Shown here piece by piece: positions 1 to 64,000 of a stretch of 64,000 nucleotides of DNA. Location of the stretch: assembly GCA_052327205.1 (NCBI GenBank), contig CM126231.1, forward strand, positions 9,982,001-10,046,000, in the 5' to 3' direction. The notes beneath the pieces were generated by a model, which saw only the letters and a list, made by a program, of their open reading frames with translations, ran no database searches and had not been told where the DNA came from. Position 1 is the first letter of the stretch. Each line of letters begins with the position of its first letter. The stretch comes from Somniosus microcephalus. Taxonomy: Eukaryota. Made by a program: the position numbers and the translations under genes.

Positions 1-426
1 TCCATTACTGAACTGCGACCTCCCTTGAGGCACACTATTTATCTTGTTTCATAAAAGTCTTGTGTAGCGTGCGTCACATTTTAAATGCATGCGTGGCACT
101 GTAACATCGCTCACATTCTTCTGATTGGCCCACTTTGTCACAATCTGCCTACTTCACCGTCACTATCACTCTCATAAATCGGCACAAATTTCAACCTACC
201 ATGGGCAGGCAGCACCACAGGAGATCCCGTAGCAGGGCACATTTGGTAGAAGTAACAGTGATAATGTTACAACTCCGTGCCTGTCAATCGCCAACAAGAG
301 GGATAATTGGGTGTGTTCTTATTTGATGAAGGGTCCGGTTAAGTGGCTCTTGAACGGAGATCCATAATCTCCATGTCCCTCTTCCCTCCCCCGCCCCACA
401 CCAATCCTGCTTAATTTATTAATTAA

Positions 427-780
427 GGCAGCACGGTGGCATAGTGGTTAGCACTGTTGCCTCACAGCGCCAGGGACCTGGGTTCGAATCCGGCCTCGGG
501 TGACTGTCTGTGTGGAGTTTGCACATTCTCCCCGTGTTTGCGTGGGTTTCCTCCGGGTACTCTGGTTTCCTCCCACAGTCCAAAGATGTGCGGGTTAGGA
601 TGATTGACTATGATAAATTGACCCTTAGTGTTAGGGGGATTAAATACGTGGGGTTACGGGGATAGGGTGGGATATGTGTTGGTGTAGGGGTTACGGGGAT
701 CGGGTGGGATATGTGTCGGTGCAGGCTCGATGGGCCGAAATGGCCTCTATCTGCATTGTGGGGTTTCTGTGATTCTGTGA
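427..780 (+). mobile_element. tRNA-derived V-SINE (HE1-like), full length
   Basis: A/B-box head (GGTGGCATAGTGG...GGTTCGAATCC), V-domain (GTGTGGAGTTTGCACATTCTCCCCGTG), CR1-type tail ending TTCTGTGA repeats; ATTAAG overlaps both ends as a probable TSD; near-identical copy at 42157. Confidence 0.9.
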
Positions 781-799
781 TTAAGTGCCTTGTTCCTGG

Positions 800-1140
800 T
801 TGATTCTCATCCTTGTTTTCAAATCCCACCATGGCCTCGCTCTTCCCTCTCTCTGTAGCCTGCTCCCGTCCAACAACACCTCCCCCCCCCCCCGGAGATC
901 TCTGCTCTTTTCCAATTCTGCCCATCCACTATTTTAATCGCTCCACCATTGGTGGCCGTGCCTTCAGCTGCCTGGGCTCTAAGCTCTGGAATTCCCTCCC
1001 TAAACCTCTCCGCCCCTCTACCTCTCTCTCCTCCTTTAAGACAGTACTAGAAACCTACCTCTTTGACCAAGCATTTGGTCATCTGCCGTAATATCTCCTT
1101 ATGTGAGTCGGTGTCAGATTTTGTTTAATAACGCTCCTGC
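800..1140 (+). mobile_element. L2 LINE 3' fragment
   Basis: Translation GGRAFSCLGSKLWNSLP..FKTVLETYLFDQAF typical of the L2 ORF2 C-terminus. Confidence 0.85.
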
Positions 1141-1427
1141 AAATTGTTGTTGTAATATTTACTGTACATAGCAATCTTAGCGGTGGAGGTATTAAGTTTT
1201 CAATTCCCTCAATGATATTGCTGCAATAGTTTTTTGTTCTATCTTCCAGTTGGTGTAACTTCTAAAGCCCTACATTTTCATAGAATCATAGAACGGTTAC
1301 AGCACAGGAGGAGGCCATTCGGCCCGTCGAGCCCGTGCCGGCTCTCTGCAAGAGCACTTCAGCTCGTCCCACTCCCTTGCCCTTTCCCTGTAGCCCCACC
1401 AATGTTTTTCCTTCAGGTACTTATCTA

Positions 1428-1761
1428 CAGGAAACTTTGTGTTATCCGGAGGTGAACTGTCCGGCAAGCTCGAGCCACCGGCAAAAATCAGGAGCCATTT
1501 TTTATGCTTTTCGTTTCTTTTCTTTGCGTTTTTTGAACAGTCAAGCTCTGCAAGGTCTGTAGCTAAGCAACAGCTTCAGCTAGAGACGCTACAGAGACGC
1601 TTGCCAGCTGTTTAGAGGCTGTTGCTAAGCAACAGGGTTTGTTGATTCATACGGAGATGAAAATCTCCGTATGTTTCAACATTAGCTCTGGAGTGTACGG
1701 CAGTTTTGAGGGAACGGCAGCAGCTTGGTCCCGTCGGTGCCGGATAGCACAAAGTTTCCTG
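1428..1761 (+). mobile_element. Tigger/pogo-like MITE (CAGGAAACTTT TIR)
   Basis: TIRs CAGGAAACTTTGTG/CACAAAGTTTCCTG, TA on both sides; the CR1 host sequence rejoins across it. Confidence 0.88.
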
Positions 1762-2192
1762 TAATTCCCTTTTTAAGCCACGATTGAATCTGCCTCCACC
1801 ACCCTTTCAGGCAGTGCATTCCAGATCCCAACCACTCGCTGCGTAAACAAGTTTTTCCTCATGTCACCTTTGGATCTTCTGCCAATCACCTTAAATCTGT
1901 GTCCTCTGGTTCTCGACCCTTCTGCCAATGGGAACAGTTTCTCTCTATCTGCCCAGACCCCTCATGATTTTGAACACCTCTATCAAATCTCCTCTCAATC
2001 ATCTCTACTCTAAGGAGAACAACCCCAGCTTCTCCAGTCTGTCCACGTAACTGAGGCCCCTCATCCCTGAAACCATTCTTGCAAATCTTTTCTGCACCCT
2101 CTCTAAGGGCCTTCACATCCTTCATAAAGTGCGGTGCCCAGAATTGGACACAATACTCCAGTTGTGACCGAACCAGTGTTTTAAGAAGGTTC

Positions 2193-2804
2193 TGTGGCGG
2201 TACCACCGGTTGTCCCTTACATTGAGATACATAATTCCCTTTAACTTACCTTACTGTATGTATAACTTATCTGTTTGGGCCATTGCCCCTTTTAAGACGT
2301 GCCCTAGCGCGCTGATGTCGCGTACCACGTGACGTACGTGTGGCGGCCGCCGGCCCGACTTGGCCTTCCAGGACGGCCACCAGCACAGCCCGGCCTCGCG
2401 ACTTCGGCCGCATCGGACAGCCGACGGGAGCGACTCGATCTTCCGCTCCCATGGCAAGCACCGGCTCAGCCTGGCCTCCAGCTCCCGCGCTCGCGACTTC
2501 GGCCTCAACGGCCAGCGACGCAACGACGCGCATCACGTGAGGCCCTAAACGCGGGAAACGCGAACAATGTGATGACGTCACAATAGAAACGCGATGACGT
2601 CATCACGCTCTCCACAGGACTGCGAACTCAGTCCTCGTGGAGTCCCCGCTGGGACAAGACCTATACCACGGTGCTCCTACAGTCAGCCATCTTACCTGCC
2701 ATCTTACCTGATGTAATTAGTCTGTTCCTGTAAATAAACAACTTGTTAATAGTTCGTCGAAGTCAAACTCTCTTATTTAGTGGCGATCTACATGAACCGC
2801 TACA
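2193..2804 (+). mobile_element. Solo LTR (612 bp, CpG-rich), probably Gypsy-type
   Basis: TG...CA ends with short IR TGTGGCGGT/ACCGCTACA, 4-bp TSD GTTC (2189-92, 2805-08), AATAAA near 2733; inserted in CR1. Confidence 0.85.
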
Positions 2805-3492
2805 GTTCATCATAACTTCCTTGCTTTTGTACTGTATGCCTCTATTTATGAAGCCCAGTATCCCGTATGCTTTTTTAACTGCTTTCTCAACCTGCTTTGT
2901 CACCTTCAACGATTTGTGCACACATACCCCCAGGTCTCTCTGTTCATGAACCCTCTTTAGGATTGTACCCTTTAGTTTATATTGCCTCTCCTCGTTCTTC
3001 CTACCAAAATATACCACTTCGCACTTTTCTGCGTTAAACTTCATCTGCCACATGTCCGCCCATTCCACCAGCCTGTCTCTGTCCTCTTGAAGTCTATCAC
3101 TATCCTCCTCACTGTTCACTATACTTCCAAGTTTTGTGTCATCCGCAAATTTTGAAATAGTGCCCTGTACACCTAAGTCCAAATCATTAATATATATCAA
3201 GAAAAGCAATGGTTCTAGTACCGACCCCTGGGGAACACCACTGTATAAGTTACTCCAGTCTGAAAAACAACCGTTCACCACTACTCTCTGTTTCCTGTCA
3301 CTTAGCCAATTCCGTATCCATGTTGCCAAGGTACCTTTTATTCCATGGGCTTCAACTTTGCTGGCAAGCCTATTATGAGGCACTTTGTTGAATGCCTTTT
3401 GGAAGTCCATGTACGCCACATCAACCCTCTCTGTTACCTCGTCAAAAAATTCAATTTAGGTGACACAAATGGACACTTTGGAAAAAGGAAGG

Positions 3493-4700
3493 AAAGTCTT
3501 GCATTTATATAGCACCTTTCACGACCACCGGACGCCCCAAAGCACTTTACAGCCAATGAAGTACTTTTTGAAGTGTAGTCACTGTTGTAATGTGGGAAAC
3601 GCGGCAGCCAATTTGCGCACAGCAAGCTCCCACAAACAGCAATGTGATAATGACCAGATAATGGCCCAGAAATTCGAGTCGGGGGCTTTCCACGGATGCA
3701 AGCCCCCAATCTGCACTTACCTTGCGCGCCGGCCGTTGAGCTGTGGGCCCCCGTGGAATTCCGATCTGGGGCCTGGTCCAGCTGCCGGTGCGCAGTGCTT
3801 GCGTATCCCAGGGGCGTAGTTAGTTCGATGCGTCCCCTGGGATCACGTGGGCCACGGGGAGCCAATCGGAGCAGGGAATGCTCCATTCATAAGTCTGACA
3901 AGAAGAGCTGTCAAGACTTATAAATACTACGGCCCCAAAGCAGCACTAAATCTTCAAATACATTTTTTTTTAAATCACATTTTTTAAATAAACTATAAAT
4001 TACATGAAATAACTATTTTAAACAATAATTTAAATTTTTGAAAAAAATAATTTTATTTTCTAATGGGGCTAAAAATAAACTTGCTTTAAAGTATTTAAAA
4101 ATAATACACCTGTGGAAAAAATGTTTTAATTTTAATTAATTCACCGCTTACCTTGTAAAAAGCAGGCCTTATGCCTGGTTTTTACATTTCTAAATTCTGC
4201 AGGCTTACTCTCCCGGGAAAACCTGGAAAAAAAACCGAAGTTCGATGCGCACGCGCGGCCTCTACTGCACACGCGTTCGACCTCTTAACCCCTCCTTTCA
4301 GGAGAACGGAAGTGCCGGTTTCCCGCGCATGCGCAGTGCATGCAGGAAACCGGCACTTCCACTGGGCCTACGGGTGAGTACTCCGTACTCACCTGTGGAG
4401 ACCCGAATTTCAATCTGTTTTTAGTGATGTTGATTGAGGGATAAATATTGGCCAAAGGCACCTCCCCTGCTCTTCTTCGAAATAGTGACATGGGATTTTT
4501 TTAAGTCCACCTGAGGGGGCAGACGGGGCCTCGGTTTAACATCTCATCCAAAAGACAGCACCTCCGACAGTGCAGCACTCCCTCAGCACTGCACTAGGAG
4601 TGTTAGCCTAGATTTCTTTGTGCTCAGGTCTCTGGAGTGGGACTTGAACCCACAACCTTCTGACTCAGGGGCAAGGAGTGCTGCCCACTGAGCCATGGCT
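3493..4700 (-). mobile_element. Deu-domain SINE (SacSINE1-like), split by a MITE
   Basis: tRNA-like head at the right end, Deu core (GAGTGCTGCACTGTCGGAGGTGC on the minus strand), L2-like tail at the left end. Confidence 0.85.
3663..4411 (+). mobile_element. PIF/Harbinger-like MITE, GGCCCAGAAATTCG family, copy 1
   Basis: Left TIR intact, right TIR lacks the last 6 nt; AAT duplicated from the host SINE. Confidence 0.8.
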
Positions 4701-4924
4701 GGCTCTCGGTATACAAAACCTACTTGCCTGTACATTGAAAGTGAGATGCTAAAACAATCTGGAACAGAAAGATGACAGGTATTATACAGATAAAAAATCC
4801 AAAGTGCCACTTGGGTGTGGGCATCTCCCCTGTGCCACTCATGTCGAATCCTGCCGTTAGATAAAATAGTGCTATGTTTGAGCTGTGCATACCGCAGTGA
4901 TGGGCTGCTTGCACAATCTGCTGG

Positions 4925-5140
4925 AACAAAAGCAAAAATACAGCGGATAATCGAAAAGTAAAATAATAGGCTGAAAACACTCAGCAGGTCAGGCAGCATT
5001 GGTGAAGAGAGAGAGAGAGAAACGGAGTTGACGTTCCAGGTGGGTGATCGTTCTGATGAAAGGTCACCGACCTGAAACGTTAGCTCGGTATTTCTCTCTC
5101 CACAGATGTTGCCTGACCCGCTGAGCGATGCCAGCATTAA
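4925..5140. mobile_element. Penelope-derived fold-back short element with hammerhead motif
   Basis: Inverted arms (CTCAGCAGGTCAGGCAGCAT / ATGTTGCCTGACCCGCTGAG); CTGATGA..AGGTC ACC GACCT GAAACGTT at 5053-5081; homologous to the Penelope 3' region at 20215-20350. Confidence 0.75.
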
Positions 5141-5580
5141 GTCGGCTGGCTTGCTGCATGTTTTATTTTTGTACCCTCTGGTGTGCGTGCATTCTTCCTT
5201 CCGTAACATTGGGAAATAGTGTGGTGTCGGTACCTGGAGGGCACAATTGCAAGTGCCTTCGCTGCGATACTGTGCTGGCGGTAAAGATCTATGACTAATA
5301 CATGGAATACCTGCTGGGTATCCGTCTATCACTAATCGAGGCTTACAGTGGTAAGCTTCGCAGTAGAGTATTATTTGTTTTGTATTTATTTTATGTTATT
5401 TAGTGTGCAATATTGCATGTGCTAGCTAGATTAGTGGATGTACACTAGTCAGCCCATTCTTGTCTCCTCTTTTCCCTTCTCTTTTCTCCCCCCTCACTCA
5501 TTGCCAGATCGACCCTTCTACAGGGGCTAGTCACGTTTATATCATGTAAACTGAATAGTTCCAATCTGAAAAAAAGGAAA

Positions 5581-6046
5581 AACTTGCATTTCTATAGCGC
5601 CTTTCATGACCACCGGACGTCCCAAAGTGCTTTACAGCCAATGAAGTACTTTTTGAAGTGTAGTCACTGTTGTAATGTGGGAAACGCGGCAGCCAATTTG
5701 CACACAGCAAGCTCCCACAAACAGCAATGTGATAATGACCAGATCATCTGTTTTTTGTGGTGTTGATTGAGGGATAAATATTGGCCCCCAGGACACCAGG
5801 GATAACTCCCTTGATCTTCTTCGAAATAGTGCCCGTGGGATCTTTTGCGCCCACCTGAGAGAGCAGACGGGGCCTCGGTTTAACATCTCATCCAAAAGAC
5901 GGCACCTCTGACAGTGCAGCACTCCCTCAGCACTGCATTGGGACTGTCAGCCTGGATTTATTTGCTCAGGTTTCATGGAGTGGGGACTTAGTCCCCTCAC
6001 CTCTGAGTCAGAAGGTTGTGGGTTCATCAGCTGAGCCACGGCTGAC
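5581..6046 (-). mobile_element. Deu-domain SINE
   Basis: Same family as 3493-4700. Confidence 0.88.
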
Positions 6047-6121
6047 AGTTGACAGACCTGATTAGAAAGGCTCCTCCTAGATTGTCGATTTGTTACTCTT
6101 GCGTTATTTATTGATGGCCAG

Positions 6122-6348
6122 TGACATGAATCAGTCATTCATGAAATAAAGACTTATGAAATAATACTGAGCGGCCTGCGGGTGGTGCTGTCCAGGGAGA
6201 GTATAAATACTCGGGCACGGGCCCAGCTTGCGCAGGACATTCTTAACAGGAACTAGTGAAGGGCACAACTAGACCTCCATGTTGTAAAACAGTTGATTAA
6301 AGCTTTGTTTAACGCTTAGACCAAGTGCCTAGTAGTTTTCTTACGTTA
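6122..6348 (+). mobile_element. ~227-bp solo LTR family, copy 1
   Basis: TGACATGAAT start, TATA-like GTATAAATA, ATTAAA; matches copies at 45461, 55241 and 57215; TSD not conserved here. Confidence 0.8.
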
Positions 6349-6877
6349 GCACCCACTTACATGAGTCCTATGAAGAATCAAGTCCGTTTTCTGTTCAGGT
6401 TCCACTGCTGCTAGATTCTCATGTCAACATAAAGATCTTCATTTTTTTTGCCAGCCGGATGACGGTGGGAGTGGGGGGTGACTGGGAGCTGGCAAATAAA
6501 CCAGCGGATCAATCAGCTGCTGGTTTGGTGACTGGATGTGCCGTTGGGATTGCTGGAGGCGATTGCATGCTCCCTTTTGGTGCTCCGATCTTTTAGATGG
6601 GGAGGGGTGGGGGGGCGGGGTTTGTGACTGACCGCAGGATGTGGACTAGACGCACAGGCCAATGTCCTCTCAGAATAAAAATTCACGCTTTGTATACCTG
6701 CCAACACCCTTGGTTTGCATGTCATAAACAGGAGGGATTAGGCTTGGTTTTCTTTGGCGCACAGGCGTTAGTAGTCACGTTCTTCCATGTTAAAAATGAT
6801 TTAATTTATGCTTTTTTTTTGTGATCAATGCATTTTCAGCTTGTATCGTTAAAACAGCACCAGGTTACCACTTTTAA

Positions 6878-6995
6878 CAAAAATAACAATAGAAAATGCT
6901 GGAAAAACTCAGCAGGCCAGGCGACATCCGTGGAGAGAGAAATAGAGTCAACGTTTCGGGTCGAAACCCTTTGTCAAGACTGAAAAGTCACTTTA
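6878..6995 (-). mobile_element. Penelope-derived short element
   Basis: Matches 20494-20600; flanked by direct repeat ACCACTTTTAA (6867-77, 6996-7006). Confidence 0.7.
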
Positions 6996-7407
6996 ACCAC
7001 TTTTAATAATATCAGTGATTTTTTTTTTAATGCAAATGAACGATTGCATTCTGTGGTGCTGACCGATTACGCCGGTTCACGGAAGATTTTACGTTTGCGA
7101 TTATGCGAATGCATTTTTAGCGGAAACTCGAACTGTAACCTAACCAGCGCAGTTTGCGCCCAGTTTCCTGGTTGCGCCCGAAACGGAAGCTCTACTCCTG
7201 TAGGCTCGGCCCAAGCAACGATGGGTTGGCCCTGCTTAAGCTGGGCGACTGGAATGATTGGATAGAAAGAGGCTCGAGTTTGACCCAGTGAGGGTTGTCT
7301 ATGCCAATCAGTCATTGCAGTAACTGAGGGGGAAGCTTTCTCTTAATTGTCACATCAGTCGCTTCACTTTCTCTCTTGGGGGAAAAAAAGGAAACAAAAG
7401 CAACATT

Positions 7408-8149
7408 GGCCCAGAAATTCGGGTCGGGGGCTTCCCGCGGGTACAAGCCTCCGACCTGCACTTACCTAGCGCGCCGGCCGTTGAGCTGTGGGCCCGCGTG
7501 GGATTCCGATCCTGGGCCTGCTCCAGCTGCCGGCGCGCAGTGCTCGCAGATCCCAGGGGCGCAGTTAGTTCGAAGCATCCCCTGGGATCACGTGGGCCAT
7601 GGAGAGCCAATGGTAGCAGGGAAATGCCCATTCATAAAATTGACAGGAAGACCTGTCAAAACTATAAATACTATAAGCCCCAAAACATCACTTCAAATAC
7701 ATTTTTTTTTAAATCACTTTTTTTAAGATAACAAATTACATAAAATAACTATTTTAAACAATAATTTAAATTTTTGAAAAAATTAATTACAATTTCTAAC
7801 AGGGCTAAAAATGAACTTACCTTTCTTTAAAGTATTTAAAAATAATAAACCTGTGGAAAAATGTTTTAATTTTAATTAATTCACCACTTACCTTGTTAAA
7901 AGCAGGTCTTGCGCCTGCTTTTTACATGTGTAACTCCTGGAGACTTACCCTCCCGGAGAAACCTGCAAAAAAAACGTAAGTTCCATGCGCACACGCTGCC
8001 GTCCGGCGTACGCGTTCGACCTCTGAACCCCTTCCTTTAAGGGAACGGAAGTTCCGGTTTCCCGTGCATGCACTAAACCGGCACTTTCGTTGGGCCAACA
8101 GGAGAGTACCCCATGCGTACTCACTCGTGGAGACCCGAATTTCTGGGCC
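7408..8149 (+). mobile_element. PIF/Harbinger-like MITE, GGCCCAGAAATTCG family, copy 2
   Basis: Perfect TIR GGCCCAGAAATTCGGGTC/GACCCGAATTTCTGGGCC, TSD ATT. Confidence 0.88.
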
Positions 8150-8479
8150 ATTATAAACACTCTCAACAAAGCATTAGCCGACCATATTTTGACAATCAAA
8201 TAAATCAAAGGTGTCCCAAAAGGGGACTGGAATCTGTGCAGTCCTTTGGCTCAGTTGGCAGCACGCCTGCTTTTCGAGTCAGAAGATTTTGAGTTGAAGA
8301 CCCACGCCAGGGCTTGATTTTTAAATCTAACCTGACATGCTGAGGGAGTGCCGCATGGCCAGAGGTGCTGGGCTCCAGGCGAGAGGTTAAACTGAGGATC
8401 TGTCTTTGACAAACAGAGGGATTTCTCTCTTTTTAGCTTTACAGTCTTGCATGCTGTCGAGTAATTAGGGTTGAGAAGA

Positions 8480-8825
8480 GAACATAAGAAATAGGAGCAG
8501 GAATAGGCCCCTCGAACCTCCTTCGCCGTTCAATAAGATCAGGGCTGACCTTGGGCTCAAAGCCACTTCCCTGCCCGCTCCCCATAACCCTTCACTCCCT
8601 TATCTTGCAAAAATCTGTCTTATCTCCACCTTAAATGCATTTAATGACCCAGCCTCCACGGCTCTCTGGGGCAGAGAATTCCACAGATTTACGACCCTCT
8701 GAGAGAAGAAATTCCTCCTCACCTCAGTTCTAAAAGGGCGACCCTTTATTCTAAAACTATGATCCCCGAGTTCTAGATTTCCCCACGAGGGGAAACATCC
8801 TCTCTGCATCTACCCTGTCGAATGC
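8480..8825 (-). mobile_element. CR1 3' fragment
   Basis: RRNFFSQRVVNLWNSLP peptide plus CR1 tail. Confidence 0.85.
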
Positions 8826-9258
8826 TCTTCATAAAGTACAAAATGGTGAACCACAGATACTCTGCACGAATCGGGCAGCAGTCCCTTTGATGGTGGGGTA
8901 GCAGGTTTAAGATATTAATATATGCGGCATTTTGTCAGATTAAATATATTTTGGTAGGTAAAAGTCTGGTGTTTACCGAGGAGTGAAGATTATTAATTTT
9001 TTCTTGACTGCTTTTTAAAAAGTAGCTTTACATCAAAGAAGTTGCGTGGAATAAATATCTTAGTTCTGGCTGTTGATTTTTAGTTCTGGCTTGGTGGGTA
9101 CTGGAAGCTTATGAATTCTAACATCATATCCTGAAAGATACATCTCAAGATAGCAACGGTGTACCAGGAAAAGGAGGGTTCAGCTTTTTGTCCAAAGGAA
9201 CTGTGCAAAGGCATCTTTCTAAAAAGTGTATCTCACTTCCTTTATGAACCAATTCTAG

Positions 9259-9485
9259 TTCTACCCTCCGTAAACTTGAGGTCATCCAGAACTCTGCTGC
9301 CAGTGTCCTAACTCGCACCTAGTCCTGTTTGCCCATCACCCCTGTACTCGCTGACCTACATTAGCTCCCGGTTAAGCAGCACCTCGATTTCAAAATTCTC
9401 ATCCTTGTTTTCAGATCCCTCCATGGCCTCACCCACTTCCCTATCTCGCTAATCTCCTCCAGCCCGAAACCCTCCGAGATCTCAG
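9259..9485 (+). mobile_element. L2 fragment
   Basis: Similar to 16410-16620. Confidence 0.8.
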
Positions 9486-9574
9486 TATTAGTGTCGTGTC
9501 ATTTTAATGTTTAACCAATGACTTTTTTTTGCTTTGTGCATTTTATTGGTATATAAGGGTGTCTTAGCCTGTTT

Positions 9575-10110
9575 AACAACAACTTGTATTTATATAGCGC
9601 CTTTAACATAGTAAAACGCCCCAAGGCACTGCACAGGAGTATTTTATTACAAAATATTTGACACCGATCCACATAAGGATAAATTAGGGCAGGTGACCAA
9701 AAGCTTGGCCAAAGAGGTAGGTTTTAAGGAGCGTCTTAAAGGAGGAAAGAGAGGTAGCGAGGCGGAGAGGTTTAGGCAGGGAATTCCAGAGCTTAGGACC
9801 AAGGCAACAGAAGGCACGGCCACCAAAGGTTGAGCAATTATAATCAGGGATGCTCAAGAGGTCAGAATTAGAGGAGCGCAGCTATCTCGGGGGTGGGGGT
9901 TGTGGGGCTGGAGGCGATTACAGAGATAGGGAGGGACGAGGCCATGGAGGGATCTGAAAACAAGGATGAGAATTTTGAAATCGAGGCGCTGCTTAACCGG
10001 GAGCCAATGTAGGTCAGCAAGCGCAGGGGTGATGGGCGAACGAGTCTTGGTGCGAGTTAGGACACGGGCAGCTGAGTTTTGGATGATCTCAAGTTTAGGT
10101 AGGGTGGAAT
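9575..10110 (-). mobile_element. L2 3' fragment
   Basis: Reverse complement of the L2 3' end including the AAAGGCGCTATATAAATACAAGTTG tail. Confidence 0.85.
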
Positions 10111-10239
10111 CATTAATGGTGCGATGTTTACCATCATCGGGATGTCGGGAGATGTAGTCAGAGGCTTACTGATTATCTGATGATTGCCATCACCATTAAT
10201 GATTAGATCCGTACCGCATTTGGCTAAATACGGCAACGA

Positions 10240-11078
10240 AAATGCAACAAGACCTGGACGGCGTTTAGGCTTGTGCTGATAAGTGGCAGGTAACATTTGT
10301 GCCACAAAAGTGCCAGGCAATGATTATCTCCAACAAGCGAGAGTCTAACCACTTCCCCTTGGCATTTAATGGTATTACCATTGCCGAATCCCCCACTATC
10401 AACATCTTGGGGGGTCACCATTGACCAGAAACTTAACTGGACCAGCCACATAAATACTGTGGCAACAAGAGCAGGTCAGAGGCTAGGTATTTTGCAGCGA
10501 GTGTCTCACCTCCTGACTCCCCAAAGCCTTTCCACCATCTACAAGGCACATGTACGGAGCGTGATGGAATACTCTCCACTTGCCTGGATGAGTACAGCTC
10601 CAACAACACTCAAGAAGCTCGACACCATCCAGGGCAAAGCAGCCCGCTTGATTGGCACCCCATCCACCACCTTAAACATTCACTCCCTCCATCACCGACG
10701 CACCATGGCTGCAGTGTGTACCATCTACAAGATGCACTGCAGCAACTCGCCAAGGCTTCTTCGGCAGCACCTCCCAAACCCGCGACCTCTTCCACCTAGA
10801 AGGACGCGGGCAGCAGGCGCATGGGAACACCACCACCTCCAAGTTCCCCTCCAAGTCACACACCATCCTGACTTGGAAGTATATCGGCCGATCCTTCATC
10901 GTCGCTGGGTCAAAATCCTGGAACTCCTTCCCTAACAGCACTGTGGGAGTACCTTCACCACACGGAACTGCAGCGGTTCAAGAAGGCGGCTCACCACCAT
11001 CTTCTCAAGGGCAATTAGGGATGGGCAATAAATGCTGGTCTTGCCCAGCGACGCCCACATCCCGTGAATGAATAAAAA
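10240..11078 (+). mobile_element. CR1/L2-group LINE 3' fragment (second LINE family)
   Basis: GVTIDQKLNWTSHI..IYKAHVRSVMEY RT C-terminal peptide; tail AGGGATGGGCAATAAATGCTGG..ATGAATAAAAA. Confidence 0.85.
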
Positions 11079-12019
11079 CACAGGTTTCACTTCTTGGGTG
11101 TGCTTACAGAAAATGTCCTCCAGGTCCTTTCATGAGAAAGTGTTTTGAGGTGGTGGAGTCCAAACTGTAATATGATCTTCCTGTTCCAGTGGTTTGAGTA
11201 ACTGTTGAAGATCCCAGGCATTTAAGAGTCGTCCCTCACGTGGCATCTTGCTGTGTGCACAATGGTTCTGTGTTGCCCTACATAAGTCATTACACTTCTA
11301 GTTAATTCAATGTGAAGCATTTTAAGATGTTCCTGAGAGATTCCGTATAAGTGGAAGTCTTTCTTGACTCTGTGCAGTATCGCATCACTTTGGAACACGT
11401 ATCTCGAGGAAGGTCAAGTGTGCTGGCCTCTCATGTATGCTACTTAATTGCACAGTGATAGCAGACTAGCATTAAACATTCAAACGTCATCACATTGTGT
11501 CTTGCATTTAGCTGACACAGCTCCCTATTATTGAACAGTTTATAGTACGTACACTTTGTTAACAGATATGTTCAAATGCAAATGATAAATATTAACCTAC
11601 GGTAAGTAATGGAGGATTGTCACTGGACAGGAGGGGGTGTCGTTCCACTCTCTCTTACTCTTGCTATACAGTGATGTGTAGCATGCTTGGGAGGGACAGG
11701 TAGGTGACGTTGGACCTATGGTGTCCCCCATTGGAGTTTCCTCGTATCACGTCTGGGTCTGTTGTAGACTAATTGATAAGAGATCGATTGCTAATGATTA
11801 GTAAACAACACCATTATCGTTGTATCACGTGACTACCAGGCTGGTGGAAGGCAAACTAGACGGACTTCAGTCTGTTTTCGTCTTGCAATTCCTATGTGCT
11901 TAGATGAAAATTGCTCTGATATAACACTAGAAATTTTGCTCATTGTTTGGGGGTTGAAAGTGGGAGAGTTGTCTCACATGTGAGTCATTGTGGATGGCAC
12001 CGAGCAGCGTATGAGGGTA

Positions 12020-12955
12020 AGGTAGCATAGTGGTTATGTTACTGGACTAGTAATCCAGAGGCCTGGACTGATAAATCTGAGTTAGAGTCATCGTTATACA
12101 ACACAGAAAGAGGCCCTTCGGCCCATCGTGTCCATGCCGGCCATCAAGCCCTGTCTATTCTAATCCCATTTACCAGCACTTGGTCCGTAGCCTTGTATGC
12201 TATGGCGTTCCAAGTGCTCATCTAAATGCTTCTTGAATGTTGTGAGGGTTCCTGCCTCTACCACCCTTTCAGGCAGTGAGTTCCAGATTCCAACCACCCT
12301 CTGGGTGAAAAAGTTTTTCCTCAAATCCCCTCTAAACCTCCTGCCCCTTACCTTGAAACTATGCCCCCTGGTTATTGACCCCTCTACTAAAGGGGAAAAG
12401 TTCCTTTCTATCTACCCTATCTATGCCCTTCATAATTTTGTACACCTCAATCAGGTCCCCCCTCAGCCTTCTCTGCTCTAAGGAAAACAACCCCAGCCTG
12501 TCCAGTCTCTCCTCATAGCTGAAGCGCTCCAGCCCAGGTAACATCCTGGTGAATCTCCTCTGCACCCTCTCCAATGCAATCACATCCTTCCTATAGTGTG
12601 GCGTGAGTTCAAATCCCTCCACGGCAGCTAGGGAATTTAAATTCAATTAATTAAATTTAAAAATCTGCAATAAAAACCATGAAACTACCAGATTGTTGTA
12701 AAAACCCATCTGGTTCACTAATGCCCTTCAGGGAAGGAAATCAACTGTCCTTCCCCCCCCTGTCTGGTCTATGTGTAACTCCAGACCCACGGCAATGTAG
12801 GTTGACTCTTAACTGTCCTCTGAAATGGTCTCGCAAGTCACTCAGTTGTATTCAAGGAAGGCGGCTCACCACCACCTGCTCAAATGTAAATAGGGATGGG
12901 CAACAAATGCTGGCCTTGCCAGCGACGCCCACATCCCGTGAACGAATAAAAAAAA
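12020..12955 (+). mobile_element. tRNA-derived SINE with the tail of the 10240 LINE family, split by CR1
   Basis: Head GGTAGCATAGTGG (12021), B box GAGTTCAAATCC (about 12605), 3' tail matches 10975-11078; second copy at 63755. Confidence 0.75.
12085..12602 (-). mobile_element. CR1 3' fragment inserted in a SINE
   Basis: LERVQRRFTRMLPG..RRLRGDLIEVYK peptide. Confidence 0.85.
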
Positions 12956-13216
12956 TCTCACTTGTTCCTGGCATGAATTGTCCCATCCCTTTCGCACTGT
13001 CCATCATCACTGTGTCATTTCTCATCTCTGTCCTTTAAATGTGCAGGTCACTCAATTGAGCATAGATTTTTTAATAGCTGGGGTGGGGCAACTTATTAAT
13101 GGATCATCTTCTACGTGAATGTATACGTTTGACCATCACATTCAGTGTTTGCTTAACATTCGGTACAAAGACAAAGCCCCTTCAAAACACAACCATCAGC
13201 TTCATGTCTTAGAAAC

Positions 13217-14030
13217 AGTGGGCAGTAAGGTGGCAGATGGAGTATAATGTAGGGAAATGTGAGGTTATTCACTTTGGTAGGAAGAATAGAAAAACAGAAT
13301 ATTTTTTAAATGGTGAGAAACTTTCAAATGTTGGTGTTCAGAGAGATTTGGGTGTCCTTCTGCAAGAAACACAGGAAGCCAGCATGCAGGTAGAGCAAGC
13401 AATAAGGAAGGTAAATGGCATGTTGGCCTTTATTGCAAGGGGGTTGTAGTATAAGAGTAAGGAAGTCTTGCTCCAATTGTACAGGACCTTGGTGAGACCA
13501 CACCTGGAGTACTGTGCACAGTTTTGGTCTCCTTATCGAAGGAAGGATATACTTGCCTTGGAGGCGGTGCAACGAAGGTTCACTAGATTGATTCCTGGGA
13601 TGAGAGGGCTGTCCTATGAGGAGAGATTGTGTAGAATGGGCCGATACTCACTGGAGTTTAGAAGAATGAGAGGTGATCTCATTGAAACATACAAGATTCT
13701 GAAGGGGATTGACAGGGTAGATGCTGAGAGGCTGTTTCCCCTGGCTGGAGTGTCTAGAACTAGGGGTCACAGTCTCAGGATAAGGGGTCGGCCATTTAAG
13801 ACTGAGATGAGGAGGAATTTCTTCACTCAGAGGGTTGTGAATCTTTGGAATTCTCCGCCCCAGAGGACTGTGAATGCTGAATCTTTGAGTATATTCAAGG
13901 CTGAGATAGATAGATTTTGGGACTCTAGGGGAATCAAGGGATACGGAGTTGAGGTCGATGATCAGCTGTGATCTTATTGAATGGCGGAGCAGGCTCGAGG
14001 GGCCGAATGGCTGACTCCTGTTCTTACGGC
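13217..14030 (+). mobile_element. CR1 3' fragment
   Basis: ORFs 13237-13449 and 13468-13971 (RPHLEYC, RRMRGDLIE, WNS). Confidence 0.9.
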
Positions 14031-15579
14031 TGTTTTAAGAACATAAGAAGTATCGGTGCAAAACAACATTCGCCGAATTTTACTGCTTCTATATAACTTC
14101 AAAAATTGGACCAGGTATTTTGTTTAATTGTAAAATGCTTGTGGCAAATCACTGTAATTGGTAGAAAAGTATTGACTCTTTATTTTGTGATATGTGTTCC
14201 CTTGAAGTACATTCTAATTCCTTCATGAGAATAAACAACCTGCCAAAGTGTTTCATTTTTCTTTATACTATGGATGATTGAAGCTTGGAAGTTACTTTCA
14301 TGCCGATCCTTGTTGTTCTCCACTGGCTCCCCTGGCCCACGGCACATTGATTTTTGAAATCCTCATCTCTACTTGGCCCTGCAGTCTTCTCTTGGCCCTC
14401 GGTCCCCACTGGCACCAATTGCTCCTCTTGTCTGTGTTTCCCATTGCTTCTTCCTTCCACTCGACGGGCATGCCCTCCTGAAGCCTGGAATTATCTTTCT
14501 TCTTTTACCTCCCCAGCCTGCTCCATCACTCCCCACTTTCAAAACACCTTCCCCAGACCCATCTCTTCTACCGTTACCTAATGTCATCTGAACTAACTAT
14601 GTTAAACTCGTGCTCATGTCACTCCATCCCCACCCCCAGCTCCCCCGAGTTAAAGGCTCAGTGTAAACGTGAGTAGTTGTGTGATATCGTTCTAATGCGT
14701 ATCAAATTCCTCTGCTATTTTGACAAAGGCATTAATAGTTTATAAAGTGACTGGTCAATACGTGTTAAAATACTAGACAAGGAATTTGATCTGAGCACAT
14801 ACGTACGATAATATCAGAGTGCCATTTCCAGGCTTAAACAATTTTTTTTCCTAATGTTAGTTCATCTTTCGATCTTTTAAATCAGAGTAATATTACCATA
14901 GTTTCAAACCACATAAAAACATACGCTAAGGGGTTGGATCATTATTGCTGAAGAAACAAAATGTAAAAGCGCACGTCTAAACACGAGGTTCAGCTGGGTT
15001 AATAGTTAATGTAAAGATTATGATCAATATAGAGGTGCATGAACTGCATAGACAAGTACACTTTTCAAAGGCATCAGTGAGATATGGTGCTCGACGAAAG
15101 ATCTTTGACTGACACAGGAAGAGCACTGGAGACCTGCTTTATTGATGTCTGCTTCACCAGAGAAATTTTTTGATGATCTTTCCATCTCTGATAAAGTGTA
15201 ATGTAGATCAAGTGTTTACCCTCCATACTTATTTCCCCAGTGCACAAGTGTTTTGCTCGGATTAATGGGCTGGCTTGATGGCCGCTAGTCCACCTCCCTG
15301 ACATGAACATGACTAGGAACTGAAATGCGTGGTGCTTGAGCCCGGCCTTGCTTCATTCATTGGATTATGTGTGGTTGGGTTTTGAAGGTTGACGAGCACA
15401 CTTTTTTTTTTGTTAATTTTCTTCTGATATTCCCAGTATGAAGAAAAACGAACTGAGTTACTGCGAGGGCCGAGTGCCTCATAAACCCGTGACGTTATAA
15501 GGTGCAGCTATTTAATTTGAGATTACTGCATGTAACCTTTATTTACGCCTTTGTGTCCACATTCGTATACATGTTGACT

Positions 15580-16283
15580 TCGGTCGCCTGAGGAAGAGAG
15601 TGTTTGAAGACCAGGACCTCAAACCCAGCACTCAGCTCATGGTCTACAGAGCAGCAGTGATACCCGCCCTGCTGTATGCCTCAGAGACATGGACCATGTG
15701 CAGCAGGCACCTCAAAGCATTGGAGAGGTTCCACCAACGCTGCCTCTGCAAGATCCTGCAAACCCATTGGCAGGATAGGCGCACCAATGTCGGTGTTCTT
15801 GCTCAGGCCAATATCCCCAGCATCGAAGCTTTGACCACGCTCAATCAGCTCCGATGGATGGGTCACATTGTCCGCATGCCCGATACGAGATTCCCAAAAC
15901 AAGCGCTCTACTCAGAGTTCCCGCATGGCAAGAGGCCCCAGGTGGGCAGAGGAAATACTTCAAGGACACCCTCAAAGCCTCCTTGAAAAGGTGCAACATC
16001 CCCACCGACACCTGGGAATCCCTGGCCCAAGACCGCAAAAAGTGGGGGAGAAGCATCCAGGAAGGTGCCGAACACCTCGAGTCTCTTTGCCGGTAGCAAG
16101 CGGAAGCCAAGCACAAGGAGCGCACGTCGACCCAAACACCCCACCCACCCGCCTCTTCAACCACCGTCTGCCCCACCTGTGACAGAGACTGTAGGTCCCG
16201 CATTGGACTCATCAGACACCTGAGAACTCATTTTTATTGTGGCAGCAAGTCATCCTCGGTTCCGAGGGGCTGCCTAAGAGAAG
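15580..16283 (+). mobile_element. RTE-clade LINE, 5'-truncated
   Basis: LLYASETW..RFHQRCL..QLRWMGHIVRM peptide; 13-bp TSD ATACATGTTGACT (15567-79, 16284-96). Confidence 0.9.
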
Positions 16284-16336
16284 ATACATGTTGACTGCTG
16301 TTCCAGAGCCAAGGACTCCCATCCTGCTCTTTCTTT

Positions 16337-16930
16337 GTGCTGAAACTCTTATCCGTGGATTTGTTACCGCTAGACTTGACTATTCCAACGCACTCCTGGC
16401 TGGCCTCCCACATTCTACCCTACGTAAACTTGAGGTCATCCAAAACTCAGCTGCCCGTGTCCTAGGTCGCACCAGGTTCACCCATCACCCCCTGTGCTCG
16501 CTGACCAACATTGGCTCCCGGTTAAGCAGCGCCTCGATTTCAAAATTCTCATCCTTGTTTTCAAATCCCTCCATGGCCTCAACCCTCCCTAACTCTGTAA
16601 TCTCCTCCAGCCCGAGATACCTGCGCTCCTCTAATTCTGCCCTCTTGAGCATCCCTGATTATAATCGCTCAACCTTTGGTGGCTGTGCCTTCTGTTGCCT
16701 GGACCCTAAGCTCTGGAATTCCCTGCCTAAACCTCTCCGCCTCGCTACCTCTCTCTCCTCCTTTAAGACGCTCCTTAAAACCTACCTCTTTGACCAAGCT
16801 TTTGGTCACCTGCCCTAATTTCTCCTTATGTGGATCGGAGTCAAATTTTTTGTCTTATAATACCCCTGTGAAGTGCCTTGGTACGTTTTACTATGTTAAA
16901 GGCGCTATATAAATACAAGTTGTTTTTGTT
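16337..16930 (+). mobile_element. L2 LINE 3' fragment
   Basis: RLDYSNALLAGLP..IQNSAAR peptide and L2 tail. Confidence 0.9.
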
Positions 16931-17063
16931 GCTGTCCCATTTCCCATCTCCGAGTACACTTTTAGTCACCTCTTGCTCCGTGTCTGTTTCTCTCTCTCGT
17001 ACCCCTCCCCCACCTCCCATGTGAACATTCTCTATACTGTTGTGTAAGTGCAAGTTGCTGATA

Positions 17064-17220
17064 GAGAATCATAGAAACCTACAGCGCAGAAGGAGGCCAT
17101 TCGGCCCGTCGTGCCTGTGCTGGCTCTTTGAAAGAGCAGTGGTGCTCAGTCCCACCCCCACCCCCCCCCGCTTCTTGTCCGTAACCCTGTGAGTTCCTCA
17201 TCCTCAAGTACCCCGTCCAG
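17064..17220 (-). mobile_element. CR1 3' tail fragment
   Basis: ATAGAATCATAGAA-like start..GGAGGCCATTCGGCCC. Confidence 0.7.
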
Positions 17221-17573
17221 GTAGAAGAAAGAAGAATAAAAGAACTTGCATTTCCATAGCGCCTTTTACCACCTCAGGACGGCCCAGCGTGTTTTACGGC
17301 CAATGAAGTGCTTTGATGCTTTCAGCAGCCGACCGCTCAACTTTTGTGTGAAAACCGTCGTCCTCCGCGGCCTGGGACAAGCATCCATGAGTCAAGACCA
17401 GCTCAGCGCATGGGATAACACACCCGCAGAATCCATGCACTGATCACACTCGCTCGTGAGGGTGTAAGAGGTCCAGCCACTGGCCTGCGACTAAAAAAAG
17501 TCAAAATCAAATGGGCAACAAAATAAACACAGTAAGAACAACCACAAATGAGGCCACGTTAAGTCTTTATAAA

Positions 17574-18050
17574 ACATAGAAAAATAGGAGCAGGAGTCGG
17601 CCATTCGGCCCTTCGAGCCTGCTCCACCATTCAATATGATCATGGCTGATCCTCTATCTCAATACCATATTCCTGCTCTCTCCCCATACCCCTTGATGCC
17701 TTTTGCGTCTAGAAATCTATCTATCTCCTTCTTAAATATATTCAGTGACTTGGCCTCCACAGCCTTCTGTGGTAGAGAATTCCACAGGTTCACCACCTTC
17801 TGAGTGAAGAAATTTCTCCTCATCTCAGTCCTAAATGTCCTACCCCGTATCCTGAGACTGTGACCCCTCGTTCTAGACCCCCCAGCCAGGGGAAACATCC
17901 TCCCTGCATCCAGTCTGTCTAGCCCTGTCAGAATTTTATACATTTCCACAAGATCCCCTCTCATTCTTCTAAACTCATCTCTCCTCATACGACAGTCCTG
18001 ACATCCCAGGAATCAGTCTGGTGAACCTTCGCTGCACTCCCTCTATGGCA
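17574..18050 (-). mobile_element. CR1 3' fragment
   Basis: ORF 17659-17988 is a CR1 C-terminus. Confidence 0.88.
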
Positions 18051-18207
18051 AGCCTCTGCCTTTATTCACTCAGGCTTTCCAGGTGCAATTAATTAATTTA
18101 TTTTTCAATAAAGTACTGCCTTTGACCATCGCCCTCTCCCCCCGCCCCAACCCTTCTATTTTAATGAAATGAATTGAAATCAATGGAAATTAAGCTTGTT
18201 CAGGTCC

Positions 18208-18645
18208 TGAGGAGAGATTGGGTCGATTAGGTTTATATTCGCTAGAGTTTAGAAGAATGAGAGGGGATCTCATTGAAACTTATAAAATTCTAACAGGACT
18301 AGATGCAGGAAGGATGTTCCCGATGGCGGGGGAGTCCAGAACCAGGGGTCACAGTCTAAGGATAAGGGGTAAGCCATTTAGGACTGAGATGAGGAGGAAT
18401 TTCTTCACCCAGAGAGTGGTGAACCTGTGGAATTCTCTGCCACACAGGGCAGCTGAGGCCAATTCATTAAATATATTCAAGAAGGAGTTGGATATATTTC
18501 TTGAGGCTAAAGGGATCAAGGGATATGGGGAGAAGGCAGGAACAGGGTACTGAATTTGGATGATCAGCCATGATCTCATTAAATGGCGGAGCAGGCTCGA
18601 GGGGCTGAATGGCCTACTCCTGCTCCTATCTGCTATGTTTCTATG
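18208..18645 (+). mobile_element. CR1 3' fragment
   Basis: ORF 18218-18553 is a CR1 C-terminus; CTATGTTTCTATGT tail. Confidence 0.88.
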
Positions 18646-19019
18646 TAACACGGATGACCCGTGCCACCGGATTGCAGCCCATCTTTTTTTTACAGGGTCC
18701 GCTCATGTCGGGGTTGCTCGACCCTAGATTGCCCTGTCAATGATACGGCTTGGCTATCCCCCAACTGGGTATAACAAGGCTTTAGTGTCACATTGGCAGA
18801 ATCGATCATGCACGCAAATGTTCAAGCAACAACGTACAGAATCAAGGTCGGTATTACCGGGCCCGAGTCTCTGCGGAGCAGCACAGCATTGTAGATCTGG
18901 TTCAGATCTGCTGTGTTTTGTTCTGTTTCACTTTTACCCCTTTCTTTATGGCTCTGTGGTGCATGCCCCCTCCCCCGCATCAAGCTGAAACTCATTGGAT
19001 CCAATCTGTGTAGTTTCAA

Positions 19020-20350
19020 TCAGCCATTCTCTTCACTACAAGCCCACTGACTCCCACAGCTATCTGGACTACACTTCCTCCCACCCCGCCTCCTGTAAGG
19101 ATTCTATTCCATTCTCCCAGTTTCTCTGTCTCCACCGCATCTGCTCCGACGATGCCACCTTCCACACCGGTGCTTCCGACATGTCTTCCTTTTTCCTCAA
19201 CCGAGGATTCCCCTCTACCGTGGTTGATATGGCCCTCGACCGTGTCCGTTCTATCTCCCGCACTTCTGCCCTCACCCCTGCCCCTCCCTCCCGGAACCAC
19301 GATAGAGTCCCCCTTGTCCTCACCTTTCACCCCACCAGCCTCCACATTCAACGCATCATCCGCTGCCATTTCCGCCACCTCCAACGTGATCCCACCACCA
19401 AACGCATCTTCCCCTCGCCTCCCCTTTTAGCATTCTGTAGGGACTGCTCCCTCCGAGACACCCTAGTCCACTCCCCTAGCACCCCTTCCCCTTCGCCCGG
19501 CACCTTCCCGTGCAAGCGCAGGAGGTGCAACACCTGCCCTTATACCTCCCCGCTTCCCACTGTCCAGGGCCCCAAACACCCCTTCCAGGTGAAACAGCAA
19601 TTTACTTGTACTTCTTGCAATCTAGTACACTGTATTCGCTGCTCACGATGTGGTCTCCTCTACATTGGGGAGACCAAACGCAGATTGGGTGACCGCTTTG
19701 CGGAACACCTCCATTCAGTCCGTAAGGGTGACCCCGAGCTTCCGGTCACCTGTCATTTTAATTCACCGCTCCATTCCCACTCGGACCTCACCGTCCTTGG
19801 GCTCTTGCATTGTTCCACGGAAGCTCAGCGTAAGCTCGAGGAACAGCACCTCATCTTCCGTTTAGGCACTTTACAGCCTTCCGGACTCAATATCGAGTTC
19901 AACAATTTCAGACCATAACTTCGGCCCCTATCATATTTATATATTTTTTATCCACACTTTTGGTTTGTGCCTTTTCCTTTTTTTTCTCTCTCCCACATGG
20001 CAGCTGTCTCTCACTCTGCCAGCGCATTTCACACTTCCTCCAGAGCCATCCTTTGTTTCTTAATCTGTCCTATTACCATCTCGTCTCGCCTTGAGTATCT
20101 CTTAATGTCTCTTCACCTCCCACAGACCTTCCCTTTTGTTCTTTCATTCCCTCCCCCATTTCCCAGCCCCCAACTTGCTTTTTCCTCTGTTTCATTTCCT
20201 GCTTTTTTTTTTCTCAGTTCTGAAGAAGGGTTTCGACCTGAAACGTTGACCCTGTTTCTCTCTCCACAGATGTTGCCTGGCCTGCTGAGTTTTTCCAGCT
20301 TTTTCTGTTGTTATTTCAGATTTCCAGCATCCGCAGTATTTTGCTATCGT
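19020..20350 (+). mobile_element. Penelope-like retroelement, 5'-truncated (RT C-terminus, Cys linker, GIY-YIG endonuclease, 3' hammerhead motif)
   Basis: ORF 18995-19918: YKPTDSHSYLDY..HP, CKRRRCNTC, VHCIRCSRCGLLYIGET..RFAEH, GLN; CTGAAGA..GAAACGTT at 20220-20247. Confidence 0.92.
20216..20251 (+). ncRNA. Minimal type I hammerhead ribozyme motif
   Basis: AGTT-CTGAAGA-AGGGT(TTCG)ACCT-GAAA-CG-TT-GACC downstream of the Penelope ORF. Confidence 0.6.
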
Positions 20351-20493
20351 ATTCTGTTACACAGACTATTGTGTCCCTGTTTGCCTGGAACTAGGTGCGA
20401 CTTCTTGTGAATTAATTGTCAAAGCATGCAATTGATAAGTTGATAACGGTTAACAAACTCATGTAACAGTTAACGAGGCATCATAAACATCCT

Positions 20494-20710
20494 AAATAAC
20501 AACAGAAAATGCTGGAAAAACTCAGCAGGCCAGACAACATCTGTGGAGAGAAAATAGAGTCAACGTTTCGGGTCAAAACCCTTTGTCAAGACCCGATTTT
20601 GACCCGAAATGTTGACTGTTTCTCTCTCCACGGATGTTGCCTGGCTGCTGAATTTTTCCAGCATTTTCTGTTGTTATTTCGGATTTCCAGCATCTGCAGT
20701 ATCTTGCTAT
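20494..20710. mobile_element. Penelope-derived fold-back element
   Basis: About 90-bp inverted arms; 15-bp TSD CATCATAAACATCCT (20479-93, 20711-25). Confidence 0.82.
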
Positions 20711-20890
20711 CATCATAAACATCCTGATTGGCTCCACTCTGTCTAGCTTCAACCATCTAACAGTTAACAAGGTTATCTAACCCTGATTTAGAAGAGTTAA
20801 TTCATAAAAATGGTTACTTCACCATACTTCAACACTCCCCAACTTGAGTCAGATGAACTCCCTCTGATCCATCACTATCATTCCCTTATT

Positions 20891-21656
20891 GGCCCAGAAA
20901 TTCGGGTCGGGGGCTTCCCGCGGGTGCAAGCCCCCGACCTGCACTTACATTGCGCGCCGGCCGTTGAGCTCTGGGCTCCTGTGGAATTCCGCTCCGGGGC
21001 CTGGCCCAGCTGCCGGCACGCAGTGCTTGCATGTCCCAGGGGCGTAGTTACTGCGATTCGTCCCCTGGGATCACGTGGGCCATGGGCAGCCAATCGGAGG
21101 AGGGAAAAGCCTATTCATAAGATTGACAGGAAGACCTGTCAAAACTTATAAATACTACGGCCCCAAAATAGCAGTAAACCTTCAAATAATTTTTTTTTTA
21201 AATCACACTTTTTAAATAAACTATAAATTACATTAAATAACTATTTTAAACAATAATTTAAATTTTTGAAAAAAATAATTTTATATTCTAACGGGGCTAA
21301 AAATAAACTTACCTTGCTTTAAAGTATTTAAAAATAATAAACCTGTGGAAAAAATGTTTTAATTTTAATTAATTGACCACTTACCTTGTAAAAAGCAGGC
21401 CTTACGCCTGCTTTTTACATTTCTAAATCCTGCAGGCTTACGATCCCGGGAAAACCTGCAAAAAAAAAACCTAAGTTTGATGCGCACGCGCAGCCTCTGC
21501 TGTGCGCGTGTTCGACCTCTGAACCTCTTCGTTCAGAGGAACGGAAGTGCCGGTTTCCCGCGCATGCGCAGTGCATGCAGAAAACCGGCACTTCCATTGG
21601 GCCTACGGGTGAGTACCCCGTGCGTACTCACCCGTGGAGACCCGAATTTCTGGGCC
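20891..21656 (+). mobile_element. PIF/Harbinger-like MITE, GGCCCAGAAATTCG family, copy 3
   Basis: Perfect 18-bp TIR, TSD ATT. Confidence 0.88.
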
Positions 21657-22069
21657 ATTAAAGCTGCCATTTTATGTCTACCTACTTTCTTATTTAACAC
21701 CTTTTTTTCTAATAACATCCCTCAAATGAGCAAAACCCTCAGTATCACAATCTGAGTGACAATTAAAGATACAGATAACAAGCAGTAGCACGAACCATTA
21801 TACAGCATGAGTGGGTTCCTACTTGTTGGATTTGTCTCTTCGCTTGCCTCATTGTCCTGAAGCATGTATCGGTGTTCTAGGCTATAGCTTAAAATGCGGA
21901 GAAGGTGAAAAAGTCATAGTTCAACGGCTGTGGTTTTTCCAGAATCAAACTTCCAATAATAACCGCAGAATCCAAAGAATGTTCCATGGATTTCCAGGAG
22001 CACCTCCCTTTTACACCATCATTAATCATGCTTTATGAATACAGCTCCTAAATAAAAATGTCAATTAAA

Positions 22070-22520
22070 AAGAAAGACTTGCATTTCTATAGCGCCTTTC
22101 ACGACCACCAGACGTCCCAAAGCGTTTTACAGCCAATGAAGTACTGTCACTGTTGTAATGTGGGAAACACAGCAGCCAATTGGCGCACAGCAAGCTCCCA
22201 CAAGCAGCAATGTGATAATGACCAGATAATCTGTTTTTTAGTGATGTTGATTGAGGGATAAACACTGGCTAGGACACCGGAGATAGCTCCTTCTTTGAAA
22301 TAGTACCATGGGATCTTTTAATGTCCAACCTGAGCGAGCAGATGGGGCTTCGGTTTTTATTGCCTCATCTGAAAGCCGGCATCTACCGACAGTGCAGCAT
22401 TCCCTCAGCACTGCACTGGAGTGTCAGCCTAGATTTTTGTGCTCAAGTCTCTGGAGTGGGACTTGAACCCACAACCTTCTGACTCAGAGGCGAGAGTGCC
22501 ACCCACTGAGCCACGGCTCA
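22070..22520 (-). mobile_element. Deu-domain SINE
   Basis: Family similarity. Confidence 0.85.
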
Positions 22521-22853
22521 TTGGAAGTGGCAATACTGGCATTGCTGATATGCAACCTCACTGGCCAACAGCCGACATCGAGATAAATATGAATTTGTGC
22601 CACACAAATAATATTGTCTGCGCTGCATAATATTTGCAGGCAGTCAGCTGCATGGTGTCACTGTGGGGAACTGAGACTCTGGCAACTGTCAGATTTCTTT
22701 TATTTGCAATGAATTCCAAATCTCTCAAATTCCACTCGGAGGTAGTAGAGAGTGGAGGAAGGACAGAACATCAACAGGAAGGTGTTGCCCACGGAGGGAT
22801 TGAACCATTCCTGCCCCCTTCTCGTGGCCAGCTCTGATCTGAGCGGAGACCAA

Positions 22854-23533
22854 GGGGGAAAAATTCAGTTGTTTGCGCCTCCCGTTAGCGCCTTAAGAGG
22901 GCGCCAATTGGGGCGCAAAGCAACTAGCGCCCGGGCGCGGCAATGTTTGCGCCGCTCGCGAAATTAACTAGACATTTTGCGGTGGCGCTAAACACTACCG
23001 CCATGATCTCCTGCGCCGGCAGATCATGACGTCAGTCGAGTGCGCAACGCCCCATTAGCGCCCCGGACCGGATATTGAGTGGCGCCCCCTGCCTTACCGC
23101 CTGCCGCTAGCAACGACAGGTTGAGGGGAGCGTTTTGCTGTCAGAAAGGGACTGGGGGAGCGCTATTTAAAGGCAACCGCTTCCTGCCTTTTTTTGTCAG
23201 TGACATTTTTGCACCACGCATTCAGAGAGGGAGAGAGAGAGAGACTTCTGGAGAGATTCAACGCTGTGTGAAGGAGTTTTGGGTACTGAGCAGCACTTTG
23301 CAGGTTCATTTTGATTTGCCCTTCCTTGCTTCGCCAGCACTCTGAGGTAACGCCTCATTCCTCGGCCTTTGCACCTTAAGACAGGTGTGAAGCACCTGAT
23401 ATAGCACTCCAATCACCTCCAAGGGTGATAAAAGCCAAGTTTGCTGTTGGAGGCGATAATTAGCGCCAGGCGCTAAACTTTGCGCACGGCCGATAATGGC
23501 GCCCCAAACGGGGCGATACTGAATTTTTCCCCC
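22854..23533. mobile_element. Harbinger-like MITE (GGGGGAAAAATTCAGT TIR)
   Basis: 16-bp perfect TIR, 3-bp TSD CAA, subterminal GGCGC repeats. Confidence 0.85.
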
Positions 23534-23954
23534 CAACTTTTTAACTGGTTGAAACTTGGTTGCCTAAGTGACATTCTCCTGCGATCAATACATGCACAGA
23601 AGGGGCAGCAAATGACAGTATTTGTAGCCACATTGCAGTGAAACTCTGCAGTAAACTGTCTTCTGATAAATCATCCCTGTGTTACTGAAATGTTTTAGGA
23701 ATTCCTATCAGTGCAGCTGTCAGTGTGCCACAAGAAATCCCATTATAGAGCTGCCATTCCTTTACTGCTGGTAACTCAGTTGCTTTCTTTGGGACCCACC
23801 TGAGGTGATGTTTTGACACTGGTTCTGTATTGTGTTGACTCCAATGCAACACGGCGAAAATGAACAACAACCCAAGGTGGTTGCATGTCTTGACAGGCAA
23901 GACCAACTCCTCAGGTTCAGCGTCGGTAATAGAAAGCTGCATTTTCAAGTAGGG

Positions 23955-24590
23955 ATTTATTGCCCATCCCTAGTTGCCCTTGAGAAGGTGGTGGCGAGCC
24001 GCCGCCTTGAACCGCTGCAGTCCCAGTGGTGAAGGTGCTCCCACAGTGCTGTTCGGGAGGGAGTTCCAGGGTTTTGACCCAGCGACGATGAAGGAGCAGC
24101 GATACATTTCCAAGTCAGGATGGTGTGTGTGACTTGGAGGGGCACTTGCAGGCGATGGTGTTCCCAAGCTCCTGCTGCCCTTGTCCCTCTAGGTGGTAGA
24201 GGTTGCAGGTTTGGGACGTGCTTTCGAAGAAGCCTTGGTGAGTTGCTGCAGAGCATCTTGTAGATTGTGCACACTGCAGCCACGGTGCACCAGTGGCGGA
24301 GGGAGTGAATGTTTAAGGTGGTGGATGGGGTGCCAATCAAGCGGGCTGCTTTGTCCTGGATGGTGTCAAGCTTCTTGACTGTTGTTGGAGCTGCACTCAT
24401 CCAGGCAAGTGGAGAGTATTCCATCACACTCCTTACTTGTGCCCTGTAGATGGTGGAAAGGCTTTGGGGAGTCAGGAGGTGAGACACTCGCTGCAGAATA
24501 CCTAGCCTCTGGCCTGCTCTTGTGGTCACAGTATTTATGTGGCTGGTCCAGTTAAGGTTCTGGTCAGTGGTGAGTCCCAGGGGTCACCAT
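23955..24590 (-). mobile_element. CR1/L2-group LINE 3' fragment (10240 family)
   Basis: ORF 23957-24529 near-identical to 10369-10935. Confidence 0.85.
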
Positions 24591-24608
24591 TGTGTGGATC
24601 CACTAGTT

Positions 24609-25628
24609 CATAGAATGACACAGCACAGAAGGAAGCCATTCGGCCCATCATGCCTATGCCGGCTCTTTTGAAAGAACTACCTAATTAATCCCACTCCTCT
24701 GCCCTTTCCCCGTAGCCCTGCAAATTTTTCTCCTTCAAGTATTTATCCAATTCCCTTTTTGAAAGTTATTGTTGAATCTGCTTTAAGTCAGTGCATTCCA
24801 GAGTATAACAACTCGCTGCGTAAAACTTTATTTCCTCGTGTCACCTCTGGTTCTTTTGCCTATTACAAGAAACTTTGTGCTATCCGGCACCGACGGGACC
24901 GAGCTGTTGCCGTTCCCTCAAAACTGCCGGACACTCCAGCGTTAATGTTGAAGCATACGGAGCTTTTCATCTCCGTATCTGACAACAAACACTGTTGCTT
25001 AGCAACAGCTTCTAAACAGTCGGCCCGTACCTTGGAGGCGTCTCTCTGAAGCTGTTGCTAAGCTACAGAGACTTTGCAGAGCCTGACTGTTGGGGGGAAA
25101 AAAAGCCACGAGAAGAAAAAAAACCTAACAAAACGGCTCCTGATTTTTGCCGGTGGCTCGAGCTTGCCGGACATTTAGCCTCCGGATAACACAAAGTTTC
25201 CTGTACCTTAAATCTGGTGTCCTCTGGTTACCGACCCTCCTGCCATTGGAAACAGTTTCACAGAATCACAGAAACCCCACAGTGCAGATAGAGGCCATTT
25301 CGGCCCATCGAGCCTGCACCGACACATATCCCACCCGATCCCCGTAACCCCTACACAAACACATATCCCACCCCTATCCCCGTAACCCCACGTATTTAAT
25401 CCCCCTAACACTAAGGGTCAATTTTATCATAGCCAATCAACCTCTCCCCAACTACTCTATCAAAACCCTCCACGATTTTGAACACCTCTCTAAATTCTCC
25501 CCTTAACCTTCTCTGCTCTAAGGAGAACAACCCCAGCTTCTCTCGTCTCTCCACGTGACCGATGTCTTGCATCGCTGGTACCATTCTAGCAAACCTCCTC
25601 TGCACCCTCTCCAAGGCCGTGACATCCT
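24609..25628 (-). mobile_element. CR1 3' fragment carrying a MITE and a V-SINE 3' part (about 25257-25437)
   Basis: ERVQRRFARM..LEQRRLRG peptide; V-SINE tail on the minus strand. Confidence 0.8.
24866..25203 (-). mobile_element. Tigger-like MITE
   Basis: TIRs plus TA TSD; reverse complement of 1428-1761. Confidence 0.88.
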
Positions 25629-25780
25629 ACGAGTTTAGCACTGAACATTCTAGATTCTTCTGTGTTGGTGCGCACCTGATGCAAGGCACTATTTGGGGAA
25701 GGAAAGGTGTGTGGCAAGAGTAACTCAACTGGTAACTCCAATCTCAGGAGCCAGCCTAGAAAGTAAGGATTAAGGATATA

Positions 25781-26044
25781 CAGGAAACTCTCTTTTACCC
25801 GGCACCTAAATATCCGGAAATCTCTCTTAAACGGCAAAATTCAGGAGTAGGTTCAGGTAAGTTTTACTATATATTAGTGGCCGTGTAACCGGGGTTCCTG
25901 CACCTGTGGCAGTGTAACCGGGGCTCCTGCACCTGTTGCTGTGTACGGGGCTCTCGTACCTTTTTACTATACCTCTCTGTAATCCGGACTTTTTGATCAA
26001 CCGGCACCACGCCGGTCCCGTCGGTGCCGGATAAGAGTTTCCTG
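25781..26044 (+). mobile_element. Tigger-like MITE variant with internal ~29-bp tandem repeat
   Basis: CAGGAAACTCT/AGAGTTTCCTG TIR, TA TSD, GTGTAACCGGGG(T/C)TCCTGCACCTGT about 2.5 times. Confidence 0.82.
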
Positions 26045-26149
26045 TACTAGAGTGGCACTTGGTGTTGTAGTTGAAACTGGGAGTGACACTGGTTAGCCAA
26101 AAGGGAAGTAAATCTGCCTTTTTGTTGAAAGGTCTGTTTTATATAAGAA

Positions 26150-26658
26150 AGAAAGGCTTGCATTTCTATAGCGCCTTTCACGACCACCGGATGTCCCAAA
26201 GCGCTTTACAGCCAATGAAGTGCTTTTTGAAGTGTATTCGCTGTTGCAATGTGGGAAACGTGGCAGCCAATTTGCGCACAGCAAGCTTCCACAAACAGCA
26301 ATGTGATAATGACCAGATAATCTGTTTTTTTTTTGTTATGTTGATTGAGGGATAAATATTGACCAGGACACCAGGGATAGCTCACCTGCTCTTCTTCAAA
26401 ATAGTGTCCGTGGGATCTTTTACGTCCACCTGAGAGAGCAGACGGGGCCTCGGTTTAAAGTGTTCTCTGAAAGAGAACAGCTCCGACAGTGCAGCGCTCC
26501 CTCAGTACTGCCCCTCCGACAGTGTGGCGTTCCCTCCGCACTGTACTGGGCATGTCCGCCTAGCTTTATGTGCTCAAGTCCCTGGAGTGCGGACTTGAAC
26601 CCACAACCTTCTGACGCGGAGGCGAGAGAGAGTGCTACCAACAGAGCCACTGGCTGAC
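26150..26658 (-). mobile_element. Deu-domain SINE
   Basis: Family similarity; internal duplication of the CTCCGACAGTG motif. Confidence 0.85.
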
Positions 26659-27173
26659 ACAGAAGGAAAATAACTTTGATGAGAATTTCGCGTGGCTTTC
26701 GAAACACTGAACATTCTGCTATTCCTGTGAATCACAAGCAGCACTGCACGTAATGCAATTTCAAACCAGCCTGAGCTGGATATCTCTATCCGGAGCTTTG
26801 GGAGCCTGAGATTTGGTAACGCTGCCTGAGAAAGTGCTTTTCCAGATGGCGGCATTGGCTTCCTGGGATCGCTGGCACTGGATCAGCGATTGGGCAGGTC
26901 TGAATTTGCAGCCCCAGACGTTTAACATGGAGCCTCTGGAGTGCATGATGGGAGTGGGATTCTATCCTTTGGCAATGTCACTGTGTAGTAAGAGACAGAC
27001 AGAGACAGCGATGACTGGAGAACTGTACGTGGGCAATTAACACTGCTGCATTTTACAAAAAATATCAAACAAAATTTGCAGGAACGTGTGATTTTTTTTT
27101 TTCTGCATAAAATGGGGAGCACTTTGAACCAAAAGCTGTCTTCTCGTTATGTTACCTGCCCGTCATGCATAGT

Positions 27174-27570
27174 GTCAGACCGTGGCACAGTGGGTAGCAC
27201 CCTCGTTACTGAATCAGAAGGTTGTGGGTTCAAAGTCCCACTCCAGAGACTTGAGCACGTACAGCTAGCCTGACACTCCAGTGCGGTGCTGAGGGAGCGC
27301 TGCACTGTTGGAGGTGCCGTCTTTCGGATGAGACGTTAAACCGAGGCCCCGTCTGCTCTCGCAGGTGGACGTAAAAGATCCCACGGGCACTATTTCGAAG
27401 AAGAGCAGGGAGGAGTTCTCCCTGGTGTCCTGGGGCCAATATTTATCCCTCAATCAACATAACGAAAAAAGATTATCTGGTCATTATCACATTGCTGTTT
27501 GTGGGAGCTTGCTGTGCGCAAATTGGCTGCCGTGTTTCCTACATTACAACAGTGACTACACTTCAAAAAC
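27174..27570 (+). mobile_element. Deu-domain SINE
   Basis: tRNA head plus Deu core. Confidence 0.87.
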
Positions 27571-28400
27571 TACTCAAGTCTCTACCTCAGCCCTACCAAC
27601 CCATGCACTGTGTATTAAATGCAGTAAACTAAAGCAAATTGTCCTGTAGTAAATCACGTAGAAGGCTAATTAAGTTGTTCTTTTCTTGAGCATTATACCT
27701 GTATAATCACCTTTTTTATAGCCACGATCTGAAAACAAATAAACGGAGATGAAACTAAGGTGTTTGCTCATTAACTGCAACAGTTTATCATTCCAATTAA
27801 ATTGATCGCGTTTTCACTTAATGATAAACTTTTCCCAGTTGCAGACTCCCTTGGGAGGCCCAGATATTCGTACATTTTCTGTTCAACCACATGTCTGATA
27901 CTTATCAGTTGCTGCCGATGCTAACTGCATGAGCAGCAATCGCAGACGCTTCACCCAGGCACACACTCCCTCTCTCTCTCTCTCTCTGCAGCGGTATTCT
28001 TCTGGTGAAGTGAAGCCCCTGAGAAATGTTGATGGTTGAACACACGACTTTCTCGGTCATTAGCAGGCGCATATGCCCTTTTACATGTGTGAATATGAGA
28101 TGGCGGGGGGAAAATTCAAGGAAGTCACGGCTCATTATTGTTTGACAGTTCCCCCAGCGCTTCCGTAGTGCAGAATTCATTCGTATTTCATGCTATGGGC
28201 TGTCGCTGTACTGTTTGAAGGCGACTGCCATTAACAAGGTTATAGTGAGCTTGCAGTTTGATGCCATTATGGCTTTCGAAGTTGTTCTATATGGCCCAGC
28301 ATTTATGTGCTCCCTGTAGCAGCTCTAATGAGGTTACGCTGTTAAGTTCACCTTTGGAGTAGGTGATACATAATTAAGTTTGTAACCAGCTGATCTCTCG

Positions 28401-28870
28401 TGTCGGCTGTGGCTCAATGGGTGGCCATCTCCCCTCCTGCAGTTCATGAAAGTTGTGGGTTCAAGTTCCCACTCCAGAGACTTGAGCACAAAAATCTAGG
28501 CTGACACTCCAGTGCGGTGCTGAGGGAGTGCCGCACTGTCGGAGGTGCCGTCTTTCGGATGAGACGTTAAACCGAGGTCCCGTCTGCTCTCTCAGGTGGA
28601 CGTAAAAGATCCCACGGCCACTATTTCGAAAAAGAGCAGGGGAGAGTTATCCCCGGTGTCCTGGCCAATATTTATCCCTCAACCAACTTCACTGAAACAG
28701 ATTATCTGGTCATTATAGCATAATATTTGTGGGAGCTTGCTGTGTGCAAATTGGCTGTCGCATTTCCTACATTACAACAGTGACTACACTTCAAAAACTA
28801 CTTCATTGGCTGTAAAGCACTTTGGGAAGTCCTGAGGTTGTGAAAGGCGCTATAGAAATGCAATTCTTTT
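28401..28870 (+). mobile_element. Deu-domain SINE, full length
   Basis: tRNA head, Deu core, AAAGGCGCTATAGAAATGCAA tail followed by a pyrimidine-rich stretch. Confidence 0.87.
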
Positions 28871-29049
28871 TTTCCTTCCTTCTTTCTTTCTTTACTTCCA
28901 TCTTTCTTCTTCCTTTTCTTTCTTTCTTTTCTTTTCCTTTTTTGTGGGAACATTTATTCCCAAAAATAAATGCGGTATCTGAGGGTCACACATGCGCTGT
29001 GCTTTATGTATAGAGAGATCATCAGTAGATAAACACACATGCAAAATTG

Positions 29050-29370
29050 GCCATGATAAAAATTGGCCCTTAGTGTTAGGGGGGATTAAATACGTGGGGT
29101 TATGGGGTTACGGGGATAGGGCTTGGGTGGGATGGCTGTCGGTGTAGGGACCGGGTGCTAGGGTTTGGATGATCAGCCATGATCTTGTTGAATGGCGGAG
29201 CAGGCTCGAAGGGCCGAATGGCCTACTCCTGCTCCTATCTTCTATGTTTCTATGTTTCTATGTAAAACACCGCCGATGCTGGAAATTGGAAATAAAACGA
29301 AAAATGCTGGAAACACTCAGCAGGTCAGGCAGCATCAGTGGAGAGAGAAACAGAGTTAAAGTTTCAGGTC
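29050..29370. mobile_element. Cluster: V-SINE 3' fragment, CR1 tail, Penelope-derived fragment
   Basis: Each part matches other copies in the window. Confidence 0.65.
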
Positions 29371-29594
29371 AGATAAATATGTCTAGATTATATAGATGGA
29401 CAGTAATATTTCACTACTGCAGAATCTGCAACATTGCATTGCTATAGCACAACTTGGTAGTGTGCAAGTGTGCAGTCTCTGACCGGTGTTGAAAAGTACG
29501 ATGCTGGAAATTTGCCAAGAAGTTGCCACCAAGACCGCCAGGAAATCGCAGTCAATAACTACCGTATATTTGAATTCTTTTCTGTCGGTGTTCA

Positions 29595-30355
29595 GTGCAA
29601 TAGATTGGGAGAAGGGGAAGTGCAACGAGACCTGGGTGTCCTTGTGCACCAGTCGCTGAAGGTAAGCATGCAGGTGCAGCAGGCGGTTAAGAAGGCAAAT
29701 GGTATGTTGGCCTTCGTAGCAAGAGGGTTTGAGTACAGGAACAAGGATGTCTTGCTGCAGTTGTACAAGGCCTTGGTGAGACCACATTTTGAGTACTGTG
29801 TGCAGTTTTGGTTTTGGTCACCTTATCTGAGGAAGGATGTTCTTGCCATGGAGGGAGTTCAGCGAAGATTCACCAAGCTGATACCTGGGATGGCAGGAAT
29901 GACGTATGAGGAGAGATTGGGTCGATTGGGCTTATATTCGCTAGAGTTTAGAAGAATGAGAGGGGATCTCATTGGAACTTATAAAATTCTGACAGGACTG
30001 GACAGACTAGATGCAGGAAGGATGTTCCTGATGGTCGGGGAGTCCAGAACCAAGGGGTCACAGTCTAAGGATAAGGGGTAAGCCATTTAGGACAGAAATG
30101 AGGAGGAATTTCTTCACCTAGAGAGTGGTGAACCTATGGAATTCTCTACCACAGAAGGCAGTAGAGGCCAATTCATTAAATATATTCAAGAAGGAGTTGG
30201 ATATATTTCTTAAGGCTAAAGGGATCAAGGGATATGGGGAGAAGGCAGGGACAGGGTACTGAATTTGGATGATCAGCCATGATCTCGTTAAATGGCAGAG
30301 CAGGCTCAAGGGGCCGAATGGCCTACTCCTGCTCCTATCTTCTATGTTTCTAAGT
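29595..30355 (+). mobile_element. CR1 3' fragment
   Basis: ORF 29470-30081 (QRDLGVLV, RPHFEYCVQFW). Confidence 0.9.
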
Positions 30356-31139
30356 TACCTACCTGTATCCCGCAGGTGTCAGTGTGGCAGCTATCAGCTG
30401 TGCATGAGATCCCTACGTTTTGATTCTGAAATCTGAGGTCAAAGAATTATGTTTTGTCGTTCGGTGATCAGCTTCCCCGGTTTAATTGCTGTCAGGAGTA
30501 CGTCTGCACGGGCACAGGACGAGCGGGCAGGAAATGCTGTCGCTCTACCCACAGTCAATAGTGAAAGTGGAGTTAATTAGGCACAGGGTTCCTGTCCAAG
30601 CATTTAATGATACGACAATGTTCCTGCAGTATTATAGGATTATCACAATCTCATACCACCTTGTAGTCATCTCGCAGACCTGTAATTCAGGCATTTTAAA
30701 TTGCTGTGATTGCACTTTTTTTGACTGCCCCATTACCCTTATGTTCTACTTCTTTGGAGTACGATCTCGTGCAATTACATTTTCTGGATGTTGAAGTACC
30801 TTTCGCACCATATTACGACTCAAAATTAAACTGCCCTCCACTGCAATTTACGCCTGTTTGTCAAACTGAGGAAGCTGGGAGACAAAATAAGTGCCTGTCT
30901 ACGAAGGACTGACTTACATCGCCCACAGTCATAAGCCCACCCACCCAACCAGTTTCAAGTTAATTCCCACCCACACACAATATTTCAAGCTTACTTTTTT
31001 TGAGTTCTAAAGGATTTTTTTTTTTAAACCAACCTAGGGAGAAAAAAGAGCAAATTTACTCGGCAACGCAAAGCAAACTGATTTCCTGCCAATGTTGCTC
31101 CTAACTTCAATGATGAGCACTTAACCCTGATCAGATATA

Positions 31140-31623
31140 AAAGAAAGACCTGCATTTCTATAGCGCCTTTCACAACCACCGGATGCCCCAAAGCACTTTA
31201 CAGCCAATTAAATACTTTTTGAAGTGTCGTCACTGTTGTAATGTGGGAAACGCGGCAGCCAATTTGCGCACAGCAAGCTCCCACAAACAGCAATGTGATA
31301 AATGACCAGATCATCTGTTTCAGTGGTGTTGATTAAGGGATAAATATTGGGTGGGTTTCTTTCTTTCTTTCTTTCTGGGACACCTCCCTGCTCTTCTTCG
31401 AAATAGTGGCCATGGGATCTTGTACGTCCACCTGAGAGAGCAGACGGGGCCTCGGTTTAACGTCTCATCTGAAAGACGGCACCTCCGACAGTGCAGCACT
31501 CCCTCAGCACTGCACTGGGAGTGTCAGCCTGGATTTTTGTGCTCAATTCCCTGGAGTGGGGCTTGAACCCACAACCTTCTGACTCGGAGGCGAGAGTGCC
31601 GCCCACTGAACCAAGGCTGACAC
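31140..31623 (-). mobile_element. Deu-domain SINE
   Basis: Family similarity. Confidence 0.85.
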
Positions 31624-32124
31624 TGTAAACTGAATTATAAACTTTGTTCTTCTCCGCGAAAGCTGGTGAGTTTATGCTCCTAACTGACGTAATCAGAACT
31701 GTGCCCAAGTTCTGATGTGATGCTGTATACATGCGCGATCTTTGGATGACCCAAGTTGGATATTGGGATGATGTGGCCACTGCTGTGTTGACCATAGAAT
31801 CCTATTTTCTCAGAAGTTGTTGGTGTGAAACCCTAACTTAGAACAGAATTCATTGCTTCAAAATTGGATATCATAAAAGTCACCGCACTGAAGGAGGCCA
31901 TTCAGCCCCTTGCACATGAGCCAATGCTATTCCTTTAACTGGAGCTGCCCACCCTAATCCCGTTCCCCTTGTATCCTTTTTCAATGCCCTTTCAAGTGAT
32001 GTTCATCTCTGCTTCAGTAGCCATTAGTGGTAGATCATTCCACGTTCTAATGACCCCCATTTCTGCTGACTGCCCCATTGGTTCTTCTTTTGATAATCCT
32101 GAGTCGATGCTCTGTCTATCTAAG

Positions 32125-32300
32125 GTAGGAAATAGGAGTCGGCCATTCGGCCCCTCGAGCCTGCTCCGCCATTCACCGAAGATCATGGCTGATCTTCTAC
32201 CTCAACTCCACTTTTCCGTCTGATCCCCACATCCCTCGATTCCCTTAGAGTCCAAAAAATCTATCGATCTCAGCCTTGAATATACTCAACGACTGAGCAT
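32125..32300 (-). mobile_element. CR1 3' tail fragment
   Basis: ATAGGAGTCGGCCATTCGGCCCCTCGAGCCTGCTCCGCCATTC. Confidence 0.75.
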
Positions 32301-32787
32301 CTCTTAGGCGAGAGCTCTGATCTGGCTTGTGAAAGAAGATTATTGTAATGGGAAGTGGCTTCAAAGTACAATACTTCCTGATTCGGTTTGCTGGAGCCTT
32401 TATTTCCTCTCCCACTCCTGCTTGTGAGCAATAATTCCCATATTAACCAACAATATTTTTGCATTCTTGGCCGACAAGTGGTCTACAATGTGAATTGTAG
32501 CTATCTTGGCAGATGGACACGGAAAGATGCCAAGCTCTGTCATTGTGACAGTTGCTGCAAACACTCGCTCATGCTGAATCTCGGTCTGTCACAGAGCAGC
32601 TCTGGACTACTTCACATTAGTTAGTCTCCCACCCCAGCTCTCCTGAAGCTACTGATGCTTGCTCTGGTACACTCCCACACCTGTCCGGCACCTTGTCCAA
32701 GTGGCTATTGCCCCAAATGGTGAGCACGGAGAGACATCTCAGCAGAGCCCGATGCTGTCCACCTCCGCTTCCAAACAGGTGGATTTT

Positions 32788-33213
32788 NNNNNNNNNNNNN
32801 NNNNNNNNNNNNNNNNNNNNNNNNNNNNNNNNNNNNNNNNNNNNNNNNNNNNNNNNNNNNNNNNNNNNNNNNNNNNNNNNNNNNNNNNNNNNNNNNNNNN
32901 NNNNNNNNNNNNNNNNNNNNNNNNNNNNNNNNNNNNNNNNNNNNNNNNNNNNNNNNNNNNNNNNNNNNNNNNNNNNNNNNNNNNNNNNNNNNNNNNNNNN
33001 NNNNNNNNNNNNNNNNNNNNNNNNNNNNNNNNNNNNNNNNNNNNNNNNNNNNNNNNNNNNNNNNNNNNNNNNNNNNNNNNNNNNNNNNNNNNNNNNNNNN
33101 NNNNNNNNNNNNNNNNNNNNNNNNNNNNNNNNNNNNNNNNNNNNNNNNNNNNNNNNNNNNNNNNNNNNNNNNNNNNNNNNNNNNNNNNNNNNNNNNNNNN
33201 NNNNNNNNNNNNN
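32788..33213. other. Assembly gap
   Basis: Run of N. Confidence 1.
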
Positions 33214-33444
33214 TTGGTTGTCCGTCCCCTTCCCGCCTCCGTTAAAACTAGAAGTAGGCGGGCTGGAGGCGGGATCAGGTCGGGAATCCCATTTTTTACA
33301 ACTTAACTGCCCCCACGCTCCAAACCATCCTGTTTTTTTGGGGGAGAATTCCGACCAGCATCTATTCCATTGCTGCTTGTTCAAAACTGAAATCGGTGCC
33401 GTCATGGGAGCTGCTTTGTTTTTTGATATCATCTGTAACAGTAG

Positions 33445-34572
33445 ATATCAATGAACTGGTCAGGTGGGCAGAATAGTGGCAAATGGAAATGTGATGAAAT
33501 ATGTCATTCATCAGACTCTGTAGTTAACTACATATATTGTATTGCCTGCTCCGGTGTTTTACCTTGTATTGTATATAGTGCACCGCCCCCTTTGTGTGTC
33601 AGCTCCGCCCATACCTGGCCCTACTTAAGACAAGCCCAGGCTTGTCTTGCAGCAGAACAGCAGAAGCTAGGTGAAGACACAGGCATCTTTCTTTGCTAAT
33701 AAAAGCCTTGTTTTATTCAGTTAACTTTGAGTCTTGAAGTTATTGAGGCGCATCAGGAAATCAATCCGGAGAAGTGTGAGGTAATGCATTTGGGGAGGGC
33801 TAACAAGGCAAAGGAATACACAATAAATGGTAGGACACTGAAGTGTAGAGGAACAAACGGACCTTGGAGTGCAGGTCCACAGATCCCTGAAGGCAACAGG
33901 CCAGGTAGATAAGGTGGTTAAGAAGGCAGATGGAATACTTGCCTTTATTAGCCGAGGCATGGAATACAAGAGCAGGGAGGTTATGCTTGAACTGTATAAA
34001 ACACTAGTTAGGCCACAGCTAGAATACTGCGTGTAGTTCTGGTCACCACATTACAGGAAAGATGTGATTGCACTAGAGAGGGTGCAGAGGAGATTTACAA
34101 GGATGTTGCTGGGAGTAGAGAATCTTAGATATGAGGAAAGACTGGATAGGCTGGGTCTGTTTTCCTTGGAACAGAGGAGGCTGAGGGGAGACCTTATTGA
34201 GGTGTATAAAATTATGAGGGGCATAGATAAAGTGGATAGAAAGGACCTATTTCCCTTAGCAGAGGGGTCAAAAACCAGGGGGCACAGATTTAAAGTAATT
34301 GGTGGAAGGTTTAGAGGGGATTTGAGGGGAAATTTCTTCACCCAGAGGGTTGTGGGTGTCTGGAACTCACTGCCTGAAAGGGTGGTAGAGGCAGGAACCC
34401 TAACCACATTTAAAAAGTACTTGGATGTGCACTTGGGATGCTGTAACCTGCAGGGCTACGGACCAAGAGCTGGGAAGTGGGATTAGGCTGGATAGCACTT
34501 TGTCGGCCGGCGCGGACACGATGGGCCGAAATGGCCTCCTTCCGTGCTGTAACTTTCTATGATTCTATGATT
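33445..34572 (+). mobile_element. CR1 3' fragment split by a solo LTR
   Basis: EKCEVMHLGR and LERVQRRFTRM..WNSLP peptides; TTCTATGA tail. Confidence 0.88.
33490..33755 (+). mobile_element. Gypsy solo LTR, sister family of the 34826-42101 element
   Basis: TGTGATGAAATAT...TTATTGAGGCGCATCA, 5-bp TSD GGAAA; shares termini and GCTCCGCCCATACCTGGCCC with the full-length element LTR. Confidence 0.88.
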
Positions 34573-35124
34573 TCATTACCAGCAATCTGAGCACCTCAGG
34601 GAACAGAAGGTTACAGTGAAAAGGTGAAACCTGACACCGTCTGCGAAAATCTTTAAAAGTGCTTGAATATTTAATTCAAGATGACCTGGAGCCGAGTAAT
34701 TCAAGTCTTGCCACGATTTAATTGGAAGGCATCAAACTTTCAGAGCACCAGGTCAGTCCGAAGTGATGCGCAGAATATTTTTGATTCTTAACTAGTGCCG
34801 TTAGGTAAAATTCAGAAAGAATAATTGATGTGCCTCAATAATTCTGAGACTCGATGTTAGCAAAAGAAAACAAGGCTTTTATTAACTTAGAAGGTAACAC
34901 GTAGTGGAGAGAGGTATCTTCCATCCGGAGGGCTGCAGTACTGGATATGAGGCCAGACTGAGCTTGCTTACATAGGGGCCAGGTATGGGCGGAGCCCTAC
35001 ACACAACACATTCCAATATACAATACAATGGTGAGGAAACGGAACTGGGGGAAGGGAAATGAAACTGAAACCGACCACAGTCACAGGCCGTGATGAATGG
35101 AATATTTCATCACATTCACCCCTT

Positions 35125-36066
35125 CTATAGATTTAGTCTGTTCGGGGGTTTGATAGTCCTCTGCGACCGACGTGGCTGTTGCGGTGCCGCGGGTGTCGGC
35201 TGGGTGTCCCTGGTAGCCTCCTGGGTCTCTGCCGGGGGTGCCGCCAGGGTTGTTGAAGGGGTAGTTGGTGGGGGTGCCGTTGGTCAATGTTCTTCCGGGG
35301 GTGATGAAAGAGTAGTGGGTGGGTAAGAGTTGCTGCGATCGTTGTCGCTGCTATCGCCGTGGTTGTTGTCGATGCCGGCTGGGGCGACGTCTTTTATGGA
35401 CATGGTGTCCTCCCTTCCGTCGGCGTGCCGGACATATGCGTATTGGGGGTTGGCGTGGAGTAGGTACACTGGCTCCACGAGAGGGTCCGTCTTGTGGCCC
35501 CTCACATGCCTTCGCACGAATACCGGACCTGGGGTGGAGAGCCATGACGGCATGGATACGCCTGAGGTGGATTTCCGGGGAAAGACAAACATTCGTTCAT
35601 GAGGCGTGGCATTAGTGGTAGTACACAATAGCGACCGTATCGAATGGAGCACATCCGAGAGGACTTCCTGCCAGCGGGAGATAGGGAGGCCCTTGGTCCT
35701 TAGAGCTAGAGTGACTGCTTTCCATACTGTCCCGTTCTCTCGCTCCACTTGGCCGTTACCCCGGGGGTTGTAGCTGGTGGTACGGCTCGTGGCGATCCCC
35801 CTGGACAGCATGTACTGGCGTAGCTGTTCACTCATGAAGGACGCCCCCCTATCCGTATGGATGTAGCTCGGCATACCGAACAGGCAGAACAGGCTGTTGA
35901 GGCATTTAATGACCGTGGCGCTGGTCATGTCTGGGCAGGGGAAGGCGAATGGGAACCGGGAGTATTCGTCCACAATGTTCAGGAAGTAAACATTGCGGTC
36001 GACGGACGGGAGGGGGCCCTTGAAATCTAAGCTGAGCCGCTCAAAGGGCCGTGTAGCTTTGATTAA
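35125..36066 (-). pseudogene. Gypsy integrase core and C-terminus
   Basis: LSLDFKG, HTDRG, NGQVERENG (DDE); in-frame TGA at 35284-86, then the frame continues to PRRSQRTIKPPNRLNL* ending at the PPT. Confidence 0.92.
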
Positions 36067-38963
36067 ACATAGAAACATAGAGATAGGAACAGGAGTAGGC
36101 CATTCGGCCCTTCGAGCCTGCTCCGCCATTCAATGAGATCATGGCTGATCTTCGTCTGAGATCATAGCTGATCTTACCAGTTCAGTACCCCGTCCCCGCC
36201 TTTTCTCCGTAACCCTTAATCCCCTTAGCCTTCAGAAATATATCCAATTCTCTCTTGAAAATATTTATTGAATTAGCCTTCGCAGCCCTCTGTGGCAGGG
36301 AATTCCACAGGCTCACCACTCTTTGAGTGAAGAAATTCTTCCTCATCTCTGTTTTAAATGATTTGCCCGCTATTTTTAGACTGTGGCCCCTGGTTCTGTG
36401 CTCCCCGGCCATTGGAAACATTCTCTCTGAATTCAGCCTGTCCAGGCCTGCCATAATTTTATATGTTTCGATGAGATCCCCTCTCAATCTTCTAAACTCC
36501 AGTGAGTACAAGCCCAAACTATTTAATCTCTCTTCGTAGGTCATTCCCGCCATTCCAGGTATCAGCCTGGTGAATCGCCGTTGCACTCTTTCCATGGCAA
36601 GAACATCCTTCCGCAGATGGGGCGACCAAAACTGTACACAATACTCCAGATGCGGTCTCACCAACACCTTGTACAGCTGTAGTAAGGTATCCCTATTCCT
36701 ATACTCGAACCCCCTTGATATGAAGGCCAACATACCATTTGCCTTCTTAATCGCCTGTTGCACCTGCATGCTCTCCTTCAGTGACTGGTGCACAAGAACA
36801 CCCAGGTCCCTCTGCACTTCCCCATCTCCCAATCTATTGCCGTTTAGATAATAATCTACCCTCCTGTTTTTACCCCCAAAGTGGATAACCTCGCATTTAT
36901 CCACATTATAGTGCATCTGCCACGTATCCGCCCATTCCCCCAACCTGTCCAAATCGCACTGTAGCCTCCTGACATCCTCATCAGAGCCCACCCCTCCTCC
37001 TAGTTTAGTGTCGTCAGCGAATTTGGAAATATTGCATCCAATTCCCTGATCCAGATCATTTATATATATTGTGAACAGCTGGGGTCCCAGGACAGATCCT
37101 TGCGGCACCCCGCTGGTCACTGCCTGCCACTCCGAAAACGAGCCGTTTATTCCAACTCTCTGTTTTCTATCCGCCAGCCAGTTCTCTATCCACGTTAATA
37201 CTTTGCCCCCAATCCCATGAGCCTTAATTTTGCATGATAATCTTTTGTGTGGAACCTTATCGAAGGCTTTCTGGAAGTCAAGGTACACCACATCCACTGG
37301 CTCTCCCCCATCTATTTTACCAGTTACTTCCTCAAAAAATTCCAGCAGATTAGTCAAACACGATTTACCCTTTGTAAATCCATGTTGACTCTGTCCGATC
37401 CTTTCCCCATTTGTCAAGTGCTCCGCTATTTTATCCTTAATAATGGACTCTAGCATTCTGCCCACAACCGATGTAAGGCTTACTGGTCTATAATTCCCTG
37501 CTTTCTCTCTACCCCCATTTTTAAATATTGGGGTAACATTAGCTACCCTCCAATCCACGGGTACTGTTCCCGAGTCAATGGAGTTCCGGAAGATGATCCT
37601 TAGAGCATCTGCTATCTCCAGGGCCACCTCCTTAAGTACCCTAGGATGTAGTTTATCAGGCCCCGGGGATTTGTCGGCCTTCAGTCCCCTCAACTTACCC
37701 AGCACCATATCCCTAGAGATACTAATTTCTGTCAGCTCCTCCCTCTCATTAGTCCCTATATTTGCCGATATTCCTGGGAGGTTATTTGTGTCCTCCTTTG
37801 TGAATACAGAACCAAAGTATGAGTTTAATTGGTCTGCCATTTCCTTATTCTCCATTATATATTCTCCCGAATCGGACTGCAAGGGACCGACTTGGGATTT
37901 TACCAGTCTTTTCCTCCTGATATACCGATAAAAGCTTTTGCAGTCTGTCTTTATGTTTGCTGCAAGTTTACTTTCGTATTCTATTTTCCCCTTCCTGATT
38001 AATCCCTTTGTCCTCTTTTGCTGTATCTTGTACTGCCCTCAATCTTCCGGTCTGGTGCTTTTTTTTGCCAGTTGATATGCCCTTTTTTTTTATTTTATGC
38101 TGTCCCTAATTTCCCTCGTTATCCACGGTTGAGTCACCTTTTTAGGTTTATTTTTGTGCCAAACCGGTATAAACATGTTCTGGAATTCTTCCATTCTATC
38201 TTTGAATGCTTGCCATTGTCTATCCACTGTCAATCCCCCCAGAAACACCACCCAATCAATCTTACCCAATTCCCGTCTCATACCCTCGTAATTCCCTTTA
38301 TTTAAGTTCTGGACCTTAGTCTCTGATTCAATTTCCTCACTCTCCATCTCGACTGAGAGCTCGATCATATTATGATCGCTCTGACCCAAGGGGCCTCGTA
38401 CAAGAAGATTGCTGATAAGTCCCTTCTCATTGCACAATACCCAGTCTAAAATGGCCTGATCTCGAGTCGGCTCCTCGACATATTGGTCCAGATAACCGTC
38501 CCGAAAACATTCCAGGAATTCCTCCTCCTCAGAATTTTTACTAGTTTGGGTAGTCCAATCAATATGTAAATTAAAGTCACCCATGATGACAGCTGTGCTC
38601 TTATCGCACGCTTCTCTAATTTCCCTTTTTATGCCTTCCCTCACCTCCATATTACTATTTGGAGGCCTATATATCACACCCACTAACGTTTTCCTCCCCT
38701 TGCTATTTCTCATTTCTACCCATACAGATTCCGTTTCATCCGAGTTAATATCCTTCCTTTCCATTGCATTAATCCCCTCCTTTACCAGCAATGTTACCCC
38801 ACCTCCCCTACCTTTTTGCCGATCCTTCCTAAATATTGTATATCCCTGGATGTTAAGTTCCCAGCCTTGCCCACCCTGCAGCCACGTTTCTGTAATCCCA
38901 ATCAAATCATACTTGTTTACCTCTATTTCCACAACTAATTCATCCACCTTGTTCCTAATGCTT
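36067..38963 (-). mobile_element. CR1 LINE with nearly complete ORF2 (APE endonuclease plus RT) inserted in Gypsy integrase
   Basis: ORFs 38090-38947 (GITETW, GDFN, SDH) and 36182-37882 (PGPD, DFQKAFD, FADD) are in the same frame, separated by two stops (38090-92, 38039-41). Confidence 0.95.
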
Positions 38964-41786
38964 CTTGGCTCTATCTGGGCAGTAGAACCAAGGCTTGCAC
39001 TCAGCGCAAGTGCGGCAGTTCCTGGTCAGAGACCGAACTTCCTCAATCGAGTAGGGTAAGTTACGGGACTTTATGAAGTGGAACAGCCGCGTGACCCCTG
39101 GGTGGCAGAGGTCGTTGTGGAGGGTCTGTAGCCGATCCCCGGTGGCGCTGGCACACATCCCTCATGAGAGGGCGTCAGGGGATTCGTTAAGGGCCCCTGG
39201 CCGGTAAATGATGTCATACTCGAAGGTGGAGAGCTCGATCCGCCACCTAAGAATCTTATCATTTTTAATCTTCCCCCTCTGTTTATTATTGAACATAAAC
39301 GCTACCGACCGCTGGTCGGTAAGTAGGGTGAAGCGTTTGCCGGCTAGGTAGTGGCGCCAGTGGCGCACTGCCTCCACGATGGCTTGGGCCTCCTTTTCCA
39401 CGGAGGAGTGTCTGATCTCGGGCCCTTGGAGGGTCCTCGAGAAGAAAGCTACGGGCCGCCCCGCCTGGTTGAGGGTGGCCGCCAAGGCGAAGTCAGACGC
39501 ATCACTTTCCACTTGAAATGGAGTGTTCTCGTCCACTGCCTGTAGCGTGGCCCGCTCAATATCCTGCTTAATGCTTTTGAAGGCGGCGTGGGCCTCAGCA
39601 GAGAGCGGAAAAGAGGATGCTTTCAAGAGGGGGCGGGCTTTGTCGGAGTATTTGGGGACCCATTGGGAATAATAAGAAAATAACCCCAGGCACCTTTTCA
39701 GGGCTTTGGGAGTGTTGGGCAGGGGCAGCTCCCGTAGGGGGCGCAATCGGTCGGGGTCTGGTCCGATTTCCCCATTCTCCACCACGCTGCCTAGTATGCA
39801 GAGGCGCGTGGTGTTGAAAACGCACTTGTCCTCGTTGTAGGTGAGGTTGAGTTTTTGTGTGGTTTCCAGGAACCTCTCGAGGTTCAAGTCGTGATCCTGC
39901 TGGTTGTGACCGCAGATGGTGACGTTGTCGAGGTAGGGGAAGGTTGCCTGCAAGTGGTGGTCATCGACCATGCGGTCCATCTCCCTCTGGAAGACCGAGA
40001 CCCCATTCGTCACCCCAAAGGGGACTCTGAGGAATTGGTAGAGGCGTCCGTTCGCCTCGAAGGCGGTGTACGGGCGGTCCTCTGGTCTGATAGGGAGCTG
40101 GTGGTATGCTGACTTGAGGTCGATGGTGGAGAACACCCGGTATTGGGCGATTTGGTTCACCATTTCTGATATGCGGGGTAGCGGGTAGGCGTCTAGTTGG
40201 GTGTACCTGTTGATCGTTTGGCTATAGTCGATCACCATCCGTTTCTTCTCGCTACCCCTTACCACTACCACTTGGGCGCGCCACGGGCTGTTGCTGCGTT
40301 CAATAATGCGCTCCCTCAGCAGCCTGTCCACCTCGGTCGCGATAAACCGCCTGTCCTCCCAGCTGTACCTCCTGCTTTTGGTCGCTATTGGCTGGCAGTT
40401 AGGGGTAAGGTTCGCGAATAGCGAAGGCGGCTTTGCCTTCAGGGTAGCCAGACCGCACACTGTGAGGGGCGGCTGGGACCCACCGTACTTGAGCGTGATG
40501 CTTTGGTGGTTGCACTGGAAATCCAGGCCCAAGATCACGCTCGCACATAGATTCTTCATGATTAATACTTTAAAATTATCATATACAGTTCCGTTAACGG
40601 ACAATTGTACCGTGCAGTAACCCAGAATGGTCGATGTCTGGATTTTATCAGCCATAGAGATGGTGCCCTGAGTAGGGACCACCTTTAGGGAGAGTTGTTG
40701 TGCCAGTTCAGGGTGGATAAAACTCTCCGTGCTTCCACTGTCCATTAAACATTTAACCCTGCACCCGTTTACCTCGATGTCCACCATTGATTTGGATAGC
40801 GGGTGCGGCCTGGTCTGGTCCACTGTGACCGATGCCACTGTAGGGCCCTGATCGAGACAAGATGGCGTCCACGCTGTCTGCTCATAAGATGGCAGACCCC
40901 ACGAGGTCGGGCAAGATGGCGTCCAAGATGGCTGCTCCCACAGCGCGCACGCGGCGGTGGCGGGTTTTCCGGCGGTTGGTTTTCCGGCGGGGTTCCCTCT
41001 GCACACCTTCCCGAAGTGCCCCTTCTTACCGCACTTAAAGCAGGTGGTGCCTTTCGCCGGGCACAGGTTTCTGGTGTGCTTTGGCTGCCCGCAGAAGTAG
41101 CAGTTGGGTCCCCGATGCGTCGCGGCTGTCGTAGGGCTTCTGGGGGGAGAGCGGGGCCCCGACGGTGTCGGGCTGCCGGGCGGGGAAGATGCCTTCCAAG
41201 ATGGCGGCGCCCTTGGTGCACACGTGGCGGCGTGGACGGCGCGGGCTGAAGAGTAGGCGTCCGAGTTTCTCTGGGCCACATCCAGGGATCGCGCGGTGTC
41301 CGCAGCCTGTTTCAGGTCCAATCCCGTTTTTTCCAACAGTCTTTGCCGGATGTAAGTGGAGCTGAGGCCTGTGATAAAGACATCGCGAACAAGCTCGTCA
41401 GTGTACACTGCGGCTTTTACATCTCGGCACTTGCAGTCTTTGCCAAGCATTTTCAGGGTGCCTAGGAACTCCTCCACCGATTCCCCAGGTCGCTGTGCGC
41501 GAGTAGCGAGCAGATGCCTAGCATACACCTCATTCGTAGGCTGCTGGTAATGCACCTTTAAGATGTCGCAGGCGGCCAGGTACTTGTCGGCGTCTTGGAT
41601 GAGGGGGTAAACCCGGTGGCTTACCCAATTCCGCAGAATTCCGAGTTTCACACTCGCAGCGTCTTTGACGGCTGCGGAATTGTCCAGGAAGAATTCCATA
41701 CACATAAACCAGTGTCCGAAGCGTGCTGATGCGTCCGGAGCATGCTGATCCAAATCCAAACGTTCGGGTTTCAGGAGTTGATCCAT
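38964..41786 (-). pseudogene. Gypsy gag-pol, 5' part (Gag, protease, RT, RNase H, integrase Zn finger)
   Basis: Two CCHC knuckles (CYFCGQPKHTRNLC, CFKCGKKGHFGKVC), LMDSGS, RT IDLKSAYHQ/PFG/YLDN, RNase H SDASD, HNDLCHPG..CRTC; in-frame TGA at 39162-64. Confidence 0.93.
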
Positions 41787-42134
41787 TGTGTTGAAAAATA
41801 AGTTCATAAAATTGATGTGCCTCAATAATTCCGAGACTCGATGTTAGCGAAAGAAAACAAGGCTTTTATTAACTTAGAAGGTAACACGTAGTGGAGAGAG
41901 GTATCTTCCATCCGGACGGCTGCAGTACTGGATATGAGGCCAGACTGAGCTTGCTTACATAGGGGCCAGGTATGGGCGGAGCCCTACACACAACACATTC
42001 CAATATACAATACAATGGTGAGGAAACGGAACTGGGGGAAGGGAAATGAAACTGAAACCGACCACAGTCACAGGCAGTGATGAATGGAATATTTCATCAC
42101 AATAATCACTGGCACCATTTCATAAGCTGTGCAA

Positions 42135-42820
42135 GATATTAAAGGGAACTGATAGAGCAGCACGGTGGCATAGTGGTTAGCACTGTTGCCTCACAGCGCC
42201 AGGGACCCGGGTTCGAATCCGGTCTCGGGTGACTGCCTGTGTGGAGTTTGCACATTCTCCCCGTGTTTGCGTGGGTTTCCTCCGGGTGCTCCGGTTTCCT
42301 CCCACAGTCCAAAGATGTGCGGGTTAGGTTGTTTGGCTATGATAAATTGACCCTTAGTGTTAGGGGGATTAAATACGTGGGGTTACGGGGATAGGGTGGG
42401 ATATGTGTTGGTGTAGGTGTTACGGGGATCGGGTGGGATATGTTTCGGTGCAGGCTCGATGGGCCGAAATGGCCTCTATCTGCACTGTGGGGTTTCTGTG
42501 ATTTCTGTGATAGAGAGAAACTATTTCCGCTGGTTGGGGAATCTAGGACTAGGGGGCAGAGTCTAAAAATTAGAGCCAGACCTTTCAGGAGTGAAATTCG
42601 GAAACACTTCTACACACAAAGGGTGGCAGAAGTTTGGAACTCTCTTCCGCAAACTGATGCTAGATCAATTGTTAATTTTAAATCTGAGATTGATAAATTT
42701 TTGTTAACCTAAGGGACATGGGGCAAAGGCGGGTATATGGAGTTAGGCCGCAGATCAGCCATGATCTCATTGAATGGCGGAACAGGCTCGAAGGGCTGAA
42801 TGGCCTCCTCCTGTTCCTCT
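42135..42820 (+). mobile_element. CR1 3' fragment split by a V-SINE
   Basis: EKLFPLVGESRTRG..WNSLP peptide. Confidence 0.8.
42157..42510 (+). mobile_element. V-SINE (HE1-like), full length
   Basis: Near-identical to 427-780; TGATAGA repeated at both ends. Confidence 0.9.
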
Positions 42821-42933
42821 AAGCTCATCATTTGAATTTCTGTGGAACTATTAAAGGGGAATGCGCTCAATTTTTAAGCCAGTGTATGCAGCAGGCAGTT
42901 GGGGAAGACTTTGAATGAAATGTAGTCCTGTTA

Positions 42934-43251
42934 CAGGAAACTTTCGATTAACCGGCCCCTAAGTAACCGGAACGCTCTATCCACCGGCAAAATTCAGGAG
43001 TCGGTTCAGGTTACTTTTTTTTATATTTTTTACTCCATTTGTTGCTGTGCAAGGGTGTAGCTGAAGCTGTTGCTAAGCTACAGAGACGCTTGCAACTTGT
43101 GCCGATTGTTCTGAAGCTAAGCAACAGGGTTTGTTGCTTTATACGGAGCTCTGAGCTCCATATCTTTCACTATAGCGTTCGGTTAGCCGGAATTGTTGAT
43201 GAACCGGCACCACGTCGGTCCCGTCTGTGCCGGATACCAGAAAGTTTCCTG
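42934..43251 (+). mobile_element. Tigger-like MITE
   Basis: CAGGAAACTTTC TIR, TA TSD. Confidence 0.88.
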
Positions 43252-43389
43252 TATATTCATTTCCCTTCTTAAATCCTATTCACACATGTACTGGTTTACT
43301 CCAATAAAATCGTTCCAACTTTGATCAGAGCCATAGCAAAATCAGACGGGCAGCTGGATTACTGAGGCCAGGGCTTGCTCATCTATTAT

Positions 43390-44072
43390 CAAAATCATAA
43401 TCAACTTTATTGTCATTGTTAGTGCACAAGCGCAGTACAATGAAATGTAGGCTTGCGGCTCCCGAGAGTGTAAATTTAGATTAAGACATTTAAACATTCA
43501 ACATACATTTGGCTTGTAATACATTAACATAAACATAACCATAATAAAGTGCATTGGCAGATGTGCAGGCTTTAGAGTTTATTTGTGGAGTTCAGTAGGA
43601 TGACAGCCCTGGGAAAGAAGCTGTTCCTAAATCTGGTCGTACGGGTGCGAATGCATCTGTAGCGTCTCCCAGATGGCAGGAGGGCGAACAGACTGTGGCT
43701 GGGGTGGGTAGGGTCTTTGATGATGGACCGTGACCTCCGTAGACAGCGTTTCTGGTATATGTGCTCTATGGTCGGTAGCCGGGTGCCGGTAATGCGTTGG
43801 GCAGTTTTGACTACCCGCTGCAGGGCTTTCTGGTCATAGTAGCTACAGCTGCCATACCATACTGTGATACAGTTTGTCAGGATGCTCTCTATTGTGCAGC
43901 GGTAAAAGTTAGAGAGGATCAGGGGTGACAGGTTACATCCCTTCAGCCTCCTTAGGAAATATAGGCGCTGCTGGGCCTTCTTCACCAGAGAGGAGGTATT
44001 GAGGGACCAGGAGAGGTCTTCCGTGGTGTGGACTCCGAGGAACTTAAAGCTGTCCACCCTTTCCACCACAGC
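43390..44072 (-). mobile_element. Rex1/Babar-like LINE 3' fragment
   Basis: VERVDSFKFLGVH..KKAQQRLYFLRRL..FYRCTIESIL..LLPSGRRYR..NSFFPRAV; AATAAA tail on the minus strand. Confidence 0.85.
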
Positions 44073-44379
44073 CTTGGTGAAGTATGCCAAATATATTTTT
44101 ATATTAATGTCCGGGTAAAACCAGCGTTCAAGCTGCAGGAGTGTGTTTACTAATGTCCGGAGATAAGCAATTTCTGTGGCTGGGATTCATGAAATGAATC
44201 ATCAGCAGAAACTCTTGATGCTCAATTCTTTGCAGCTCGGCCTCTTGTTGTTGCAGTCAACAGTAATTGCAGTGTCTGCTCCTGGCATGTCATTTCTCAT
44301 TTCATTCCCCTGTCGTTTGAAAATAAGAAGAAAACTGCTGAGTGGGTTTGATTGCTGCGACCTCCTTAACAGGCTTAGT

Positions 44380-44935
44380 ACAACAACTTGCATTTATATG
44401 GTGCCTTTAACGTAGTCCCAAGGCGCTCCACAGGAGCGATTATCAAACAAAATTTGACACCGATCCACATAAGGAGATATTAGGGCAAGTGACCAAAAGT
44501 TTGGTCAAAGAGGTAGTTTTTAAGGAGCGTCTTAAAGGAGGAGAGGCGGAGAGATTTAGGGAGGGAATTCCAGAATTTAGCGCCTCGGCAGCTGAAGGCA
44601 CGGCCGCCAACGGTGGAGCGATTAAAATCGGGGATGCGCAAGAGGCCAGAATTGGTGGAGCGCAGAGATCTCGGAGGGTTGTCGGGCTGGGTGGGAGGGG
44701 GCGAGGGTCATGGAGGGATTTGAAAGCAAGGGTGAGAATTTTAAAATCGAGGCGTTGCTTAACCAGGAGCCAGTGTAGGTCAGCGAGCACAGGGGGTGAT
44801 GGGTGAACGGGACTTGGTGCGGGTTAGGACACGGGGCAGCAGAGTGTTGGATGACCTCAAGTTGACGGAGGGTAGAACATGGGAGGCCGGCCAGGAATGC
44901 GTTGGAATAGTCAAGTCTAAAGGTAACAAAAGGCA
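44380..44935 (-). mobile_element. L2 3' fragment
   Basis: RLDYSNAFLAGLP peptide and tail. Confidence 0.87.
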
Positions 44936-45460
44936 TGGATCCCTATTAAAGAAAATTACGTCGAATCTTTTATATCCTGGGGGATTCGTTGGATGTATAG
45001 AGTGTTCGTTTTCATTACAAGTTGCCATTATGTAGCACAAATCGGTGATCTCACTTTGACAGGCTGTAAGGGTGGTTTTTGTGAGAAATAGGGAAAGCGA
45101 ATACTAGTCCAGTTAGAGATGCTATTCCCAGATTGAGGGTTTGATTTTGCTGCACCTAGACCACATTGGCGATCTCCCCCCCCCCCCCCCCCACCTCCCG
45201 CCCTTGGAGAGCATCCCTTACTGAACCCAGTCGTCCCTCCCCCTATTTCTTTCTCCAGCTATCCAGTAAATCTTTTGAGCAGTGTGAGGGGAAGCCTTTC
45301 CTAACCAGGCCTGAGAGTAGACGCCAACTTTGGAAGATGGGTCATCCTCCATTGCTGACGGCCTTCACCTTGACCAGACACACACACATTCATCAAGCAG
45401 GTTTCCCTCGTTTGTTAGACCTTTGGTGGAACCGTATTGGGAAAAAAAAGCTTGACTTGT

Positions 45461-45687
45461 TGACATGAATCAGTCATTCATGAAAGAAAGACTTATAAAA
45501 TAATACAGAGCGGCCTGTGGGTGGCGCTGTCCAGGGAGAGTACAAATACTCGGGCACGGGCCCAGCTTGCGCAGGACATTCTTAACAGGAACTAGTGAAG
45601 GACACAACTAGACCTCCATGTTGTAAAACAGTTGATTAAAGCTTTGTTTAATGCTTAGACCAAGTGTCTAGTAGTTTTCTTATGTCA
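45461..45687 (+). mobile_element. ~227-bp solo LTR, copy 2
   Basis: TGACAT...ATGTCA ends, 5-bp TSD CTTGT. Confidence 0.88.
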
Positions 45688-46065
45688 CTTGTATTCCTGG
45701 TCCGGCTAGCAGGGATGAAGTGCCCATTTAACTCCAGTCCCTGCCTGGAATTTATTGCATCTCACCGAAGGCCTTTCTTTATCATTTATACGGTTTATTT
45801 CTTTTTCCTCCCAATTTTCTCCCCTCCAGCTCGTGCTGCGGGTGTTGGCAGCCTTGCGCTGACCCGTCCAACTGCTCACTCTTTGTGTGAGCTTTAGACA
45901 GTGAGTGATGGCAGGCTGTTTGATTGCAGTGGGTACCAGAGCCAAGCTTCATTGTGCCGTCGCTCAATATCTACACAATTTCACTTCTCACCAGGGCTCC
46001 CCGGATAACAATCAGCAGTTGAGAGCTCAGGCCAATTTTTGTTTCTCTCTCTCTCCCTTTCTCGC

Positions 46066-46317
46066 NNNNNNNNNNNNNNNNNNNNNNNNNNNNNNNNNNN
46101 NNNNNNNNNNNNNNNNNNNNNNNNNNNNNNNNNNNNNNNNNNNNNNNNNNNNNNNNNNNNNNNNNNNNNNNNNNNNNNNNNNNNNNNNNNNNNNNNNNNN
46201 NNNNNNNNNNNNNNNNNNNNNNNNNNNNNNNNNNNNNNNNNNNNNNNNNNNNNNNNNNNNNNNNNNNNNNNNNNNNNNNNNNNNNNNNNNNNNNNNNNNN
46301 NNNNNNNNNNNNNNNNN
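46066..46317. other. Assembly gap
   Basis: Run of N. Confidence 1.
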
Positions 46318-46857
46318 GAAACCAGTTACAGTGTGTTCACGGCAGCGCTGACTGAGATCAGCCTTCAATCCTGGTCATGTATGGCTCAGTCCTGTGACGG
46401 GGCTGGATTTGTTGTTGTTGATGTGGACAAGTGTTATGACTGTAGCAACCAGTTAATCTCAGGATGAAAGTGATTTAATTTTCATAGGCGAGGGGAGGGA
46501 AGTATAATTCATGAAGGAATTACGGTTCGGGACTTCAGACAGCCATAGGATGTCCCAATATAGCAAAATGCATAAAGCAGGCGCATTATTGTTGTGAGCT
46601 GGGAGATGTTGGGGGCAGAGATGGGAAGCTTCAGCCAGAGCTGTTCGTCAGTGGAGCAGCTGTGAGACAGTGCAATTTTTGAGACTTCTGCGAGGCTGAA
46701 TTAATTGACATGCTTCCGTGAATACATGACTGATGTTTGTACTTCACTGTCAGTGAACTTAATTTGAGTCAGCTTTTTGGAATGTGCAAATCCGATCAGT
46801 TGGATTTCTGGCCCTGTACTGAATCACTTGCTGCTGTCAATTTGGATGGCTGTCTTT

Positions 46858-47240
46858 CAAAACTTGCATTTATATAGCGCCTTTAACGTAGTAAAACGTC
46901 CCAAGGCGCGTCACAGGAGCGATTATCAAACAAAATTTTGACACCGAGCCACATGAGGAGATATTAGGACAGGTGACCAAAAGCTTGGTCCAAGAGGGAG
47001 GTTTTAAGAAGCATCTTAAAGGAGGAAAGAGAGAGGGAGAGGTTTAGGGGGGGAATTGCAGAGCTTAGGGCCCGGGCAGCTGAAGGCACGGCCGCCAATG
47101 GTGGAGCGATTATAATCGGGGATGCGCAAGAGGCCGGAACTGGAGGAGTGCAGAGATCTCGGAGAGTTGTAGGGCTGACGTAGGTTACAGAGACAGGGCG
47201 AAGCCATGGAGGGAATTGAAAATAAGGATGGGAATTTTAA
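46858..47240 (-). mobile_element. L2 3' fragment
   Basis: Family similarity. Confidence 0.85.
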
Positions 47241-47662
47241 AATCGAGACGTTGCTCAACGTGACACACTTCTGTCAAGCGGTTGGCAGGTTTCTTCCCCC
47301 CATTAGATTTATTTCCATTCAGAACATCATATTCCACTTTACTGATGTACGCACATTTTCTGCGCACATGTCCATTTGCCTGTTTTGAGTGATGTGGCCA
47401 GAGTTTGCTTCCTTTCTCAGATCTCTGGTGTAATATTGTGGACCCATGGCCATGAATCCATATTGGGAAAGGAGCACGTAGATTGCTTGCTCCATTCCTT
47501 GGAGCCAACAGCATTTGAAGCCGCCTTATCCCAGCCTTTGCAGGACATCGATGCTCCTCCTGAAAACAAGAATGAGCTTTTTTCTGACATATGGTGTGGC
47601 ATCTTGAACAGTTTAAAGGCTGGCTTCTATATAAATGGAGGATATTCGCAAACAGAAATTTC

Positions 47663-48564
47663 ATGCCGTCTTTCAGATGAGATGTTAAACCGAGGCCCCG
47701 TCTGCTCTCTCGGGTGTATGTAAAAGATCCCATGGCCACTATTTCGAAGAAGAGCAGGGGGAGTTATCCCCAGTGTCCTGGGGCCAATATTTATCCCTCA
47801 ATCAACATCACTAAAACCAGATTATCTGGTCATCATCACATTGCTGTTTGTGGGATCTTGCTGTGCGCAAATTGGCTGCCACGTTTCCTACATTACAACA
47901 GTGACTACACTTCAAAAGTACTTCGTTGGCTGTAAAGCGCTTTGCAACGTCCGATGGTCGTGAAAGGCGCTATAGAAATGCAAGTCGTTCTTTTCTTTTT
48001 TCTTTCTTTGCCTGGAATTTCTCTCTCGCTATTTTTAATGGCGACATTAATCCATTTATTTTTGATCGCTTTATATCTAAAATAGCACTTGCAGGAAAGT
48101 TATACGAACACACCACTAACAAAGAGCACGCATTTGCGTTGTGTCTTTCACGACCTCCGGATGTCCCACTTTACAGCCAATTAAGTACTTTTGGATGTAC
48201 AGTCACTGTGTAATGTAGGAAACACAGCAAGGTGCAGATTGGCTGCCAGTGTTTCAGTGGGTCGCACACGCTCCTCTGAGTCAGAAGGTTGTGGGTTCAA
48301 GTCCCCGCTCCAGAGACTTGAGCACAAAATCCAGGCGGACGCTCCCAGTGCAGCGCTGAGGGAGCGCTGCACTGTCGGAGGTGCCGTCTTTCGGATGAGA
48401 CGTTAAACCGAGGCCCCGTTTGCTCTCTCAGGTGGACGTAAAAGATCCCATGGCACACCTCTTTTTGTTATGTTGATTGAGGGGTAAATATTGGCCAGGG
48501 CCCCTGCTCTTTTTCGAAGTCGTGCTACTGGACCTTTTGCTTCCACCTGAGAGGGCAGACGGGT

Positions 48565-48595
<31 letters not shown>

Positions 48596-48620
48596 ACCTC
48601 CGACAGCGCAGCGCTCACTA
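47663..48620. mobile_element. Cluster of Deu-SINE pieces in both orientations
   Basis: Plus 3' half 47663-47995, plus 5' half 48241-48455, minus pieces around it. Confidence 0.78.
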
Positions 48621-48704
48621 ATATTGGCACGGACAATTTCTATCCCATGAGCCCACAAAGCTCCGGGAAAATCAGGGTTAGCCCACAGTGGGTGTATTGC
48701 CAGA

Positions 48705-49130
48705 CAACAACAACAGCAGCAACTTGCATTTATATAGCGCCTTTAATGTAGTAAAATGTCACAAGGCGCTTCACAGGAGTATTATAGGACAAAAAGAAAA
48801 AATTTGACACCGAACCACGTAAGGAGCTATTAGGACAGATGAGCAAAAGCTTGGTCAAAGAGGTAGGTTTTAAGGAGCATCTTAAAGGAGGAAAGAGAGG
48901 CGGAGAGGTTTAGGCAGGGAATTCCAGAGCTTAGGGCCGAGACACGGCCACCAAGGGTTGAGCGATTATAATCAGGGATGCTCCAGAGGGCAGAATTAGA
49001 GGAGCGCAGAGATCTCGTGGGGCTGAAGGAGATTACAGAGATAGGGAGGGGATTTGAAAACAAGGACGAGGATTTTAAAATCGAGGCGTTGCTTAACTGG
49101 GAGCCAATGTAGGTCAGCGAGCACAGGGGT
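48705..49130 (-). mobile_element. L2 3' fragment
   Basis: Family similarity; CAA-repeat tail. Confidence 0.85.
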
Positions 49131-49616
49131 GAGCACAGACGGCAGCCAGAGTCGACCAGTGGAAGGCTGGATTCAAGACTGAAGTGCCGCTGTATTGCTG
49201 TGCTGGTTTTATATGTTTTTGGAAAAGGCTTGACTTTTTATTTATTTTAGGAAGTCTCTGCAATGAGAAATATGGAAGAATGTTTAAAGAACCCAGCCCA
49301 TGATGCTTATAGATAACCAAGGAGCCAAGAAAATAGTTCAGCTCTCCACTGTAGACTATGATACATTTGGTGCCCAAAACATTGAAAATGCTGGAGATTG
49401 GGGAAAGACATTGAAGTAAATGTTGCCAGTCTCTGGGAGAAAGTATTTGTATTTTTGGTATATTATTTTAAAAAGCAGGTGAAATGATTCCACATTTTCT
49501 GTGCAATTGTGTCCAGCTTTTTGGCTTTGATGGGTGAGTTGGCTTACAGAATCCCCAAAGTTCAGAAGTCAATATTATTTAAGGTGTTAAGCAGAGGTGT
49601 TTATTTTAAAATTAGT

Positions 49617-50058
49617 TTTATGGGATGTGGGTGTCGCTGGCAAGGCCAGCATTTATTGCCCTTGAGAAGGTGGTGGTGAGCCGCCGCCTTGAACCACTGC
49701 AGTCCCGTGAGGTGAAGGTGCTCCCACAGTGCTGTGAGGGAGGGAGTTCCAGGATTTTGACCCAGCGACGATGAAGGAACGGCCGATATATTTCCAAGTC
49801 AGGATGGTGTGTGACTTGGAGGGGAACTTGGAGCTGGTGGTGTTCCCATGCGCCTGCTGCCCTTGTCCTTCTAGGTGGAAGAGGTCGCGGGTTTGGGAGG
49901 TGCTGCTGAAGAAGCCTTGGCGAGTTGCTGCAGTGCATCTTGTAGATGGTGCACACTGCAGCCAGGGGGCGCCGGTGGTGGAGGGAGTGAGTGTTTAAGG
50001 TGGTGGATGGGGTGCCAATCAAGCGGGCTGCTTTGTCCTGGAAGATGTCGAGCTTCTT
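49617..50058 (-). mobile_element. CR1/L2-group LINE 3' fragment (10240 family)
   Basis: ORF 49618-50109 similarity. Confidence 0.85.
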
Positions 50059-50490
50059 GGCCCAGTAGAAGGCTATTTGGCCCATTGTGTCAGTGTTGGC
50101 CCCCTCCACCTGAGTTATTTACCCTAATCCCATTTTCCTGCCCTTTTCCCGTACCCTTTAATGTTTTCCTGTAAGCATTTGTCAAATTCCATCTTAAATG
50201 CTCTGTGATAAAAAGCATTTTGTGAAACAACTCCTGTGCATAAATCCCATAAATCGAAGTTGTATCTGGGAGTTTGAAATGGGTTGGGTGTTCTCAGCTG
50301 ACTTTTCTAATTGTAACCCCATAGCCCACTTGGTCTCCAACACTTTTCCAGTCAAGCAACCCCCACTTTGATGGAGATTATAGAGATGAGCATTTCCCCT
50401 TGCTGACACCTGTGATGTGCACAGAAACAACAGGTGTACTGTTGCCATCGGCATTCCTGGATTCTGGAGTGGCGAAGAGTATACTTCAAT

Positions 50491-51256
50491 GGCCCAGAAA
50501 TTCGGGTCGGGGGCTTCCCGCAGGTGGAAGCCCCCGACCTGCACTTACCTTGCGCGCCGGCAGTTGAGCTGTAGGGCCCCGTGGAATTCCGCTCCGAGGC
50601 CTGGTCCAGCTGCCGGCGCGCTGTGCTTGTGTATCCCAGGGGCGCAGTTAGTGCGATGCGTCCCCTGGGATCACGTGAGCCATGGGCAACCAATCGGAGG
50701 AGGGAAAAGCCCATTCATAAGTATTGACAGGAAGACCTGTCAAGACTTATAAATACTACGGGCCCCAAAATAGCAGTAAACCTCCAAATAATTTTTTTTT
50801 TAAATCACACTTTTTAAATAAACTATAAATTACATTAAATAACTATTTTAAACAATAATTTAAATTTTTGAAAAAATAATTTTATATTCTAACGGGGCTA
50901 AAAATAAACTTACCTTGCTTTAAAGTATTTAAAAATAATAAACCTGTGGAAAAAATGTTTTCATTTTAATTAATTGACCACTTACCTTGTAAAAAGCAGG
51001 CCTTACGCCTGCTTTTTACATTTCTAAATTCTGCAGGCTTACGATCCCGGGAAAACCTGCAAAAAAAAACCTAAGTTCAAAGCGCACGCGCAGACTCTCC
51101 TGCGCGCGCGTTCGAACTCTGAACCCCTTCGTTCAGAGGATCGGAAGTGTCGATTTCCCGCGCATGCGCAGTGATTGCAGGAAACCGGCATTTCCATCGG
51201 GCCTACGGGTGAGTACCCCGTGCGTACTCACCCGTGGAGACCCGAATTTCTGGGCC
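50491..51256 (+). mobile_element. PIF/Harbinger-like MITE, GGCCCAGAAATTCG family, copy 4
   Basis: Perfect TIR; flanks AAT/ATT. Confidence 0.87.
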
Positions 51257-51259
51257 ATT

Positions 51260-51680
51260 ACAAGGTCTTTACAGCACAGAAACAGACCGTTTGGCCCAAC
51301 TGGTTTATGGCAGTGTTTATGATCCACATGAGCCTCCTCCCATCCTTTCTCATCTAACTCAATCAGCATAACCCTCTATTCCTTTCTCCCCCATGTGCTT
51401 ATCTAGCTTCCCCTTTAATGCATCTATACTATCCACCTCAACTACTCCATGTGGAGTTCCACATTCTCACCACTCTCTGGGTAAAGAAGTTTCTCCTGAA
51501 TTCCCCATTGGATTTATTGGTGACTATCTTACTTATATTTATGGCCTCTAGTTCTGGTGTGGGTCTGACCCGCAAGTAGAAACATCTTCTCTACGTCAAA
51601 CCCTTCCATGGTCTTGAAGACCTCTGTCAGGTCACGCCCCCCCACCGCCCCCCACCCCTCAGCCTTCTCTTGTCTCATCG
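51260..51680 (-). mobile_element. Old CR1 3' fragment
   Basis: Degenerate match to CR1 3' ends (TTCCACATTCTCACCACTCTCTGGGTAAAGAAG). Confidence 0.7.
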
Positions 51681-51829
51681 AGCTGTGAGTTTTAACCCAC
51701 GAGTGAGCTGGTTGTTGGTATTGGCTACCAAGCAGGCAACAGTTGGTGTTCTATACAACGTAAGACCAAATATGCGCACACAGTAACGACCATTAGGTTT
51801 GGATTGGTGATCATGCCGGTCACTTGTGT

Positions 51830-53030
51830 CTTCTTCTTAGGCAGTCCCTCGGAACCGAGGATGACTTGCTTCCACATTAAAAATGAGTTCGCAGGTGACT
51901 GATGAGCCCAATGCGGGACCTACAGTCTCTGTCACAGGTGGGGCAGACGGTGGTTGAAGAGGCGGGTGGGTGGGGTGCTTGTGTTGACGTGCACTCCTTG
52001 CGCTTGGCTTCCGCTTGCTCCCGGTGAAGAGACTCGAGTGGCTGGATTTTCATTGAGGAGACGCGTAGGAGGCGGGACTACAACTTTCGGGGTTGTAGTC
52101 CCACCTTCATCGAGTTGTAGCCAACCCACGCGATTTTCACTTGATTGACCTTGTTGAGCCCACCCAGCGGGCTCAGCAGGCCAATTAAGGGCCACCCGGC
52201 AACAGGTGACGTCACAGATTGACATTTCATCTGTCGAGACCTTTTGACAGATGAAATATCAGCATTTGACAGCTGTTTGAAGCTGTCAAACACTGACAAT
52301 CTGTACTACAAGTTAATTCCTTCCTCTCAGGATGATTTAGAGATCTCCCCGGAACAGAAAGCTGAATGCTGTAATTTTTGACAAACTTTGAATCCCACGC
52401 AGCCCCCTGGAAGTGGAGATGAGGGACTCCCGAGACCTGAAGGGAGGAAGGCTGTAAAGGTAAGTAAAACTTCTTTAAACACTTTACACACACCAAACAC
52501 ACTTACCTCTGCACTCATGCACCCATCACTCACCTGAACATCGGGCATCTCGACCCCTCCAAACCCTTCAGCCCGACGGCCCGCCTCACTAACTTGGCAT
52601 GGTTTGGAGCTGTCGGGAATCCCACCATTGAAAATAGGGATTAGGCTAAAAACTGCCTGTTAACTACCTGTTAACAGGCAGTTAATTGGCACTAATCCCC
52701 TTCCTGCCTCGGGGAGGCGGGTCCCAGTGCGGGTCGGGTACCCGCCTCCTTTGAAACTGGCATGGAGGCAGGTTGGGGGCGGGATGGGTTCGTGCCCCCT
52801 GATTTCGTGACTTTAACCCCCCACACGCCTCCAATCCCGCCTCCACGGCCCAATGAAAATCCTGTCCAAGGTGTTCGGCTCCTTCCCGGATGCTTCTCCT
52901 CCACTTTGTGCAGTCTTGGGCCAGGGATTCCCAGGTGTCGATGGGGATGTTACACTTTTTCAAGGAGGTTTTGAGGGTGTCCTTGAAGTGTTTCCTCTGC
53001 CCACCTGGGGCTCTCTTGCCGTGTCGGAGT
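51830..53030 (-). mobile_element. RTE LINE 3' fragment split by a MITE
   Basis: Matches 15920-16283; GGQRKHFKDTLK peptide. Confidence 0.85.
52039..52867. mobile_element. Harbinger-like MITE, multi-hairpin family, copy 1
   Basis: Imperfect TIR (GGATTTTCATTG/CAATGAAAATCC), flanks GAG/AAG within the RTE; homologous to 62295-63119. Confidence 0.78.
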
Positions 53031-53863
53031 CCAGCTGTTACATAGTTATGTTGGGACTGCATTGTACAAGTGTACTAACACTCAAATCAAGTGTAGCAGC
53101 ACTACGATGCTGGGAAAGTAGTGCGCAGGCGCCGCACAGGCACTTGGAAATATCACCCCGCACCATGCGGCAGGCAGCCATTACAACTCAAATAAAACAG
53201 TAGTTTATAATTACAAACTACCGAGTCCAGAGGTGTCTTTACAAAGCACTATGAGCGCTAGAAGACATAACACCAGCTGTCCCTTACTGCGCACGCACCC
53301 CCTCCCTCCTTGGTAACCGTACCTGTTTGCGCTGTTCCTTCCACTCTGTGACTGCACGAACCGCTCAAAGTTCTGCAGAGATGCACAGCGTCGGGGTAGC
53401 TGCAAAAAGTTGCAAATAATTAAAATTGGGCATCAGAGGGGAAAATTGCATCAAATAGCAGTATATAAAATGGGAAGGGGAAAAAAATGTAAATATGCAA
53501 AAAAAAGTCACAGCAGCTGTTGATGTTAGGTTGAGATAAATTGATTTATTTGCATATATCGTAGTGATATTTTGGCATTTGGGAAATTGCCAGAAACATT
53601 CAGCATTGTTTCTGCTTAAAAAATGGGTAATGCCTTTTAATTTTTTGCTGTTCTGGATTCGCATTATGCTGTAATAGCTCACCATCTGCTAGAAGCAGAA
53701 ATTGTGCTTAAAATGCAATTCTGCGTAATTCAGTGCAGTGTAATGAGCAGCTTCATTGGAAATGAAAAATAATTTGTTTCCCTTCTATGTAAACTTTGAA
53801 TCCCACGCAGCCCCCTGGAAGTGGACTGAACATACAGGGATTGGGAGAGGGTGCAGAAGATTA

Positions 53864-54230
53864 AGAACATAAGAAATAGGAGCAGGAGTCAGCCATTTGG
53901 CCCTTCGAGCTTGCTTCGCCATTCAATAACACCATGGCTGATCTTCTACCTCATCTCCACTTTCCTGTACTATCCCCATATCCCTTGATTCCCTTAATAT
54001 TCAAAAATCTATCGTTCTCTGTCTTGAATATACTCAACGACAGAGACTCCACAGCCCTCTGGGGCAGAGAATTCCAAAGATTCACCACCATATAAGTGAA
54101 GAAATTCCTCCTCATCTCAGTCCTAAATGGCCGACCCCTTATTCCGAGAATCTGACCCCTGGTTCTAGACTCTCCAGCCAGGGGGGAAACATCCTCCCTG
54201 CATCTACCCTGTCAAGCCCTGTAAGAATTA
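53864..54230 (-). mobile_element. CR1 3' fragment
   Basis: Family similarity. Confidence 0.83.
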
Positions 54231-54364
54231 TTGTAGGCTGATTGCAACAAGAAAGCACAGGGAATGATCTACAAGGAAAGATTTGAGAAGCTGTCTGGAG
54301 TCAAGGTTAAGCAAAGTGTGCAAATGTTTTAAATGGCATAGAACTTAGAACATCACTGCCAGAA

Positions 54365-54784
54365 AACAAAGACTTGCATTTCTATAGCACCTTTCACAAT
54401 CTCAGGTCCGCCCAAAGCACTTTACAGCCAATGAAGTACTTTTTGAAGTGTAGTCACTGTTGTAATGTAGGAAACATGACAGGCATTTTGCGCACAGCAA
54501 GCTCCCACAAACAGCAATGAGATAATGACCAGATAATCAGGGATAACTCTCCAGCCCTTCTTCAAAGTAGTGCCATGGGATTTTGTACCTCCACCTGGGA
54601 GAGCAGACAGGATCTTGGCTTGACGTCCCATCCTACAGATGGCACTTCCGACAGCGCCGCACTCCCTCAGTAATCACTAGAGCATCGCCGTGGATTGCTG
54701 TGCCCACGTGGCTGGGGTGTGACTTGAACCCACACCCATTCTGACTCAGAGGGGAGAGTGGTACCCACTGAGCCATGGCTGACA
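54365..54784 (-). mobile_element. Deu-domain SINE (diverged)
   Basis: Family similarity. Confidence 0.8.
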
Positions 54785-54819
54785 GCACAGCAGACAGTAG
54801 GCACTAATCACATTAATGC

Positions 54820-55742
54820 CTTCTTCTCTCTCAGGCAGTCCCTCGGAACCGAGGATGACTTGCTTCCACATTAAAAATGAGTTCTCAGGTGACTGATGAG
54901 CCCAATGCGGGACCTACAGTCTCTGTCACAGGTGGGGCAGACGGTGGTTGAAGGGGTGGGTGGGGTGGGGTGCTTGGGCTGACGTGCGCTCCTTGCGCTT
55001 GGCTTTCGCTTGCTCCGGGCGAAGAGACTCGAGGTGTTCGGCGCCTTCCCAGATGCTTCTCCTCCACTTTGTGTGGTCTTGGGCCAGGGATTCCCAGGTG
55101 TCGGTGGGGATGTTGCACTTTTTCAAGGAGGCTTTAAGGGCGTCCTTGAAACATTTCCTCTGCCCACCTGGGGCTCTCTTGCCGTCTCGGAGCTCCGAGT
55201 AGAACGCTTGTTTTGGGAGTCTCGTATCGGGCATGCAGACTGACATGAATCTTGTCAATCATGTGGCAATGACTTATGAAATGATACTGGGCGCTGTCCA
55301 GGGAGAGTATAAATACTCAGGCATGGGCCCAGCTTGCTCAGGACATTCTTTAACAGGAACTAGTGAAGGACACAACTAGATCTCCATGTTGTGAAACAGT
55401 TGATTAAAGCCTTGTTTAATACTCAGACCAAGTGCCTAGTAGTTTTCTTACATCACAGATGATGACGAAGTCCAACACCGCCTTCAGTGTGCCAGTGCAG
55501 CCTTCGGCTGCCTGAGGAAGAGAGCGTTTGAAGACCAGGACCTTTAAACTCAGCACCAAGCTCATGGTCTACAGAGCAGTAGTGATGCCCGCCCTCCTGA
55601 ATGCTTCAGGGACATGGACCATGTACAGCAGGCACCTCAAAGCACTGGAGAGGTACCACCAACGCTGCCTCCACAAGATCCTGAAAATCCATTGGCAGGA
55701 TAGGCGCACCAACATCAGTGTTCTCGCTCAGGCCAACATCCC
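54820..55742 (-). mobile_element. RTE LINE with 5' inversion
   Basis: Minus-strand 3' part 54820-55240, plus-strand upstream part 55456-55742; 12-bp TSD TCA(C/T)ATTAATGC. Confidence 0.85.
55241..55455 (+). mobile_element. ~227-bp solo LTR family, copy 3 (215 bp)
   Basis: TG...CA, flanks CAGAC/CAGAT. Confidence 0.85.
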
Positions 55743-56039
55743 TCATATTAATGCAACTATATGGAAAAGGCAGGTGTTGTATTCCTTCCATGGAGGGAAT
55801 TTGATAATTATTGATTATCTGTTGTCGCTGGCAGTGCACACACAGTCTGTTAATATATCTATTGAACTTAATTGAAATGAGAATATATTATTAATGATGG
55901 CATATTTGCCAATATATCAGTGGACTATCATTTCACCAAGTTGACAATACTATTTGAGAAAGGGTCTTTTCGAGGTTAGTCTAGCACCAATGTGCTGGGG
56001 ACTAAGCACAGATTTGTTCCTGTGCAAGAGAAAAGAAAG

Positions 56040-56497
56040 ACAGACTTGCATTTCTATAGCGCCTTTCACAACCTCAGGACGTCCCAAAGCGCTTTACAGC
56101 CAATGAAGTACTTTTGAAGTGTAGTCACTGTTGTAGTGTAGGAGACGTAAGCAGCTAGTTTGCGCACAGCAAGCTCCCACAAACAGCAATCTGATAATCT
56201 GTTTGTTTTAGTGATGTTGATTGGTGGGTAAACATTGGCCAGGACACTGGGGGTAACCCCCCTGCTCTTCTTCGAAATAGTGCCATGGGATCTTTTACAT
56301 CCACCTGAGAGGGCAGACAGGCTCCTCGGTTTAACGTCTCATCCGAAAGGCGGCACCTCCGACAGTGCGGCACTCCCTCAGCATTGCACTGGGAGTGTCA
56401 GCCTAGATTTTTGTGCTCAAGTCTCTGGAGTGGGACTGGAACCCACAGCCTCCTGGCTCAGAGGCGAGAGTGCTACCCACTGTGTCATGGCTGACAC
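56040..56497 (-). mobile_element. Deu-domain SINE
   Basis: Family similarity. Confidence 0.85.
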
Positions 56498-56883
56498 ATG
56501 AGATCTGAGTTTGGACCTTGTCCCAAAATGCTTTATAGCCAATGTAGTCATTGTTGAAATGTAATGTGCAGTTACAAAAGATACTACAGGTTCGTCACCA
56601 ATAACAGTCACTCCTGAAACAAAGACAGTGGCCCCGATATTAATACAAAGCGGGTCCTGAGCGGAGGGGCAGAATTGCGTGCGGCAATCCCGGAAGAAAA
56701 GTTAGCAAGTCGGATTCTCAATTTTAAACTTGACTGAGTGATTGATTACACTTTTCCTTCCGGGTTTCGCGTCTCCCAGCTGCGTGGCAGGTGTGATGCT
56801 CACCTGCATGCCGCAATCTCAAGTCAACTACTTGAAGGGCCAGTGCGGAGATGGAACGTGGAGGCGCTAGGAGGTGTTTTAAC

Positions 56884-58135
56884 ATGGAATCACCAAGAGC
56901 AAGGCCAGTGCCCAGATTCAAGGACGCTTCCCTTGAATTCCTGCAGTCGGGAGCAGGAGTGACGTACTAATCCTCAGCAATGGGAGGAAGAAACCTGCTG
57001 CTGTCACCAAGAAGGCGTTGTCGGAGGTGGCTGAGGAGGTGAGCAGCAGGAGCGTTGTGCCCCGGTCTTCGAATCAGCGCAGGAAGCAGTTTAATGACCA
57101 GGTCGGGAAAAGTGAGTACAGTTGCTTGTTCACCCTCACCCTGTGGTGTACAACCCCCCTCAAGCCCTCACTCTGTCTTGTCAAGCGCACTCAGTCACAT
57201 CACTCCTCACACCCTGACATGAATCAGTCATTCATGAAAGAAAGACTTATGAAATAATACTGAGCGGCCTACGGGTGACGCTGTCCAGGGAGAGTATAAA
57301 TACTCGGGCATGGGCCCAGCTTGCGCAGGACATTCTTAACAGGAACTAGTGAAGGACACAACTAGACCTCCATGTAATAAAACAGTTGATTAAAGCTTTG
57401 TTTACCGCTTAGACCAAGTGCCTAGTAGTTTTCTAATGTCACACCCACTTAAGTTTCGGCAGCACCCAGACTTCACTTTCCATGCCCTTCCTCACCTCCC
57501 CATTCACCCGTCCATCGCTGCCTCTCACCCCAACCCTTATGCAATGTGATGCACCTGTCTGATGGTCACCCTCGCCGAATGCACTGCATCCGTTGGGTGA
57601 ATGCGTGGCCTCCAGTCACTCACGGGTCAGTTCTTTCGCCCCTTGTAGGAGAAGAGTGCGCAAAACGCAACGAAGAGGACTGGAGGTGGCCCGTCAAAAA
57701 TAGTCCAGCTCACTGATGCAGAGGAGGAGGCCATGGCGATAAGTGGCACATCTGTGTCGCTCGCATTCGGAGATGGAGCGACTGGGAACTCGCGGATGCC
57801 TGGTGACAGAATTACAAATATCTCTGACACACACGCTCACTTTATTTCATCAATGACTGACTGAATTATGAGAAGCCTGAGTCTGGTGATTGTCAAGATA
57901 GATACTTTTCCACGGCTAATTCATATCCCTTTCTTTTGTCTTCCAGGGGCCGTCACGCGTAGAGCAAGAGTCTGTGGACATGCATGAGGACGATTCCTCA
58001 GGTGACCTCGTTCATTCTGAGGGTGCACTGCCACAGGACTTACTGCCAGGCACCAGCGCAAATACTCGCACTTTGGTGGGTCCAGTTAGAGAGTTCGCTG
58101 GGATTTCACCTGGTGATTCACATTTCACAAAGTGA
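56884..58135 (+). pseudogene. Harbinger Myb/SANT-like DNA-binding protein gene, frameshifted, 3 exons
   Basis: Exon 1 56884-57111 MESPRARPVPRFKDASLE../..KKALSEVAEEVSSRSVVPRSSNQRRKQFND |GTGAGT; exon 2 57649-57802 EKSAQNATKRTGGGPSKIVQLTDAEEE; exon 3 from 57947 after TTCCAG. Confidence 0.72.
57215..57441 (+). mobile_element. ~227-bp solo LTR, copy 4 (in the Harbinger intron)
   Basis: TG...CA, 5-bp TSD CACCC. Confidence 0.88.
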
Positions 58136-58271
58136 GCACGAGCAAACACTGGTGGCAAGGACAGCTTTGGAGAGTCCGTGTCAGTGGAGGGGGTTGGGGG
58201 AGGGAAGTGGGGTGCTGGTGGGCACAATCTTCTCCAAGCTCTGCTCAGCTGGACATAGATGCTGAACCCCT

Positions 58272-58455
58272 GATCTGGAATGCGCTGCCTGAAATGATGG
58301 TGGAAGCAGATTCAAAGTAACTTATACTTGAAGGGGAAAAAAATCTACAGGACAATAAGGAAAGAGCAAGGGGGGAGTGGGACTAATTGGATAGCCCCTT
58401 CAAGGTGCTAGCACAAACACAATGGGCTGAATGGACTCCTTCTGTTCTGTATGAT
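58272..58455 (+). mobile_element. Old CR1 3' tail
   Basis: TGGAATGCGCTGCCTG..ATGGGCTGAATGG..TTCTGTATGATT. Confidence 0.65.
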
Positions 58456-58734
58456 TCCCTGTATCACTGGGCTGTCCAAACTAGTGGCCATGGGCCCGAA
58501 TGAGGTCCACAATGAAGTCAGTGGAAATAAAAATGGGGAGAGGTGTCAAACAGGCTGCCCAAATGAGACAATGAGGATAATGTTGATGTTGTGCGATAGT
58601 GTCAACATTACCCTCGTTATCTCATTTGGGGAGAAAATCTAAATCAGAAAAAGAAAATGTGTTGGTTTCAGCAACAATTGATCTAAACTTTCCATGTGGC
58701 ATGTGGAGGTCCATGGTACACGCCTTAGTTTTTA

Positions 58735-59210
58735 AAAATTCGTTTATGGGATGTGGGCGTCGCTGGCAAGACCAGCATTTATTGCCCATCCCTAATTGCC
58801 CTTGAGAAGGTGGTGGTGAGCCGCCTTCTTGAACCGCTGCAGTCCCGTGTGGTGAAGGTGCTCCCACGGTGCTGTTAGGGAGGGAGTTCCAGGATTTTGA
58901 CTTGGCGACGATGAAGGAACGGCCGATATATTTCTAAGTCAGGATGGTGTGTGACTTGGAGGGGTACTTGGAGGTGGTGGTGTTCCCATGCGCCTGCTGC
59001 CCTTGTCCTTCTAGGTGGAAGAGGCCGCGGGTTTGGGAGGTGCTGCCGGAGAAGCCTTGGTGAGTTGCTGCAATGCATCTTGTAGATGGTACACACTGCA
59101 GCCACGGTACGCCGGTGGTGGAGGGAGTGAATGTTTAAGGTGGTGGATGGGGTGCCAAATCAAGCGGGCTGCTTTGTCCTGGATGGAGTCGAGCTTCTTG
59201 AGTGTTGTTG
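58735..59210 (-). mobile_element. CR1/L2-group LINE 3' fragment (10240 family)
   Basis: ORF 58875-59105 similarity. Confidence 0.85.
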
Positions 59211-60077
59211 CTCATGACCCAATAATGCATAATTCTTTGGCTAACATACAGAATGCTGGAGGTCCAGCCCTGGTTCAAAGTAAATAAGATTTATGCACAG
59301 ACGATTCTTTTGTTTTATTCATTTGCTGGCCTTTTGGTGAAGTGAGGGATTCGTAACCAGCTGTACCATTGAACTCCCCAACTTATTCACATTTCAAAGA
59401 TGACGTGCAGACAATACTGCGCGAAATCTGTGTTTTCGAGCAGGAATAGGACATCAACAAGAACAGATCGGCATTTTGGAACGTTGGAAGTGCAGAAGCC
59501 CGGAAGCGTGTCGCAAACCTCCTGTTACTTACGCTACCATAATCTGATGGATAGGAAAGGTCTTAAAACCTGAGCAGTAAAATGGAAAAGAGCTTTACTG
59601 CATTCCCAGTCGACAGCTGCAGTGGAATGGGTTTTGGGGAAATTTCAACAAGGGTTCCGTGAGCCCACAGCACAAAACCACCGTTTCGCTTTTAGCCCCT
59701 GTTTGCTGACACAATTGGTTCCCGTCCTCAAAGAAAGGTTACAGTCAGTGTGGATAACTCGTTTAGATGCCAACCATACTATTTTATTACTATTTAGGCG
59801 CTTTGCAGCCTTGCGACTCAACATTGAGTGGAACAGTTTCAGATCATAACCTCTGTCCCCATTTTTTCAGATGGCAGTTGTTGCTGATGATTCTGCTCCT
59901 CCAGGTCCATCTTTTGCTTCTTAACTTGTCCTATTACCATCTCCTTTTGCCTCGCACCATCATCCTCTTTTGTCATTTAATCTCTCCTGCCTTCCACCCC
60001 ATCACAGGCCTTCCCTTTTTGTTCCTTCCTCCCCTCGCCCCTTTCCCTGCCCCTGTGTACTTGCTTTAAACCTGTTA

Positions 60078-60402
60078 CAGGAAACTTTCGATTAACCGGC
60101 CCCTAAATAACCGGAAATGTCGGTTAACCGGCAAAATTCAGGAGTCGGTTCAGGTAACTTTTTTATTACTTGCACAGCAACAAATGGAGGAAGGCAAGGG
60201 TTTGGCTGCAGCTGTTGCTAAGCCACAGAGACGCTTGCAACTTGTGGACGCTGTTCTGAAGCTGTTGCTAAGCAACAGGGTTTGTTGCTTTATACGGAGC
60301 TCTAAGGTCCGTATCTTTTACTATAGCGTTCGGTTATCCGGAATTGTTGATGAACCGGCACCACGTCGGTCCCGTCCGTGCCGGATACCAGAAAGTTTCC
60401 TG
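60078..60402 (+). mobile_element. Tigger-like MITE
   Basis: TIR plus TA TSD. Confidence 0.88.
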
Positions 60403-60419
60403 TACATCTGATATAGTCC

Positions 60420-60456
60420 AGTTCTGACGAAAGGTCACCGACCTGAAACGTTAACT
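60420..60456 (+). ncRNA. Minimal type I hammerhead ribozyme motif
   Basis: AGTT-CTGACGA-A-AGGTC(ACC)GACCT-GAAA-CG-TT-AACT: perfect 4-bp stem I and 5-bp stem II. Confidence 0.62.
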
Positions 60457-60894
60457 CTGTTTCTCTCTCTCTCTCTCCACGGATGCGGCCTGACCTGCCG
60501 AGCATTTTCTGTCTTTATTTCAGATTTCCAGCAGCTGCAGTATTTTGCTTTTATGCTTTTTTTTTTTGCCCTGTGTACATTGAAGGCCAAAGAACCTTTC
60601 CTAATCTATCAAAAGCTCCAAGTGGCCTGCTGGCCAGTTTATGTGCAGGGCTTTTAAAGGACAATGTGTAAGCTTGAAAAGTAAAAAGCTAACGAGCCTT
60701 GCGTTTTCCTTGGACATTGTGCAGTCTACCCTATCGTGGACCCCATAGCTACCCGTTTAATCTCCTGAGCAATGCTCTACAGAAACACTCCCTGACCGCA
60801 AGAGAGATTCATCTATCCTTGCATTTCCACTCTTGAACCCTAATCTACCTTCAAGACGGCATCCCCCACCCCTGCAGGATGATTACATGTCAAA

Positions 60895-61360
60895 TATAGA
60901 AACATAGAAGATAGGAGCAGGAGTAGGCCATTCGGCCCCTCGAGCCTGCTCCGCCATTTAATGAGATCATGGCTGATCATCCAAATTCAGTACCCTGTCC
61001 CTGCTTTCTCCCCATATCCCTTGATCCCTTTAGCCTTAAGAAATATATCTAACTCCTTCTTGAATATATTTAATGAATTGGCCTCAACTGCCTTGTGTGG
61101 CGGAGAATTCCACAGGTTCACCACTCTCTGGGTGAAGAAATTCCTCCTCATCTCAGTCCTAAATGGCTTACCCCATATCCTTAGACTGTGACCCCTGGTT
61201 CTAGACTCCCCCGTCATCGGGAACATCCTTCCTGCATCTAGTCTGTCTAGTCCTGTTAGAATTTTATAAGTTTCAATGAGATCCCCTCTCATTCTTCTAA
61301 ACTCTAGCGAATATAAGCCTAATCGACCCACTCTCTCCTCATACGTCATTCCTGCCATCA
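60895..61360 (-). mobile_element. CR1 3' fragment
   Basis: ORF 60987-61457 C-terminal part. Confidence 0.88.
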
Positions 61361-61535
61361 AATGTGAAAGGAAAGAAAGACTTGCATTTATATAGCACCT
61401 CTCATGACCACCGGACATCCCAAAGCGCTTCACAGCCAATGAAGTAAGTGTAGTCACTGTTGCAATTTGGGAAGCACTTGGTTATCTTGATCTATATCTA
61501 TCATTCTAACATCCAGTACCATTCCCAGCCACATA

Positions 61536-61869
61536 CAGGAAACTTTGGTTTATCCGGAGGTTGTATGTCTGGAATACTCGATCTAACGGCAAAAATCAGG
61601 AGCCGTTTTCTATAAGTATTTTTAGTTCTCGTTCTTTTTTTTTTCCCCAGTCAGGCACTGCAAGGTCTGTAGCTATAGCAACAGCTTCAGCTAGAGACGC
61701 TTGCAGCTGCAGCCGACTCTTTAGAAGCTGTTGCTAAGCAACAGTGTTTGTTGTTAGATACGGAGATGAAAACCTCCGTATGCTTCAACATTAACTTTGT
61801 ATGTCCGGCAGTTTTGATAGATCGGCAACACACCGGTCCCGTCGGTGCCGGATATCACAAAGTTTCCTG
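61536..61869 (+). mobile_element. Tigger-like MITE
   Basis: TIR plus TA TSD. Confidence 0.87.
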
Positions 61870-61997
61870 TATTTATCCATCGCCTTTTTGAAACAAATCT
61901 GCTATGACAGTTGAACTTTTATGTGGGCAATGCTGGCAAGTCCGCATCTCCCTAATATTCCTTTTTCACTACTTTATCTTCTTAACGGTCGTTCTGT

Positions 61998-62165
61998 ATA
62001 TTCAAGACAGAGATCGATAGATTTTTGAATATTAAGGGAATTAAGGGATATGGGGATAGTGCAGGAAAATGGAGTTGACGTAGAAGATCAGCCATGACCT
62101 TATTGAATGGCGGAGCAGGCTCGAGGGGCCAAATGGCCCAAACCTGCTCCTATTTCTTGTGCTCT
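61998..62165 (+). mobile_element. CR1 3' tail
   Basis: Family similarity. Confidence 0.75.
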
Positions 62166-62294
62166 TATTAACATACTCCATCCTCGTTTCCTTTGAGGAT
62201 CAGTCTCTAAAGTTCATAAATAAGTGGGGCCCGAATTTATGGTCCAAGTTCCAGTGTTGTCGTGTCTTTCTGAGGCTCTTAAGACTGAATCATA

Positions 62295-63119
62295 GGGGGT
62301 GATTTTCTCACTGGGGAGCTTTTGGAGGCGGGACTCCCACTTGTCGGGTTTCAGTCCCGCCTCCATCAACTTCTGGCCAACCCACGCTATTTTCCCTTGA
62401 TTGACCTTGTTAAGCCTGCCCAGCGGGTTCAGCAGCCCAATTAAGGGAAAGCCGGTTGCAGAGAACATCAGCAAGTGACGTTTCATCTGTCAAAAATTTT
62501 TGACAGATGAATTGTCATCGTTTGACAGCTCTGTGCAGCTGTCAAACACTGACATTCTCTGCAGTTTGATGAGGTCTTGAATTCAAGATCTCATCAAACT
62601 TCTTTCTTTTACAGAAATTAGATGGTTGTTGCATTGGAGAATCCAGCAGCCATCTGTCATCTGCTTCACGGAGGTCTGAGACTCTCCGCATACCCACCGA
62701 TTGAAGCCTGCAGGAAAAAACAAAGGCAAGTAAACTTTTACTAACACTTTACACTTACCTCAGATACTCATCTCTCCACTCTTGCACCCATCACTTACCT
62801 TCATAACACACTTTTGCACAACCCCCCCGACCCCCGCAGACCCACTACTCGCCTCGCTGACCTGGCGGGTTTCAGAGTCTTTGGGAAGCCCGCAGTCGTG
62901 AGGGCAAAAAGGGGATAATCCTATTTTCTGTTTGTTAACTACCTGTTAACAGGCAGTTAATAGGCTTTAATCCCTTCCTGCCTCCAAGGAGACGGGACCC
63001 AGCGCGGGTCGGCTACCCGCCTCCTAGGAAGATGACTTGGGGGCGGGTTGGGCACCCGCCCCTAAATTCTGCCATTTTCCCGGCAGACCCGCCTCCCCAG
63101 GGCTGGCAAAATTGCCCCC
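62295..63119. mobile_element. Harbinger-like MITE, multi-hairpin family, copy 2
   Basis: GGGGGTGATTTT/AAAATTGCCCCC ends, flanks ATA/TTA; internal homology to 52039-52867. Confidence 0.75.
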
Positions 63120-63355
63120 TTAGACCCCAGTTTTGGCGCTACCACCTTACTGTTAGACATTTGTTGGGCACTATGCAGAGTTACCCTATCGTGTGGGAGG
63201 AGGATGCCAGGACCTGCTGCCTTGTCGCTAGGAATGTCAACTTGTATGGGCAAAGTCAACTTCTGCTTGGTCCAAAGGGCGTTCCACATCTGGTGGTTGA
63301 CAGTACCCTGCAGATTGAACTCCCATGCAGAGGAAGAGTGTGCAAGAGTGTATTA

Positions 63356-63682
63356 CAGGAAACTTTCTGGTATCCGGCACGGACGGGACCGACGTGGTGC
63401 CGGTTCATCAACAATTCCGGATAACCGAACGCTATAGTAAAAGATACGGAGCTCAGAGCTCCGTATAAAGCAACAAACCCTATTGCTTAGCTTCAAAACA
63501 ATCGACACAAGTTGCAAGCGTCTCTGTAGCTTAGCAACAGCTTCAGCTACACCCTTGCACAGCAACAAATGGAGTGAAAAAAGTAACTAAAAGTAAAAAA
63601 AGTTACCTGAACCGACTCCTGAATTTTGCCGGTGAATAGAGCGTTCCGGTTATTTAGGGGCCGGGAAATTGAAAGTTTCCTG
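63356..63682 (-). mobile_element. Tigger-like MITE
   Basis: Reverse complement of 42934-43251; TA TSD. Confidence 0.88.
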
Positions 63683-63754
63683 TAAATGGCCTTCAAAGCA
63701 GATAACTTCTTGAAATGGATTTTGAGAGGGAAGAGAAAGCAAGAGATAAGTGCA

Positions 63755-64000
63755 CGGTAGCAGAGTGGTTATGTTACTGGACTAGTAATCCCAAGGCCTG
63801 GACTAATGATCTGGAAGACATGAGCTCAAGTCCCACCACGGCAGCTGGGCAATTTAAATTCAGTTAATTAAATACATCTAGGATAGACAACGCTAGTGTC
63901 AGTAATGGTGACCATGAAACTACTGGACTGTCATAAAATCCCATCTGGTTCACTAATGTCCTTTAGGGAAGGAAATCTGCTGGTCTGGCCGGTATGTGAC
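63755..64000 (+). mobile_element. tRNA-derived SINE (12020 family), runs off the window
   Basis: GGTAGCAGAGTGGTTATGTTACTGGACTAGTAATCC head and shared body. Confidence 0.75.

Follow-up and report, generated by a model that had tools for sequence, protein, structure and literature searches.

Self-priming of reverse transcription has so far been shown in yeast, for Tf1, and among Gypsy elements it has been tied to the Tf1/sushi group. Levin reportedly found in 1996 that the Tf1 self-primer is cut by RT/RNase H. PMC6317226 treats self-priming as established for Tf1 and as a prediction for sushi, Tcn1, and TAR elements. In the Tf1/sushi geometry, the RNA uses its own 5' end as the primer (bioRxiv 2022.12.06.519325, PMC4600332, PMC5341516), and Tf1 cDNA was reported to keep the primer-binding site (PBS) as a DNA copy at its 3' end (PMC11042837). 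We analyzed a window of 64,000 nucleotides (the whole stretch of DNA under study) from Somniosus microcephalus, below called the host. A first-pass annotation had noticed in it a Gypsy element whose leader was complementary to the poly(A) signal region of its own LTR, and had proposed that the resulting helix self-primes minus-strand synthesis, blocks premature polyadenylation, or both.

The element lies on the minus strand. Its 5' LTR (41813..42101, 289 nt, TG...CA, ending in CATCA) differs at 4 positions from the 3' LTR (34826..35114, 289 nt), and the two are flanked by a 5-bp target-site duplication, ATTAT (42102..42106, with the partner copy at 34821-34825). A GC box (41981-41974) and a TATA-like TATGTAAG (41961-41954) form a putative promoter. 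A single spacer base, A (41812), separates the LTR-terminal CA from the leader, the putative PBS (41799..41811). The following frame (39162..41786) encodes gag with two CCHC motifs, protease, RT, and RNase H, with a stop codon after RNase H. The zinc-finger part of the integrase comes next (38967..39161; Pfam Integrase_H2C2, E 2e-5, just under the cut-off), and its core and C-terminal part (35284..36064) lie beyond a LINE with endonuclease and RT (36065..38966, boundaries approximate). This LINE is broken by stop codons and has the same orientation as the Gypsy element that it interrupts. The polypurine tract AGAAGGGGTGAA (35115..35126) adjoins the 3' LTR, which is bordered by host DNA, so that the arm/PBS duplex described below cannot form there. 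A solo LTR of a sister family, with the arm TTTGCTAATAAAA and a GGAAA target duplication, lies on the plus strand at 33490..33755.

The LTRs, target-site duplication, polypurine tract, and domain order PR-RT-RH-IN are those of Ty3/Gypsy (Metaviridae), and the best match among solved structures was the Ty3 RT (E 2e-48). No chromodomain or SH3_Tf2-1 domain was found in the integrase of the window or, at E 0.05, in any of 8 long homologues. Two CCHC motifs were present in 116 of 120 homologues; Tf1/sushi chromoviruses usually have one in gag, and two are a Mag-like trait (PMC2577118). The RT-RH region was ~30% identical to that of elements from the same genome that we call sushi-like, a label inferred from their SH3_Tf2-1 domain and 11-bp self-primer. 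Ten elements bearing SH3_Tf2-1 formed a separate long branch in a quick tree without an outgroup (SH-aLRT 100). Judged by its domains and RT, the element is a non-chromovirus Gypsy and not a Tf1/sushi member. Assignment to Cigr-1/Mag is a lead, as the comparison was with published descriptions; the likeness consists of the two CCHC motifs, a single gag-pol frame of ~1200 aa, the lack of a chromodomain, and a wide invertebrate spread that includes a tunicate match (PMC6238403, PMC2577118). The descriptions consulted name no PBS type for Cigr-1. The nearest named protein was from a catshark (78% over RT-RH). Homologues with 44-67% identity were named from corals, nematodes, insects, a sea cucumber, and a tunicate, and homologous proteins were also named from crustaceans and echinoderms. 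No relatives were found in the viral contigs searched. Nine GTDB bacterial genome bins contain the retrotransposon, most likely as host contamination. The RT active site reads YLDN (39935-39924) instead of YxDD. This D-to-N form was seen in 77 of 120 homologues and in 10 of 11 readable host copies, though the family is young. The matching change in Ty1 reportedly blocks transposition. Our literature search found no paper pairing 'YLDN' with 'reverse transcriptase'.

The pairing reported for the window copy was reproduced. The leader (41811-41799) is complementary at 12 of 13 positions to an LTR segment (41876-41864), here called the arm, which holds the only A(A/T)TAAA of the LTR (41870-41865), and there is no TGG-type tRNA site near the LTR end. 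When the 289-nt LTR was shuffled 5000 times in dinucleotide blocks, no shuffle reached a match of 12/13. The folding energy of the whole region was ordinary (z -0.66 and -0.91), and the minimum-free-energy fold of the window copy includes the arm/PBS duplex. Only this copy has the mismatch at 41805: all 29 other loci examined from 40 scored matches pair 13/13, and RNA reads of a related organism carried the pairing base in 9/9, 47/47, 103/103, and 237/239 cases. The leader that the first-pass annotation had predicted for the sister family, TTTTATTAGCAAA, was found exactly at all 8 of the 5' LTRs among 30 loci. The predicted fold also contains a second stem (41819..41863; GCCTTG at 41863-41858 with TGAGGC at 41824-41819) that begins at the putative cut site between 41864 and 41863, where the arm (41864..41876), the predicted 3' end of a self-primer, ends.

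The pairing is real and lineage-wide. A junction pattern matched the host genome at least 17,359 times, versus 9 times for the reversed control; the pattern fixes the first 7 leader bases, and the informative part is the remaining bases. A perfect duplex of 13-14 bp with family-specific letters was present in 28 of the first 30 loci picked by the leader pattern. Among further host loci with a leader match (L212-L231; none for L228), 18 of 20 had 13-14 bp and the other two 10-11 bp. Variants fetched by the leader alone were complementary to their own LTR. Relatives from metagenomes, which were found by protein and are thus unselected for the leader, showed the same layout. We clustered 142 gag starts at 80% into 39 clusters, of which 34 remained after 4 false starts and 1 duplicate were removed. 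A duplex of ≥11 bp was present in 29 of these 34, whereas false starts inside the ORF gave 4-8 bp. Of the 5 clusters lacking such a duplex, 3 look decayed and 2 show none.

Complementarity was kept across families with different letters, as the covariation test proposed in the annotation demanded. We selected 35 families that have the duplex, taken from this genome and from metagenomes. In this set, self-pairing extended over 11-18 bp, compared to a cross-family median of 3 bp, with ≥11 bp in 10 of 1190 cross pairs. The arm typically ends in WAAA before RCC, and the PBS starts one base after CA. We then scored 39 arm pairs anchored on the flanks only (4 mis-anchored rows were dropped, and 19 loci lacked anchors). 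Arm positions -4 to -13 contained 370 Watson-Crick pairs, 18 mismatches, and 2 G-U pairs, and pairing beyond -15 dropped to 53 of 156. The second stem, RCCW..WGGY, was present in most of the 35 families, with 29 G-U among 147 pairs, figures that concern short stems and are given without a chance control. An arm/PBS duplex nearly free of G-U next to a small stem rich in G-U fits a PBS that is rewritten by primer copying, not one maintained by selection alone. When folds began at -66, the helix was not favoured in 2 of the 35 families (P 0.40 and 0.01). A third duplex, over the start codon, would complete the three-duplex 'pretzel' of Tf1-type self-priming; in the 35 families its energy was -8.2 kcal/mol for self pairs and -7.3 kcal/mol for cross pairs, with 6 of the 35 in the top decile, and it found no clear support. 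In one subfamily (6 loci), the PBS complement has a fixed length of 18-20 nt and the leader after it is altered.

The position of the RNA start separates two forms of self-priming. In the first, a classic Tf1-type arrangement, RNA starts at the arm, the primer is its first 11-14 nt, and AAUAAA lies there by chance. The sharp upstream edge of the arm at a fixed TTC|T in host families agrees with this, as do the A at -11 in 26 of 35 families, the G at -10 in 27 of 35, and a duplex whose length is not far from that of sushi-like elements (11 bp). The promoters of host families do not. Their GC box and TATA lie 70-85 nt upstream of the arm's start, and in sister families TATAAA or TACTTAAG lies 83-98 nt upstream of the arm's 3' end, which is too far for an RNA start at the arm. 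As a control, we examined ten SH3_Tf2-1-bearing elements from the same genome. Seven had a self-primer duplex of 10-11 bp located ~150-155 nt from the PBS, and 5 of those 7 had a TATA-like match 30 nt upstream of the primer; AATAAA was found in the primer at 0 of the 7. The remaining control elements gave one 6-bp match and two LTR calls that hit a tandem repeat. The genome contains many sushi-like elements that combine an 11-bp self-primer with long open frames (10,196 first-look SH3_Tf2-1 candidates).

Over-copied relics provided a second line of evidence on the RNA start. One locus with a 51-bp duplex was the first aberrant copy found. It belongs to a class whose PBS runs on into the reverse complement of LTR sequence lying upstream of the arm (193 matches versus 9 for the control). 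We examined 166 such relics, 90 for discovery and 76 as a hold-out obtained with two narrower patterns after the prediction had been noted. The whole left LTR was kept in 97 of the 166; 22 of these reach the LTR start, 23 stop within 24 nt, and 52 stop in between. A TATA-like match, called by regular expression, was present in 46 of the 52 intermediate relics and absent from 6; two host families (L065 variants and L216) often have no TATA. Relic ends were at or downstream of TATA+28 in 39 of the 46 and upstream in 7. The interval TATA+28..33 held 8 of 21 ends in the discovery set and 8 of 25 in the hold-out, or 16 of 46 overall (15 of 44 after merging two hold-out pairs that are probably single events each). 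The hold-out pile-up had a p of 2e-4 against a uniform distribution over -20..+65. The pile-up tracks TATA and not the arm, falling at about -51..-56 where TATA is at -84 and at -63..-67 where TATA is at -94..-98. Past the stop, most relics resume in internal element sequence.

Because RNA has an edge at TATA+30 and DNA does not, the simplest reading of the relics is that plus-strand synthesis copies an attached RNA primer toward the cap and then mis-transfers. Identical ends would arise if a second RNA, still intact, served for the priming of plus-strand DNA; taken alone, the relics thus locate the RNA start without proving a covalent primer. The 22 relics with full U3 need another route, either plus-strand DNA annealing to the 3'-LTR arm or folding back. 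Of 39 left-truncated relics, 5 begin within 3 nt of the putative cut, and because the A-run gives microhomology there, they were not counted as evidence. On the window copy, the interval in which over-long PBS copies of several families cluster corresponds to 41928..41933, which places the probable RNA start near 41931. In two RNA runs from the related organism, reads did not accumulate at the inferred start, at the cut, or at a poly(A) site, and no poly(A) tails were present among the loose read ends shown; both runs were dominated by solo-LTR read-through.

With relic ends clustering at TATA+28..33 in two sets, we consider an RNA start at the arm unlikely. An 11-nt primer at the RNA 5' end had been entertained for the host families and was dropped, as TATA spacing and relic ends speak against it. 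Non-host families have no TATA at a fixed distance, and their TTAGT motif at -13..-9 is similar to the Drosophila initiator (PMC3601003); these invertebrate members may start their RNA at the arm, as Tf1 does.

A less probable explanation is that the helix acts mainly as an HIV-like hairpin hiding AAUAAA at the 5' LTR while something else primes. The HIV poly(A) hairpin occurs at both RNA ends, and HIV primes with a tRNA. Here the partner strand is the PBS, which is outside the LTR, so the helix can form at the 5' end only. The arm hexamer was AATAAA in 17 of the 35 families, ATTAAA in 9, and neither in 9. The helix thus contains a hexamer in 26 families, usually the only one nearby, and with a start inferred ~60 nt upstream, premature polyadenylation would be a real risk; HIV-1 offers a precedent (PMC2645353). 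However, 9 families keep the helix with neither hexamer, and the helix sits exactly where minus-strand priming must occur, with no TGG site. The contrast of 2 G-U in 390 pairs with 29 in 147 for the neighboring stem, and the relics in which the PBS continues as an R copy, also speak against this explanation, which we regard as very improbable. That the helix can form nowhere but at the 5' LTR makes poly(A) occlusion plausible, but occlusion is not the conserved core because of the 9 families without AATAAA or ATTAAA; it would be at most a secondary function. Self-priming is the better supported of the two functions originally proposed.

TGG is absent in all 35 families. The tRNA comparison called for by the annotation gave a longest match of 4-7 nt; it covered 5 distinct tRNA calls, and the case against a tRNA primer rests mainly on covariation. 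All tRNA genes found in the genome search were for Cys or Lys, with a tandem array of tRNA-Cys at ~1.6-kb spacing at C24:42.9-43.2 Mb of the genome. Priming by a tRNA, a tRNA half, or another host RNA, with an incidental LTR match, has a precedent in the half-tRNA priming of copia lineages (PMC6317226) and gains some room from the 5 tRNA calls compared, but it is hardly credible and largely refuted by the 30 distinct 11-mers among 35 families, which match the LTR of their own family and seldom that of another, by tRNA matches that stay so short, and by the lack of any Rfam family over cut-off in 41600-42200.

Self-priming, as the first-pass annotation had suggested, is supported by the lack of a tRNA site, a covarying helix at the priming position, and the over-copied relics, and we consider it highly probable that the lineage self-primes in some form. 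That it does so with an internal arm on a long (55-70 nt) 5' RNA fragment is probable, with less confidence. In the proposed mechanism, RNA would begin ~30 nt after the TATA-like box and 40-55 nt upstream of the arm, as the relic end points suggest; with a start upstream of the arm, the arm and AAUAAA lie inside R. The arm would pair with the PBS, a predicted fold for which covariation is seen, and the short RCC..GGY stem would begin right after it. By analogy with Tf1, RT/RNase H would cut at AAA^GCC to yield a 5' fragment of 55-70 nt, and the 3'-OH of this fragment, one base from the LTR end, would prime minus-strand DNA. The relics are consistent with a primer that remains attached and is copied during plus-strand synthesis. 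The PBS would then be rewritten from the arm in every cycle, which explains covariation by Watson-Crick pairs only. Copying beyond 13-14 nt would give an unpaired tail that is normally lost and is kept in ~1% of copies, usually fused to an internal site. At the 5' LTR only, this helix would also conceal AAUAAA.

Some of the relics are palindromic. Among the 22 full-length relics, 5 had a perfect 5-bp duplication on both sides, 10 continue into the purine tract in reverse complement, and 7 are at a 3' LTR, with one relic in both groups. In another family, 6 of 14 listed had matching duplications, and in three relics of this family compared by eye, both arms share copy-specific variants. We infer that such relics are the expected by-products of a plus strand ending complementary to its own R. 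The resulting mini-elements, consisting of LTR, PBS, and inverted U3 with TG..CA at both ends and a 5-bp target duplication, could pass for MITEs. In three further copies, the arm-PBS loop is inverted at the 13-bp repeat.

Self-priming itself is already known from Tf1, and the internal-arm form proposed for this lineage is a variant of it. Our literature search, outside of which lay repeat databases and key older papers so that prior notice is possible, found no report of self-priming for Mag/Cigr-type Gypsy elements or of internal-arm geometry, and, within the same scope, no fold-back LTR relics. Its occurrence in a second Gypsy lineage that is distant and highly successful (at least 17,359 junction matches here) would mean that self-priming arose again or is older than thought, and the different layout implies that a primer does not have to consist of the RNA's first bases. 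Three questions become testable: by what means RT recognizes an internal RNA junction and cleaves it, what ends PBS copying at 13-14 nt when there is no modified tRNA base, and whether priming and the choice of poly(A) site are coupled through one helix. PBS finders that rely on tRNAs will overlook the lineage, which the arm/PBS rule detects. Taken as a whole, the following scenario, no part of which appeared in the papers we searched, is tentative, at slightly under an even chance. In it, tRNA-free priming evolved in a pan-metazoan Gypsy lineage outside the chromoviruses, independently of Tf1/sushi, with one 13-nt element that serves as the poly(A) signal at the 3' LTR, as a hidden signal at the 5' LTR, and as the 3' end of a long capped self-primer retained on the cDNA, while over-copied relics record the RNA start, as well as palindromic mini-elements integrated with their own target duplication.

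Compared to known systems, the lineage resembles Tf1/Tf2 of S. pombe, Tj1, and the Tf1/sushi group in having no tRNA PBS and a PBS complementary to a stretch of the 5' LTR, and it resembles the Tf1/sushi group in an extra stem beside the primer duplex (PMC4600332, PMC5341516, bioRxiv 2022.12.06.519325). The one-base spacer after CA is common to this lineage and the sushi-like elements of the same genome. In plants, self-priming of Tcn1 (Gypsy) and of TAR, Houba, and Osr-1 (copia) was likewise inferred from PBS-LTR complementarity; Tcn1 is a Tf1/sushi relative, and no poly(A)-signal overlap or internal arm is described for these plant lineages in the available text of PMC6317226. Tf1/sushi elements have an 11-bp primer at the RNA 5' end, a TATA 30 nt upstream of it, and a loop of ~155 nt. 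In contrast, the arm of this lineage is 13-14 nt long, lies 21-68 nt from the PBS, and usually ends in the poly(A) hexamer. In the host-genome families, TATA spacing and relic end points place the arm 40-55 nt inside the inferred RNA and not at its extreme 5' end, the position that defines the Tf1 primer, and this internal arm bears out the difference in geometry that the first-pass annotation had suggested.
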